NCBI GenBank assembly: GCA_965603825.1
Contig: CBFDEM010000003.1
Location: 434,001-498,000, forward strand
Reading direction: 5' to 3'
DNA: 64,000 nt
From: Blepharisma stoltei ATCC 30299
Lineage: Eukaryota; Protista; Ciliophora
In this document: in pieces, positions 1 through 64,000 of the stretch
Numbering within the stretch: position 1 is the stretch's first letter
Layout of the letters: each line of letters begins with the position of its first letter
Notes under the pieces: generated by a model
What the model was told of the DNA's origin: nothing
Database searches by the model: none
The model's input: the letters and a program-made list of their open reading frames with translations, nothing else
Translations under genes and position numbers: made by a program

Positions 1-3000
1 CACTTGCCATTCCTCGAAGAACTTTAAGAGACACTTATCAAAGAATAGTTGGTGAAGGTGATAAAGTTTTAGGTGCCCTAAAGAAACTTGACGTAGCCTT
101 AAAGAGATCTCCTAAGCAAGCCTTTGACAAATGGGCTAGGTTCGCTAAAGACTGTGGTACAAAGAGCATGCTCGACAACCTAAGAACTCAAAAGCTTCAG
201 AACGCTCTAGAAAAGATTCCTAAACGAACTATGAAGGATGCAGCTGATAGAATTCTTGGAAACGGAAATAGACTTAAAGGTGCTCTTCGCAGACTTTTCA
301 TCCAATTGCAAAAGAAGCCAAAAGAAGCATTTGATAAATGGAGAGGCTTTATGGATTCTTGCAAGAAGAACTCTTTATTAGATGCTCTTAAAGCGAAGAA
401 ATTACAAGACTCCTTAAACAAGATCCCTCAAAGAACTCTCAGAGATGCAAATAATAGAATCATCGGTCAAGGAAGCAAAACTGCTGGAGCTCTCAGAAGA
501 CTTGAAATTACTTTGAAAAAATCAGCTAGAGGCGCTTTCAATAAATGGGCAAACTTCTGTAAGGACTGCAAAGACAAGAAAATAATTGACAACTTAAGGA
601 CTCAACAATTGAAGAATGCCTTGATAAATGTACCAAAACGAACACTTAAAGATGCTACAGATCGTATCAAAGGACAAGGTGATAAAGTCAAAGGAGCTAT
701 AAGGACAGCCATTGGCGCACTAAAGCGAGTTCCTAGAGATGCATTGCAAAAGTGGAAGGACTTCGTAGATGATATTAAGAATAAGAAAACCTCTGACGCT
801 TTGAATGCTAAGAAATTGCAGACTGCACTTGAAAAAGTACCGATAAGAACTCTTAGAGATGCTCATAGTCGAATTATTGGTGAAGGAGATAAAATAGCTG
901 GAGCTATTAGAAGACTTGATATTAATCTTAAGAAAAAGCCAAAGCAAGCATTTGATAAATGGAAAAACTATCTCAGAGCGGTTAAAGACAAGAAAATAGC
1001 AGACAATCTCAAGACACAGCAGCTTAAAAATGCACTTAAGAATATTCCTAAACGAACTTTGAAAGATGCAGCACAAAGAATCAAAGGAGATGGAGATAAG
1101 GTTAAAGGAGTACTTAGAGCAGCATTTGCAATTCTTAGGAAAGCACCAAAGCAAGCATTTGATAAATGGCAAGACTTCGTCCAAGGAACCAAACAGAAGA
1201 AATCATTAAATGCTTTGAATGCTGAAAAACTGAAAAATGGATTAAGAAAGATCCCTGCTAGGACATTGAGAGAAGCTTATAACCAAATTGTTCCTGATAA
1301 TAAGAATGAGCTTCAAGCAGAAAAACTTAGAAAAGCACTTGATAAGATCCCATTACGCACTTTGAGATCTGCATTTAATCCTATTATTCTTGACAACTCT
1401 GATAAGATCAAGTCTGCATTGAGAAATCTTGCTGTTTTGTACTATCAAAGACCTAGAGACTGTTTGAATAAATGGAAACTTGGATGTGAAAAGAAGAAGA
1501 CTGCTGATTCCAACAAGAAACTCAAGGGAGCCATGCTTAAGAACGCTCTTGAAAAACCAGTCCGAAAGCAAGTAAGATCAGGAAGAGACAGATGCCAGCC
1601 AAGCGATAAGGTCAAGAAGACTCTACAAGTTTTCGCACTTCGAGTTGAAAAGATGCCTAGAGATGCTCTTAACAAATGGAAAGCTTTCTTAAACCTTGAG
1701 AAGAACGACAACCTCTCAGATGCAGTAAGAGCTCAAAAACTAAGATATGCACTTGACAGAATACCGATTAGGACTCTGAAAAATAATTATGACTTTATTT
1801 TGCAAAGACATGGAACCAGAGCTTTAGGAATATTGAGATTGTTGTTCAAACATTATCAAGAAATGCCTAGTGAAGCCATGAAGAAGTGGAAAGACTTTGT
1901 TAACAATTGCAAGCAAGGAGACTTACTTAACGCAGTAAACGCTCAGAAACTTAAGCTTGCCTTAGAAAGAATTCCTGTAAGGACCATCAAAGACGCGCAT
2001 CAAAGAATCTTAGGAGATGGAGACAAATTTGCCGGAAATGTCAGAAGAATTCTCATTCAACTGCAAAAGAAACCGAGAGTTGCCTTCAACATCTGGAAAC
2101 AGTACATTCAAGATTGTAAGACAAGAAACTTGTTTGACAATGTAAGATGCCAGAAACTAAAGAATGCTTTAGAAAAGATCCCTAAGAGAACACTCAAAGA
2201 CGCAACTCAAAGAATTATTGGAGGAGGTGATAAAGTTAAAGGAGCAATCAAGAATGTAATGAATGCAATGATCAAAAAACCAAGAGACGCTCTTCAGAAG
2301 TGGAAAGACTACATTAAAGACTGTCAGACAAAGAAAGCTGTAAACGCTCTCAAAGCTAACAAACTTAAGAATTGCTTAGAGAAGGTTATTCCAAGAACTC
2401 TCAGAGACGCTCATAACCGAATTGTTGGCCAAGGAAGCAAGATATTAGGAGCTCTTCGCAGAATGGAAATTCAGCTCAAGAATAAGCCACGAAACGCATT
2501 CAATAAATGGAAACTCTATCTTCAAGCTTGTAAAGAAAAAGGACTCCTCGACAATGTAAGAAGCCAAAAATTAATTAACATCGCTCTCGGCATCCCACGA
2601 AGAACTTTAAGAGAAACTTACCAAAGAATAGTAGGTGAAGGTGATAAAGTTTTAGGTGCCTTAAGAAAGCTTGACATAGCTCTAAAAAGATCTCCTAAAC
2701 AAGCCTTTGACAGGTGGGCTAGGTTCACTAAAGACTGTGGTACAAAGAACATGCTTGACAACTTGAAGACCCAAAAACTTCAAATCGCCTTAGAAAAGAT
2801 TCCTAAACGAACTCTCAAAGATGCAGCAGGCAGAATTCTTGAATCCAATAATAGACTTAAAGCAGCTCTTCGCAGACTTTTCATCCAGTTGCAAAAGAAA
2901 CCTAAAGAAGCAGTTGATACTTGAAAAGACTATATTGACTCCTGCAAGAAGAACGCTTTATTAGATGCTCTTAAGGCAAAGAAATTACAAGAATGCTTAA

Positions 3001-6000
3001 ACAAGATCCCTCAAAGAACTCTCAGAGACGCAAATAATCGAATTCTAGGCCAAGGAGACAAAGTTGCTGGAGCTCTCAGAAGACTTGAAATTACAATTAA
3101 AAAATCAGCTAGAGGAGCTTTCAATAAATGGGCAAACTTCTGTAAGGATTGCAAGGATAAGAAAATGCTTGACAACTTAAGGACTCAGCAATTAAAGAAT
3201 ACTTTAAGAAATCTACCAAAACGAACACTTAAAGATGCTGCAGACCGTGTCAAGGGCCAAGGTGATAAAGTCAAGGGAGCTTTAAGAGGAGCTGTTGTAG
3301 CTCTTAAGAAAGTACCAAGAGATGCATTGCAAAAGTGGAAGGACTTCGTAGATGATTGCAAGAAAAAGAAAGCTACTGATGCTTTAACTGCTAAGAAATT
3401 ACAAACTGCACTTGAAAAAGTACCGATTAGAACTCTTAGAGATGCTCATAACCGACTTATTGGTGAAGGAGATAAAATAGCTGGAGCTATTAGAAGACTT
3501 GATATTAATCTCAAGAAAAAGCCAAAACAAGCATTTGATAAATGGAAGAACTATCTCAAAGCAGTTAATGATAAGAAAGTAACAGATAACCTCAAAACTC
3601 AACAGCTTAAAGATGCCCTTAAGAATATTCCTAAGCGGACTATTAGAGATGCAGTCCAAAGAATTAAAGGTGATGGCGATAAAGTTAAAGGAGCTTTAAG
3701 AGCTGCATTGCTAATTTTGAAGAAAGCACCAAAGCAAGCATTTGATAAATGGAAAGACTTCTGCAATGGCACTAAACAAAAGGATTCATTGGATACTCTT
3801 AAGGCTGAAAAACTTAAAAACGGACTAAGGAAGATTCCTGCTCGAACATTGAGAGACGCTTTGAACCGAATGGTTCCTGACGCTAAGAACGATCTTCATG
3901 CAGAAAAACTTAGAAAAGCGCTTGATAAGATCCCATTACGCACTTTGAGATCAGCATTTAATCCTATTATTCTTGACAACTCTGATAAGATCAAGTCTGC
4001 CTTAAGAAACCTCGCCATTTTATACTATCAAAGACCTAGAGACTGTTTGAATAAATGGAAACTTGGATGTGAAAAGAAGAAGACTGCGGATTCCAACAAG
4101 AAACTCAAAGGAGCTATGCTTAAGAACGCTCTTGAAAAGCCAGTACGAAAGCAAGTAAGATCAGGAAGAGACAGATGCCAACCAAGCGATAAGGTCAAGA
4201 AGACTCTGCAGATTTTCGCACTAAGAGCTGAAAAGATGCCTAAGGATGCGATTAACAAATGGAAAGCTTTCTTGAATATTGTTAAAAACGACAACCTTTC
4301 AGATGCAGTAAGAGCACAAAAACTAAGATACGCCCTTGAAAGAATACCTATAAGGACTCTGAAAAATAATTATGACTATATTCTTCAAAGACATGGAACC
4401 AGAGCTTTAGGAATTTTGAGACTACTATTCAAGCACTACCAAGAAATGCCTAGTGAAGCTATGAAGAAGTGGAAAGACTTTGTAAACTCTTGCAAGCAAG
4501 GAGATCTTCTTAATGCAGTTAACGCTCAGAAACTGAAAATCGCATTAGAAAGAATTCCAATTAGAACCACCAGAGATGCCTACCAAAGAGTCTTAGGAGA
4601 TGGAGACAAACTTGCAGGAAATATCAGAAGAATCCTCATTCAACTGCAAAAGAAACCAAGAGTAGCTTTCAATATCTGGAAACAATACATTCAAGACTGC
4701 AAAGCAAGAAACTTGTTCGATAATGTCAGATCTCAGAAATTAAAGAATGCTTTAGAACGAATTCCTAAGAGAACACTCAAAGACGTAACTCAAAGAATCA
4801 TTGGAGGAGGTGACAAAGTCAAAGGAGCAATCAAGAATGTAATGAATGCAATGATCAGAAAACCAAGAGACGCTCTTCAGAAGTGGAAAGACTACATTAA
4901 AGACTGCCAGACAAAGAAAGCTGTAAACGCTCTCAAAGCTAACAAACTCAAGACTTCTTTAGAGAAGGTTCTTCCAAGAACCCTTAGAGACGCTCATAAC
5001 CGAATTATTGGCCAAGGAAGCAAGATATTAGGAGCTCTTCGCAGAATGGAAATCCAACTCAAGAATAAGCCACGAAACGCATTCAATAAATGGAAGCTCT
5101 ATCTTCAAGCTTGTAAAGAAAAAGGACTTCTCGACAACGTAAGAACCCAAAAATTAGCCAACATTGCACTTGCAATTCCTCGTAGAACTCTTAGAGAAGC
5201 TTATCAAAGAGTTGTTGGAGAAGGAGACAAAGTCTTAGGAGCACTAAGAAGGCTCGAGATTACATTAAAGAGATCCCCTAAGCAAGCATTTGACAAATGG
5301 GCTAAGTTTGCAAAGGATTGCAATTCTAAGAATATGCTTGATAACTTGAGAACTCAAAAACTTAAAAGCGCTTTAGAAAAGATCCCTACTCGAACCATGA
5401 AAGATGCAGCAGATAAAATCCTTGGAAATGGCAATAGACTTAAAGGAGCACTTCGCAGACTTTGGATCCAATTGCAAAGGAAGCCAAAAGATGCATTTGA
5501 GAAATGGAAAGATTTTGTGCACGACAGCAAAAAGAATAACTTACTAGACGCTCTGAAAGCTAAGCAATTGCAAGACTCTTTGCTTAAGATCCCTCAAAGA
5601 ACTATTAGAGATGCTTATAATAGAATTACTGGCCAAGGTAACCAAGTCGCAGGAGCTCTAAGAAGACTTGAAATCACACTTAAGAAAAAAGAAGGAGCTG
5701 CCTTTAATAAGTGGATCAATTTCTGCAAAGACATCGATAAAAAGAAAATGATTGATAATTTGAGAACACAACAACTAAAGAATGCATTGAGAAATATTCC
5801 TAAGAGAACAATGAAAGACGCTACTGATCGTATCAAAGGAGAAGGCGATAAAGTCAAAGGAGCTATAAGAACAGCCATTTTGGCGCTTAAGAGAAAGCCT
5901 CGAGATGCATTGCAAAAATGGAAGGACTTTGTAGAAGATTGCAAGAAAAAGAAGACCTTAGATGCATTAAATGCTAAGAAGCTGCAAACTGCCCTTGAAA

Positions 6001-9000
6001 AGCTACCTCAGAGAACCCTTAGAGATGCTCATAATAGAATTGTTGGAGAAGGTAACAAAGTTGCTGGAGCCCTCAGAAGACTTGAAATTAATTTAAAGAA
6101 AAAGCCAAAGCAAGCATTTGATAAGTGGAAAGACTATCTCAGAGCTGTCAAAGAAAAGAAACTTATGGACAACGTCAGAGTTCAACAACTTAGAGCAGCA
6201 ATGAAGAATATCCCTAGAAGAACCTTGAAAGATGCAGCTGAAAGAGTTAAAGGAGAAGGCGACAAAGTTAAAGGAGTCTTAAGAGCAGCACTTTCAGCTA
6301 TTAAGAAAGCACCAAAGCAAGCATTTGATAAATGGAAGGATTGCATTAGAGGAACTAAAGATAAAGAAACACTGGTAGCTTTGAACGCTAAGAAATTGCA
6401 CACAGCCCTCGAAAAGATTCCACAGCGAACTATGCGCGATGCTTATAACCGCATTACAAGCGATAGCAATATCGTTAAAAGTGCTATAAGAGGAATTGTG
6501 ATTGCACTTAATAAGAAATCCAGAGAAGCTTTTGATATTTGGAATAAGTTCAACAAAGACTGCAACAAGAAGAATGTTATGGATCAGCTGAAAACCGAAA
6601 AATTAAGAAATGCTTTAGCTAATATTCCTAGACGAATTCTGAAGGATGCTCACAATAGAATTATTGGACAAGGCAAAGTTGTAGCCGGAGCACTCAGAAG
6701 ACTTCAGATAGCAATTAATAAGAAGCCTAAGCAAGCCTTTGATAAATGGAAAGATTTCGTGAATGACACTAAGACAAAGAAAGTTTTGGACAACTTAAGA
6801 TCTGAGAAATTACGAAATACTTTAGCGAAAATACCTTTGCGCACAACAAGAGATGCCTTTGAAAGAGTCATTGGAGGAGGAGACAAAGTTAAAGGTGCTC
6901 TAAGACGTCTAATGCTTACTTTACAGAAGAAGACTAAAGCTGCTTTCGACAAGTGGAATAAGTTCAACAGAGATTGCACAGACAAGAAGCTTACTGATAA
7001 CACTCGCACAGAAAAACTTAGAAATGCTTTAGCAAGAATTCCAATAAGAACTGTTAAAGATGCTGCTGATCGAATTCTCGGAGGAAACAACAAAGTCGCT
7101 GGAGCCCTTAGAAGACTTGAAATCTCAATCACAAAGAAGCCTAAGCAAGCCTTCAATAAATGGAAAGACTTTATTCAAGACGTCAAAGAACAGAAACTTG
7201 TTGACAATGTCAGAGCTAAAAATCTCAACGATGTACTAAGAAGAATCCCATTGAGAACCTCAAAGGATGCTTTCAACAGAATCATTGGCCAAGGAAACAA
7301 CGTTGCAGGTGCTTTAAGAAGGTTTGAAATTTCTCTACAAAAGAAGCCTAAGCAAGCATTTGATCTATGGAAAGACTACGTTAAAGCAACTAAAGACAAG
7401 AAAATATTAGATGCGTTGAATGCTCGCAAATTAAATGATGCTTTAGCCAAGATTCCTGTTCGAACACTTAGAAATAGCTTCAACAGTATTGTTGCTACCA
7501 AAGACAGGCTCATTGGAGCACTCAAAGCCTTAGCACGAAGAGCTGAAAGAATGCCTAAAGTTGCTTTTGATAAGCTAGCCAAGAATGCAAACAAAGCTAA
7601 AGCTGATAATTTGAAAGAAGAACTTAAAGGCCAGCAATTGAAGAATGTCCTGAGAAAGATACCAGCTAGAACCTTAAGAGATGCTTACGGAAATATTGTT
7701 CCTGATACTAAGAATGATAAACTTCAAGGAGAAAAACTTAGAAAAGCACTTGATAAGATCCCATTACGTACTTTGAGATCTGCATTTAATCCTATTATTC
7801 TTGTTAATGCTGATAAGATTAAGTCTGCCTTGAGAAATCTTGCCGTTTTATACTATCAAAGACCTAGAGATTGCTTAAATAAATGGAAACTTGGATGTGA
7901 AAAGAAGAAGACTGCTGATTCCAACAAGAAACTCAAAGGAGCTATGCTTAAGAACGCTCTTGAAAAACCAGTCCGAAAACAAGTAAGATCAGGAAGAGAC
8001 AGATGTCAGCCAAGCGATAAGGTAAAGAAGACTCTACAAGTTTTTGCACTTCGAGTTGAAAAGATGCCTAGAGACGCTATTAGCAAATGGAAAGCTTTCT
8101 TAAACCTTGAGAAGAACGACAACCTCTCAGATGCAATAAGAGCTGAAAAATTAAGATATGCACTTGGCAGAATTCCTATCAGAACACTGAAAAATAATTA
8201 TGACTATATTCTGCAAAGACATGGAACCAGAGCTTTAGGAATTTTGAGACTACTATTCAAGCACTATCAAGAAATGCCTAGTGAAGCCATGAAGAAATGG
8301 AAAGACTTTGTAAACTCTTGCAAGCAAGGAGATCTTCTTAATGCAGTAAACGCTCAGAAACTGAAAATCGCATTAGAAAGAATTCCTACTAGAACCACCA
8401 GAGATGCCTACCAAAGAATCTTAGGAGATGGAGACAAACTCGCAGGAAATGTCAGAAGAATCCTCATTCAGCTTCAAAAGAAACCAAGAGTTGCCTTCAA
8501 CATCTGGAAGCAATACATTCAAGACTGCAAAGCAAGAAACTTGTTCGATAATGTCAGATCTCAGAAATTAAAGAACGCTTTAGAACGAATTCCTAAGAGA
8601 ACACTCAAAGACGCAACTCAAAGAATCATTGGAGGAGGTGATAAAGTTAAAGGAGCAATCAAGAATGTAATGAATGCAATGATAAGGAAACCAAGAGACG
8701 CTCTTCAGAAGTGGAAAGACTACATTAAAGATTGTCAGACAAAGAAAGCTGTAAACGCTCTCAAAGCTAACAAACTTAAAAATTGCTTAGAGAAGGTTCT
8801 TCCAAGAACCCTTAGAGACGCTCATAACAGAATTATTGGTCAAGGAAGCAAGATATTAGGAGCTCTTCGCAGAATGGAAATCCAACTCAAGAATAAGCCA
8901 CGAAACGCATTCAATAAATGGAAGCTCTATCTTCAAGCTTGTAAAGAAAAAGGACTTCTCGACAACGTAAGAACCCAAAAATTAGCCAACATTGCACTTG

Positions 9001-12000
9001 CAATTCCTCGTAGAACTCTTAGAGAAGCTTATCAAAGAGTTGTTGGAGAAGGAGACAAAGTCTTAGGAGCACTAAGAAGGCTCGAGATTACATTAAAGAG
9101 ATCCCCTAAGCAAGCATTTGACAAATGGGCTAAGTTTGCAAAGGATTGCAATTCTAAGAATATGCTTGATAACTTGAGAACTCAAAAACTTAAAAGCGCT
9201 TTAGAGAAGATCCCTACTCGAACCATGAAAGATGCAGCTGATAAAATCCTTGGAAATGGCAATAGACTTAAAGGAGCACTTCGCAGACTTTGGATCCAAT
9301 TGCAAAGGAAACCAAAAGATGCATTTGAGAAATGGAAAGATTTTGTGTACGATAGCAAGAAGAATGGCTTATTAGACGCTCTGAAAGCTAAGCAATTGCA
9401 AGACTCTTTGCTTAAGATCCCTCAGAGAACTCTTAGAGATTCTTACAATAGAATTAATGGAGAAGGAAATAAATTAGCTGGAGTATTCAGAAGACTTGAA
9501 ATAACTCTAAAGAAATCACCAAAGGCTGCTTTCGATAAGTGGGCTGACTTCTGCAAGGATTGTGAGAAGAAGAAAATGATTGATAATCTAAGAACTCAGC
9601 AATTAAAGAACGCATTGAGAAATATCCCTAAGAGAACAATGAAAGATGCTGCTGATCGTGTCAAAGGAGAAGGTGATAAAGTTAAAGGAGCTATCAGAGG
9701 GGCAATTATGGCACTTAAGAAAAAACCTAGAGATGCAATGCAAAAGTGGAAGGACTTTGTAGAAGATTGCAAGAAAAGAAAGACTTTAGATGCATTAAAT
9801 GCTAAGAAACTACAAACTGCCCTCGAAAAACTACCTCAGAGAACTCTTAGAGATGCTCATAATAGAATTGTTGGAGAAGGTAACAAAGTTGCTGGAGCCC
9901 TCAGAAGACTTGAAATTAACTTAAAGAAAAAGCCAAAGCAAGCATTTGATAAGTGGAAAGACTATCTCAGAGCTGTCAAAGAAAAGAAACTTATGGACAA
10001 CGTCAGAGTTCAACAACTTAGAGCAGCAATGAAGAACATCCCTAGAAGAACCTTGAAAGATGCAGCTGAAAGAGTTAAAGGAGAAGGCGACAAAGTTAAA
10101 GGAGTCTTAAGAGCAGCACTTTCAGCTATTAAGAAAGCGCCAAAGCAAGCATTTGATAAATGGAAGGATTATATTAGAGGAACTAAAGATAAAGAAACAC
10201 TGGTATCTTTGAACGCTAAGAAATTGCACACAGCCCTCGAAAAGATTCCACAGCGAACTATGCGCGATGCTTATAACCGCATTACAAACGATAGCAATAT
10301 CGTTAAAAGTGCTATAAGAGGAATTGTGATTGCACTTAATAAGAAATCCAGAGAAGCTTTTGATATTTGGAATAAGTTCAACAAAGACTGCAACAAGAAG
10401 AATGTTATGGATCAGCTGAAAACTGAAAAATTAAGAAATGCTTTAGCTAATATTCCTAGACGAATTCTGAAGGATGCTCACAATAGAATTATTGGACAAG
10501 GCAAAGTTGTAGCCGGAGCACTCAGAAGACTTCAGATAGCAATTAATAAGAAGCCTAAGCAAGCCTTTGATAAATGGAAAGATTTCGTGAATGATACTAA
10601 AACAAAGAAAGTTTTGGACAACTTAAGATCTGAGAAATTACGAAATACTTTAGCGAAAATACCTTTGCGCACAACAAGAGATGCCTTTGAAAGAGTCATT
10701 GGAGGAGGAGACAAAGTTAAAGGTGCTTTAAGACGTCTAATGCTTACTTTACAGAAGAAGACTAAAGCTGCTTTCGACAAGTGGAATAAGTTCAACAGAG
10801 ATTGCACAGACAAGAAGCTTACTGATAACACCCGCACAGAAAAACTTAGAAATGCTTTAGTGAGAATTCCAATAAGAACTGTTAAAGATGCTGCTGATCG
10901 AATCCTCGGAGGAGACAATAAAATCGCTGGAGCCCTTAGAAGACTTGAAATCTCAATCACAAAGAAGCCTAAGCAAGCCTTCAATAAATGGAAAGACTTT
11001 GTTCAAGACGTCAAAGAACAGAAACTTGTTGACAATGTCAGAGCTAAAAGTCTCAACGATGTCCTTAGAAAGATCCCATTGAGAACTTCAAAGGATGCTT
11101 TCAATAGAATTATTGGCCAAGGAAACAACGTTGCAGGCGCTTTACGAAGACTTGAAATTTCGCTCCAAAAGAAGCCTAAGCAAGCATTTGATCTATGGAA
11201 AGACTACGTTAAAGCAACTAAAGACAAGAAAGTATTAGATGCGTTGAATGCTCGCAAATTAAATGATGCTTTAGCCAAGATTCCTGCTCGAACACTTAGA
11301 AATAGCTTCAACAGTATTGTTGCTACTAAAGACAGAGTCATTGGAGCACTCAAAGCCTTAGCCCGAAGAGCTGAAAGGATGCCTAAGGTCGCTTTTGATA
11401 AATTAGCTAAGAATGCAAATAAAGCTAAGACTGATACTTTGAAGGAGCAAGCTGATAATTTGAAAGAAGAGCTTAAAGGTCAGCAATTGAAGAATGTTCT
11501 AAGAAAGATACCAGCCAGAACATTAAGAGAAGCCTACGCAAAAATTGTTCCTGATACTAAGAATGATAAACTTCAAGGAGAAAAACTTAGAAAAGCTCTA
11601 GACAAGATTCCTATTCGCACTTTGAGATCTGCATTTAATCCTATTATTCTCGTTAACGCTGACAAGATCAAGTCTGCCTTGAGAAACCTCGCCGTTTTAT
11701 ACTATCAAAGACCTAGAGATTGCTTAAATAAATGGAAACTTGGATGTGAAAAGAAGAAGACTGCTGATTCCAACAAGAAACTCAAAGGAGCCATGCTTAA
11801 GAACGCTCTTGAAAAACCAGTCCGAAAACAAGTAAGATCAGGAAGAGACAGATGCCAGCCAAGCGATAAGGTAAAGAAGACTCTACAAGTTTTTGCACTT
11901 CGAGTTGAAAAGATGCCTAGAGACGCTATTAGCAAATGGAAAGCTTTCTTAAACCTTGAGAAGAACGACAACCTCTCAGATGCAGTAAGAGCCCAAAAAC

Positions 12001-15000
12001 TAAGATATGCACTTGACAGAATACCGATTAGGACTCTGAAAAATAATTATGACTTTATTTTGCAAAGACATGGAACCAGAGCTTTAGGAATATTGAGATT
12101 GCTGTTCAAACATTATCAAGAAATGCCTAGTGAAGCCATGAAGAAATGGAAAGACTTTGTTAACAATTGCAAGCAAGGAGACCTACTTAACGCTGTAAAC
12201 GCTCAGAAACTGAAAATCGCATTAGAAAGAATTCCTGCAAGGACCATCAAAGATGCGCATCAAAGAATCTTAGGAGATGGAGACAAATTCGCAGGAAATG
12301 TTAGAAGAATCCTTATTCAGCTTCAAAAGAAACCAAGAATTGCCTTCAACATCTGGAAACAATACATTCAAGATTGTAAGACAAGAAACTTATTCGACAA
12401 TGTCAGATCCCAGAAATTAAAGAATGCTTTAGGAAGGATACCGAAGAGAACAATCAAAGATGCAACTCAAAGAATCATCGGAGGAGGTGATAAAGTCAAA
12501 GGAGCAATCAAGAATGTAATGAATGCAATGATAAGGAAACCAAGAGACGCTCTTCAGAAGTGGAAAGACTACATTAAAGACTGTCAGACAAAGAAAGCTG
12601 TAAATGCTCTCAAAGCAAACAAACTCAAGACTTCCTTAGAAAAAGTTATACCAAGAACTCTAAGAGATGCTCATAACCGAATTGTTGGCCAAGGAAGCAA
12701 AATATTAGGAGCTCTTCGCAGAATGGAAATTCAGCTCAAGAATAAGCCACGAAATGCATTCAATAAATGGAAACTCTATCTTCAAGCTTGTAAAGAAAAA
12801 GGACTGCTCGATAATGTAAGAAGCCAAAAATTAGCCAACATTGCACTTGCCATTCCTCGACGAACTTTAAGAGACACTTACCAAAGAATAGTTGGTGAAG
12901 GTGACAAAGTTTTAGGTGCCCTAAAGAAACTTGAAGTGGCCTTAAAGAGATCCCCTAAGCAAGCCTTTGACAAATGGGCTAAGTTCGCTAAAGACTGTGG
13001 TACAAAGAACATGCTCGACAACCTAAGAACTCAAAAACTTCAAAACGCCTTAGAAAAGATTCCTAAACGAACCATAAAGGATGCAGCTGACAGAATCCTT
13101 GGAGCTGGCAACAAAGTTAGAGGCGCACTTCGCAGACTTTTCATTCAGCTTCAAAAGAAGCCTAAAGACGCCTTTGAGAAATGGAAAGACTTCGTCAACG
13201 ATTGTAAGAAGAATGGCTTGCTTGACGCTCTCAAAGCTAAAAAACTGCAAGATTTAGTCCTTAAAATCCCACAGAGAACTATCAGAGACGCCTACACCCG
13301 GGTTGTAGGCCAAGGGAACCAAATAGCAGGAATATTCAGAAGGCTTGAAATTACATTAAAGAAATCCGCAAAAGGAGCCTTCAGCAAATGGGCAAACTTC
13401 TGCAAGGACTGCAACACCAAGAAAATGCTTGACAACGTACGAACTCAGCAGCTTAAGAACCTTCTGCAAAGCATCCCACGAAGAACCTTAAAAGACGCCA
13501 CAGACCGCATCAAAGGAGAAGGCGACAAAGTCAAAGGAGCCATGCGCAGCATCATTAACAGTCTCAAACGAAAGCCTAAAGACGCCTTTGAAAAATGGAA
13601 AGCTTACCTAAGTGATATCAAGACTAAAAACGTTTTGGACGCCCTAAACGCTAAGAAGTTACAAGCGGCCCTTGGCAAAGTCCCTCAAAGAACTCTTAGA
13701 GACTCCCTCAGCCGTCTCATAGGAGAAGGCAGCAAATTGGCAGGCGCCATCAGAAGACTTGACATCAACCTCAAGAAGAAGCCCAAAGAAGCCTTCGAAA
13801 AGTGGAAGAAATACGTCAGAGACTGCAACGAAAAGAAAATCATGGACAATCTCAAGACTGAGAAGCTTAAACATGCAGTAGAGAGAATTCCTCGAAGAAC
13901 CCTAAAAGATGCAATAGGAAGAGTTATAGGAGAAAGCGACAAACTGAAAGGGGCTCTAAGGACTATTCTTTCTGCATTGAAGAGATCACCTAAACAAGCT
14001 TATGACAAGTGGAAAGACTTTGTTAATGATTGCAAGAATAAAAATTCATTAGATGCATTGAACGCCAAGAAGCTGCAGACTACACTTGAAAAACTGCCTC
14101 AGAGGACCATGAGAGATGCATATTCTCGCATTTTGGGTGACAATAACATTGTAAAAGGTGCTATAAGAAGGATCATGATTTCGCTTAACAAGAAGACTAA
14201 AGAAGCCTTTGACCTATGGGAACAGTTCAATAAACAAGCCAAGAAAAAGACCATCTTAGACCAGCTGAGGACTGAAAAACTAAGAAATGCTTTATCCAAT
14301 ATTCCAAGACGTGTCATTAAGGACGCTCACAACCGCATTATTGGACAAGGCAAAGCTGTAGCTGGAGCCCTCCGAAGACTTCAAATAGCTATTAACAAGA
14401 AGCCGAAACAAGCTTTCGATAAATGGAAAGACTTTATCCATGACATTGAGACCAAGAAAGTCCTTGATAATTTAAGGTCAGAAAAACTGAGATCAACACT
14501 CGCAAAATTACCATTAAGAACTGTCAAAGATACTGTAGAAAGGATCATTGGAGGAGGCGACAAAGTAAAAGGAGCTTTAAGAAGGATTATGCTGGCACTA
14601 CAAAAGAAGACTAAGACTGCCTTCGATAAATGGAGAATCTTCACCAAAGACTGCAATGAAAAGAAATGGACTGACAATGCAAGGACTGAAAAATTAAGAA
14701 ATGCATTAGCCAAGATCCCTGCAAGGATCGTCAAAGATGCAGCTGATAGGATTATTGGAGGAAACAATAAGGTCGCTGGAGCACTTAGAAGGCTTGAAAT
14801 TGCAATTACAAAGAAGCCGAAGGCTGCTTTCGATAAGTGGAAGAACTATTTGCAAGCTTGCAGAGAAAAGAAATTAATGGACAATGTCAAAGCGACTAGT
14901 CTTGAAAACACGCTTAAGAAGATTCCTTTGAGGACCGCTAAAGATGCACTTAATAGAGTTTTGGGACAAGGAAACACCGTAGCAGGAGCACTCAGAAGAC

Positions 15001-15700
15001 TTGAAATTTCTTTACAAAAGAAGCCTAAGCACGCGTTTGACTTGTGGAAGAACTTTAACCAAGCTGTCAAAGATAAGAAAGTACTAGACTCTCTGAATGC
15101 CACCAAGCTTAAAGACTGCTTATCTAAGATCCCAGTCCGCACATTGAGAAACAGCTTTAATAGCATTGCAACAACTAAAGACAGACTGATATCTGCCCTT
15201 AAAGCTTTAGCCAGAAGAGCTGACAGGATGCCTAAACTTGCCTTCGATAAGCTAGCTAAAAATGCTCACCAAGGTAAAGCTGATGACTTGAAAGGAGAAC
15301 TCAAAGGTCAACAATTAAAGAACGTCCTCAGAAAAATCCCAGCCAGAACCTTAAGAAATGCTTACCAAAATCTATGTCCAGGCCTCAGTGCTGAGCTTAG
15401 AGGTGAAAAACTCAGAGCAGCCCTCAATAAGATCCCAGCCCGCACTTTGAGATCTGCGTTTAACCCTATTGTTCTTGACAACTCTGAAAAGGTTAAATCA
15501 GTCTTTAGGAACCTTGCCATTATGTATGACCAAAAACCTAGAGATGCCCTAAACAGATGGAAACTAGCTTGCCAAAAGAAAAAGGTGGCGGATTCTGATA
15601 AGAAGCTCAAAGGAGTCATGCTGAAGAGCGCTCTTGATAAGCCAGTTAGAAAAGCTGTAAGATCTGGCAGAGACAAATGTCAAATCAGTGAAAAGACCAA
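1..15700 (+). repeat. Hierarchical coding tandem repeat: ~207-nt (69-aa) units within 2583- to 3849-nt super-repeats
   Basis: The landmark YYQRPRDCLNKW occurs at 1440, 4023, 7851 and 11700, and diverged (YDQKPRDALNRW) at 15525. Confidence 0.95.
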
Positions 15701-17609
15701 AGCAGCGCTTAAAGCTTTATCTTATAGGTGTGAAAAACTCCCACAAGACAGCATAAGAAAATGGGCTGAAAATGTTTTAGGCAAAAAAGCAGCTGCTATC
15801 CAGGAGCGCATGAGGTCTGAAAAACTGAGATCAGCACTATTTAGGATCTCACAAAGGGTCCTTAAAGAGTCTGAGTCTAGGATTGTAGCTAAAACAAGCC
15901 GCGTCAAGTTTATTCTGGTAAGTCTTGCTTTAAGAGCACAAAGACGCTCAAGAGAAGCCTTCGACAAATTAAGAAGCAACGTCCACAACTCAATTAAAAA
16001 CCAAATTGCTACCAAACTGGACGGTGAAAAACTTCGCCAGACCTTAGACGCCATCCCAAGACGAATCCTCAAGAACTGCTTATTAAGAATCGTAGGGGGA
16101 GGTTCTCTCGTAGCAGGTGCCTTAGCTAGATTTAACGAACACCTCAACAAGATCAAGCGTTTCGCAGTCTTTAAATGGAGAGTGGTAAACGATGCTGAAA
16201 AGCATGTGAACAGGTATAGACTTGTAGCTTCCTTATTCGCCAAACTGCAGCAAGGATCCAGATTTAACCTCCGCATGGCCTTCAAGATGTGGACTAATGA
16301 TAAAATGCAAAGAATAATCCAAAGCTTAAGGAAAATCAACTTAATCGCAGAAGACGGCGCTAGAAGAGCTATAGGACACTGGTTTGCCCAGTCTATGAAA
16401 ATCAAAGGAGCCCTTCTTGCTAAATATGCCCCTGCTCTACAAAACTTGTTCAAGCTTAGAGAAAAATGCCTTTCCCGCAACATAAATAATGGCTTTAGGA
16501 CTTGGCTGAATGCAATAGACAGGAACAAGATCAAGAGAAGAACTATTTCTAAGGTTATGAGAAACCTTGTAGGGCTGCAAAAAGGAGGCATTGAGACACT
16601 CAGAGAAAGAGTCTTGAAGCTGAAAATGATCAAGAAAGTAAACGGAGCCTACTTGATATCAAGAATTATGGAAGCCAAGGCGAAAATCATGATGAGAGGA
16701 AGACTTAGCATATGGTCACAAGATGAAAAGATGAGGATTTTGAGGTTGAAGAAGAAATATCTTCTAAGCATGATCAATTTATCTAGCATTTCTTACCAAA
16801 CATCGGTGTGGAGATGGAAGTACGTGATTACCAGACATGGAGTTGAGCTGCATCCTAAGCAAACCCTCATGTGGGAACGTATAATAAGAGTTGGAAACCA
16901 ATACCAAAGACGTCTCAAGCAGTTCGCTATGTTTAAGCTTATTTTGACTTATAGAACTGCTCTGCCGATACATAACCGCCAATCAGTGCAGCTTGCAGTC
17001 AGCTCTTTGTTGCGCGCTAGCAATATGTCTCGAGATGGAAGAATGAGCGCTGCAATGCCAAACTTGCGTGAAGGCATCAACTTTAGGACCCCATCCCCAG
17101 AAAGACCTACAACTGCCATGGATACTTCTATATCAATCCCTATAACAACGACAGCTTCACAAGGAAGAAGCAGCATGGAAGAGCCAATGTCAGGGAAAAT
17201 GTCCAAAGAAGAAATCGCTGAGCTCAGCAAGAATGGAGCAACTGAAGTCATCTGTCTGCAGCTCAGAGAAGTTAGGGTAAGACAGCTTGCAATTGGATTT
17301 TCTTCAATCGCTTCTTATAGCAGACAAGTTGGACTGTTTGAAGATGAAAGGACAAGACTTATAGAGTCAATAAATGAGCTGAGATATGATAAGCATAGCT
17401 TGCTTGAAGATAATACAGCACTGAGACACCACAATGAAGCTTTAATAGAAAGTTTAGAAGCCACAAATATGAATTTCCACGCCCTTACGCTACAGCTGGA
17501 TCAGATGAGGCTTGGAAGAATGGTGAGAGTTATATCAAAGATGATTGAGATACCAGTGCTTGAAGCTTTAATTGTGTTGAGACACAACGCTGGAATCTTA
17601 AGTCCTTAA
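3..17609 (+). CDS. Giant Sfi1-like (putative centrin/spasmin-binding) repeat protein, 5'-truncated by the window; >=5868 aa
   Basis: The frame is open from nt 3. ORFs 168..2924 and 3165..17609 share one frame, joined by a single TGA (2922-2924) at the repeat's conserved W (AVDT*KDY vs AFDKWKDF). 69-aa repeats carry L-x7-A-F-x2-W-K motifs like Sfi1 repeats. Coiled-coil C-terminus; ends TAA. Confidence 0.8.
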
Positions 17610-18135
17610 ATAAGTTAAACTCTTAATTTTAATAAGTTTCTGCTATAAATTAATTTACAATGAGGATTTAATTTTCAAATCTATAAATAATTTGTTTATA
17701 TTTATATATTAAAATAGCATGCGTTACATTTATGTAAAGGATTAAGAAATAAATTATTGTGTTTGAAAGAATTGAGGCATCCATTATAATAAATTTCAGT
17801 TTTTATAAAATTGATACTCTTTGTGTATTAAACTTGCTAAAGAGTAATGGGTAATTTAATGAAAAAAGTATTTTATACATTTTTGATTATTTATTAAATT
17901 TTTGTTCCTACTATTTAATCTTTGTTTCAAAAGGCAGTAAATTGTTCTAAGAAACTAAAAATAAATTTTAAAAATATTTAAATTATTTTTCTCTGATATA
18001 AAATTAATTTATGCTGTTTTGCATAAATTCAGTAAGTTCCAAAACGAAATAATCTATATTAGCACGATTCATATATATAATATTTACTAATTAGCTTTGA
18101 TTAGGCATACATAGCACAGCTATTATAGATATATT

Positions 18136-21100
18136 ATGGCAGCAGCAGCTGTTTTTAATTCGTTGATAAATGCAGCCTTGAACATCGACCGATCGTCTCT
18201 TCAGAAGAATGCCGATAGTGACTCAATTGAAAAGGAGCTTCAAGAGCCAGCTGATTTAAAAAAAGCCTGGGCTTTTCGGCATAGAAATTCCATAACAGAT
18301 AACGAAAATGACCCAAAACCTTATGGTATCTGGAAATTGGGCTCCAGTGACTTCGGAGAATACGGAGTTGGCCTTCAGCTGCATTTTCTATTTCTAAAGC
18401 AGATGATGCTTATCTTTTTCATCATCGGAGGTATCAGCATTTGACCAATTTATGAAAACTATCAAGGTGACCAAATAACTACATCTGATGGGACAGAAAT
18501 CACTTATGGCTTGACTATTGCGAATAGGGTAGGAATAGCTTCAAATGTTACTGATGTGTCTGTTGCTGAAAGCGACCAAGATGATATTGATGATGCATAT
18601 CGAGATACATGGATAGCTGATGCAATTTATACTGGGTTATTCATTATTGCTTTACTATTATACACTATACAATCAAAAGTATTAATAAGCAAAACAAGCC
18701 ATAAAACAGCAAGAGTGTCTGATTATGCAATCCAAGTTAAAGGGTTACCAAGGGATGAAGGAGTAACGCCACAAGAAGTAAAAGATCATTTTAGAAGTTT
18801 TGGAAAAATAATTGAGGTCTATCTCGGGAGAAGATATAATGATCTTATAATTTTTTATCAAGGAAGAGCTATCCTTAAAAAAAAAATTTGCAACAGAGAA
18901 GCCCTTTTGCGTTTTTCTAATAAAGATTTAGAAAAGGATAAAAAATTAAAAGTTTTAAAACTTTCCTTGAAACGATTTGATGAAAAAATCAAAAAAGAGC
19001 AGCTTGTAAAAAAGCACAATGAGCTCCCTATAAAATATGCCTATATTACCTTTAATTCCAAAAAAGACAAACAAGCTTGTATTAAAGCTTATCAAACAAA
19101 ATGCTGCTGCAGCTGCTTACGAAAGAAAAGAAAAGATTTATATTTCAGGAGAAAATACCCTCTAAAAGTCTTCACAGCCCAAGAGCCATCTGATATCATC
19201 TGGGAAAATCTTGAAATTAGCAAATGCAGCCGCAGATTCAGAACTTTTCTAGCTCTAATACTAACCCTTATTCTCCTCATTATTTCTGTAGCTCTCATAT
19301 ACGGTGTCAAAAGAGCTCAAAAAGAGCTTCCTAATGACTCTAAATGCGATTCTTTAAAAGTAGATGCAGATATCTCTATAAATGAAGCTAAAAAAGAATA
19401 TACCACACAAGACGAAACTTATTGCTGATGCCAAGGTCAGAGCTGGGATGATTTAATTAGTAAATCAGACTATAGCGACTACTGTTCTAGCTATATAGAA
19501 ACTGTTTCTTGGTCATCTGCAGTCAAGTTTTTCAGCTGCTGTGGAATTATTATAGTAAATTTCTTTATAAAAACCCTCATGATTCTAATTACAAGCTGTG
19601 AAAGAACAAGAAGTCGCAGCTCTCAGCAGACCCGCGTCATGCTAAAAGTATTTGTCGCAATGACTGTTAATACAGCCCTAATCACTTATCTAGTAAATTT
19701 AGACTCTGGAGGAGTTGGGTTTTCGAATGGCTATATTTTGGAAGGAGAGTATAGTGATTTTTCAAGGTACTGATATGTGAAAGTTGGGTCAATTTTTATT
19801 ATCACGATGTTTATTTGTGTTGGGTCGCCACATCTTATATATTTATTGATTATGTATCCTATAGGAGCCTGCAGGAGGAAATGGGGATGGAAAAAATATG
19901 CGACACAGTATGAAATTAATGATGCGTTTTTGGGGCCAGAATTTATGATTTCAACAAGAACTTCTCAAATTTTGACGATAATGTTTACATGCTATATATA
20001 TTCTGGAGGAATGCCACTATTAAACTGCATTTGTTTTGCTGCTCTTTTTATAATATATTGGACTGATAAGTTTTTACTTTTGAGGCATTATAGGATGCCA
20101 CCGAAGTATAAAGCTGATCTTTATATACAAGCAATGAGGCTGATGCCACTTTGTATTATTATTCATTGCGCTGTGTCACTAGTGTGCTATGGCTGCCCTG
20201 ATGTATTCCCTACTTCTTTTTATACAAAGTCATCTGGGTATGTGACATCAACAACCCCAAGCTTTGAAAAAAGGCTGAAGAATGACTCAGGCATTGCCAA
20301 CATAATTTTAGCAGGCTCAAGTGCAATTTTGCTTCTTCTCATATTTTTCATAGATGAGGTCAGCGCTTGTGTGATGAAAAGCAAAAATCGCAGAACTGAC
20401 GAAACTCAAGACCAAAAGACTTTCAAGGAAGTTGAAATGGAAATCCAAAAATCAGGCCTTTCTACTTACAACTTAATGAAAAATCCTAATTACATGCTAA
20501 TCATAGAAACAATGAATGAGTCTGCAGAAATTACTAAAGGCCAACTAAACATCAGATCTACACCTTATCAAAGTCCAAGGGGAGCAGACCTACAAAGGAC
20601 AGCTGAGGTAAGTGACAATAATAATGGTGAGCCTCCAGAAGAAAGCAAATCAGAAACTGATAGGTCAGCAATGACTCCTGTGCTTAATAGCAATATAAGT
20701 GAACGTAGTGCTGACGATATAGGCTCAGAATCTTCATCAGACGTAGATTTCAATAAAGAAGAGCAGTCTATTGTATATACAGATACTCCTGTTTTTAAGT
20801 CTCCTAAGAAAAGCAAAAAAGTAGCTGTCAGTTCAGACTCTTCAAGTGATAAGGAAAGCTTCCAGAAAAAAGAAGAGGACTCCAGCTCAGACTCGTCTTC
20901 AGATAAGTCAGATATTGAGCTGAATAAGAAGCCTGGGCCGAAAATTAAAGTAAAAACCCCAAAGGCCAGTTCTAAGCCTCCGAAGAAAAGCAAAAAAGTT
21001 GATGTTGATATAAGCTCAAGTTCTTCTCAAGGGAAAAGTTCTATAGTCAGTCCAGAAGAGAATGAAATAAGCTCAGAGGTCGAATTTAAAAAGAGGAAGC

Positions 21101-21513
21101 CAAAAATTGTACCAAAACATCATAGAAAAGCGAGTTTTTCGTCGTCAAGCAACTTAGTTGAAGAGTCAAGTGTTTCTGATATGGAAAAGGAAAAATATGT
21201 GCCAGCTAAAAAATCAAAGAAAAAGCAGCAGTCAGATAGAGAAGAATCAGAACAAAGTGACAAAAAGCCTCAAAAGAAGCTTAAAAAATCACCAAAAAAT
21301 GCAAAAGCAAAGAAAGTGGAACCTCCTTCAGAAGAATCAAGTATAAGTAAAGAAGAAAGCAAGTCAAGTGACTCTGATAAGCCTTATGAAACTCCACAGT
21401 CAGTAAGTGATGAAAGCAGCCCTGAGCATGTGGATGTTAGCTTCAGTGGGGAAGAAAAGCACAAGAAAAATAAGAAGAATAGAAGAAAAAGAAGCAGTTC
21501 TGATGAAGAATAA
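18136..21513 (+). CDS. OSCA/TMEM63 (CSC1)-like mechanosensitive cation channel, copy 1, 1125 aa, with long S/K/E/D-rich tail
   Basis: Four same-frame ORFs joined across TGAs at 18442, 19426 and 19771. Motifs YGVGLQLHFLFLK, DYAIQVKGLP, AQEPSDIIWENL, YSGGMPLL and YWTDKFLLLRHYRMPP; multiple TM segments; ends TAA. Confidence 0.8.
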
Positions 21514-22577
21514 TAAGGAAATTTTATTATTTGAAAATAATTTTTGATGTTATATATCATATTAATAGAAAAGTACCTAAAAATATAAGAGCTTATAACC
21601 CAAATAAAAAGACTCAGAAATTGAAAATTTTCAATATTAAATATTTTATAGTTTTGAATCTAATTATCTGTAAATCTTTAATAATCAGACTTTTGTTTGG
21701 TTTACGACTGTACTTTTGTATTATTAGTCATCTTTAATTCATTTTTTAGTTGCAGAAATGTTTATATTATAATAAATATTGCATCTATAATCTTAAAAAG
21801 TGCAAAATAAAATTTTATGAATATATTTCTTCTCAAATATAAGCTTAAAATGGTCCTTGTCTTATGAAATTAGGCTTCTTAATTATGAACAAAGGTAGCC
21901 TACGTCTGGATAATAGAAATTCGAAGGAGATATGATGCCTTAATTAGGATTAGAATCAACTAAGTGTAAGAAAGGCTTGAAGAATCATAAAAGCAACCAA
22001 AAATGGAGAAGAAGGCATAAATGGAGTCTTGTTTAGAAGAGCCAAATGTCTCCAAAGAAGAAGAAATTAATAAAGTGACTGTGTGACAGAAGTTATAGAA
22101 CTCAAAAAGTCTTAAGGAATCATATTGTGCAAAATTCAGCGTTAAATTATAAAGAAAATTCGCAAAACATTTGAAAATTTTGGGAAAATTTTTTTAGCAT
22201 AGATTAGTACAAGAAAATCATTGACTGATCAGCATATTAAGTAAAAAAATAAATAATAAAGGGTCTTGCTCTTTCCAAATAAATATTTTAATATAAAGTA
22301 TATATTTACACTATACTAAAAGGCTTTTAATCTTATTTTCTAACAATTAGATGCTGCCTTAATTATTAATTTTTGAATTTCTCTTAAAATTTCTAATTAT
22401 AATCTTTTTTTCAGCTCAAATCTGTGAAATAAATTAAAATAAAAATTCTATAATTTTACAGAAAATAAAGGGCATTTATAATTGTTTGAACTTATAATTG
22501 TCGATACCTTTCTGCTTGAAAAATATTGTTTATATCATATTCTATTCATCTAGTAAATTCATTTTATTGTAATAATA

Positions 22578-25451
22578 ATGGGATCACAGCAAGCTATATT
22601 TGCCTCCGTAGCAAATCTAGTTTTAGGTGGTAATGAAGACGATTCAAGAGATTTTGAGGAAGAAGGGATACTAAAAGAGCTTAAAAACGAGTCAAACTTG
22701 GAAGAAGCTAAGAAATTTAGAATTAAAAACTCAATAGTCAAGCAGGAAGCAGATGGGTCAAATCCAAAGCTATATAGCATTTGATCTACTTCTCCAGAAA
22801 ATCTTGGAAAATATGGTGTTGGACTTGAGCTATATTTTCGCTTTATAAAACAGATGGCTATTTTATTTTTTATAGCAGCTTGCTTAAGTATTTATCCTGC
22901 TTACACAAATTCAACTGGGAGCATAATTGCAGATGGTGAAAGCCAAAGTGGATCAAGGTATACATTGGCAAATCCTTATTGGTTTGAAAGAGATAAAGAT
23001 GAATTTTTGGATACTCAAATATCAGAAAATGATAAAGATTATCTCCCATGGAAAAGTGATACTGAAAAAGAAGAATGAAAAGAGAGCACTCTCGACCGAG
23101 CTGACGAAAATTATAAAGAAATTTGAATCATTGACGCTATTTATTCATCAATTTTTTTGATAGGAATAATCGTTATCCTTATTATCAATAAAATAAAAAT
23201 TCATGACGTTACATCTGGAGAAAATAGAGTTTCCGACTATTCTATTGAGGTTGCTGGATTTCCCAACGAAAATATTGATAAGGAAGAAGTAATAAACCAC
23301 TTTAGCTGTTTCGGCGAAATAATGGACGTTTATTTAGGTAGATCTTATGGAGACCTATTATATTTCTATAAAGAAAAAGCCACAGTTTTAAAAGAAATTA
23401 GAACTCAAAAAATATTTTTAGGAGGCAATCCTGAAATGGAGTCAAATAATAAAAAATTAATAAAGCTTCAAAATAAACTTTCCAAGCTTGATGAAAATAT
23501 AACAATTTCTGACAATAAAAAATTCCACAATGAGCTCCCTGTGCATAGAGTTTATATTATTTTTAATTCTAAAGAATCCCGGGCAAAAGCATTTACAAGA
23601 TATAGAAAAGGATTTTTTGGTTGGAGGCACAATAAGAGCTCAAAATTAAAATTCAGAGGGAAATATCAATTAAAAGTGTACCCAAGCTCTGAGCCATCAG
23701 ATATTATGTGGGAAAACTTAGAAATAAAGCGCCTTGAAAGGAGGTCGAGGATAATTTTATCGGTTATTATAACTATTATTATGATGTGTGTGTCTGTTGC
23801 ATTAATATTTATAATGAGACGAGGGTCTAAGAATGTGTTTGACTCATATAAGTGTTTGGAGTATAATAAAAAAGAATTGGGGAAAAGATCCTTACATGAA
23901 ATTATAGAAGAAACCGAATCAGACCCTCATGGCAGCAAAAGGGCCTGCTGATGTAGCCTGCAATCTGCAGAAGATTGAGCTCAAAAGCCAGAAATTAGAT
24001 CAATATGTATGAATTATGTGTATACGCGGCTGTCCTCGGCTACGGTTAATTTTGCGATCTGTTTTTGCATTGTGGTTACTAATTTTATCCTGAGACATCT
24101 CCTCACAATTTTGTCAGATTTTGAAAGACGAAAAAGCTATAATCTTAAACAAACCCACACAATGCTCAAAATCTTTGTAGCAATGCTATTTAACACCATT
24201 CTAGCTCCGATTTTAGTCCATATAAAATATACAGATGAAAAAAATGTTGATGAACTAGTTGAAGGCAATTTTAGTGATTTTTCGAAGTGGTGGTATTTAA
24301 GGGTTGGCTCAATGTTTTTTATTATGATGTGCATTAGTATTGTTTCTCCTCATTTTCTTTTTAACTTTTTGGTGTTTTATATGAGAGGATTATGAAGGCG
24401 ACTTAATAGCTATAAGCTGTATAAGACACAATATGAAATGCATAACGCATTTATTGGTCCTGTGTTTTTGATAGCTGCAAGGACTTCTATGATTTTAACA
24501 ACGATATTCACTTGTTTTATTTTTTCAGGAGGGGTTCCGCTGCTTAACGTAATTGGATTTTTGGCTTTATTTGTGATATATTGGACTGATAAATTTTTAA
24601 TCCTTAGGCATTACAGAAAGCCACCACCATATAATCATCATATATATAGTAGCGCCATTAAAGCAATGCCGCTTTGTGTATTCTTTCATTCTTGTGTTTC
24701 TCTTTATGCTTACGGATGCCCAAATGTTTTTCCTAAAGACTTTATAGAAAGAATAGAAACCTTTGTTTATAAAAATAATACAAGAATTGATATAAATTAT
24801 CTGGATTATAAAGTTCAAGATCTTGAAGATAGAATTATTATGGACCATGGCATTGTTTTTTTAACATTAGCCATTTTAAGCTTCATATTATTCTTGCTAT
24901 TTGAGTTTTCAGAAAAAATAACCAGAGAGATAAAGAGGAAACTTTTGCTTAAAGACCATCCAGAAACAAAAAAGTTTAGTGAAATTGAAGACGAAATGAT
25001 AGATTATGCATTAACACGGTATGATTTAGAACTGAATCCGAATTATTCGTATTTAATTGCCTCAATGAATCAAGATGTAGAAGAAGGAAGATGCGTGCTG
25101 GAAAGATTGAAACATTTAGAGCATCCAAGGGCATCTGAAAATGGATGTACATCTTTGCCAGATGAATCTCAGAGATTCACTGGTAAAGTAAATTTTATTA
25201 ATACAAACCCTATCGGATTAAATGAGCAGATTTCTGCTGTGTCCTCAGGCCCAGCATCTCGAGCTCCTACTATTCAGTCAAAACCGCCATCTATAAATTT
25301 AAATTTTGAGCAACGCGCTGATTCAAACGATAAAGACGCAACAAGTACAAGTCCATATAGAAGAGCTCCTAAATTTGAAGTGCAAAACACATCCCTGAAA
25401 TCGTATTCATCTGATGGTTCTGAAGATTCGAGTAGCGGGATGCAAGAGTAG
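22578..25451 (+). CDS. OSCA/TMEM63-like channel, copy 2, 957 aa
   Basis: Five same-frame ORFs joined across TGAs with no TAA/TAG in the gaps. Motifs EPSDIMWENL and YWTDKFLILRHYRKPP; ends TAG. Confidence 0.8.
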
Positions 25452-26457
25452 TTGATTTTATAATTAAAATTCAATTGCGGTATAGTAATTATGAATATTA
25501 TATCATAACTTTTCGTTATCTTGATTTAATTCTCAGAAATTAGATATTTCTTAAGTTTTATGCTTCATTTCCTTTATTTTTAAATAACAATTTTCTTAAA
25601 TCTGGCGAGTAATTTTTTTGAAGATTTGTTTTGCTTTTGCTATTTTTGACTTAAATTCTTATGTTATTATATATTTTATTGTCTGTCATTTCTTTCAATA
25701 TGTTATAAAACTTTTTAAGGAAATAGACTCGTGAAACAAGTCATCTATTAGCTATAAAATGCAAATAATGTCTAAGTCTTATTGCAAAAGCTCTTAAGGT
25801 TCACCCTTTAATGAAGTCTCAATTTATCATTTTTGAAATTATCGATAGAGAAATTGGCTCTTTTTTTTTAATATTTTTATTATGCAAAATTATAAGTTGC
25901 ATAGTAAAATTAATTCAAAGATGTAATAAGTAAGATTTTGGCTTTCTAAGCACAAACATAAGGAAAGTTAAATAAGACTTAAAAAAATATTAAACAATCT
26001 AAATCACTAAAACCTGAAATCGTTTAACTAGGAAAATATAAAAATTATAATTTTCAGCTTACATATAGCAATATTTATTTATAGCACTTGAAATTATTTC
26101 GATTTTAGCTGTAATTTTTTACTATTTTGAGATATAATTTAGAAATAATTTATTCTCTATAATATAGGAATAGATGAGTTTTCAATTATAATAATTTGAT
26201 TAAAAGCTTCAATTAATTGAATAACTCTTAATTTCTATTTTAATTATTCATCATATGTATCAATTATTTTCTCCAATCACATTTAAAGATTAAAAAACCT
26301 TCAAAGATAAAATCAACTAATAGTTCTATAATTTCTCAAAAAATAAAGGGGATTTATAAATTTTAATTTATTAAGTAAATACAACTATTCTAGCTTTCTG
26401 GCAGATTTGTATATCGTAATTTTAATTTTCTAGTAAATCTATTTAATTGTAATAATT

Positions 26458-29334
26458 ATGGGATCGCAGCAAGCAATATTTGCCTCTGTAGCAACTCTTG
26501 TATTGGGCTCTAGCGAAGACGATTCAAGAGATCTTACTGAAGAAGAAATTTTAAAAGAGCTGAAAAAAGAATCAAATCTAAATGAAGCAAAAAGATTTAG
26601 AATGAAAAACGCAGTAGTAGATCAAGAAACTGATCCAGGAAATCCTAAATGGTATGGAATTTGATCTACTTCTCTAGACAAACTTGGAAAATATGGAGTT
26701 GGGCTAGAACTTTACTTCCTTTTTCTAAAGCAAATGGCTATATTATTTTTTATAACAGCGTGTCTAAGCATTTATCCTGCTTATACAAATTCTACAGGAA
26801 GCATTATTGCTGATGATGAAAGTCAAAGTGGATCAAGGTATACATTAGCAAATCCTTGGTGGTTTAAAAGTTATCAAGATGAATTTTTAGACACTGATAT
26901 AGATAACAAAACTTGTATTCCATGAATAGAAAATAAAGATTGCAGCGCTAACTATAATAACTCCAAAGACTGAAAAGATGACACTCTTGATGATGCTAAT
27001 GAAAATTATAAAGAAATTTGGATTATTGATGCTGTTTACTCGTGGGTATTTTTAATAGGAATAATTACGATTCTTATTATCAATAAAATAAAAATCCATC
27101 ACAACTCATTAGGACAGAGCAGGGTATCAGATTACTCTATTGAAGTAGCCGGATTTCCTTATGAAAATATTGACAAAGAAGAAATAAGAAATCACTTCAG
27201 CAGTTTCGGAGAAATAGTGGACGTATATTTAGGTAGATCTTATGGAGATCTGCTTTATTTTTATAAAGAAAAAGCAACGGTTTTAAAAGAGATCAATGCC
27301 CAGAAAATTTTTTTGGGAGATGATCCTGAAATGGAGTCAAATAACAAAAAACTCTCTAAGCTTCAAAATAAACTTTCCAAGCTTAATGAAAATATAACGA
27401 TTTCCAGCTTTGATAAGCTTCATAATGAGCTTCCTGTGCATAGAGCTTATATTATTTTTAATACTAAAGAATCTAGAGCTCAAGCGATTACAAGATATAG
27501 AAAAGGATTTTTTGGCTGGAGGCACAATAAAAGCCCAGAACTGAAATTTAGAGGGACACATCAATTGAAGGTATATCCAGGCTCTGAGCCATCAGATATC
27601 ATGTGGGAGAATTTAGAACTAAAACGTTGCGAAAGGAGATCAAGGATTATTTTATCAGTCATAATTGCTATTTTTATGATGAGCTTATCAGTCGGCTTGA
27701 TATTTTTGATGAGAAGGGGTTCTGAGCATGTTTATGACTCTTATAAATGCTTGGAAAGCAATAAAGAGGAAATTGGGAAAAAATCATATAAAGAGGTGAT
27801 AAGTGAAACTAGGTGAGATCCCCATGGCAAAGAAAGAGCCTGCTGGTGCAGCCAGCAGACTATAAAAGGATGAACTCAAAAGCCAGAAATCAGATCAATC
27901 TGCCTAAACTATGTCTATAAGCGGCTATCTTCTGCTGCAATCAACTTTTTTATATGCTTTGGCATCGTGGTTACTAATTTTATCCTTAGGCTTCTTCTGA
28001 CCACTTTATCTGAGTTTGAAAGACGCAAGAGCTACAATCTTAGGCAGACACATACAATGCTCAAAATTTTTGTAGCAATGCTGTTTAACACAATTCTTGC
28101 CCCAATTCTAGTTCACGTTAAATATGGAGATGATGAAGATTCAAAAGAACTGGTTGAAGGCCAATTTCGGGATTTTTCAAAGTGGTGATATTTGAGGGTC
28201 GGCTCAATGTTTTTCATTATGATGTGTATCAGCATCATTTCTCCTCATTTTATATTCAATTTTCTAGTTGCGTACATGAGAGGCTTATGAAAGAGAGTTA
28301 GTGGCTATAGGTTTTATAAGTCTCAATATCAAATGCATAATGCATTTATTGGGCCAATATTTGTGATAGCTTCACGAACATCTATGATTTTGACAGTAAT
28401 TTTTACCTGCTTTATTTTTTCAGGAGGAATTCCTTTACTAAATATTATTGGGTTTTTAGCTTTATTTGTGATTTACTGGACTGATAAGTTTTTGATTCTT
28501 AGACATTATAGAAAGCCTCCACAGTATAGCCATCATATATATAGCAGTGCTATTAAAGCTATGCCACTTTGTGTTTTCTTTCATTCTTGTGTTTCTCTTT
28601 ATGCTTATGGATGCCCAAATGTATTTCCTAAGGGTTTTGTTTGGAAAACTAATCATGAGCTTGGTTTAAGCTATTATGATTATCAAGAAAAAGATCTTGG
28701 AGATCGAGCTGCTATGGACCATGGCATTGTTTTTTTAATATTAGCCATTGTAAGCTTCATATTATTCTTGCTATTTGAATTTTCTGAAAAAATAACTAGA
28801 GAGGTCAAGAGAATACTACTGCTTAAAGACCATCCAGAAACCAGCAAATTTAAGGATATTGAAGAAGATATGAAAAAATATACACTTACGAGGTATGATT
28901 TAGAATTGAATCCGAATTATTCGTATTTAATTGACTCAATGAATCAAGATGTAGAAGAAGGGAGATTTGTGTTGAAAAAAATGAAAACTTTTGATAATCT
29001 GAGAGCAGCTGAAAATGGTATTACATCACTTTCAGAAGAATCTCGACGCTTTAATCCAGAAGAAAATGTGGGCAGGGCAAGTCCTGATAAAAAAATAGAA
29101 TTAACTGAGCCAGTTCCTATTATTTTTTCAGATCCAACAGCCCGTATTCCTACTTTTCAGTCAAGGCCACCATCTATAAATTTAAATTTAGAGCCTGAAG
29201 CTGACTCAAATGACAAAGATGCAACAAGCACAAGTCCAAATAGGAGAGCTCCTAAATTTGAGGTACAAGACACATCCATGAAATCTTTTTCATCCGAGGG
29301 GTCAGAAGATTCTAGTCATGGGATGTATGAGTAA
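26458..29334 (+). CDS. OSCA/TMEM63-like channel, copy 3, 958 aa (close paralog of copy 2)
   Basis: Same-frame ORFs joined across TGAs; colinear with copy 2 from start to stop; ends TAA. Confidence 0.8.
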
Positions 29335-29639
29335 ATTGATTTATAATTAAATTCCTCTGGAATGCTAGTAATAAATGAAATTTCTATTATAAAATCTTGT
29401 TTTATTTATAACTGATTTTCCATAACTGGATAAAAGGAGATTTATATATATTTAGCGAATTTTTATTATTTTGAATATTCATAGATTTCTTTAAGACAAC
29501 TTGTTTTAAGGGTCATTTTTGACATATCTTTGAAAATCTGCATGCAGTACCAATAGTTTTATGCAAAAAAGTTGTCAGGGCATTAAATCATCAATAAGGC
29601 AAGAGCTGTTTTTGCTTAAATGTCTTAGATTCTGTGATC

Positions 29640-30300
29640 GGGCCGTTATATTGAATCCAACCCTTAGGCTCTATATATATGCAATTTTGTCTCCAATGAG
29701 AATTTAGTTACATGTCTCTCCTCATCACTTATCATTGCTGCGTCTATAGCTATTAGTTTTCTATACACTCTTCTCTTAATCATTAATTCTAGCGAAACCT
29801 TCCTATCAATGAGTGAAAGCCCTTTTAAGATCCAGAAACGCGCAGTATGTGGCCTTGCCTTCTTTTTCCCCAATTTCAATGATAGTTTCCAATATGAAAA
29901 TCTGATCACTGCGCCCCTGGATTTTGTGAACCCTCCTTGAGCATAGTGCATTATATGCTTGCTGTGGATGTCTATAAAATCTGTTGGCGAGCACTTTATT
30001 AAATGTCTTATTATAAACCGCATTCATCAGTGTGATCAGCCTTAAATTCTGAAATTGAACGATAAAGCCTTTTTTCGGTATCAATATCACATTTGCAGCC
30101 TTCATGCACTTGGGGGTCTTTTCAGCTTCCCACATCTTAATTTTGAGTTAAGCAATTTTCTCCCTCATTGCCTTACTGGAATATTTAATCAATTCGCATT
30201 GTATACCATCATGCCTACAAGCTTATATTCCTTATCAGCCACATTCGTGAATATATCCTCCTTTGATATGTTGCTTCACGATTACATATCAGAGAAGACC
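29640..30300 (-). mobile_element. Degenerate non-LTR (LINE-like) retrotransposon reverse transcriptase fragment
   Basis: Minus-strand motifs ACRHDGIQCELIK, KAANVILIPKKG, NLRLITLMN, AQGGF, DQIFILETIIE and AFLDLKRAF appear in LINE RT order. In-frame TAA at 30150-30148 and at least two frameshifts. Boundaries approximate. Confidence 0.8.
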
Positions 30301-30585
30301 TCCTCCAATTAAGACCCTTTATAAAAATCCCTCCATCAACTAACCACTCTTCTATTTATTGGGGAGAAAGAACAAGGATTGGTTCAATCTCCTCTTGATA
30401 GATGACATGCATTTTTTAAAGCTTAATTATACTCATCGCCATTTCTTCAACTAGCCTTTCTATTTTTGATTATTATATTTCTTTCTTGAATGCTTATTTT
30501 AATTCGGCATTTTACAAGTAAATATCTAAATTATAGTAAGCTGAAATTACTTTAGCGATGAGATTTTGCTAAGTTAATAAAAATA

Positions 30586-32409
30586 ATGATGCTTGATCCA
30601 GACATCTTCTTTGAAGACTCCATGGAGAAGCAGCGGCTAAGATCTTCAATAAAAATCCCAAGACAGCAGCCAAACTATCACAAACTTAACACAGAAAGAA
30701 TGATTGTGCCAATTGTGCTGAATGTAAGTGTAAGACCAAACCTTATCATCAGAGATCGATTTGACTGGGACTTAAGCCGCCAGTATAGAAGTCCTTATGT
30801 CTTTGTCGAGCAGCTTGGGGATTCCTTAGGACTTTCAGAAGACCAAAAGAGAGCTCTTGCAAATTCGATAATTGAGCAAATTATCGAGCACATTGAGAAA
30901 TACACGATTCAAACCAGAACTCGTATTCCTAAAAAACTTGAAGAAAATGCAGCAAGTAATTTAACATGCCTGCAATGTGGATCCATATTATACAATAACG
31001 ACATTTGTAGAGCTTGTGGTGTGTCTTTAGAAAAACTGAGACAAAAATATGGAAACCTGACTGGTTTAGGCCAAGAATCAAAAATAAATGACGAAGAATC
31101 CATCGCTCCTCGGCAAACTGAAAGACAACGCACCTTAGAATCCACCAGAAGGCGTCAGGAACCTTCTATGGCTGGCTCTCGTAAAGCTTGCACACGATGT
31201 GGTGAAGCAAATCATCCTATGAGTATTGAATGCCGACAATGTCTAAAACCCATCACAAAAGCGCCTAAAAAGATCAGAAGCCTAAACGAAGCCTTAACTT
31301 ATCATTTTTGGAAAATTCTTAATAGAGAAAGCCAATTCGCTCAGATGGTGCTTATGAATGATACTATAAAAGAAGAAGATTTCTTATCAGCAAACAAGTT
31401 ATATGACAAATTAAAGGTTTTAATAGCAGAATGTGAGCATCCACCTGTGTCAGCTTCTTCAATAAAGGTAAACCACATGCTTTTGTTTTTAGATATTTGC
31501 TATGAGAAAATCCTAACTGGAACTGCAACAGACCAGCTACAAGTCCATAACTCAAGCTCAAAAAACCAAATAGAGCTTAAAGAGCTTGATTATTCCCAAA
31601 TCCATGTCTCAAATACAGTCCCAGAGCAGCCTGCATACCAAGCCACTTATTTCCCACAAATTGACTATCGAAAGAAAATGCTGAAACCAGAAGTCCCTGG
31701 CAGACGAAGAGGAAGACCCAGAAAATACCCATTGCCTGAAACGATCTCAAGAGAACCCAATGAGCAGCAAGATGAAGAAGAAGGCCAAGCTAAATTGAAA
31801 GAAGAAAATGACCAGAGTATGAATGAATGCGGAATGTGTGGAGAGCCTGGACAATTAATTTGCTGTGAGGTCTGTCCAAGCGTCTACCATTTAGCTTGTT
31901 TAAACCTAAGGAATATCCCTAAAGGCAAATGGATGTGCTTTTTCTGCAGGATCGTCAAAGATGGTATTGACAAGGTCAGAAATGACGACTCAGGCCTGGC
32001 TGAAGATTTCAATAACTTGTTGCAGCCTTCACATGTTTGGCAAAATCAAGCCCAACAAATAGTGGATATTTTGCTTATGAACCCTTGCTCAAAAGACATA
32101 TCCACTGGAGGGGCTAGAGGAGATATCCCACCTCCTGACTTAGTAGCATTAAAAGATTTGATTAATGAAGGCCATTATAAAAATTTAGAAGAAGTGGACT
32201 ATGATATTAGGGTTATTTTTAAGCAAGCTTCCAAAATGTATAAGAAAAGAAACCAGACTTTATATTCACAAGTTTTCAATCTGCAATTATTTCATAACAA
32301 AATGCTATCAGAGCTGCAAAACTTGTGTGGGATACAAATCAATACACAGCCTATTAATTTTCCGAATTCGAAACCTGGTGATCCTTATAAAAAGCCGAAA
32401 TATGAATAA
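30586..32409 (+). CDS. Chromatin protein: SNF5-like domain, two zinc ribbons, AT-hook, PHD finger, degenerate bromodomain; 607 aa
   Basis: IVPIVLNV..IRDRFDWDL..FVEQL..LGL..ANSIIEQI (SNF5 repeat); CLQC-CRAC and CTRC-CRQC; RRRGRPRK; CGMC..LICCEVCPSVYHLACL..PKGKWMCFFC; PPDL..L..GHY..EEVDYDIRVIF. Confidence 0.8.
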   Translation: MMLDPDIFFEDSMEKQRLRSSIKIPRQQPNYHKLNTERMIVPIVLNVSVRPNLIIRDRFDWDLSRQYRSPYVFVEQLGDSLGLSEDQKRALANSIIEQIIEHIEKYTIQTRTRIPKKLEENAASNLTCLQCGSILYNNDICRACGVSLEKLRQKYGNLTGLGQESKINDEESIAPRQTERQRTLESTRRRQEPSMAGSRKACTRCGEANHPMSIECRQCLKPITKAPKKIRSLNEALTYHFWKILNRESQFAQMVLMNDTIKEEDFLSANKLYDKLKVLIAECEHPPVSASSIKVNHMLLFLDICYEKILTGTATDQLQVHNSSSKNQIELKELDYSQIHVSNTVPEQPAYQATYFPQIDYRKKMLKPEVPGRRRGRPRKYPLPETISREPNEQQDEEEGQAKLKEENDQSMNECGMCGEPGQLICCEVCPSVYHLACLNLRNIPKGKWMCFFCRIVKDGIDKVRNDDSGLAEDFNNLLQPSHVWQNQAQQIVDILLMNPCSKDISTGGARGDIPPPDLVALKDLINEGHYKNLEEVDYDIRVIFKQASKMYKKRNQTLYSQVFNLQLFHNKMLSELQNLCGIQINTQPINFPNSKPGDPYKKPKYE

Positions 32410-32550
32410 GCTAAATTTCATTCTTAGGTTATTAGTTTAAATCAAATTTAAATAATTCTAGAAAGTTGTTGGAGCAATCATTATTTTCATAAACATTTTA
32501 ATACTAAAAATGGAGAAAACAAAAATAGGAAATCTATTATATAAAAAAAA

Positions 32551-33411
32551 ATGTCTGAGTGGTTTGAGAAATATCAAGGCATCATTGCTTGTGCTGGAGT
32601 CTCTTTTCCTGAAGAAAACTGACTTGAGCTGGAATCAAGTCAAGGAATTAAACTTCATACTTTTAGATATCATATTGAAAATCCTCGTGCCCTTGTATTT
32701 ATTTTTCACTGCTATATGTCAGCTTCAAGCAGCTTTTCTCATTTCGCCCATAAATTTGCACAGTCAAATTTTGCATCTTTTGCATTTGACCAAGAAGGGC
32801 ATGGGAAAAGTGGGGGTGCAAGAGCAGAGGTAAGAGATATAAATGAAAACGTCAGTTTAGGCGTCGAATTTATCCAAAAAACAAAAGAACAATACCCTGA
32901 AGGTCTTCCTGTGTTTATTATTGGAGAAAGTATGGGAGGATTAACATGCATAGGAATTTCGCTTAGAATTCCTGACGTAATCAAGGGAATGATTTTACTT
33001 GCTCCTGCCCTAGGCACAACAGCAAAAGTTTTTTCACAATTTTGGACTGACGAGCAAGTTGATCCCAATGACATGGTAAAAATTTCAAGTAACCCAAAGA
33101 CGGTTGAGTGGTGAATAGAAAATCCTGATACTTATTTAGGAAAAGCAAGCCGAGCTACAGGGGATGAATTTACGAGGGCAATTAATGATTTTCAGCAGCA
33201 GGCTCCTAATGCTCAAACCCCTTTTATTTTATTTCATGGAGATCATGATGAAGTAGTTCCTATTGAAGCCTCTAGACAATTTTTCCAAAATTCTGGAGCT
33301 GCAGATAAAGAGTTTGCATATGATGAAAGTTTATATCATATAATTTCTTTAGAGCCTCAAATTCCTCAGATTCTCGAGAGGGTTGTTGGGTGGATTCAAG
33401 CAAGAATTTAG
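32551..33411 (+). CDS. Alpha/beta hydrolase (monoacylglycerol lipase/lysophospholipase-like), copy 1, 286 aa
   Basis: ATG 32551 to TAG, open with TGA=W. Motifs DQEGHGKSGG, GESMGG, HGDHDEVV and LYH. Confidence 0.88.
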
Positions 33412-33473
33412 TTTAAGCATTTTTTAATTATAGAGAAAAAATTAGTTATTATAATTTATTTATAATTTTTAAG

Positions 33474-33580
33474 CTAATTCGAGGAATAATATTGCTTGCA
33501 TCTGAATTAGGCCGCACCCCGAAAATTTTCACAGTGCTGAACAGATGAGGCATACGACCTCAAAGATACAGTAATCTTAA
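33474..33580 (+). pseudogene. Relic internal fragment of a further hydrolase copy
   Basis: Reads LIRGIILLASELGRTPKI(frameshift)SQCWTDEAYDLKDTVI, versus copy 3 VIRGMILLAPALGLTPKFFAQKWTDEPFDLKDMVI. Confidence 0.75.
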
Positions 33581-33691
33581 TTCCTAGAAAATAAAGACTT
33601 TGAAAAAAAATACGAAACAAATTCTGGGAAGAGCTTTCCTTTATGCTAGTTTACTTGAAATTTATATGACATAATTTTGCTATCTAAAAAA

Positions 33692-34552
33692 ATGTCAGGA
33701 TGGGTTGAGGAATTCCAAGGCATCATCCCTTGCGCTGGAGTTTCATTTTCTGAGGAAAACTGGCTTGAGCTGAAATCAAGCCAAGGAATAGAGCTTCATA
33801 CGTATAGACACAATACTGAAAACCCCTGTGCTTTAGTATTCATTTTTCATTGCTGATTATCAGCTTCAAGCAGCTATTCTCATTTTGCTCATCGATTCGC
33901 TCAATCAAATTTTGCAGCTTTTGCATTTGATCAAGAAGGACATGGAAGGAGTGGAGGTGCAAGAGGAGAGGTAAGAGATATAAACGAAAACATTAGGCTA
34001 GGTGTTGAGTTTATACAGAAAACAAGAGAGCATTACTCTGAGTGTCTCCCTGTATTTCTTATTGGAGAAAGCATGGGCGGATTAACATGCATAGGAATTT
34101 CCCTAAGAATTCCTAAAGCAATCCGAGGCATGATTTTGCTTGGCCCTGCATTGGGCTCAACTCCAAAATTTTACTCTCAGAAATGAACTGATGAGCCATT
34201 CGACCCTAAGGATGTAGTAATGTCTTCAAGTAACCCAAAGATTGATGAATGATGGCTTAAAAATCCTGATACCTATGAAGGAAAGACAAGTGATATTACA
34301 AGAGATGCATTCTCAAGAGGGATTAATGATACTCATCAGCAGGCTCCACAGGTAATAACGCCTTTTCTTTTAATTCACGGAGCCCATGATGAGGTAGTCC
34401 CTGCTGAAGTATCAAGAGAATTTTTCCAAAATTCTGGAGCTGAAGATAAAGAATTTGTATATGATGAAAATTTATATCATATAATTTCTTTAGAAGCTGG
34501 AATTCCATTAGTTCTTAATAGAATTGTAGAATGGATACAAGCAAGGATTTAA
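33692..34552 (+). CDS. Alpha/beta hydrolase, copy 2, 286 aa (absent from the ORF track)
   Basis: Runs from MSGWVEEFQG to WIQARI-TAA, open with TGA=W. Motifs GESMGG and HGAHDEVV. Confidence 0.88.
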
Positions 34553-34943
34553 TTATCCATAAGGTTAAGAACTAGATATTTATATAATATAGATTAGATA
34601 ATGAGAAACCAAATACTGCGTAATTTAGTTTTTGGACTTTCTTCTACCTAAAAATCAAGGTTTGGCTTTTTCGCTCAGGCAGCTTATATATATTTAGCTT
34701 AATTGTATGAAGTAAGAAGTCAGCTGATCTCAATAGTAATTCTTGTAATTAAAGCTTTATTAGAGAGGGTAAGACCAAAATATAAGGAAATATAAAAAGG
34801 CCTAGTAAGTATTTCAGACACATCAATGTTAAGTGCTTGGAAGCTGCTTAATAACTTAAAATCAAGCTGTTTATACAATCAATTTTATTAATTTATCCTT
34901 CTATAAAAAATGCTAAATTCACAATAGCAATTAATATTTCAAA

Positions 34944-35807
34944 ATGTCAGGATGGCCTGATGAAGAATTTCAAGGAATTATTCCTTGTGCTGGAACATTT
35001 TTTTATGTAACAAATTGGCTTGACCTTCTATCAAGCCAAGGAATAAAATTGACTACGTATAGGCATGATCCAGACAATCCCCAAGCCTTGATATTTATTT
35101 TCCATTGTTGGCTATCTGCTTCAAGCAGCTATTCTCACCTAGCCAGAAGATTTGAACAGTCAAATTTTGCAGCTTTTGCGTTTGATCAAGAAGGGCATGG
35201 AAAAAGCGGAGGTGCAAGAGGAGAATTAAGAGACATAAGCGAAAATATTAATTTAGGTATCGAATTTATTGAAAAAACAAGACAGCAATTTGATCGAGAC
35301 CTTCCTGTATTTATTATTGGAGAAAGTATGGGTGGGTTAACATGTGTAGGAATTTCTCTAAGAATTCCTGAAGTAATTAGAGGGATGATTTTGCTTGCCC
35401 CTGCATTAGGTTTAACCCCAAAATTTTTTGCTCAAAAATGAACTGATGAGCCATTTGACCTCAAAGATATGGTAATTGTTTCGAGCAACCCTAAAATTCT
35501 AGAGTGGTGAACAAAAAACCCTGATACTTATTTAGGAAAAACAAGCCCTGCTACAGGAGATGCATTTACAAGAGGAATGAATGAGGCTCAGCAGCAGGTC
35601 CCTCAGGTAAGAACGCCTTTTATTTTATTCCATGGTGAGCATGACGAAGTGTGCCCTATTGATGCATCTAGGCAGTTTTTCCGAAATTCTGGAGCTGCAG
35701 ATAAAGAGTTCGCATATGATGAAAACTGATATCATTTAATTTCTCTAGAGCCTCAAATCCCTCAGATTCTTGATAGGATTGTGGCATGGATACAAGCAAG
35801 AATTTAG
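34944..35807 (+). CDS. Alpha/beta hydrolase, copy 3, 287 aa
   Basis: The ORF extends through TGAs to WIQARI-TAG. Motifs GESMGG and HGEHDEVC. Confidence 0.88.
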
Positions 35808-35969
35808 AAATTCATAAATTATATAAGGTTAAATCAACTTCTGTCATAATAATAAAAATCTCTTTAAAATTTAATAAATTATCGTTAATATTTATTTAAG
35901 AAATAACCCCAATATCGCACAATAAATAATTTAAATAATTATATTGACTGGTCGCTTTAAAATTCTTAA

Positions 35970-36860
35970 ATGGAGGAATGATGGGCAAAATACAAAGGAC
36001 AAATACCATGCGCTGGGATTTTTTATCCTGAAGAAGACTGATTAGATTTTCATTCCCGTTCAGGTTTCAAGCTTTTTACTTATCGTTTTCATACACCAAA
36101 TCCTAAAGCGCTCATATTTTTCTTTCATGGCTTATGATCTTCATCAGGCAGTTTCACCCATATTGCTCAGAGATTATCAGAAGAAAACTATGAAATCCTT
36201 GCATTTGACCAAGAAGGCCATGGACGAAGTGAAGGCCCTAGAGGAAAAGTAGCTTCAATTGAAAATTGCATAAATAACGCAATTGATTTTATTAGTGTTG
36301 CGAAGGAGTTTTACCCTGAAAATATCCCGATTTTCCTTATGGGAGGAAGTATGGGAGGACTTGTGTGCATTAATGTCGCTTTGAGATTTCCTGCGCTTAT
36401 AAGAGGGCTAGTGCTTCTGGCGCCAGCATTGGGGGTTAATTTATATTTTCCTGGGATAGTTTCAAAATTTTCAAGATTTATTTCTTATATATGGTCAAAT
36501 CTTCCAATTGCGAACGCAAACCCAGGCTTAGCATCACGAAATGAAGCCTATCCAAGCTGATTTAGAGAAAATCCTGACAACTATGCAGGAAAACTGACTA
36601 TAGGTACAGCTTCAGCTTTACTAAAAGGTATCCTTGATTTGCAAAACCATTGAAAAAGTTTAGAAACTGCTTTTATTTTATTCCAAGGAGGCAATGACTA
36701 CACAGTAAGCTTAGAAACTGCTACAAATTTTGTAAATTCTTGCCAAGTTGAGGATAAAGAAATAGTTTTATATGAAAATATGAATCATGCGGTTTCATGT
36801 GAGCCTGAGATTTTTGAAATTATCGAAAAAATACAGATTTGGGTAGGCTGCAGATTATAA
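35970..36860 (+). CDS. Alpha/beta hydrolase, copy 4, 296 aa
   Basis: ATG 35970 (MEE*W, aligning with copy 5 MTEWW). Motifs FHG, GGSMGG, QGGND and MNHAVSCEP; ends TAA. Confidence 0.85.
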
Positions 36861-36937
36861 TTATAATTAAATAACATAGTCTTTTTGAATAACATTATTT
36901 ATTTCTTTAGACGTTTCATATATCCTTAATAATAAAT

Positions 36938-37828
36938 ATGACAGAATGGTGGGTTAAATATAAAGGAACAATTCCAAGCGCAGGGCTTAGCTTCCCTGAA
37001 GACGACTGACTTGATCTCCGCTCAAGTGCAGGCTATAAGCTTCATACATATAGATATCCTGCCAATAACCCTCGGGCTCTTATCTTTATTTTCCACTGTC
37101 TGCATTCAGCTACCAGCTCATATTCACATTTTGCAAAAAAATTCGCTGAACAAGAATTCGCAGTTTTTGGCTTTGACCAGCCTGGCCACGGTAGAAGTGA
37201 AGGTCCTAAAGGCAATATACGAGATTTTGACGATTTAGTTAACAACGGAATTGAATTTATATCAAAAACCAAAGAGCATTACCCTGATGAAACGCCCGCT
37301 TTCATTATTGGAGAAAGTATGGGTGGGACTATTTGTATTGATATAGCATTAAGGATCCCTACAATGATAAATGGGATGATTTTACTAGCCCCAGCCTTAG
37401 GTGTAAATCCAGACCTTGCCCCGTTTTTAGTGAAATTAGTCAGATGCTTCGCATGGTGTTGGTCAGGAATGCCACTTAAAGGGACTGACCCTAATTTAGC
37501 CTGCAGTAACCCTATAAATGCTCAGTGGTGGGAAGAAAACCCTGATACTTATTTTGGGCGGCTTAATGCTGGGACTGGTGCTGCCCTTTTAAGAGGATTT
37601 GAAGAGGTCCAAGATCAGATCGGAAACGTTACTACACCCTTTATCCTTTTTCAAGGTGGGCATGATGCCATTGTAAATGAGCAACAAGCAAGAGAATTTG
37701 TGAAAAATTCAAAAGTGGAGGATAAGGAGTATGCATTTTATAAAGAAATGTATCACGCTGTTTCTAATGAGCCACAAGTTTATGAAATTATAGATAGAAT
37801 TTTAGAATGGATACAAGAAAGGGTATAA
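36938..37828 (+). CDS. Alpha/beta hydrolase, copy 5, 296 aa
   Basis: ATG 36938 is in frame with ORF 37319..37828. Motifs DQPGHGRSEG, GESMGG, QGGHDAIV and MYHAVSNEP. Confidence 0.88.
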
Positions 37829-37876
37829 ATTTTAAAATATTTAGGAAATTATGATAAATAACTGAAATTTATTATC

Positions 37877-39214
37877 TTAATAAATATTTTCTTCAAATTT
37901 TTCAAGCAGATCTTTTACTTGTGGATCTGATAGTTCTGTTAAGTCTAATTGATCCTTCATTTTATCGAGTTCTCCTCTTTTTATTGTTATTCCTCCTTCC
38001 ACAAATGCTTTTCAGTTATTTAATAAATCAAGCTCCGCTTGATTTGGCTGATGTTTCTCAGCTCTAAAAGTTTCAAGAATTTTTAAATATAACAGTCCTT
38101 GTTTATAGGTTTTTAGCTGTGCTTTTCTTTTCTCGACCTCTACATTTTCCCTGAATCCATCAAATTTTTTAATTGAATATAACTGATTTTTATATTTCTC
38201 ATGGTCATCTTGTATCAGAAATATTTTCTTTTTCAAAGAATTCGGCCTATCAATTTTCATCCTATCCAAAATATCAGCCAGTTTCTGGTTTTCCATCGCT
38301 TTACTCTTATAAAACTTTTTCAAAGTATTATCAAGCGAATTTTCTGGGCTAACATAGTCAGAAAATTCATTTTTCAACAATTTTTCTCTTTTCTGCTCCG
38401 TTGGAAAATATTTTTCCATAATATCTTTTATTTCACGAGTCCTCGAAATCAAGCTTTCTAAATTTTCTTCATCAGCCGAGTTCCACCTTCTCGAAAACTG
38501 CACCCTAAGATTCCTTCCTCTCGTCAGCCTATGTCTAGTTGCTGCAGTTCTTTGCGGTTTCCCTATAAGTTTGCTATCTAAATTGATTTTTAAGCTCGAT
38601 AGCTTGTGTTCTGCTTTATCAATCCTATGAAGAAATTCGCTTTTTCCTGTTTGGAACACATATTCATCACCAATAAATTTTAAATATTCATTAAATGTAG
38701 GAAGACGAATCGGGGGTTCAATTTTCCCATTTGTTAGAGAAACGTAAGGTAAGGGTTTTTCATAGGTTCCTGAGCATAAAGAAGTTTCTTTGTTTTCATT
38801 GAAATCTAATGATAAATGAGTTCTATTTAAAGGGGGACACACTTTTTGGTCAATTAAATCGCTGACTGTTTTTTTGCCTGCTCGATTTTGCTTGAGTCTA
38901 TGATTTGTTTCTTGCAGTGTATAGGATAGTTTTTTCTTAGTTTTAAATACAGGGGTGTCTTCAATTACAACTTCTTTAGGCGTTGCTGTATGAGAAGCAG
39001 CAATTCTTGCAGAGCTTGGAGTGAAGTTTATAGGTTTTTCGTTTTGTTTCATTAAAACAGCTAGCCCTTTGATATCGCCAGATATAGAAATAATTCTTTT
39101 TCTAGCGCGTTCACCAAATTGTCTTGGGGCATTGCCAAAATTTAATTGTTCAAGGCCTACAGCTAGTTCTAAAGTTCGATTTAGTGTGATTCTTAGGTCT
39201 TCTTCAAGGTTCAT
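37877..39214 (-). CDS. Hypothetical protein, 445 aa
   Basis: The 400-aa ORF extends through the TGA at 38014-38012 to TAA at 37879-37877. No domain recognised. Confidence 0.7.
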
Positions 39215-39246
39215 TTTATATATAAAAATAAAAGGATTTTGTTAAA

Positions 39247-41142
39247 ATGATGAAAGCTGCTTTTCTTTGCAAATACGGCGACATTTCATCAATAAAAATC
39301 CAAGAAGTCCCTATTCCTATCCCAAATAAAGGCCAAGTTCTAATTAAAGTTGAAGCAGCTCCTATACATCCAATGGACCTAGCTTTTATATATGGCTCAC
39401 ATCCCATAATTAAAGCACTCCCTGCAGTCCCTGGTTTTGAAGGATCTGGAACTGTAATAAAAAGTGGCGGTGGGGCTAAAGGTTGATATTTAGATGGAAA
39501 ACGGGTCTGTTTTTGGCAATTTGACGCATCATTGCCAGGCACATGAGCGGAATATGTTTTATGTAGCATAAAATATTGTAGTGTTATACATGATGATCTT
39601 AATTGATACCAAGGAAGCTTAATGATGATTAATCCTTTAACTGCTATGATGATAGCTGAAAAAATTAAAAAAGGCAAGCACTCCTGCTTTATACATAATG
39701 CTGCATCTTCTTCTATTGGAAAAATGATAGTAAAATACTCAAATTATAATAATTTGAAGTGCATAAATATTGTAAGAAATCATGAAGGATTTGATAGTTT
39801 GACAAGAATTGCAGCGGATTTCATTCTTGTATCAAGTGAACCGAACTTTGAAGCGAAATTAAAGTATATGTGCCAGGATCTTAACCCTACGTGTGCATTT
39901 GATCCTATTGGAGGAAGCTTTACAGGGAAAATACTAAGTTTACTAGAAGACGGAGGAGAATTATATATGTATGGAAATATGCTAAAAACTGACATTCGAG
40001 AAATTCCGTATGAAGAAATCGTTTTTAATGGCAAAAAAATAGGAGGACTTTGAGTAAAAGACTGGTTTGAAAAATTAAGCTCAGTGAAAAGGTTCAAAAT
40101 TTTGAAAAAAATCCAGGAAAATAATTTTTTATATAAAACAGAAGTGGCTGGAGTCTTTGATTTTGATAATATTCACGAGACCATTATTCAAGCAGAAAAT
40201 GACCATTATAAAGGGAAATATATAATTGTCCCTAAGTCTTCAGAAAAATCAAATGAAGGTAGAAAATCATCAAGAGAAAGCATAGTTTATATTAAAACTG
40301 ACTATCATTATGAAGAATTTCAAACAGTTGAAGTCACTGAAGAACAAGCTTATAAATATTTATCTTCTGAAGTATTAAAGTTAAAAGAAAAAATCCCTGA
40401 ATTCGTATGAGACTATGAACAAAGGCTCAGCAGCGATATTTCAGACCGTAGCTATGTATTATTACCAGATGAAAATATATACATTGGCCAATGGATGAGA
40501 AATAAACCCCACGGCAAAGGAATTTGTTTCTATAAAAACGGCTCTTTATATGAAGGATACTGAGAATACAAATTCCGGAGCGGAAAAGGCAGACTTATCT
40601 CTGCAAATGGTGACTGGTTTGAAGGGGAATGGAAAGGAGATATAGAAGACGGGTCTGGGACTCTCCATTTTCATGACGGAAGAATCATCAGAGGAACCTT
40701 TTACTCACAAGAAGTCGTAGGAATTGGCATAGAATTTGGAATAAATGGAGAAAGATACGAAGGGACATTTTTAAATAGAAAAAGAGATGGGGAAGGAAAA
40801 CTAATATGGGAAGATGGGACAAAATATGAAGGAAATTTCAAATGCGGGGTCATGAATGAAGAAGGAATGCTGAAATACCCAGATGGCAAAGTATTTGTGG
40901 GGTATTTTAGTGGAAATAGAGCTTTTGGGCTTATGAGCTATCCAGATGGGACGAAGTTTAAAGGAGAAATTGTAGATTTTAAAGAAGAAGGAAGAGGAGT
41001 GTTAATTGATACAGAAGGGAATGCAAAAGAAGGAATTTGAAATAATGGCGCAGTCGATTGGCTTGAAGATCTTTTCAGCGATAATGCTAGCAGCTGCAGC
41101 ACAAAAATTGAAAAAACTGAAGAAGACTTGCCCCATTTTTAA
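39247..41142 (+). CDS. MDR-family (quinone/enoyl reductase-like) oxidoreductase fused to MORN repeats, 631 aa
   Basis: Single frame with TGA=W. MDR motifs QVLIKVEAAPIHPMD, PGFEGSGTV, GT*AEY, INPLTA, NAASSSIGK and FDPIGG; then MORN repeats (YIGQW..NKPHGKG, YEGY*..RSGKG, FEGEWKGD, YEGTF..RDGEG); ends TAA. Confidence 0.85.
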
Positions 41143-41180
41143 TTTTACTTTTTTTAACATTGTAATTGTATTATTTATTT

Positions 41181-42269
41181 TTAAAAAAATGCATCCTCAA
41201 ATTCATAATTTTCTATAGGCTGTACTATAGTTTGGCTATGAGAAATACTATTGATGCATTGTGTATGTAAAATCACTTCTTTGCTTTGGTCAGTCACAAA
41301 TACCTTAGAAGCATCTTTACAGAACCAGGCAGTTTCTTTTGGGATTATTTCAAAGAGCTCTCCACAGAGAGGGCATGATAGCTGGTCAGGGTTGCAAGGC
41401 GCCCATGGATGCTCTACTTCGATTACTTCTTTAGGAGCTTCTTCATCTAGTAAGCCTATATGCAGCCTAGGGTCAATCCATGTATTTGGGATAGGGAGCC
41501 AAGGTTTAAGTGGCTGTTTTTTGGCTCCTTCAGCAAAATGCCAGTCTAGGTGTAGGTCAAGTTCTGAATCTAGCCCAAATCGTAGGCCACATATTAAGCA
41601 TTGCTTAGGCAGTTCATCATATAATTCTGTTATTAAATATCTGTGTATATCTCTTGGATCAACAATAGAAAGTTTCATAGATAATTTTTCAAGCTCAGCC
41701 TTGCTCCTTTCAGAAGCCAATAAGCAAGAATACAATAGCGGCGAACTGTCCTCGATCCCTTGTATTAATAACTCTTGAGGACAATACGAATTCTGTGACA
41801 GTCAGTCCCCAAGTTCTCCTAAATCAAAAAGTCCAGGTCCATCTGGAGAATTTATAGGAGAGGATATTGACGGAGGCGTCGGAGCCATTTTTTCCCTCAT
41901 TTCTTCAAGAACCCTCAAAGGAAACCTTCCTTGTGTTTCCCACACAATGAGCAATTTTTCTATATCTTTTTTGATAAATGTATCTGCAAGCTTAAAACAA
42001 TGGGTAAAAATATTAGCCACCCTATGGCTTAAATAGTCCCTTATTATTGGAACATTAAAGCTTATAGAGTCAATCACATATAGATAAAGCAATTTTCTGA
42101 ATGGCTCTACAGTAGAAAACAGCTTGTACTCGATTTTTTCTACCAGATGGGCGCCTAGACCTTGATAGTCTCTTGCTATAGCCGTCAAACAGTCAATAAT
42201 CCTTTTATCGTTCCTTACAAGTCTGTCAAGAAGTTGGCAAAATTTCCAGATAGGGTCGACTTGGGCCAT
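41181..42269 (-). CDS. PCF11: PCF11-like pre-mRNA cleavage/termination factor, 362 aa
   Basis: N-terminal CID (KLLYLYVIDSI), C2H2 finger CLICGLRF..HLDWHF and C-terminal CPLCGELFE..WF.KDA..HTQC. Two ORFs join in frame across the TGA at 41804-41802. Confidence 0.85.
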
Positions 42270-42336
42270 TTTAATTATAGAGGAAGCATTAACTCTGGAG
42301 CAGCTTAAGGTAAATATTTATAAATGACTAATAAAT

Positions 42337-42921
42337 ATGATAATTCTATTATCTATTTTTCTTCCCCTAACAACTGGAGTATTTTTTGATATCCCAGGAC
42401 ATACAGAAAAATGCTTTAGAGAATTCACAATAGTTGGTTCAGAAGTCCACGGCTCCTATGTTGTTTCTGGCAGAGCAGATTATAATGTAAGGGCTATAGT
42501 AACTAACCCAGATGACGAAATTATATATAAAAGCCCATATCGCTCCAGAGAAGGAAACTTTGTATTTCATTCAGAACGTGGAGGGTATTACAAAGTCTGC
42601 TTTAAATCAATTGATGGGAAGCTTAAAACTGTCAATTTCGAATTTTCTGTTAAAAATAAAGAAAATAATTCAGTCGCAAAACATGATGAGCTGCAGCCAT
42701 TATTGAAAAACTTGAATGAAATGGAAAACAGCCTGGAAAGAGTCAAAAATAATATAAAATTCTACCAGAGAAGAGAAGCTGTCCATAGGGATTTAACTGA
42801 AAATACTTGTGATTGAGTCCTAAGGAGCGCATTTTTGAAATTAGTAGCGTTAGTTTTGATTTCTTCAGTACAAATTTATTTAATAAAGAAATCAATAGGA
42901 GGAAAAGAATTCGTAGTGTAA
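42337..42921 (+). CDS. p24/emp24/gp25L (TMED) cargo receptor, 194 aa
   Basis: Signal peptide, GOLD domain (EKCFRE..GYYKVCF) and coiled coil (QRREAVHRDLTE). Reading through TGA 42814 supplies the TM helix and tail to TAA. Confidence 0.88.
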
Positions 42922-43006
42922 GAGAACTATTAAAAAACAAAAGTTAATTAAATATGTCGTCAAAAATTTAAAAACTCAGAGAGTTTGTTACATTAAAATT
43001 CGGAAA

Positions 43007-44206
43007 ATGGATGAAGCCAATTCTCCTAATGACAATATAAATTCGAACCGTCGTCCTCGAGCTCAGTCTTTTAATCATACTGTTGTGAGTCCTACGAACA
43101 GGAGTGATCGATCTGGGTCAATTAAATCTTCATTAAGGAGCCCGAATAGTTCTCCTTATGCGAAACTCTCCAGTTCAAAAAACCTGATGAATTCTACTCT
43201 TCCAGCGTTCTTGCAAGGAAAGACTGCTCCAAGGATGGACCTGTCAGCTACTTTAACGTCCGTTTCACTGCTTAGATGTATGTCTACTGAGCCTGCTGAT
43301 ATTACCCACATTCGCAAAAACCCAGGGTTTCAAGTAGTAGCTGCTAATAGTCTCAAAGATACAAACTCAGTTTGTTCGAGTCCTGCTAAATTATCTGAGA
43401 TTGAAAATCTTATCCCAGCTACCCTTATTAATCTAAATATCCCTCAATCAAGTTCCTCTATTAATCAGCAGCCAGCCGCTCAGAAAAGGAGAATAATCAG
43501 CCCTGAGGACCATAAAAGACCTGAAAATGTTTCCAGTAAAGAGTATATACTAGCATCTCAGCCTGGATCATTTTTAAATGTAAAAAAAATCCAAATTTCT
43601 AACGAAGAACTTGTAGCAATAAAATCTAAGCAGCCAATTCCCAATAAAATTATTGATGCTTGCATGACGATTTTCAAGCATCATAACCATTATAAGCTGA
43701 AAACTAACCAAATCAGAGAAAAAGTCCTGATTTCGAACACCGAGTTTTCTAACAGAATTTTTAGTAAAACTCATAATCGTATGTATCATGCGAAAAATAA
43801 CCCATTCAATTATGAGTAATTTTTATTTAGTATTTTATTATTCCCTATTCCAGCTGACAATAACTGAACTTTGCTATCATTAAATTTAAAAGAATTTAGA
43901 GTGGAGTATTTCGATCCTCTACAATGCTATAAGCGATCAAGTGAAATCCAAGCTTTAGTTTATCGATTTTTAAAGCATGAGCTAAAGCATCATCAGAATA
44001 AAAATATTGAAGACAGTGCATGGCGAGATCTAATATATACCAACAGCAATGAAAATATAAGGCTACTAGAGAAAGATTCCTCAATTTATGTCCTTATGAA
44101 AGCTTATAATATTTCATTAGGAATCAAGGAGACATTTTCACATTTTAATGTGAGTGACCACAGAAGATTTCTGTATGATTTGCTATTAGAATATGGTAAA
44201 CTTTAA
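43007..44206 (+). CDS. Ulp1/SENP (C48)-like protein with one 15-nt intron, 394 aa; catalytic residues apparently lost
   Basis: Splicing 43816-43830 gives YDILLFPIPADNNWTLLSLN..VEYFDPL..DSSIYVL, matching the C48 motif order. Confidence 0.72.
43816..43830 (+). other. 15-nt spliceosomal intron GTAATTTTTATTTAG
   Basis: GT..AG boundaries, with an A six nt from the 3' end. It contains the in-frame TAA that truncates ORF 43007..43819, and removal joins that ORF to ORF 43871..44206. Confidence 0.85.
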
Positions 44207-44213
44207 TAATTTT

Positions 44214-45269
44214 TTAAACTACTGGGTAGCTTGGCTGCATTTGTATTCCACATAGTCCTTTTCCTGCAACTACCCCAATTCTTATATAGCCAGCTTCACC
44301 CCACTGTTCTCCCCACGAATTTTTCACCTTCCAAAATGGTGGATTATTGGCCATATCATATCCAACCACCAAAACTCCATGATCCAGAGCAGTCCCACAG
44401 CTGCTCGTTACAACCCCTCCTGAATAAAATTGCCAAGCAATCTGGTCAGCTTCAACCGCTACACTTACAGGCTGTAAAGAAACTGCTGCTTGTAGATCAT
44501 CTACACTATTAGAGCCTACATCTTTAAATGAAGAAATGGTGGCAGCGACTTGTTTTACCTTCTCTGAGTTACAACGTCCATTTCTGCCTGTATATGGATA
44601 GTTTTCCTCTGTAGTTATTCCATATTTGGCTATATATTTAAATGCATAGTCCATAAGACCTCCATTGCAGCCCATATTCCCATAAGTCCTTGAACAATCT
44701 ACAAGCTCTTGCTCAGAAAAAGGTGTTAGTGTATGTCCTGCTAAAAACCAAGCCCCTTCTACAGACCCTGTTGTAGAAAATGCCCAGCAACTTCCACATT
44801 GGCCTTGATTTTTCACAAGGGTAACAGCGCCAAGAGTAGTCCAATCAATTTGTGTAGGTACTTCAAGTCCTTCAAAATCCTCATAATTTTCCCCATTTTT
44901 AATAGGAAATTTACTTGGGGTGTAAATACTTTTAAATTCAGCAGGCGCCATATCAGCGAATTCGTTTATGCCTAATGTCCAAGTATGCCCTTGAGAATTA
45001 AAAATTCGGATAAAGCCAGAGTTTTCTTGGAAAATTTTAAAACGAGCCTGGTATTCATTTTCTGCAGAATAAATTTTGTTCCATTTAATGATGAAATCTT
45101 GAAATTCCTGCTCTTCTATTTGATATTGGAGGTCTGTAGGGAGTTTTGAAGGGCTATTTAGAAGAGAAAATAAAGAAATTGTGCCGATGATGGCGAGGAC
45201 GGTAAAAATAGCAAAAAATGCTTTTTTCGAGGAATTTGGAGGAGGAGATAATGGGTGAAATCCTTCCAT
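44214..45269 (-). CDS. Papain-family (C1A) cathepsin L-like cysteine protease, 351 aa
   Basis: N-terminal hydrophobic anchor, I29 propeptide (RFKIF, GINEFADM), QGQCGSCWAFS, LDHGVL and KNSWG. Confidence 0.95.
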   Translation of the reverse strand: MEGFHPLSPPPNSSKKAFFAIFTVLAIIGTISLFSLLNSPSKLPTDLQYQIEEQEFQDFIIKWNKIYSAENEYQARFKIFQENSGFIRIFNSQGHTWTLGINEFADMAPAEFKSIYTPSKFPIKNGENYEDFEGLEVPTQIDWTTLGAVTLVKNQGQCGSCWAFSTTGSVEGAWFLAGHTLTPFSEQELVDCSRTYGNMGCNGGLMDYAFKYIAKYGITTEENYPYTGRNGRCNSEKVKQVAATISSFKDVGSNSVDDLQAAVSLQPVSVAVEADQIAWQFYSGGVVTSSCGTALDHGVLVVGYDMANNPPFWKVKNSWGEQWGEAGYIRIGVVAGKGLCGIQMQPSYPVV

Positions 45270-45413
45270 TTTAATTATTTTGAACAGAATTAAAAATGCT
45301 TGGAAATGGTTAAAGCTGGTATGGAGGATATAAATGGTGCGATCAGAATTGGAAAAGTTAGAAAATATTGGAAGAAATTATTTTTTAATTTAAATAATCA
45401 TTATAAATAAACA

Positions 45414-46268
45414 TTAATTATTTTGTGATGAATACTTACTATGCAAAATTATCTCAGCTTGAATAGGATCTGGAGATGGCTCTGCAGCTGTAGGAAGCCG
45501 CATCTCCTTGACTTTCAATGTATCTTTATTTACCATTTTTGACACTATTCTCTTCCTATGGCTTATTGCTGGTTTTTCTTCAATTCTGGCTGAAAAATCA
45601 ATTATTGCAACTTCTTTGATTTTTTCTAAATTTTGATCAGACTCTTTAATCATTTCGCCAATTGACCTTTGTTTTTGTTCAATACTGCTAGTGGTTCCTG
45701 AAGAAAATAATCTTGCCTTGAAAAATCCATTGCTGCCTCTCCTATATATTGGGTTGCGTAAAACTCCGGAATCATCAAATGACTCTTGACTGTCAATTTC
45801 ACGATTATTTTGAGCTAATTTTTGGGATTCAGGAAGTTTTTGAGATGCAATCAGAGATAGCGAGGCATTGTTGGCTTCGGCTTTTTGGTTAGGAGATGAT
45901 AATGAGGTTGATTTTGCATTAGTTTTAAGATTTAGGGATAATTTAATTGGTGAATTGCCGATACTTCTATCTGTAAATGTTAGATTTACTAATTTTACTC
46001 TTTTTGGATGCTTAGGAGTATCTGGATACTTTGGACCAATATATTGATGATCTCTGAAAATAGGCCTTAGGACTGGGTTTTTATTATGTTTAAAGATATC
46101 TTTAAAATTCCCAAAGCTGCTATCAATACTCTGATTTAAAGAATTTTTGGTTTTGTCTAGTGAAATTGTTTTTGATTTATGATGCCTTTTGGATTCAAAT
46201 GATCGGACAGGGAATGAAGGCAAAAAAAGCCTTTCTCTTGCAAATATTGGTTCTCTTAAAAGTTCCAT
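45414..46268 (-). CDS. Hypothetical basic Ser-rich protein (probable start MELLREP)
   Basis: Long uninterrupted ORF ending TAA. Alternative upstream ATG at 46304. Confidence 0.6.
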   Translation of the reverse strand: MELLREPIFARERLFLPSFPVRSFESKRHHKSKTISLDKTKNSLNQSIDSSFGNFKDIFKHNKNPVLRPIFRDHQYIGPKYPDTPKHPKRVKLVNLTFTDRSIGNSPIKLSLNLKTNAKSTSLSSPNQKAEANNASLSLIASQKLPESQKLAQNNREIDSQESFDDSGVLRNPIYRRGSNGFFKARLFSSGTTSSIEQKQRSIGEMIKESDQNLEKIKEVAIIDFSARIEEKPAISHRKRIVSKMVNKDTLKVKEMRLPTAAEPSPDPIQAEIILHSKYSSQNN

Positions 46269-46753
46269 AGTTATTAAACTGTAAAGGATATAATATATTT
46301 GCATTATCTGATAATTTAAAAGAAAATCATATGATTTTACTTTGCAAAATTAGAGATTTATATGATTTTTGTTGATCAACACCAATATAAGTTATTATTA
46401 TATATATAAAAACTTAAAGAGTTTTTTGATTTCTCAGCTACAAATAATATAAAAATAGAATAAATAAAAGATTATATAGCTTTAATAAAATCTGAACTTT
46501 ATTAAATATATATATTAAAAGCCATAAAAATTACAAATAATCTCAATTTCCAATCAAATTTTCTTTCTAAAAACCAAAATATTATCAAAATTCACCAAAA
46601 AAATTTCAAAATATTAATTATAGACATACAAAAGTCTTTTAAAATCGAGTTTTTAATTATAAAAAGTTTCCATATTTTATCGAATTAGTTGTCATTTTTG
46701 TGGAGATCTGCTAGCAATTTAGTGGCTTATAAGATGATGCCGATTAGATACAA

Positions 46754-47059
46754 TTAAGAACTATTTAGGAGTTTATTCTTAATTTTGCTTTCGTCGCGTG
46801 TTTTAAGCAATTCATTTTCGCTCGAGACATAACAAATATTTGCCTTCAGGACGAGATTTTCGCTATAAGCTGCTTGTAATAGCGCTTCGTAATGCTGGAG
46901 GCTTGCTTTGAGATTATGATTGCTTTCGCTCAATTCTGATACGTGCCTTCTTAACTGTTCCGCCTCAAGCTTTTTCTTGAGTCTGCTTCTCATGGCTGCT
47001 GCTTTGTTTTTTTCGAGTCTTTTCCTTTTAATTTCGTCTATTTGTTCTTCTTCTTTCAT
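46754..47059 (-). CDS. Small bZIP transcription factor, 101 aa
   Basis: KRKRLEKNKAAAMRSRLKKK followed by a leucine heptad repeat. Confidence 0.85.
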   Translation of the reverse strand: MKEEEQIDEIKRKRLEKNKAAAMRSRLKKKLEAEQLRRHVSELSESNHNLKASLQHYEALLQAAYSENLVLKANICYVSSENELLKTRDESKIKNKLLNSS

Positions 47060-47461
47060 AATTTATTATAACTTAAGTTGTCGGTTTGATTAAAAAGTCA
47101 CCCATAGGAATAATGATAATAAGCTGCCATAATAAATTCCACGTTTATATTACTAGAAATGGTTATATTCGAATGTGGTAAAAACTACTGAGGATTTTTG
47201 CTGATTTTTAAATAAATCTTCGAGATCTATAAGGATTTTTCGATGAAGATAGGTTTACAGTTATGAAAGTTAAATATAGGATTAAGTAAAAGGGCAATTG
47301 TCCTTTACAGATATTATGGGCAGAATTTAAATTAAATTAAATACTTATAGGATTTAGATAATTATGAAAATAATTATTTCAATTTTTTTCATGATGGCAC
47401 AGATAAGTCATAGAGCCTGATTTATTTTTAATCAACTGTTTCATCTTTAATAATTTTTATA

Positions 47462-48097
47462 ATGAAAATCTCAAAAAATTCAAGAAGTTCATCATCAATT
47501 CTAGTTGAAGTGCCAATTTTGAATTTAAAAACCTTGCCATCTCGCTCTTTCAGCATCAGACAAAATAATTTAAATTGGGTCTCTTCAGGGCGACGGTCAC
47601 TTAATCTTGAAAATTCAAAAATCCACAATGCATCAGTGTCAGAACGATCAGGGCCATCAATTTTCTTAACTAACCCAACACAAATTTCAGGAAAAAATAG
47701 GTACAATTCTCCAATTACACCTCCGACTAACCCAAGCTCTAATTCTAATAGCCCTCAGAACTATTCCAAAGGCTTTGAGCTTGTCTATCACCTTTTTCCT
47801 TTAAAAAATCCTAATTTTTCACAAGTGAGGATCAAGAGAAGACCTACAAAATTAGACTGCAATTTTGAAAAACAAAACGAAGAGTTTTCTAGTATAGGGC
47901 ATCATAGCAATGTTGTTAAAAAAGCTTTGAAAAAGATAACGATAGAGCCAATAATTTCGCCAGGTGCTCCTAAACACGATATTCAGCCTATTGATTTTTC
48001 AAGAAAAATAAAAAGAGTTGATGAAAAAAGTGATATAGAGAAAATCATGGAATCTGTATATCCACTTAAAAGAAGCAAGCATATTTATAATTATTAA
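47462..48097 (+). CDS. Hypothetical basic protein, 211 aa
   Basis: ATG after an AT-rich leader, open to TAA. No domain recognised. Confidence 0.6.
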   Translation: MKISKNSRSSSSILVEVPILNLKTLPSRSFSIRQNNLNWVSSGRRSLNLENSKIHNASVSERSGPSIFLTNPTQISGKNRYNSPITPPTNPSSNSNSPQNYSKGFELVYHLFPLKNPNFSQVRIKRRPTKLDCNFEKQNEEFSSIGHHSNVVKKALKKITIEPIISPGAPKHDIQPIDFSRKIKRVDEKSDIEKIMESVYPLKRSKHIYNY

Positions 48098-48161
48098 CAT
48101 ATTTAATTATAAAATTGCAGATAAAAATAATTTAGAAAAATTTGATTTTTATTTATATGTT

Positions 48162-48611
48162 TTAATTTGCGGTAAGCATTCTTACAAATTCATCAAAATT
48201 TATTTGTCCATCCCCATCTAAGTCAGCTTCTTTAAGCAGATCATTTACTTCTTCATCAGTTAATTTTTCTCCAAGATTAGTCATAGCATATCTTAGTTCT
48301 GAAGCACTTATTAGACCGTTTCCATCCCTATCAAATATTTTAAAAGCTTCCAAAAGTTCACCTTTTGAGTCTTGTCCTTTCATTTGTTTAGCCATAAGAC
48401 CCAAAAACTCGGTAAAATCTATAATTCCATTCTCGTCTGTGTCTATTTCGTTTATCATATCTTGAAGCTCAGTTTCTGTTGGATTCTGTCCTAAGGATCT
48501 CATAACTGTAGATAATTCCAAAATTGAGATGCCCCCATCTCCGTTTTGGTCAAATAATGAAAAAGCGTCTTTAAATTCTGTAATCTGTTGATCGGTAAAA
48601 TTGTGTAACAT
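48162..48611 (-). CDS. Calmodulin-like protein (divergent paralog), 149 aa
   Basis: Four EF hands: [27 protein letters not shown] and DLDGDGQIN. Confidence 0.93.
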
Positions 48612-49375
48612 ATTTTATTATGATATATCAGTTGCAAATTTAAGCATTTTAATGCGACATTTTATGAGACAAAATGGCGATTTTTTTTTAAATTAGCAAA
48701 CCTCAAAATAAAATTATATAGCCAGAGTGACAAATTACATTCAGAGAGTTTAGGCATAAATTTAAGAATTAAGACCTAATAGTTGGACTTTCTCAAAATG
48801 CCCTCATAACTGTGCTTAAGTGCCTTATATTAATTGTTCTGTCACCGTTTTCATAAAATTTTATAAAAACCTCTTTAAGTTTTGCGATCTGTTCTTCAGA
48901 TAATTCTTTTGGCATTGTTATACATAATAGAGTGCTTTGTATTTTATGTATGAAATTGCGACATTTTCCAAAACAATATAGGGTTATTGATTTTCATATG
49001 CTTTTAATAATTTGCTTTATGATCTTTTTTTGTAAGCTATAAATTAAATAAAACACAATCTACTTCTTCAAATTAATTACATTATAGAATTATTGGAAAT
49101 AAAATATCATGAATTATAACTTTAATAAAACCAAGTATCATTAGACAAATCAAAAAAGCATCTATTACACTGGGACTGTGTATAAACCCAGCTTTAGTCA
49201 AAATTTTTGGATAATAATTAAAGATGCTGATGAAGTGAAACTGTTTTATATAAAATGACTTTGTGGCTATGAGAAAATTAAAAAACATTGGAAAGATGCC
49301 AATAAAGCTAAATAACTTGATAATTTTAACTTGATATCTATACCAAAAACATTTAGGCCAATTTAAAGAAATTAT

Positions 49376-49825
49376 TTACTTAGCCATCATCATTCTGACG
49401 AATTCTTCATAGTTGATGTGTCCATCTCCGTCAAGATCAGCTTCTCTAATCATTTCATCGACTTCCTCATCAGTAAGTTTCTCTCCCAAGTTAGTCATGA
49501 CGTGTCTTAACTCAGCAGCACTGATAAGTCCATTTCCGTCTCTATCGAAGACTTTGAAGGCTTCAATAAGCTCTTCTTCAGTGTCTTGATCCTTCATCTT
49601 CCTAGCCATAAGGCTCAAGAACTCAGGGAAGTCAATGGTCCCGTTTCCATCAGCATCAACTTCGTTGATCATATCTTGAAGTTCAGCCTCAGTTGGGTTT
49701 TGTCCAAGAGATCTCATGACAGTGCCGAGTTCTTTTGTTGTGATTGTCCCATCACCGTCTTTGTCAAACAGTGAGAAAGCTTCCTTGAACTCTGCGATCT
49801 GCTCTTCGGTTAGTTGTTCTGCCAT
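49376..49825 (-). CDS. CAM: Calmodulin, 149 aa
   Basis: Canonical [26 protein letters not shown]...[10 protein letters not shown]; start taken at ATG 49825. Confidence 0.97.
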
Positions 49826-49854
49826 TTTATAAAAAACACACACCAACGCTTGTA

Positions 49855-49891
49855 TTTAAGCATCGAACTGCGACACTTTCCAAAACAATAT
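49855..49891 (-). promoter_or_regulatory. Candidate calmodulin promoter element
   Basis: The plus-strand pattern TTAAGCAT-N5-TGCGACA lies ~30 nt upstream of both CaM genes (also 48640-48659). A 22/23-nt copy of 49869-49891 lies at 48957-48979. Confidence 0.45.
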
Positions 49892-50129
49892 GGTGGCGAG
49901 GGTAATAAATCTATATGAATTGAGAGGGAAGGTTTTGGAATTATTTGAGTATTTGTTAAGAATGGGAATAATGTGTAAAATAACTAGTAATTTTAGAATG
50001 AAAATCAGGATTTTTAAAATAGCTTAGCGTTCTAAATTAAATTAAAATTAATAGTCTAAATCAAAAAGATGCTGACGCTTGGCAGGTAATTATGTGAAGC
50101 TGCGGAAGAAAACTAGAATGTTTGGTTCT

Positions 50130-50345
50130 TCCTGACAAGATATGAAGAAATCGAGATAGCAAATCTTCGGAGATTCTATGAGCCAAGTGATGACTTTTTT
50201 AATAGAAAGGAAGAAATAAGTAATCTAGCTAGCCTATTCAAAAAGGAATTTTTATTCTAACTGGCCTACAAATTGTGGAAAATCAAGGTTTGCTACTATA
50301 ATTTCTAAAATATTTGAACCAATTGATCCTAACTACTCATAAAAT
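50130..50345 (+). pseudogene. Frameshifted relic of a P-loop ATPase (archaeal ATPase_2/STAND-like N-terminus)
   Basis: Reads DDFFNRKEEISNLASLFK / GIFILTG / PTNCGKSRF across two frameshifts. Degenerate sequence may continue to ~50900. Confidence 0.45.
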
Positions 50346-51321
50346 GCGCTCAATAAAAGTAGAAAACAATAAAAATGACGCTTTGGTTGCACAACTGGCT
50401 TACTCATTTAATAGGTATCTCACTTTAATGCAGCGCCTTAAAAATACATTCTTTGATAAAAACTACAGCAAAGAGCATATTATGCTTTAATATCAAGTCT
50501 TTAACTCCTTTGATATCAGAAATTGAGATCTTATCTTATCTTCAATTTACTTCAAGGTAAAATCCAATAGAAATTTCTGGTACTGGATTTAATAAGATTT
50601 TTGAAAGAGCTACTTATAATTTAATGAATTTATTTTTGCCTTAAGCTATGAAGATGAAACTATAGCTGAAAATAAAATATTAAGATATAGGAAAAAAGAA
50701 TATCAATGGATCTTTCTAGGATATCACAGCAAATATTAATTAAAGCCAAGTGAAAGCAAAGCGTTGATAACAATATATTAAATGCTGTTAAAACAAGACT
50801 ATGCCTCTAGGTATTTCTTGATATGGTATTCGGCAATGACATAATAATAAAGCTGCTTAGAAGTAATTTATTATATTTTGAAAGAGGGGATTGTCCCAGA
50901 AAGGAGAAAGGGCTGTGGAAGAAGTTATAACCTTGAACGCTCCAAGCCATAAATTTGCAGTTAATAAGCTTCTCAATATTAGAAGGTTACAAAAGGTAGT
51001 CAATCTATTAATCTTTAACAATCTAATAATCTTGACTTTTTATTTTATTTACTTCTATTAAAATTGCTTAAACCTTCAAGATTCTTCTTGTCTATATAGA
51101 GAAATATGAAAATTTCGAGTTTTCATTTTTGATTCGATTTCTAAAAACAAAAATATAAATATTCTGCTATTTACTTTGTAATAGCAAGCAAATAATTCAA
51201 AATCGATTACATTTTTAAAAATCTCCCACTTCTCTAATTCTCTCTATAACTCCTCCTGATATTTTTTCTTTTCAAATTTTCTAAAATATTAATCGATTTC
51301 TCTTACAATTTAAACAAATAT

Positions 51322-51654
51322 TTATTTATTAGATATATCTATAATATCACCATCCAAACTGATAATCTTCCCATCCATTAATGGACGTAACTTTTCAAGC
51401 TCCGCCATAAAGTCAAGATTATCCAATTCGTACTCTTCTTCGACCTCCCCATTGTTTTCTTCCTTTCCCTCGTTTTCTTCTTCTATTTCCACATTTACAA
51501 TGTCACCTTCTGTGTTAATGATCTTCCCTTCCATCAAAGGACGTAATTTTTCAAGCTCAGTCATGAAATCAAGTTCGTCGAGTTCATTTTCTTCTTCGTC
51601 ATTCTTATAGTAACTGGTAGTGTCTTCAGGAAGGTTTACATTTTTTGTTTCCAT
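51322..51654 (-). CDS. Small acidic protein with a duplicated ~35-aa motif, 110 aa
   Basis: ELDELDFMTELEKLRPLMEGKIINTEGDIV and ELDNLDFMAELEKLRPLMDGKIISLDGDII, 156 nt apart, with synonymous and conservative changes. Confidence 0.65.
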   Translation of the reverse strand: METKNVNLPEDTTSYYKNDEEENELDELDFMTELEKLRPLMEGKIINTEGDIVNVEIEEENEGKEENNGEVEEEYELDNLDFMAELEKLRPLMDGKIISLDGDIIDISNK

Positions 51655-52401
51655 TTCGTGGGCTTGATTAATTAATTATAATGAAATTTATTATAATCGG
51701 ACGAAATTGGGATTTTTTTAGAGATTTTAAACTAATATTCGGGAAAATATAATTTTGATTATAAAAATTGCTTACTATGTAATAAAAACAGAATCAGCAA
51801 GAATATTAATATTTAATAATTTAAAGATATTAAGAGCTAAATATAATGCTAAACCCTTATATTTTGTCGATTGGTTTAAGTAATGAATCAGGATCTGCAA
51901 AATTATGGCCTACAGATGACCATTCCAAATATGTCCATCCTTTATCAAGACCTATAATTTCTTCACGATTTATAAAAATTGCTTTCTTTTGGAGGCTTCT
52001 ACTTGGCTTTCTTTTTTCGATCAGTGTTGATATATTTCATACTTTTACAATCCCATCATCACCGCTTGACACAAGATAATTTTCACAATATGAAAAAGTA
52101 ACATTTTTTATCCCTGATTTATGGCTGTGAAAAATTGATATAATTTTTTCATCTTCAAAGTCTCAAAGATATATAAACTCTTGGGAAAATCCGATAGCCA
52201 TATATCTTCCAAAAGGAGACCAAGAAATGCTAGAAATAGGTTTATTAAAAAAGTATACACTATAAAGTAGCTTTTCAGTACCAACATCCCAAATTTTTAA
52301 AACTCAATCCAATCCTCCAGAAGCAAGATAATTCCCACAAGAGCTATATGCAAGGGTATTTTCAATATCTGTTAATCCTAACTGTTTACAAAAATTCTGA
52401 T

Positions 52402-53244
52402 GATTTACACCCGACTGTTTGGGCTTTTTCCTCTTTTTCCATATTTTTTCACCACTTTCCATTTCCTCCCTTACAATAGCTTTCGCCCCCATTCAGATTT
52501 TTAGCCTTGCGTATTCTTTTGTCTTTTTGGTCTTTTTGGTCTTTTTGGTCTTTTTGGTCTTTTTGGTCTTTTTGGTCTTTTTGGTCTTTTTGGTCTTTTT
52601 GGTCTTTTTGGTCTTTTTGGTCTTTTTGGTCTTTTTGGTCTTTTTGGTCTTTTTGGTCTTTTTGGTCTTTTTGGTCTTTTTGGTCTTTTTGGTCTTTTTG
52701 GTCTTTTTGGTCTTTTTGGTCTTTTTGGTCTTTTTGGTCTTTTTGGTCTTTTTGGTCTTTTTGGTCTTTTTGGTCTTTTTGGCTTTTCTGGCTATTTTGA
52801 TTTTCCAGGCTTTTGGTCTTCTTGCTTTCCACCTTCACCCACTCGACGACCTCTATCGGTACCTGATTGATGGATCCTGTGGCTAGGATCAGCTCTCCAG
52901 CATCCAGAATCTCACCTTCTTGTCCAGCGAGCCAGAGTCTCAGAAACTCCGCTTCGTCCGTTCCTTCTTCAACAGATTCAACTTCATCATCCCAGGCTTC
53001 TTCTCCCAGGCTTTTTCTTCGAGTTCATCTTCCAACATTTTCATTTGCAGGTCAAGAAAGTCTATTTCATCCCACATTTCTTCATTTGAGCAAAATTCAT
53101 CGGTTTCTGAATCAGTTTCGTCAAAAGGCATTGACACAATCTCACAATCCTTGACAGAGAGTCGAGGCAGATTTTTTGTGTTTTTCCTTTCTATTCATAT
53201 TTGGAAAATTGAAGAGAAAAATAAAGAAAACTATTAAGAGATTT
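52402..53244. mobile_element. Insertion (IES-like or retroposed segment) flanked by GATTT direct repeats
   Basis: Non-WD40, relatively GC-richer sequence between GATTT at 52402-52406 and GATTT at 53240-53244. Deleting 838 nt restores the WD40 frame. No terminal inverted repeat seen. Confidence 0.6.
52521..52781. repeat. Perfect 9-bp tandem repeat (GTCTTTTTG) x29
   Basis: Read directly; encodes (KDQ)n on the minus strand. Confidence 0.97.
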
Positions 53245-55391
53245 GTTGAAGAAGTCAAATCTATTCATATTTTTAATGACAAATCACTACTTGATGATGC
53301 AAATCCATTGAATTCAGATTTCGGAGACCAGACTATGCATGTGATTTGCTCTTTATGACTTCCAATTGTTTTCAGTCAAATTCTATTGTCGGCATCTCAT
53401 AGATCGATTTGATTTCGTCTGGAAGAGAGTAAAAGATTTGAATGAGGAGCAAAAGATATTGAAATAGAGTCTTTAGAGTTCTCTAAGGTTTCTTGAGAAA
53501 AATTTTGATTCAAGAATATCAATATTATTGATGTTTTTCATCCGGCATAAGCAATAATATTGCTATCATGTGATAAAGATATGGCAGTTACTTGACACTT
53601 TCGTGTACTAATTTTTTTGATAAGCTGATAAGTATTAAAATCCCATATCATAAGACAAAGATTGTCCACTGATGCCAAAATTTTACTACATTTTGATAAA
53701 GAAACAAAAACTGATCCAGGGGTATGCCCATTCTCCAAATTTTGTTTTTTAAGTCTTGAAACAACTAATTTCCTGCCAGGACCTCCAGATGCTATATAAT
53801 TTCCACAAGGACTCTGTGATAAAGACTTAACTATTCCATTAAGCCTGCTAATACTGCCATTATTTTTACTGTCATCTATTTTTCAAATTTTTATTGGAAT
53901 TTCTGTATTTCAAGAAATTATTTTTTTCCCATCATGAGAAAAACAAAGACAGCCTGCAAAACTTTGAAAAATTGAGATTCTTTCTTGAGGATTTATTTTC
54001 CATAGCTGAATTCTATTCTTTTTACCACTTCACGCTAGATATTTTCCACATGGAGAAAATGCAATTGCTCTACTTCCTTTTGTATTGAGGTGATTATATA
54101 TGTTTTTTTGCTTGTCAATTTCTCATATCGATTTTTTAGCTGAAATGTCTCAAATTGTTATTTTTGGGAAAATATTGGTAAAACCTAATAAATTGCTATT
54201 TGGAGACCATGAAAGTGACTTAATTTTAGCACATTTAAGCTGAATTGATCACTCAATTTGATGCTTAGAGACATTTCATATAATTATAAATAAATCTTTT
54301 CCACTTGAAGCTATATATTCTCCATTTGGCGAAAATTCAACAGAAAGGACTTCTTTGGTGTGTCATTTATAATCGTGAAGCAAATTAAATGTGCTTAGAC
54401 TCCACATTTTTATAGTAGAATCTTTACTTCCAGATATTAAATACTTTAAACAAGGAGAAAATGATAAAGACGTAACATCTCGTGTGTGACCTATAAGGTC
54501 TGCAGTTTTTTCTCAATTGTCTGTATTTTGTCATATAGTTATATTTTTTATATCGGCATTTGACGCTAAAAAATTTCCACATCTTGAATATGCTACCGCC
54601 TTGATTTTGCATCTTGTATCCAGCTGAACTTTTCAGCCAAAATCAGCCTGATTTAAATTAGTATTGGAGAACTTTGACAAATAAAACGTCGATCATGAGA
54701 AATTGGCTTGATTTAAATCAGAATTCTCAAAATCTGTATTGATAAAAACACAATTTGATAAATCAGCTTTTGGGATTTTTACATTAGAAAAATCTTTATT
54801 AGTGAATAAAAATCCACTTTTCTTAAGGACTGTTGCTGAATTACTTGATGCTAGATTTATTTCATCTGAATCTCTTGACCATATTATAAATTGATAAAGT
54901 TTGTCTTTTAAATCGCTTGACAAGTCCATTTTCAGGACTCTTTTTATTCCGGAAAATGTAATTTTGTTGAAATATGAATCCCTTAAGGACTTTAGTGAGT
55001 TTCAGCTTCCAATGTCATTTTTAATTTTATCTGAAATTGACTGATAAATATTTTTCTTTGATAATAAATTAAAAAAAACAGTTTTTTGAGTTTTATTAGA
55101 AGTTGATTGATATTGTGTTACATCAAATTTAGTCCCTCTCTTCGGCAGTAATCGCCAACCTTCTAATATACCCCAAGCATCTTTGCATTTTTCTTCTGAA
55201 AAATATTGGCATTCAAGATTTTTTGAAACTTTTTATAATAAAACAATAAATAATGATCTTTGTTGGTTCTTGAGCCATCCTCAGGATTAATTATGATATT
55301 TTTCTGGACTTTTCTAATATTCTCCATGCAAATTTCTCATAAATTATTAAAACATTCTAAATTATTTACTCATATAATTTTTATTTTGATT

Positions 55392-56255
55392 TTATCCAAG
55401 AGTAAAGTTGCTTCTCCCTCCAGGCGGATTGCTCACTCTTACAGACGGCTTCATATCAAAATCCTGCTGATAATTCGGACTAGCTCTGGGCTCTTCTTGT
55501 CTATAATTCTGCGGAGGCTGATAGCCTTGTTCTCTCTGATAAGGATCATACTGGTTTGGTCTAATATAAGGATCAGGCGGTCTTTCTCTTGTCCCATGTC
55601 CTGATCTTTGAATAGGAGCTCCTTGATACCCCATTTCTCGCTGAAACATATCAGGTCTTTGAACAGGTGGAAACTGATTTATATCAGGTCTCTGATACAT
55701 GTCACCCCTCTGCATTTGTGGGCTCTGGAACATTGGTTCTTGCCTCTGCACAAATTCAGGCCTTTGAACTTGCTCTATTCTTGTAGGCTGTGAATAATTT
55801 TGCAGACCTTGATTATTGTTTGACATTTGCTGCCTTTGGTAATAATTTGGAGGGGATTCTTTCATAAAATGATTTCTTGCCATGTCAGGCTGATTGTAAG
55901 GTCTTGGATCTGGGGGTTGGCTATATAAATCGACTTTGAAATTAGGCATAGGTAGCTGAAATTGGTCTTGGGGAGGGTATTCATCTCTCTGTTGGGGTGC
56001 TAACTGAGGCTCGCTATTGAAATTAGGGAAATTTTGCTGAAAACCGGGGAAAATGTTTTTTTCTTGCCGGATCGGAGGTTGTTGATTTGAAAAAATATTT
56101 GAGATTGGCTCCCTTGGAGGGGCGTTATTGAATCTTTGAACAGGAGGTCTTGAAGGCTCGTCCCAGCCCAAGCTAATACTTGAGCTCCCTCCTGGTGGCT
56201 GATGCATTTTCACTGAAGTATGCCCCACTCCATACTGAAACTGACTGTCGCTCAT
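55392..56255 (-). CDS. Q/P-rich protein with terminal Jupiter/HN1/SPIRAL1-like PPGG motifs, 287 aa
   Basis: HTSVKMHQPPGGSSSISLG at the N-terminus and KPSVRVSNPPGGRSNFTLG at the C-terminus. Confidence 0.75.
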   Translation of the reverse strand: MSDSQFQYGVGHTSVKMHQPPGGSSSISLGWDEPSRPPVQRFNNAPPREPISNIFSNQQPPIRQEKNIFPGFQQNFPNFNSEPQLAPQQRDEYPPQDQFQLPMPNFKVDLYSQPPDPRPYNQPDMARNHFMKESPPNYYQRQQMSNNNQGLQNYSQPTRIEQVQRPEFVQRQEPMFQSPQMQRGDMYQRPDINQFPPVQRPDMFQREMGYQGAPIQRSGHGTRERPPDPYIRPNQYDPYQREQGYQPPQNYRQEEPRASPNYQQDFDMKPSVRVSNPPGGRSNFTLG

Positions 56256-56553
56256 ATTATCTTAATTATCTAAAATTATCTCATTAAGCTCTTTTCATTC
56301 TAAATATTTATTAATTGATTTATAAGTAACAAAAATGAAATGATCTATACCTTCAATAATTTATTTAATAAAATAACAATATTTTGATTTGTTTTAACTG
56401 CTATTTGTGTATTTTTTTCAAAAAATTGTTTATAAGCCTATTCTTAATCATTTTTATCTTATCTTTTAAAACCCTTATTTTATAAAAATAAACATTTCAG
56501 CATCTCATTTTTATTCCTGTAATTAATTCACTTCTCTAATAAAGAAATTTTGC

Positions 56554-58014
56554 ATGGAAATTATCATGTCAAGCACAATGCGAACTCCTCGCCTCAAACC
56601 TTTATCACTAGACAGCGGCAACCGCCTAAATTCTACCTTTCACAGCAGAAATTTATCAAATGCTATCCATAACCGCAATGCAACAATGACCATCTTAGAT
56701 GTCCCTACTTCTCCTACGTATGATATTTCTACTACAAGAACAGAAGAAAAACAAGAAATCGCGGGCCAACTCAAACTCTTCAAAAGAAACCTCGACAAAA
56801 TACGATACTCAGGATCTAAAGGAATGACACTGTATGGGACTTTAAAAAAAGAGCTTGAATATTTAGAAAAAATTGAAACAAAAAAGCTGTTTTGGCAAAA
56901 ACAAAACCAAAACAGGGTAAAAACTCTAGAAAAAGAAATAGAAAATGTAATTAAAAGCCAAGATGATGAAAATGATAACAGAGAAATTTATTTGCATTTA
57001 CTTGACAGGATGAGGGATACCAAGGTGTATTTAGAGATAAAATATTTAGACCATGACATTAGCTTAAATAAGCAAGGATCAGCTTTAAAAAAAGAAATAA
57101 AAAAATCTCAGCAGGCTAATGAATCAAAATCAAGAAGCTATTATGGGTATAAAGATTATAAATATGAAATATCTAGAGATGAAAAAGAAAGGTTAAGGCA
57201 AATAAATAAAATTGACGCAAACATGAAGTCAGCTCAAGAAGACTCTATGAGGAAAGAAGAATACAAAAAGAGAAGGGAAGAAATGCTAGAAAGAGCGGCT
57301 ATTGAAGACAGAAGCCGACAAGATGTCCTTCTAAGAGAGTCGGTAATGCTCCACAGACTCTGATATAACGCTATGACTATGAAATTTACTAAAGAAATGC
57401 AAAAAAATAGCATTTATGAGAACGCTTATCAGCGAATAAAAATCACTACAGGGCTCCAGGAAATTAGCCAGATCGTTGAAAATTTTTTAACAAAGGAGCA
57501 GACTTATAAGTCCTTAATGGTCGCTGTCAATCAAAAAGAGGTAGAATGCAATTCTTATAGACAAAAAATTGATGAAATGCAGAAGAATGTGTCTGATATC
57601 GCGATGCATGATATGTCAGAGCTAAATAGCGAGTCTAAAAGCCAATTTAATAGTCTGAGAAAAGATTTTGGGGTAATTCAGGAGAAAAGGATAGAAATTT
57701 TGAATAAAAAAATAAAAATTGTGACATGATTGAAGAAGACTTTAAATAGAATGAAAGCATTAGACAATAACCAGACAGATTTTGGGCTTAATGAAAATTC
57801 TAGCATAAAGGATTATATTATGGCCGTTAAAGAACAAGCTCATGAAATAATAAATCAAGAAAAAATAAAAATTATAGAGAATATTGAAGAAGACAAGAAA
57901 AAGAAAATTGCTAGCATTATTGAAGAAATTCCAAAAGAAAAATTATTAGCAGTATATGAAGATGGAAATTTCACAGGCTCTGATTTAATTGGAATAGAAA
58001 ATTCTGAACATTAA
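56554..58014 (+). CDS. Coiled-coil protein, outer dynein arm docking complex (ODA-DC)-like, 486 aa
   Basis: Three same-frame ORFs joined across TGAs at 57361 and 57727. Motif YENAYQRIKITTG..SQIVENFL.KEQTYKSL..VNQKE. Confidence 0.65.
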
Positions 58015-58022
58015 TTAACATT

Positions 58023-58400
58023 TTAATCATTATGAGCCATATTTATATGAGATTTAAGTGCCCATTCCCTGAAATTCACTAAAGCCCCACAGTGCTCACA
58101 TTCCAAGTATTCTGTACTTTTTGTTGGCCTAAAGAAAAATACTTGTTCTGCTGTATTCGTAAAGCTGACTCATTCAATCCTATCTTCTTTAGGCTTTGGT
58201 GTTTTCCCTTCATATATATCATAAGCATCTTTAAGTCTTTTTATAAACTGAAAGACCTCTTTATTGCTGCCAAATTCCAACGAGTCAATTACATTTTTTA
58301 AATCTCTAGAAGCCTCAATGATTTTTTCATATGTGTATCCTTTTTCTTGTAAATTCAAGAATAAAGCTTTCTTTTGGCCTGCAAGATAAGACAAATCCAT
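58023..58400 (-). CDS. Small protein with C-terminal C2H2 zinc finger, 125 aa
   Basis: Reading through TGA 58172-58170 adds YLECEHCGALVNFREWALKSHINMAH before TAA. Confidence 0.72.
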
Positions 58401-59269
58401 TTCCCCCTTAAATTTAATAATTTTTCATTTTATAATAAATAAGATGAAATTCGTCTTACAGAAGTACTTATACATGCTGAGGAAAGACCGTTCCACCTGA
58501 AGAAACATGGTAACAAGCATTTTTTCGCAAACGGGGAATGAGCTATTTTTTTTGTTTTGTGTTAGTTTGCATGAATTCAGTGTGTGGGCAATAAGTAGAA
58601 GAGAGAAAGATTTGAGAGACAAAATTAAAAATTTACAGCTTTATAAGCAGAAACTAGTGGAAGAAAATATCCCAATAACATAAGCATTTTATCTATTTTC
58701 TTTGAGTTTTAGATCTCATTATTTTAAATATACTGTGTTGGAAAATTTAATTCAATGTTTCAGATGTTTTTTAAGTTTAAGACCCTAAAAGCAAAATTTT
58801 TAACACAGAATATTAAAATCAATCTTAAATGCATCTAAATAATAAAATTTCATAAAATCAATTTTTCTAAATATCTAAAGTATTATTGATTTTGTATGTT
58901 CCAATAATAAACTTAAACTATTTACAATTTGATAATTTTGATGAATTATTCATGCTATGCTCTTTTTATTATTTCGAAAAAAATTAAATTTATTTTTATT
59001 TCAAACAATTTGATACTTTTGCTGACCAATTTACATCCTAATATATAAGATGACTCCAATAAAGAATTTTTTTATTTATATTATTTTTGGCAAAACTAAT
59101 ATCGCCAAAAGATATAATTTTTTGATTATTTAATAATCAACCCAACTCTGGGATTTAAAAGTCTATTTTCTTCACTTTTTATCCCTCATTCCCATCACCA
59201 AAAAATGCCATACAATTTCCTCAACCCATTTCTAATCGCTAAAATATTTCATTTTTCATAATTTAAAAA

Positions 59270-60319
59270 ATGCAAAGTAAGGCGGGAGATTGTGATTCCC
59301 CAACACTAAAACGATCCAAAATTCATGCAATGCTTCAACAGCCAGATGTCCGTGACAAAGTGCTTGAGTCCTTAGCTTCCCTTCACATCCCATCTCATAC
59401 TCCATGTCTCAAGCTAGAGATTGCAGAAAATCAAGGTAAGCGTTTTTCTATGGAGCAAAGTGATGTGACCAATGTTTTCGAAGAATTCGGCGAAATCCAG
59501 AGTCTGCGTGTTTTTGACAATATCGCTCTTGTGCTATACAAAGACATTGTGTCAGCTTATTTCGCCCAAAAAGTCCTTGATGGGCGCCAATTGCCAGGAT
59601 TTAATGTGGTTTTGCAGGTAAGCTGATACCATAACCAAGATGAGGCTTCACGTATCCCTCTTCAAGATTTGTCATTAAATACCCCAGAAATCCAGCAGCC
59701 TGTAAAATACACTTGTAGATTTGACATTCAGATAGAAAATGACAAAGAATTCCAAGTTGCTAGAAGACTAATTGGTCCAAGAGGCTCAAATATGAAAAAA
59801 ATAGTTGAGAGATGCTGCAAAGGTGCACAAGGCCAAGCTCATGATATAATTAAACTAAGGCTACGTGGCCGAGGTTCTGGCTTTAAAGAAGGCCCAGACA
59901 AAGAAGAAAGCGATGAGACCTTGCATATGTGTATAAGCTCAAAATTTGAAGAAAAATATGAAATTGCAGTCAATGAAGTGGAAAAATTAATTAATCAAGT
60001 TTATGCGGAATATAAAGATTATTGCTTAGAAAAAGGGAGACCTGACCCTCAATTAAAAGCAAAGAAAATTGAAAATATTTCAGGGAGAACTGTGAGTTTT
60101 CCTGTAGAAAAAATCAAGGAAATTGAAGAATTGGATTCTTCAGAAATTGATATTGCTGAGCTGATTGATATTAGAAATGAAGCCAGAAGACAATGCAATT
60201 TCCAGGAAGCGGATAGGATTAGAGAGATTTTGAGGAAAAAAGGAGTCATTTTGACTGATGAAAAAGGGGCAAGAGGAAGAGGAAATGAAGTTACTTCGTG
60301 GAAACATAAGAAAAATTAA
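59270..60319 (+). CDS. RRM + KH RNA-binding protein with C-terminal CysRS anticodon-binding-like domain, 349 aa
   Basis: RRM (VFEEFGEI..ALVLY..SAYFAQKVLDG..LQVS*); KH (RLIGPRGSNMKKI, KLRLRGRGSGFKEG, LHMCIS); IAELIDIRNEARRQCNFQEADRIREIL..GVILTD..TSW. Confidence 0.8.
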
Positions 60320-60365
60320 TAGCTCATATGAATATTTAATAAGGTAATCAGAGATACAAAAAGTA

Positions 60366-61121
60366 ATGGAATTTAAAGGAATAAGAGGAAGATTAGATAA
60401 GAAACATAACGACAGATTAATTGAAAGTATTAAAAAGCAGTTCAGTAGGTTTGAGCCGATAGGAGCAAGCATGAGACGAAAAGAGAGAATACCTTCAAGT
60501 GTAGACAGAGCTTTTGATGAAATGCTGAAGGCACAAAAGAGCTTTAATTTCCAAAGGAGGGAAATCAATAAGACTTCTAAATCCGCTAGGGTTCTACCAA
60601 GCATTAAACCAAAAGTTCCGAAATATTTACTAGAAATTGCCTCAGAAAAACAGTTAAGATCAAAATCGAATTTAAGACCTTCTAAAAAATCCGAAAAATA
60701 TTTTACCCTCAAAAAAAGGTTATCACCAATTGCGGAATCGAAAAAAAGACTGCATCGCTATAAATCTCCAAAAATTATTAAACATAAATCCTTGGCAAGC
60801 ATTTTTGATTTATGTAACTCTCCAAAAGAGATAACTGAAAAACCACTGAAAAAGATCAAATTGCCGAAATTGAAAAAACTTCCTTCAAAGACCCCAGATT
60901 TATTTTCAAAACGCTCAAGTAGGTCCAAGCTATGGCCGATTGAGCTTACAAATGTGTATGACGACGAATTTATCTCAAAAATCTGTAGAGAGACGAATGA
61001 GACTTCTTACTTTATTGCCTGCAAACTTGGAAAACCTAAAATATGGCACTATAAAGGCGGCACACTTCCATATAAATTTGAGCATGAGCTTCGTGGCTTG
61101 ATTCATGGAAATCTAATATAA
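60366..61121 (+). CDS. Hypothetical Lys/Arg-rich protein, 251 aa
   Basis: Uninterrupted ORF ending TAA. No domain recognised. Confidence 0.65.
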   Translation: MEFKGIRGRLDKKHNDRLIESIKKQFSRFEPIGASMRRKERIPSSVDRAFDEMLKAQKSFNFQRREINKTSKSARVLPSIKPKVPKYLLEIASEKQLRSKSNLRPSKKSEKYFTLKKRLSPIAESKKRLHRYKSPKIIKHKSLASIFDLCNSPKEITEKPLKKIKLPKLKKLPSKTPDLFSKRSSRSKLWPIELTNVYDDEFISKICRETNETSYFIACKLGKPKIWHYKGGTLPYKFEHELRGLIHGNLI

Positions 61122-61304
61122 TCATAAAATACTTAATACTAAGATATTTTTTCATAATATTAATTTTTAAATATTAATATTAAAAATAATTATTTTAAAA
61201 GCAATGCTGATCACTTCATAAACATATAAATCTTGTTTTGCTATCTATATATTATCTTTAACACTCAATTCTTATTAATTCTATTAACCTTATGTTACGA
61301 ATTC

Positions 61305-64000
61305 TTATCCGATCTTGAATTTCCCTCCTTTTCCTCCAACTTTGATTCCAGCTTCAACTTTAGGTACTTCAACTTTCACATCTGCTCCAACCTTTCCGCC
61401 AGCATCAGCTTTAACTCCTCCTTTCACTTCTACTTTACCTTTCCCTCTCTTTTTACCACTATCACTGCTACTACTGCTGCTGCTACTGCTAGATGATTTC
61501 TTTTTGCCAGCTGATTTTGCTCCTGCTTTTACATTAATATTAGCTCCAGCCTTGATGCCAGCTTTCTTTTTGCTATCACTATCAGAACTGCTTGAGGAGG
61601 AAGATGATGCTTTCTTTTTCTTTCCTCCTACATCAGCCTTAACGCCTACTTGAACATTTGCTTTTGGTGCTTCGACACTAGCGCCTGCTTTTAGACCTGG
61701 AAGCTGTCCTTGGAACTTGCTCTTCTTCTTTTTAGCATCTGAATCACTGCTACTGCTGCTGCTACTGCTACTTGAACCTTTCTTTCCTACTTTTGCTTCA
61801 GCTTTGAATTTAGGCACTTTGGCTTCTGCTTGTATTACAGGTGCCTCAGGGGCTTTAGCTTTGATTTCGACTTTTTTGCCTTTTTTCTTCTTGTCGTCTG
61901 AGCTTGAGGAGCTGCTGGATTCTGATTTTTTACTTTTGATAGCTTTTGCTAGGGAGCTTGCAAAGCTGCCCGTTTTTACCTTAGGAGGTTCAGCTTTGAC
62001 TTCTGCTTTGACTTCAACTTTTGGAGCACTTGGAGCCTCAGATTGAGCTTTTGCCTTTGGTAGCTCAGCTTTTAATTTGATTCCACCATCACTTGAGCTG
62101 CTACTTGAAGACTTTTTCTTTCCTACTTTGATATCAGCTTTTATGGCAGGGCCTTTTACGTCAGCTTTTAGTCCTGGAAGTTTTGCATCAGCTTTAACTG
62201 CGATTCCGGCTTTCTTTTTCTTTCCACTATCACTTGAACTGCTGCTTGAAGAGGATTTTTTCTTTCCTCCGATGCTTATTGCTGCTTTTCCAGCTGGTGC
62301 TTTAGGAGCTTCAATCTTAGCTTCAACTTTTCCTTTTGGTGCTTCAACCTTTACATCAGCTTTAGGCAACGCTGGTGGTTGTGCTCTAATTGCTATACCA
62401 GCTTTTTTCTTATTGTCTTCACTGCTAGAACTGCTGCTGCTTGAGGATCGTTTTTTCTTTCCTCCAATATTAATTCCAATGCCTGGGGCTTTCACCTCAG
62501 CTTTTCCTGCTGGAACTTTGACATCAGCTTTGACGTCAACTTTTGCCTTAGGAGCTTCTGCCTTAACAGCAATTCCTGCTTTCTTTTTATTGTCTTCACT
62601 GCTAGAGCTGCTACTTGATGATGATTTCTTTTTTCCTCCGATATTTATACCTCCTTTAATTGCAGGAGCTTTTACGTCAACTTTGGCTGATGGTGCTTTA
62701 GGTGCCTCCACTTTGACTGCGACTTTCTTTTTGTTGTCTTCACTAGAGCTACTGCTGCTTGAAGAGCCTTTTTTGAGACCAACTTTAACCCCAGCTTTAG
62801 TTTCTGGAGCTTTAGGAAGATTTACGTCAGCCTTTGCGGTTGGGCCTTTTACGTCAACTTTAGCTGATGGTGCCTTAGGGGCTTCTGCTTTGATGTTGAT
62901 TCCAACTTTCTTTTTCTTGTCACTATCACTGGAAGAGCTGCTTGATGAAGATTTTTTCTTTCCTCCAATTTTGAGGGCAGGTGCTTTAACATCTGCTTTT
63001 ACATCAGCTTTACCTTTGATTTCTGGACCTTTGACGTCAACTTTTGCAGCTGGAACTTTAGGAGCGTCTACTTTCACTGCAATTCCTGCTTTCTTCTTGT
63101 TGTCTTCACTGGAGCTGCTTGATGATGATCTCTTCTTGCCTTTGACATCAATACCTGCTTTAATTGCAGGAGCTTTGACATCAACTTTTCCAGATGGTGC
63201 TTTAGGTGCTTCAACTTTAACCTCAGCTTTGGCAGCTGGGACTTTAGGACCGTCAACTTTGATTCCAATTCCGCCTTTCTTTTTATTGTCTTCGCTAGAG
63301 CTGCTTGATGATGAAGATGACCTTTTCTTTCCTCCAATCTTAATATCTGCCTTTACTGCTGGAGCTTTGACGTCTACTTTTCCAGATGGGGCTTTAGGTG
63401 CTTCGGCTTTGACTTCAACTTTAGCTGCTGGGACTTTAGGAGCGTCAACTTTGATTCCAATTCCCCCTTTCTTTTTATTGTCTTCACTAGAGCTGCTGGA
63501 TGATGAAGAAGATTTTTTCTTTCCTTTGATATCAATACCTCCTTTAATTGCAGGAGCTTTGACATCAACTTTAGCAGATGGGGCTTTAGGTGCTTCAACT
63601 TTAACCTCAGCTTTGGCAGCTGGGACCTTTGGAGCGTCTACTTTGACTGCGATTCCTGCTTTCTTCTTGTTATCTTCGCTGGAGCTGCTTGATGATGAAG
63701 ATGATCTTTTCTTGCCTCCAATTTTGATGTCTGCCTTTACTGCTGGAGCTTTGACATCAACTTTTCCAGATGGTGCTTTAGGTGCTTCAACTTTAACCTC
63801 AGCTTTGGCAGCTGGGACTTTAGGAGCGTCAACTTTGATTCCAATTCCGCCTTTCTTTTTATTGTCTTCACTAGAGCTGCTAGATGAAGAAGATGATCTT
63901 TTCTTTCCTTTGACATCAATACCTGCTTTAATTGCTGGAGCCTTGACATCCACTTTGCCAGATGGTGCTTTCGGTGCTTCAACTTTAATTTCAGCTTTGG
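61305..64000 (-). CDS. Lys/Ala/Ser/Pro-rich repeat protein, 5'-truncated by the window end (>897 aa)
   Basis: The frame is open to the window edge. 64-aa repeats contain KK(R/K)S6-9EDNKKK and KVDVKAP motifs, with synonymous variation between repeats. Confidence 0.85.
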   Translation of the reverse strand, partial: KAEIKVEAPKAPSGKVDVKAPAIKAGIDVKGKKRSSSSSSSSSEDNKKKGGIGIKVDAPKVPAAKAEVKVEAPKAPSGKVDVKAPAVKADIKIGGKKRSSSSSSSSSEDNKKKAGIAVKVDAPKVPAAKAEVKVEAPKAPSAKVDVKAPAIKGGIDIKGKKKSSSSSSSSSEDNKKKGGIGIKVDAPKVPAAKVEVKAEAPKAPSGKVDVKAPAVKADIKIGGKKRSSSSSSSSSEDNKKKGGIGIKVDGPKVPAAKAEVKVEAPKAPSGKVDVKAPAIKAGIDVKGKKRSSSSSSSEDNKKKAGIAVKVDAPKVPAAKVDVKGPEIKGKADVKADVKAPALKIGGKKKSSSSSSSSDSDKKKKVGINIKAEAPKAPSAKVDVKGPTAKADVNLPKAPETKAGVKVGLKKGSSSSSSSSEDNKKKVAVKVEAPKAPSAKVDVKAPAIKGGINIGGKKKSSSSSSSSSEDNKKKAGIAVKAEAPKAKVDVKADVKVPAGKAEVKAPGIGINIGGKKKRSSSSSSSSSEDNKKKAGIAIRAQPPALPKADVKVEAPKGKVEAKIEAPKAPAGKAAISIGGKKKSSSSSSSSDSGKKKKAGIAVKADAKLPGLKADVKGPAIKADIKVGKKKSSSSSSSDGGIKLKAELPKAKAQSEAPSAPKVEVKAEVKAEPPKVKTGSFASSLAKAIKSKKSESSSSSSSDDKKKKGKKVEIKAKAPEAPVIQAEAKVPKFKAEAKVGKKGSSSSSSSSSSDSDAKKKKSKFQGQLPGLKAGASVEAPKANVQVGVKADVGGKKKKASSSSSSSSDSDSKKKAGIKAGANINVKAGAKSAGKKKSSSSSSSSSSSDSGKKRGKGKVEVKGGVKADAGGKVGADVKVEVPKVEAGIKVGGKGGKFKIG

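Follow-up and report, generated by a model that had tools for sequence, protein, structure and literature searches.

Positions 3-17606 of the 64,000-nt stretch of the Blepharisma stoltei ATCC 30299 genome analysed here (the window) are occupied by a single reading frame, and the question it raises is what kind of giant protein it encodes and whether this protein belongs with the contractile-fibre scaffolds of other ciliates, given that Blepharisma is not known to show ultrafast contraction. The gene probably encodes a scaffold of ~1 MDa of the heterotrich GSBP/"Sfi1-1" family, its role in centrin-binding cortical fibres being suggested by its relatives. It is a newly added Blepharisma member of a known family and not a novel kind of protein.

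The stop map shows 5,868 codons without TAA or TAG in frame +3 of the forward strand, while each of the remaining five frames contains from 160 to 656 stops over the same interval. The frame crosses the left edge of the window and extends ~8.9 kb upstream to an ATG at window position -8916 (contig C3:425084). The whole ORF, intronless and 26.5 kb long, specifies 8,841 aa (~1.0 MDa, pI 10.5), and the window carries its C-terminal 5,868 codons, i.e., the last two thirds of the gene. The following elements were placed in the window:

3-17606, forward strand: C-terminal 5,868 codons of the 8,841-codon intronless ORF (stop map, upstream genome extension, N-terminal homologue alignment)
2922-2924, forward strand: single in-frame TGA, read as Trp at a conserved repeat Trp (frame context, codon usage, PMC9942806)
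17607-17609, forward strand: TAA stop codon terminating frame +3 (frame context)
17630-17632, forward strand: shared 3' end of contigs from four public runs, likely the transcript end (contig alignment, depth)

In B. stoltei UGA encodes tryptophan (PMC9942806), and the sole in-frame TGA fits this code. Among the Trp codons of the CDS, TGG occurs 119 times and TGA once, and the latter is read as Trp because it coincides exactly with the conserved repeat Trp of an A-x-D-x-W-K-D motif. In the searches the frame was split at this codon into two separate pieces, 3-2921 and 2925-17606 (a 4,894-aa query). The gene is probably transcribed: contigs from the four runs, which are only guessed to be RNA, are colinear with it over 4.9 kb (12776-17632) and end 23-25 nt past the stop codon, with depth 0 beyond 17771. 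The intron-free frame of at least 5,868 aa reported in the first-pass annotation is thus borne out by the stop map, and the colinear contigs need no intron. The very basic character ascribed there to the repeat units also holds, with K+R amounting to 24.6% and D+E to 10.1% of the repeat region.

An iterated HMM of the 69-aa repeat unit places ~100 copies of it in the region from aa 930 to aa 8380 of the protein, most of them in the window:

3-16223, forward strand: the window's part of the 69-aa array, ~78 of ~100 units, with P5, G18xG20, G25, P38 and the A41-F-x-K-W45-K core (iterated HMM, column frequencies, autocorrelation)

Autocorrelation identity is 0.33 at lag 69 and 0.37 at lag 138 against a background of 0.074, and 59 of the 119 Trp-to-Trp gaps are exactly 69 aa, a further 14 being 68 or 70 aa. 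Each unit has one Trp, is divided by two prolines into 33+36 residues, and has a core reading roughly G-A-L-R-R-L...K-K-P-K-x-A-F-x-K-W-K. Among 66 full-length canonical units P5, G18 and G25 are each conserved in 91%, P38 in 85% and G20 in 83%; for the core, these 66 units give 100% for A41, 97% for F/L42, 82% for W45 (otherwise Leu) and 76% for K46. A block of 8 units has Leu replacing Trp. Complete F/L-x2-W-K/R cores number 61, and the W-3 position is hydrophobic in 94%. Position W-8 is mostly K and W-7 mostly P (61/82), where yeast Sfi1 has LL, and hydrophobic residues follow the Trp at W+3 (85%), W+4 (77%) and W+7 (63%). These figures confirm what had been annotated earlier, namely a 69-aa unit, usually with one AFxKW(K) motif and regularly placed IP, GxG and KP breakers. 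The 3x23 substructure proposed alongside was rejected: there is one Trp per unit rather than three, identity at lag 23 (0.055) falls below the background, and the z-scores of the BLOSUM62 autocorrelation are negative at both lag 23 (-2.0) and lag 46 (-1.6). The same autocorrelation gives a weak hint of similarity between the 33- and 36-aa half-repeats (z 1.4-1.7).

At a higher level the array is organised in super-repeats of 861 aa and ~1,276 aa, the boundaries of which coincide with half units, recognised as truncated HMM matches and by super-repeat offsets:

1242-1334, forward strand: half unit (~31 aa, without the Trp helix; model positions 1 to ~16-25) opening an irregular linker module; super-repeat boundary
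3825-3917, forward strand: half unit and super-repeat boundary, 861 aa beyond the preceding one
7650-7748, forward strand: half unit and super-repeat boundary, ~1,275 aa beyond the preceding one
11499-11597, forward strand: half unit and super-repeat boundary, ~1,283 aa beyond the preceding one
15327-15395, forward strand: final half unit and super-repeat boundary, ~1,276 aa beyond the preceding one

Some internal copies are up to 99% identical at the protein level across 207 aa. The repeat copies are under purifying selection, with a silent divergence dS of 0.18-3.1, little protein change and dN/dS of 0.06-0.17.

A word search returned 11 matches, all of them giant and with the 69-aa Trp spacing; one is the window's own product, P0001, and the other ten are relatives. 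Among those with a name, Sfi1-1 of Stentor coeruleus (SteCoe_17904, 3,739 aa) ranks best, with 1,890 bits and, in the repeats, 36-37% identity; its match runs end to end along the C-terminal 460-530 aa (E 5e-77) and takes in part of the N-terminus (E 4.5e-46). Judged by the repeats together with both non-repeat ends, the Blepharisma protein is a clear relative of Stentor Sfi1-1, one of the giant Sfi1-like proteins on which Ca2+-binding centrins sit in the contractile fibres of Stentor and Spirostomum. Stentor Sfi1-1 likewise consists of 69-aa units, each a 23-aa motif (K-G-A-L start, W-K/R end) plus 46 aa, with Pro/Gly kinks; its non-repeat C-terminal domain can be aligned through to the last residue, and part of the N-terminus is shared. 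The Blepharisma protein differs in being 2.4 times as long and in its 861- and ~1,276-aa super-repeats and 8-unit Trp-to-Leu block. In Stentor, RNAi of Sfi1-1 disturbed cortical centrin patterning and lowered contractility (bioRxiv 10.1101/2025.08.11.669701). The C-terminal domain and the units taken for modelling lie as follows:

16224-17606, forward strand: non-repeat C-terminal domain, 461 aa (alignment to homologue C-termini, AF2 model, genome search)
5994-6614, forward strand: three consecutive canonical units, input for a structure model, with residues 60-150 used in a complex test (unit alignment, AF2 model)

The C-terminal domain consists of a helical core that is conserved, a linker rich in Ser and Pro and of low confidence, and, at the end, two long helices under strong conservation (ELRY-x-KHSLLEDN...); it is 31-45% identical to the C-termini of homologues P0002-P0005 and P0009; the N-terminus can be aligned from residue 1 with P0003, P0004 and P0008-P0011. 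The AF2 model of the domain is all-helical and of low confidence (pLDDT 52), and in that of the three units, also of low confidence (pLDDT 57), the helices are broken at the G-x-G positions. Complex prediction for one unit with flanks and a 170-aa centrin, run without controls, gave 0.27 and 0.31 relative to a mark of 0.34 and carries no weight either way.

The second point of comparison is GSBP1 and GSBP2 of Spirostomum minus (13,125 and 17,974 aa), which are likewise giant, intronless and built of basic repeats, with a 69-aa Trp interval, and which co-precipitate spasmins (PMC9946354). At these lengths they fall outside the range of the word search with the 4,894-aa query, and they were compared by their published motif only, K-G-A/V-M/L-R-x-L-x-K/H-K-L-A-Q/D-K-P-K-D-A-x3-W-R/K (PMC9946354), a 23-mer corresponding to consensus positions 24-46 of the 69-aa unit. 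On average 9.1 of the 18 defined positions, about half of the motif, are matched at the window's 82 Trp, compared with 3.05 +/- 0.13 (maximum 3.49) in 200 shuffles. The Blepharisma protein has half to two thirds of the GSBP1/GSBP2 size. In S. ambiguum, prolines split the unit 33+36, and a construct of 3x69 aa was recovered together with centrin and became compact in the presence of Ca2+ (bioRxiv 10.1101/2024.11.07.622534); the Blepharisma unit shows this split and the conserved glycines of the heterotrich family. The Blepharisma genome has one gene with the strict motif, in contrast to two GSBPs in S. minus: the pattern K-P-K/R-x-A-F/L-x-K-W-K/R occurs 21 times, all 21 in the 8,841-aa gene, which is also the only hit of the repeat queries in its own genome among the matches listed. 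The C-terminal domain was found in a single copy; the search with the N-terminal domain gave one relative, on C39, which is 35% identical and not a giant ORF. A bona fide centrin gene is present in at least 8 near-identical copies (>=91% identical).

Three pieces taken from the repeats or the C-terminus gave no match to Pfam Sfi1 (PF08457) at E up to 1; with these pieces and the N-terminal 930 aa, Pfam gave sub-threshold or borderline noise, no stretch being individually significant, and a genome-wide PF08457 scan gave matches on C52 and C57 and none in the 8,841-aa gene. A PDB profile search with three units returned no yeast Sfi1 chain. The weak matches that it did return (a neurotoxin translocation segment, haemoglobin and apolipophorin, all helical and unrelated) were taken as chance because every single-stretch E-value was above 1. 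An ESM Atlas feature search gave unnamed clusters only, with scores <0.9, low recognition and no lead. The Sfi1-like label of the first-pass annotation therefore stands as far as homology to Stentor Sfi1-1 (37%, E 5e-77) and membership of the GSBP family are concerned, which includes the ciliate similarity it had put forward as a check (1,890 bits with Stentor, 9.1/18 for the GSBP motif), and does not extend to PF08457 or to yeast Sfi1 structures.

With yeast and human Sfi1 (PF08457; PDB complexes with Cdc31) the Blepharisma protein shares the F/L-x2-W-K/R core on a basic helix; the LL part of the canonical consensus A-x7-L-L-x3-F/L-x2-W-K/R is absent, K-P taking the place of this anchor. The repeats have no detectable profile similarity, their spacing is 69 aa and not 23-36, and the protein is 8-10 times larger. 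Canonical Sfi1 carries its repeats on one continuous helix, whereas in Blepharisma conserved Pro and Gly interrupt the helix, which in the low-confidence model is broken at G-x-G. The Sfi1-like protein of the Paramecium tetraurelia infraciliary lattice is likewise described as a large ciliate centrin-binding scaffold of a cortical, Ca2+-responsive network. According to the preprint on S. ambiguum, it served as the BLAST query that found the Spirostomum 69-aa repeat proteins (bioRxiv 10.1101/2024.11.07.622534; protein also in PMC5483020). It is absent from the 11 word-search matches.

By analogy with these systems, each of the ~100 tandem helical units would present one Trp-anchored basic amphipathic helix, a putative centrin site, with one centrin per repeat presumed as in yeast and human Sfi1. 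An acidic centrin-type EF-hand protein would dock on this helix, and the conserved I-P, G-x-G and K-P positions would introduce kinks between helices. Given such docking and kinks, the centrin-loaded filament could compact or bundle when its centrins bind Ca2+. Filaments may be joined or anchored in a myoneme-type cortical fibre network by the two unique terminal domains, of which the C-terminal one ends in predicted long coiled-coil-like helices. The protein is predicted from its relatives to bind centrin, to respond to Ca2+ and to lie in the cortex or in myonemes.

Three other readings have to be weighed against this one. That the array arose by misassembly, or is a dead expansion of repeats yielding no protein, might be thought from internal copies as similar as those described and from the fragmentation of short-read contigs inside the repeats, yet it is next to inconceivable in view of 8,855 codons free of TAA and TAG, copies that diverged silently under the selection noted above, both termini kept in other species, and contigs stopping just past the stop codon. 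It is highly improbable that the Trp helices bind calmodulin, a calmodulin-like protein or another acidic partner instead of centrin. Calmodulin binding to Sfi1 is left open by the Stentor preprint (bioRxiv 10.1101/2025.08.11.669701), the yeast LL anchor is missing, hydrophobic residues follow the Trp, and the window contains, ~31-32 kb further downstream and possibly by coincidence, one gene for calmodulin, at 49376-49825 on the reverse strand, and one for a calmodulin-like protein; against this, the partners identified by IP-MS in Spirostomum are centrin-type spasmins, and it is centrin with which the three-unit construct co-purifies.

Less remote, though still unlikely, is a centrin scaffold serving mainly structural patterning (basal-body spacing and anchoring, shape of the oral apparatus, elasticity of the cortex) and not contraction. 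Consistent with it are the apparent lack of ultrafast contraction in Blepharisma, the requirement for Stentor Sfi1-1, the protein's closest named relative, not only in contraction but also in oral regeneration and in the anterior/posterior patterning of centrin, and the place of the Sfi1-like proteins of Paramecium and Tetrahymena in the infraciliary lattice and basal-body spacing. The family members of Spirostomum and Stentor do, however, influence contractility, and Blepharisma is itself listed with myoneme-dependent contractile behaviour (bioRxiv 10.1101/2024.11.07.622534). That report also weakens the paradox seen in the first-pass annotation, where a myoneme-type protein in a ciliate lacking ultrafast contraction was considered remarkable; what stands is the slowness of contraction in Blepharisma, unlike in the GSBP host Spirostomum. 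Since Blepharisma contracts slowly, its scaffold can be assigned to contraction with less certainty than those of the relatives, and the cortical-fibre scaffold remains the preferred reading.

The gene itself is an expected family member in an already published genome. A full-length, well-delimited GSBP/Sfi1-1-type scaffold is now placed in a heterotrich whose shape changes are slow, in contrast to the millisecond contraction of its relatives. Its repeat number, super-repeat layout, Trp-less units and complement of centrin genes, set against those of Spirostomum and Stentor, could indicate which scaffold features determine the speed and extent of Ca2+-driven, ATP-independent contraction. Although it seems rather unlikely, centrin may dock on the heterotrich 69-aa unit in another way than on canonical Sfi1. 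Pointing in this direction, the conserved K-P, which replaces the yeast LL anchor at W-8/W-7, breaks the reverse triad L8-x3-L4-x2-W1, and a forward, XPC-like triad (W45, F/Y48, C/V52) is conserved beyond the Trp; one centrin lobe might therefore stay free for a second, Trp-less helix or for a neighbouring filament. If true, such docking, taken with the block of 8 Trp-to-Leu units and the phase shifts at half units, which may be lineage-specific, would make Blepharisma a natural slow variant for working out what governs the contraction speed of centrin fibres.

The giant Sfi1-like gene, which enters the window from its left edge in frame +3 and ends with TAA at 17607-17609, most likely encodes a putative centrin-loaded scaffold of cortical Ca2+-responsive fibres, by analogy with its heterotrich relatives. 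The first-pass annotation considered its presence notable should the host be Blepharisma, a ciliate without the ultrafast contraction of its relatives; such a scaffold is rather to be expected there, since Blepharisma and Stentor have been named as heterotrichs with myoneme-dependent contractile behaviour (bioRxiv 10.1101/2024.11.07.622534) and Ca2+-dependent cell models of Blepharisma are cited in the literature. The source assembly (G000) comprises 41,464,486 bases in 64 contigs, with a G+C content of about 35% in the window and UGA as a Trp codon; for B. stoltei ATCC 30299, the published description is of a 41-Mbp genome of 64 telomere-to-telomere contigs with 66% AT, UGA as Trp, and introns of 15-16 bp (PMC9942806).

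Within window positions 1-17700, frame +3 contains only six stop codons, compared with 160 to 656 in each of the other five frames. All but one of them are located at 17607 or further downstream. The exception, TGA at 2922-2924, encodes Trp, as UGA does in Blepharisma stoltei (PMC9942806), because it occupies the Trp position of the A-F-D-K-W-K motif seen in every neighbouring unit and Trp is otherwise encoded in this gene by TGG (119 codons). The window corresponds to contig C3:434001-498000, and the frame remains open upstream as far as window position -8961. Its first ATG, at -8916 (C3:425084), is supported as the start since the homologues align from their own residue 1. The resulting ORF of 8,841 codons, of which the window encodes residues 2974-8841, specifies a product of 1,011 kDa and pI 10.5; Lys makes up 15% of the translated frame, Leu 12%, and Arg 9%. 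The protein is organized as follows:

Residues 1 to about 930: N-terminal region with degenerate Trp motifs
Residues about 930 to 8380: repeat array
Residues 8381 to 8841: non-repeat C-terminal domain

In four sequencing runs of a single study, tentatively taken to be RNA, 88% of the sampled words of window 15400-17900 were present. Contigs built from these runs are colinear with the gene, one of them covering 12776-17632 without gaps or joints, and in all four runs their 3' ends fall at 17630-17632, i.e., 23-25 nt past the stop, with no contig coverage at 17771-17950. A common end just past the stop is as from a transcript and unexpected for genomic DNA, which supports transcription but does not prove it, and the gapless contig makes introns unlikely over the final 4.9 kb.

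The 69-aa periodicity is well founded, as self-identity of the translated frame peaks at 0.33 at lag 69 and 0.37 at lag 138 over a background of 0.074. An iterated unit HMM recovered about 100 units, including 66 ungapped full-length 69-mers, whose column conservation showed the AFxKW motif and the regular IP, GxG, and KP breakers to be real. Conserved are L1, P5 (91%), R7 (100%), T8, D11, A12, and R15 in the first part, the glycines G18 (91%), G20 (83%), and G25 (91%), the core P38 (85%), A41 (100%), F/L42 (97%), K44, and K46, and the invariant L66 (100%); the anchor W45 is Trp in 82% and Leu in the rest. The proposed 3x23 substructure did not hold: each unit has one Trp and is divided by two prolines into stretches of 33 and 36 residues, self-identity falls under background at lag 23, and BLOSUM62 autocorrelation gave z = -2.0 and -1.6 at lags 23 and 46. 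Leu replaces the anchor Trp in eight consecutive canonical units (A-L/F-x-K-L-K-D):

About -3129 to -1473 (C3:430872-432527), upstream of the window: eight-unit Trp-to-Leu block, residues 1930-2481

A few single cases also occur inside the window (A-F-D-K-L-A-K at residues 5454 and 8013). In such units any centrin binding may be changed or lost.

Over window 3-16223 the 138-aa doublet outweighs the single unit as a period, and the array is composed of super-repeats in two lengths, 861 aa and about 1,276-1,283 aa, with copies up to 99% identical in protein. The two sizes differ by six units and each includes a half unit (12.5 or 18.5 units), the borders being an irregular linker module that opens with a half unit from which the Trp helix is missing. 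Assembly ghosts were ruled out as a source of the copies, because silent sites differ (dS 0.18-0.50 in young pairs, about 3 in one old pair) while the protein is kept (dN/dS 0.06-0.17). An AF2 model of three units (25 aligned rows; pLDDT 57, pTM 0.18) has helices interrupted at G-x-G, sometimes at K-P, and between units, and fits an extended kinked helical chain without its own fold; the C-terminal domain was predicted to be all-helical, with a Ser/Pro-rich low-confidence stretch and two long terminal helices (pLDDT 52).

A protein word search with a 4,894-aa piece yielded 11 matches, of which one (P0001) is the product of the window itself and the other ten are giant relatives 2,750-4,437 aa long. 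The 69-aa Trp spacing is common to all of them, and the N-terminus to most. The C-terminal domain is common to relatives P0002-P0005 and P0009 (31-45% identity), the nearest being P0002 from a metagenome scaffold; no second copy was found in the genome. The only other genome match to the N-terminal approximately 150 aa (35% identity), C39:52854-53312 (+), L051/L052, falls within an open frame of 243 aa, after which comes another of 285 aa, and is not a giant gene. Two matches come from Stentor coeruleus, the better of which, SteCoe_17904 (37% identity), was named Sfi1-1; its 69-aa repeats consist of a 23-aa motif (starting KGAL, ending W-K/R) and 46 aa, contain helix-breaking Pro and Gly, and its RNAi lowered contractility and disturbed both oral regeneration and the patterning of cortical centrin (bioRxiv 10.1101/2025.08.11.669701). 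Homology to it extends over the repeats and both non-repeat ends; the last 530 aa align with its last 490 aa (E 5e-77), reaching its third-last residue. The two-proline 33/36 split is shared with S. ambiguum (bioRxiv 10.1101/2024.11.07.622534), and when the published motif alone of Spirostomum GSBP (PMC9946354) was scored at the 82 Trp residues that the window encodes, on average 9.1 of 18 defined positions matched versus 3.05 +/- 0.13 in shuffles.

The annotation as a giant Sfi1-like protein is correct at the family level. "Sfi1-like" denotes membership of the heterotrich family, because Pfam scans of pieces of the protein gave nothing beyond noise, the genome-wide PF08457 scan had matches on C52 (29.7 bits) and C57 and none at the giant gene, and a PDB search with a three-unit profile returned no yeast Sfi1 chain. 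The family's tie to Sfi1 rests on the F/L-x2-W-K/R core and on the centrin or spasmin binding demonstrated for relatives. According to PMC3871271, the XPC motif is W1-x2-L4-x3-L8 and the Sfi1 motif its reverse. In the units W-3 is hydrophobic in 94%, W-8/W-7 is K-P where yeast has L-L, and hydrophobic residues follow the Trp at W+3 (F/Y, 85%), W+4 (77%), and W+7 (Cys/Val, 63%); judged by sequence, the Blepharisma and heterotrich motif appears to fit the forward (XPC) pattern better. A genome-wide pattern search found the strict motif nowhere outside the giant gene. The sole locus over the PF08457 cut-off, C52:55757-56005 (-), is a candidate canonical Sfi1 separate from it.

Among at least 150 EF-hand matches in the genome, at least eight dispersed, near-identical (at least 91%) genes encode a centrin of 168-171 aa (best PDB matches caltractin and centrin-2), the proteins differing chiefly in the first 12 residues, which suggests a high demand for one centrin. 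Centrin-2-like and centrin-3-like genes are also present. The centrin copies and the calmodulin genes of the window are:

C12:100233, C23:242702, C36:512597, C40:277348, C42:35132, C44:505024, C41:361442, C48:319437: centrin copies (loci L031, L035-L040, L045)
Window 49376-49825 (-): canonical calmodulin gene, 149 aa
Window 48162-48611 (-): calmodulin-like paralogue, 149 aa, 0.8 kb apart from the former

An identical calmodulin is encoded on contig C34 (about 90255-90701), where a calmodulin-like gene (about 94308-94757) lies about 3.6 kb from it; the two pairs are possibly a segmental duplication.
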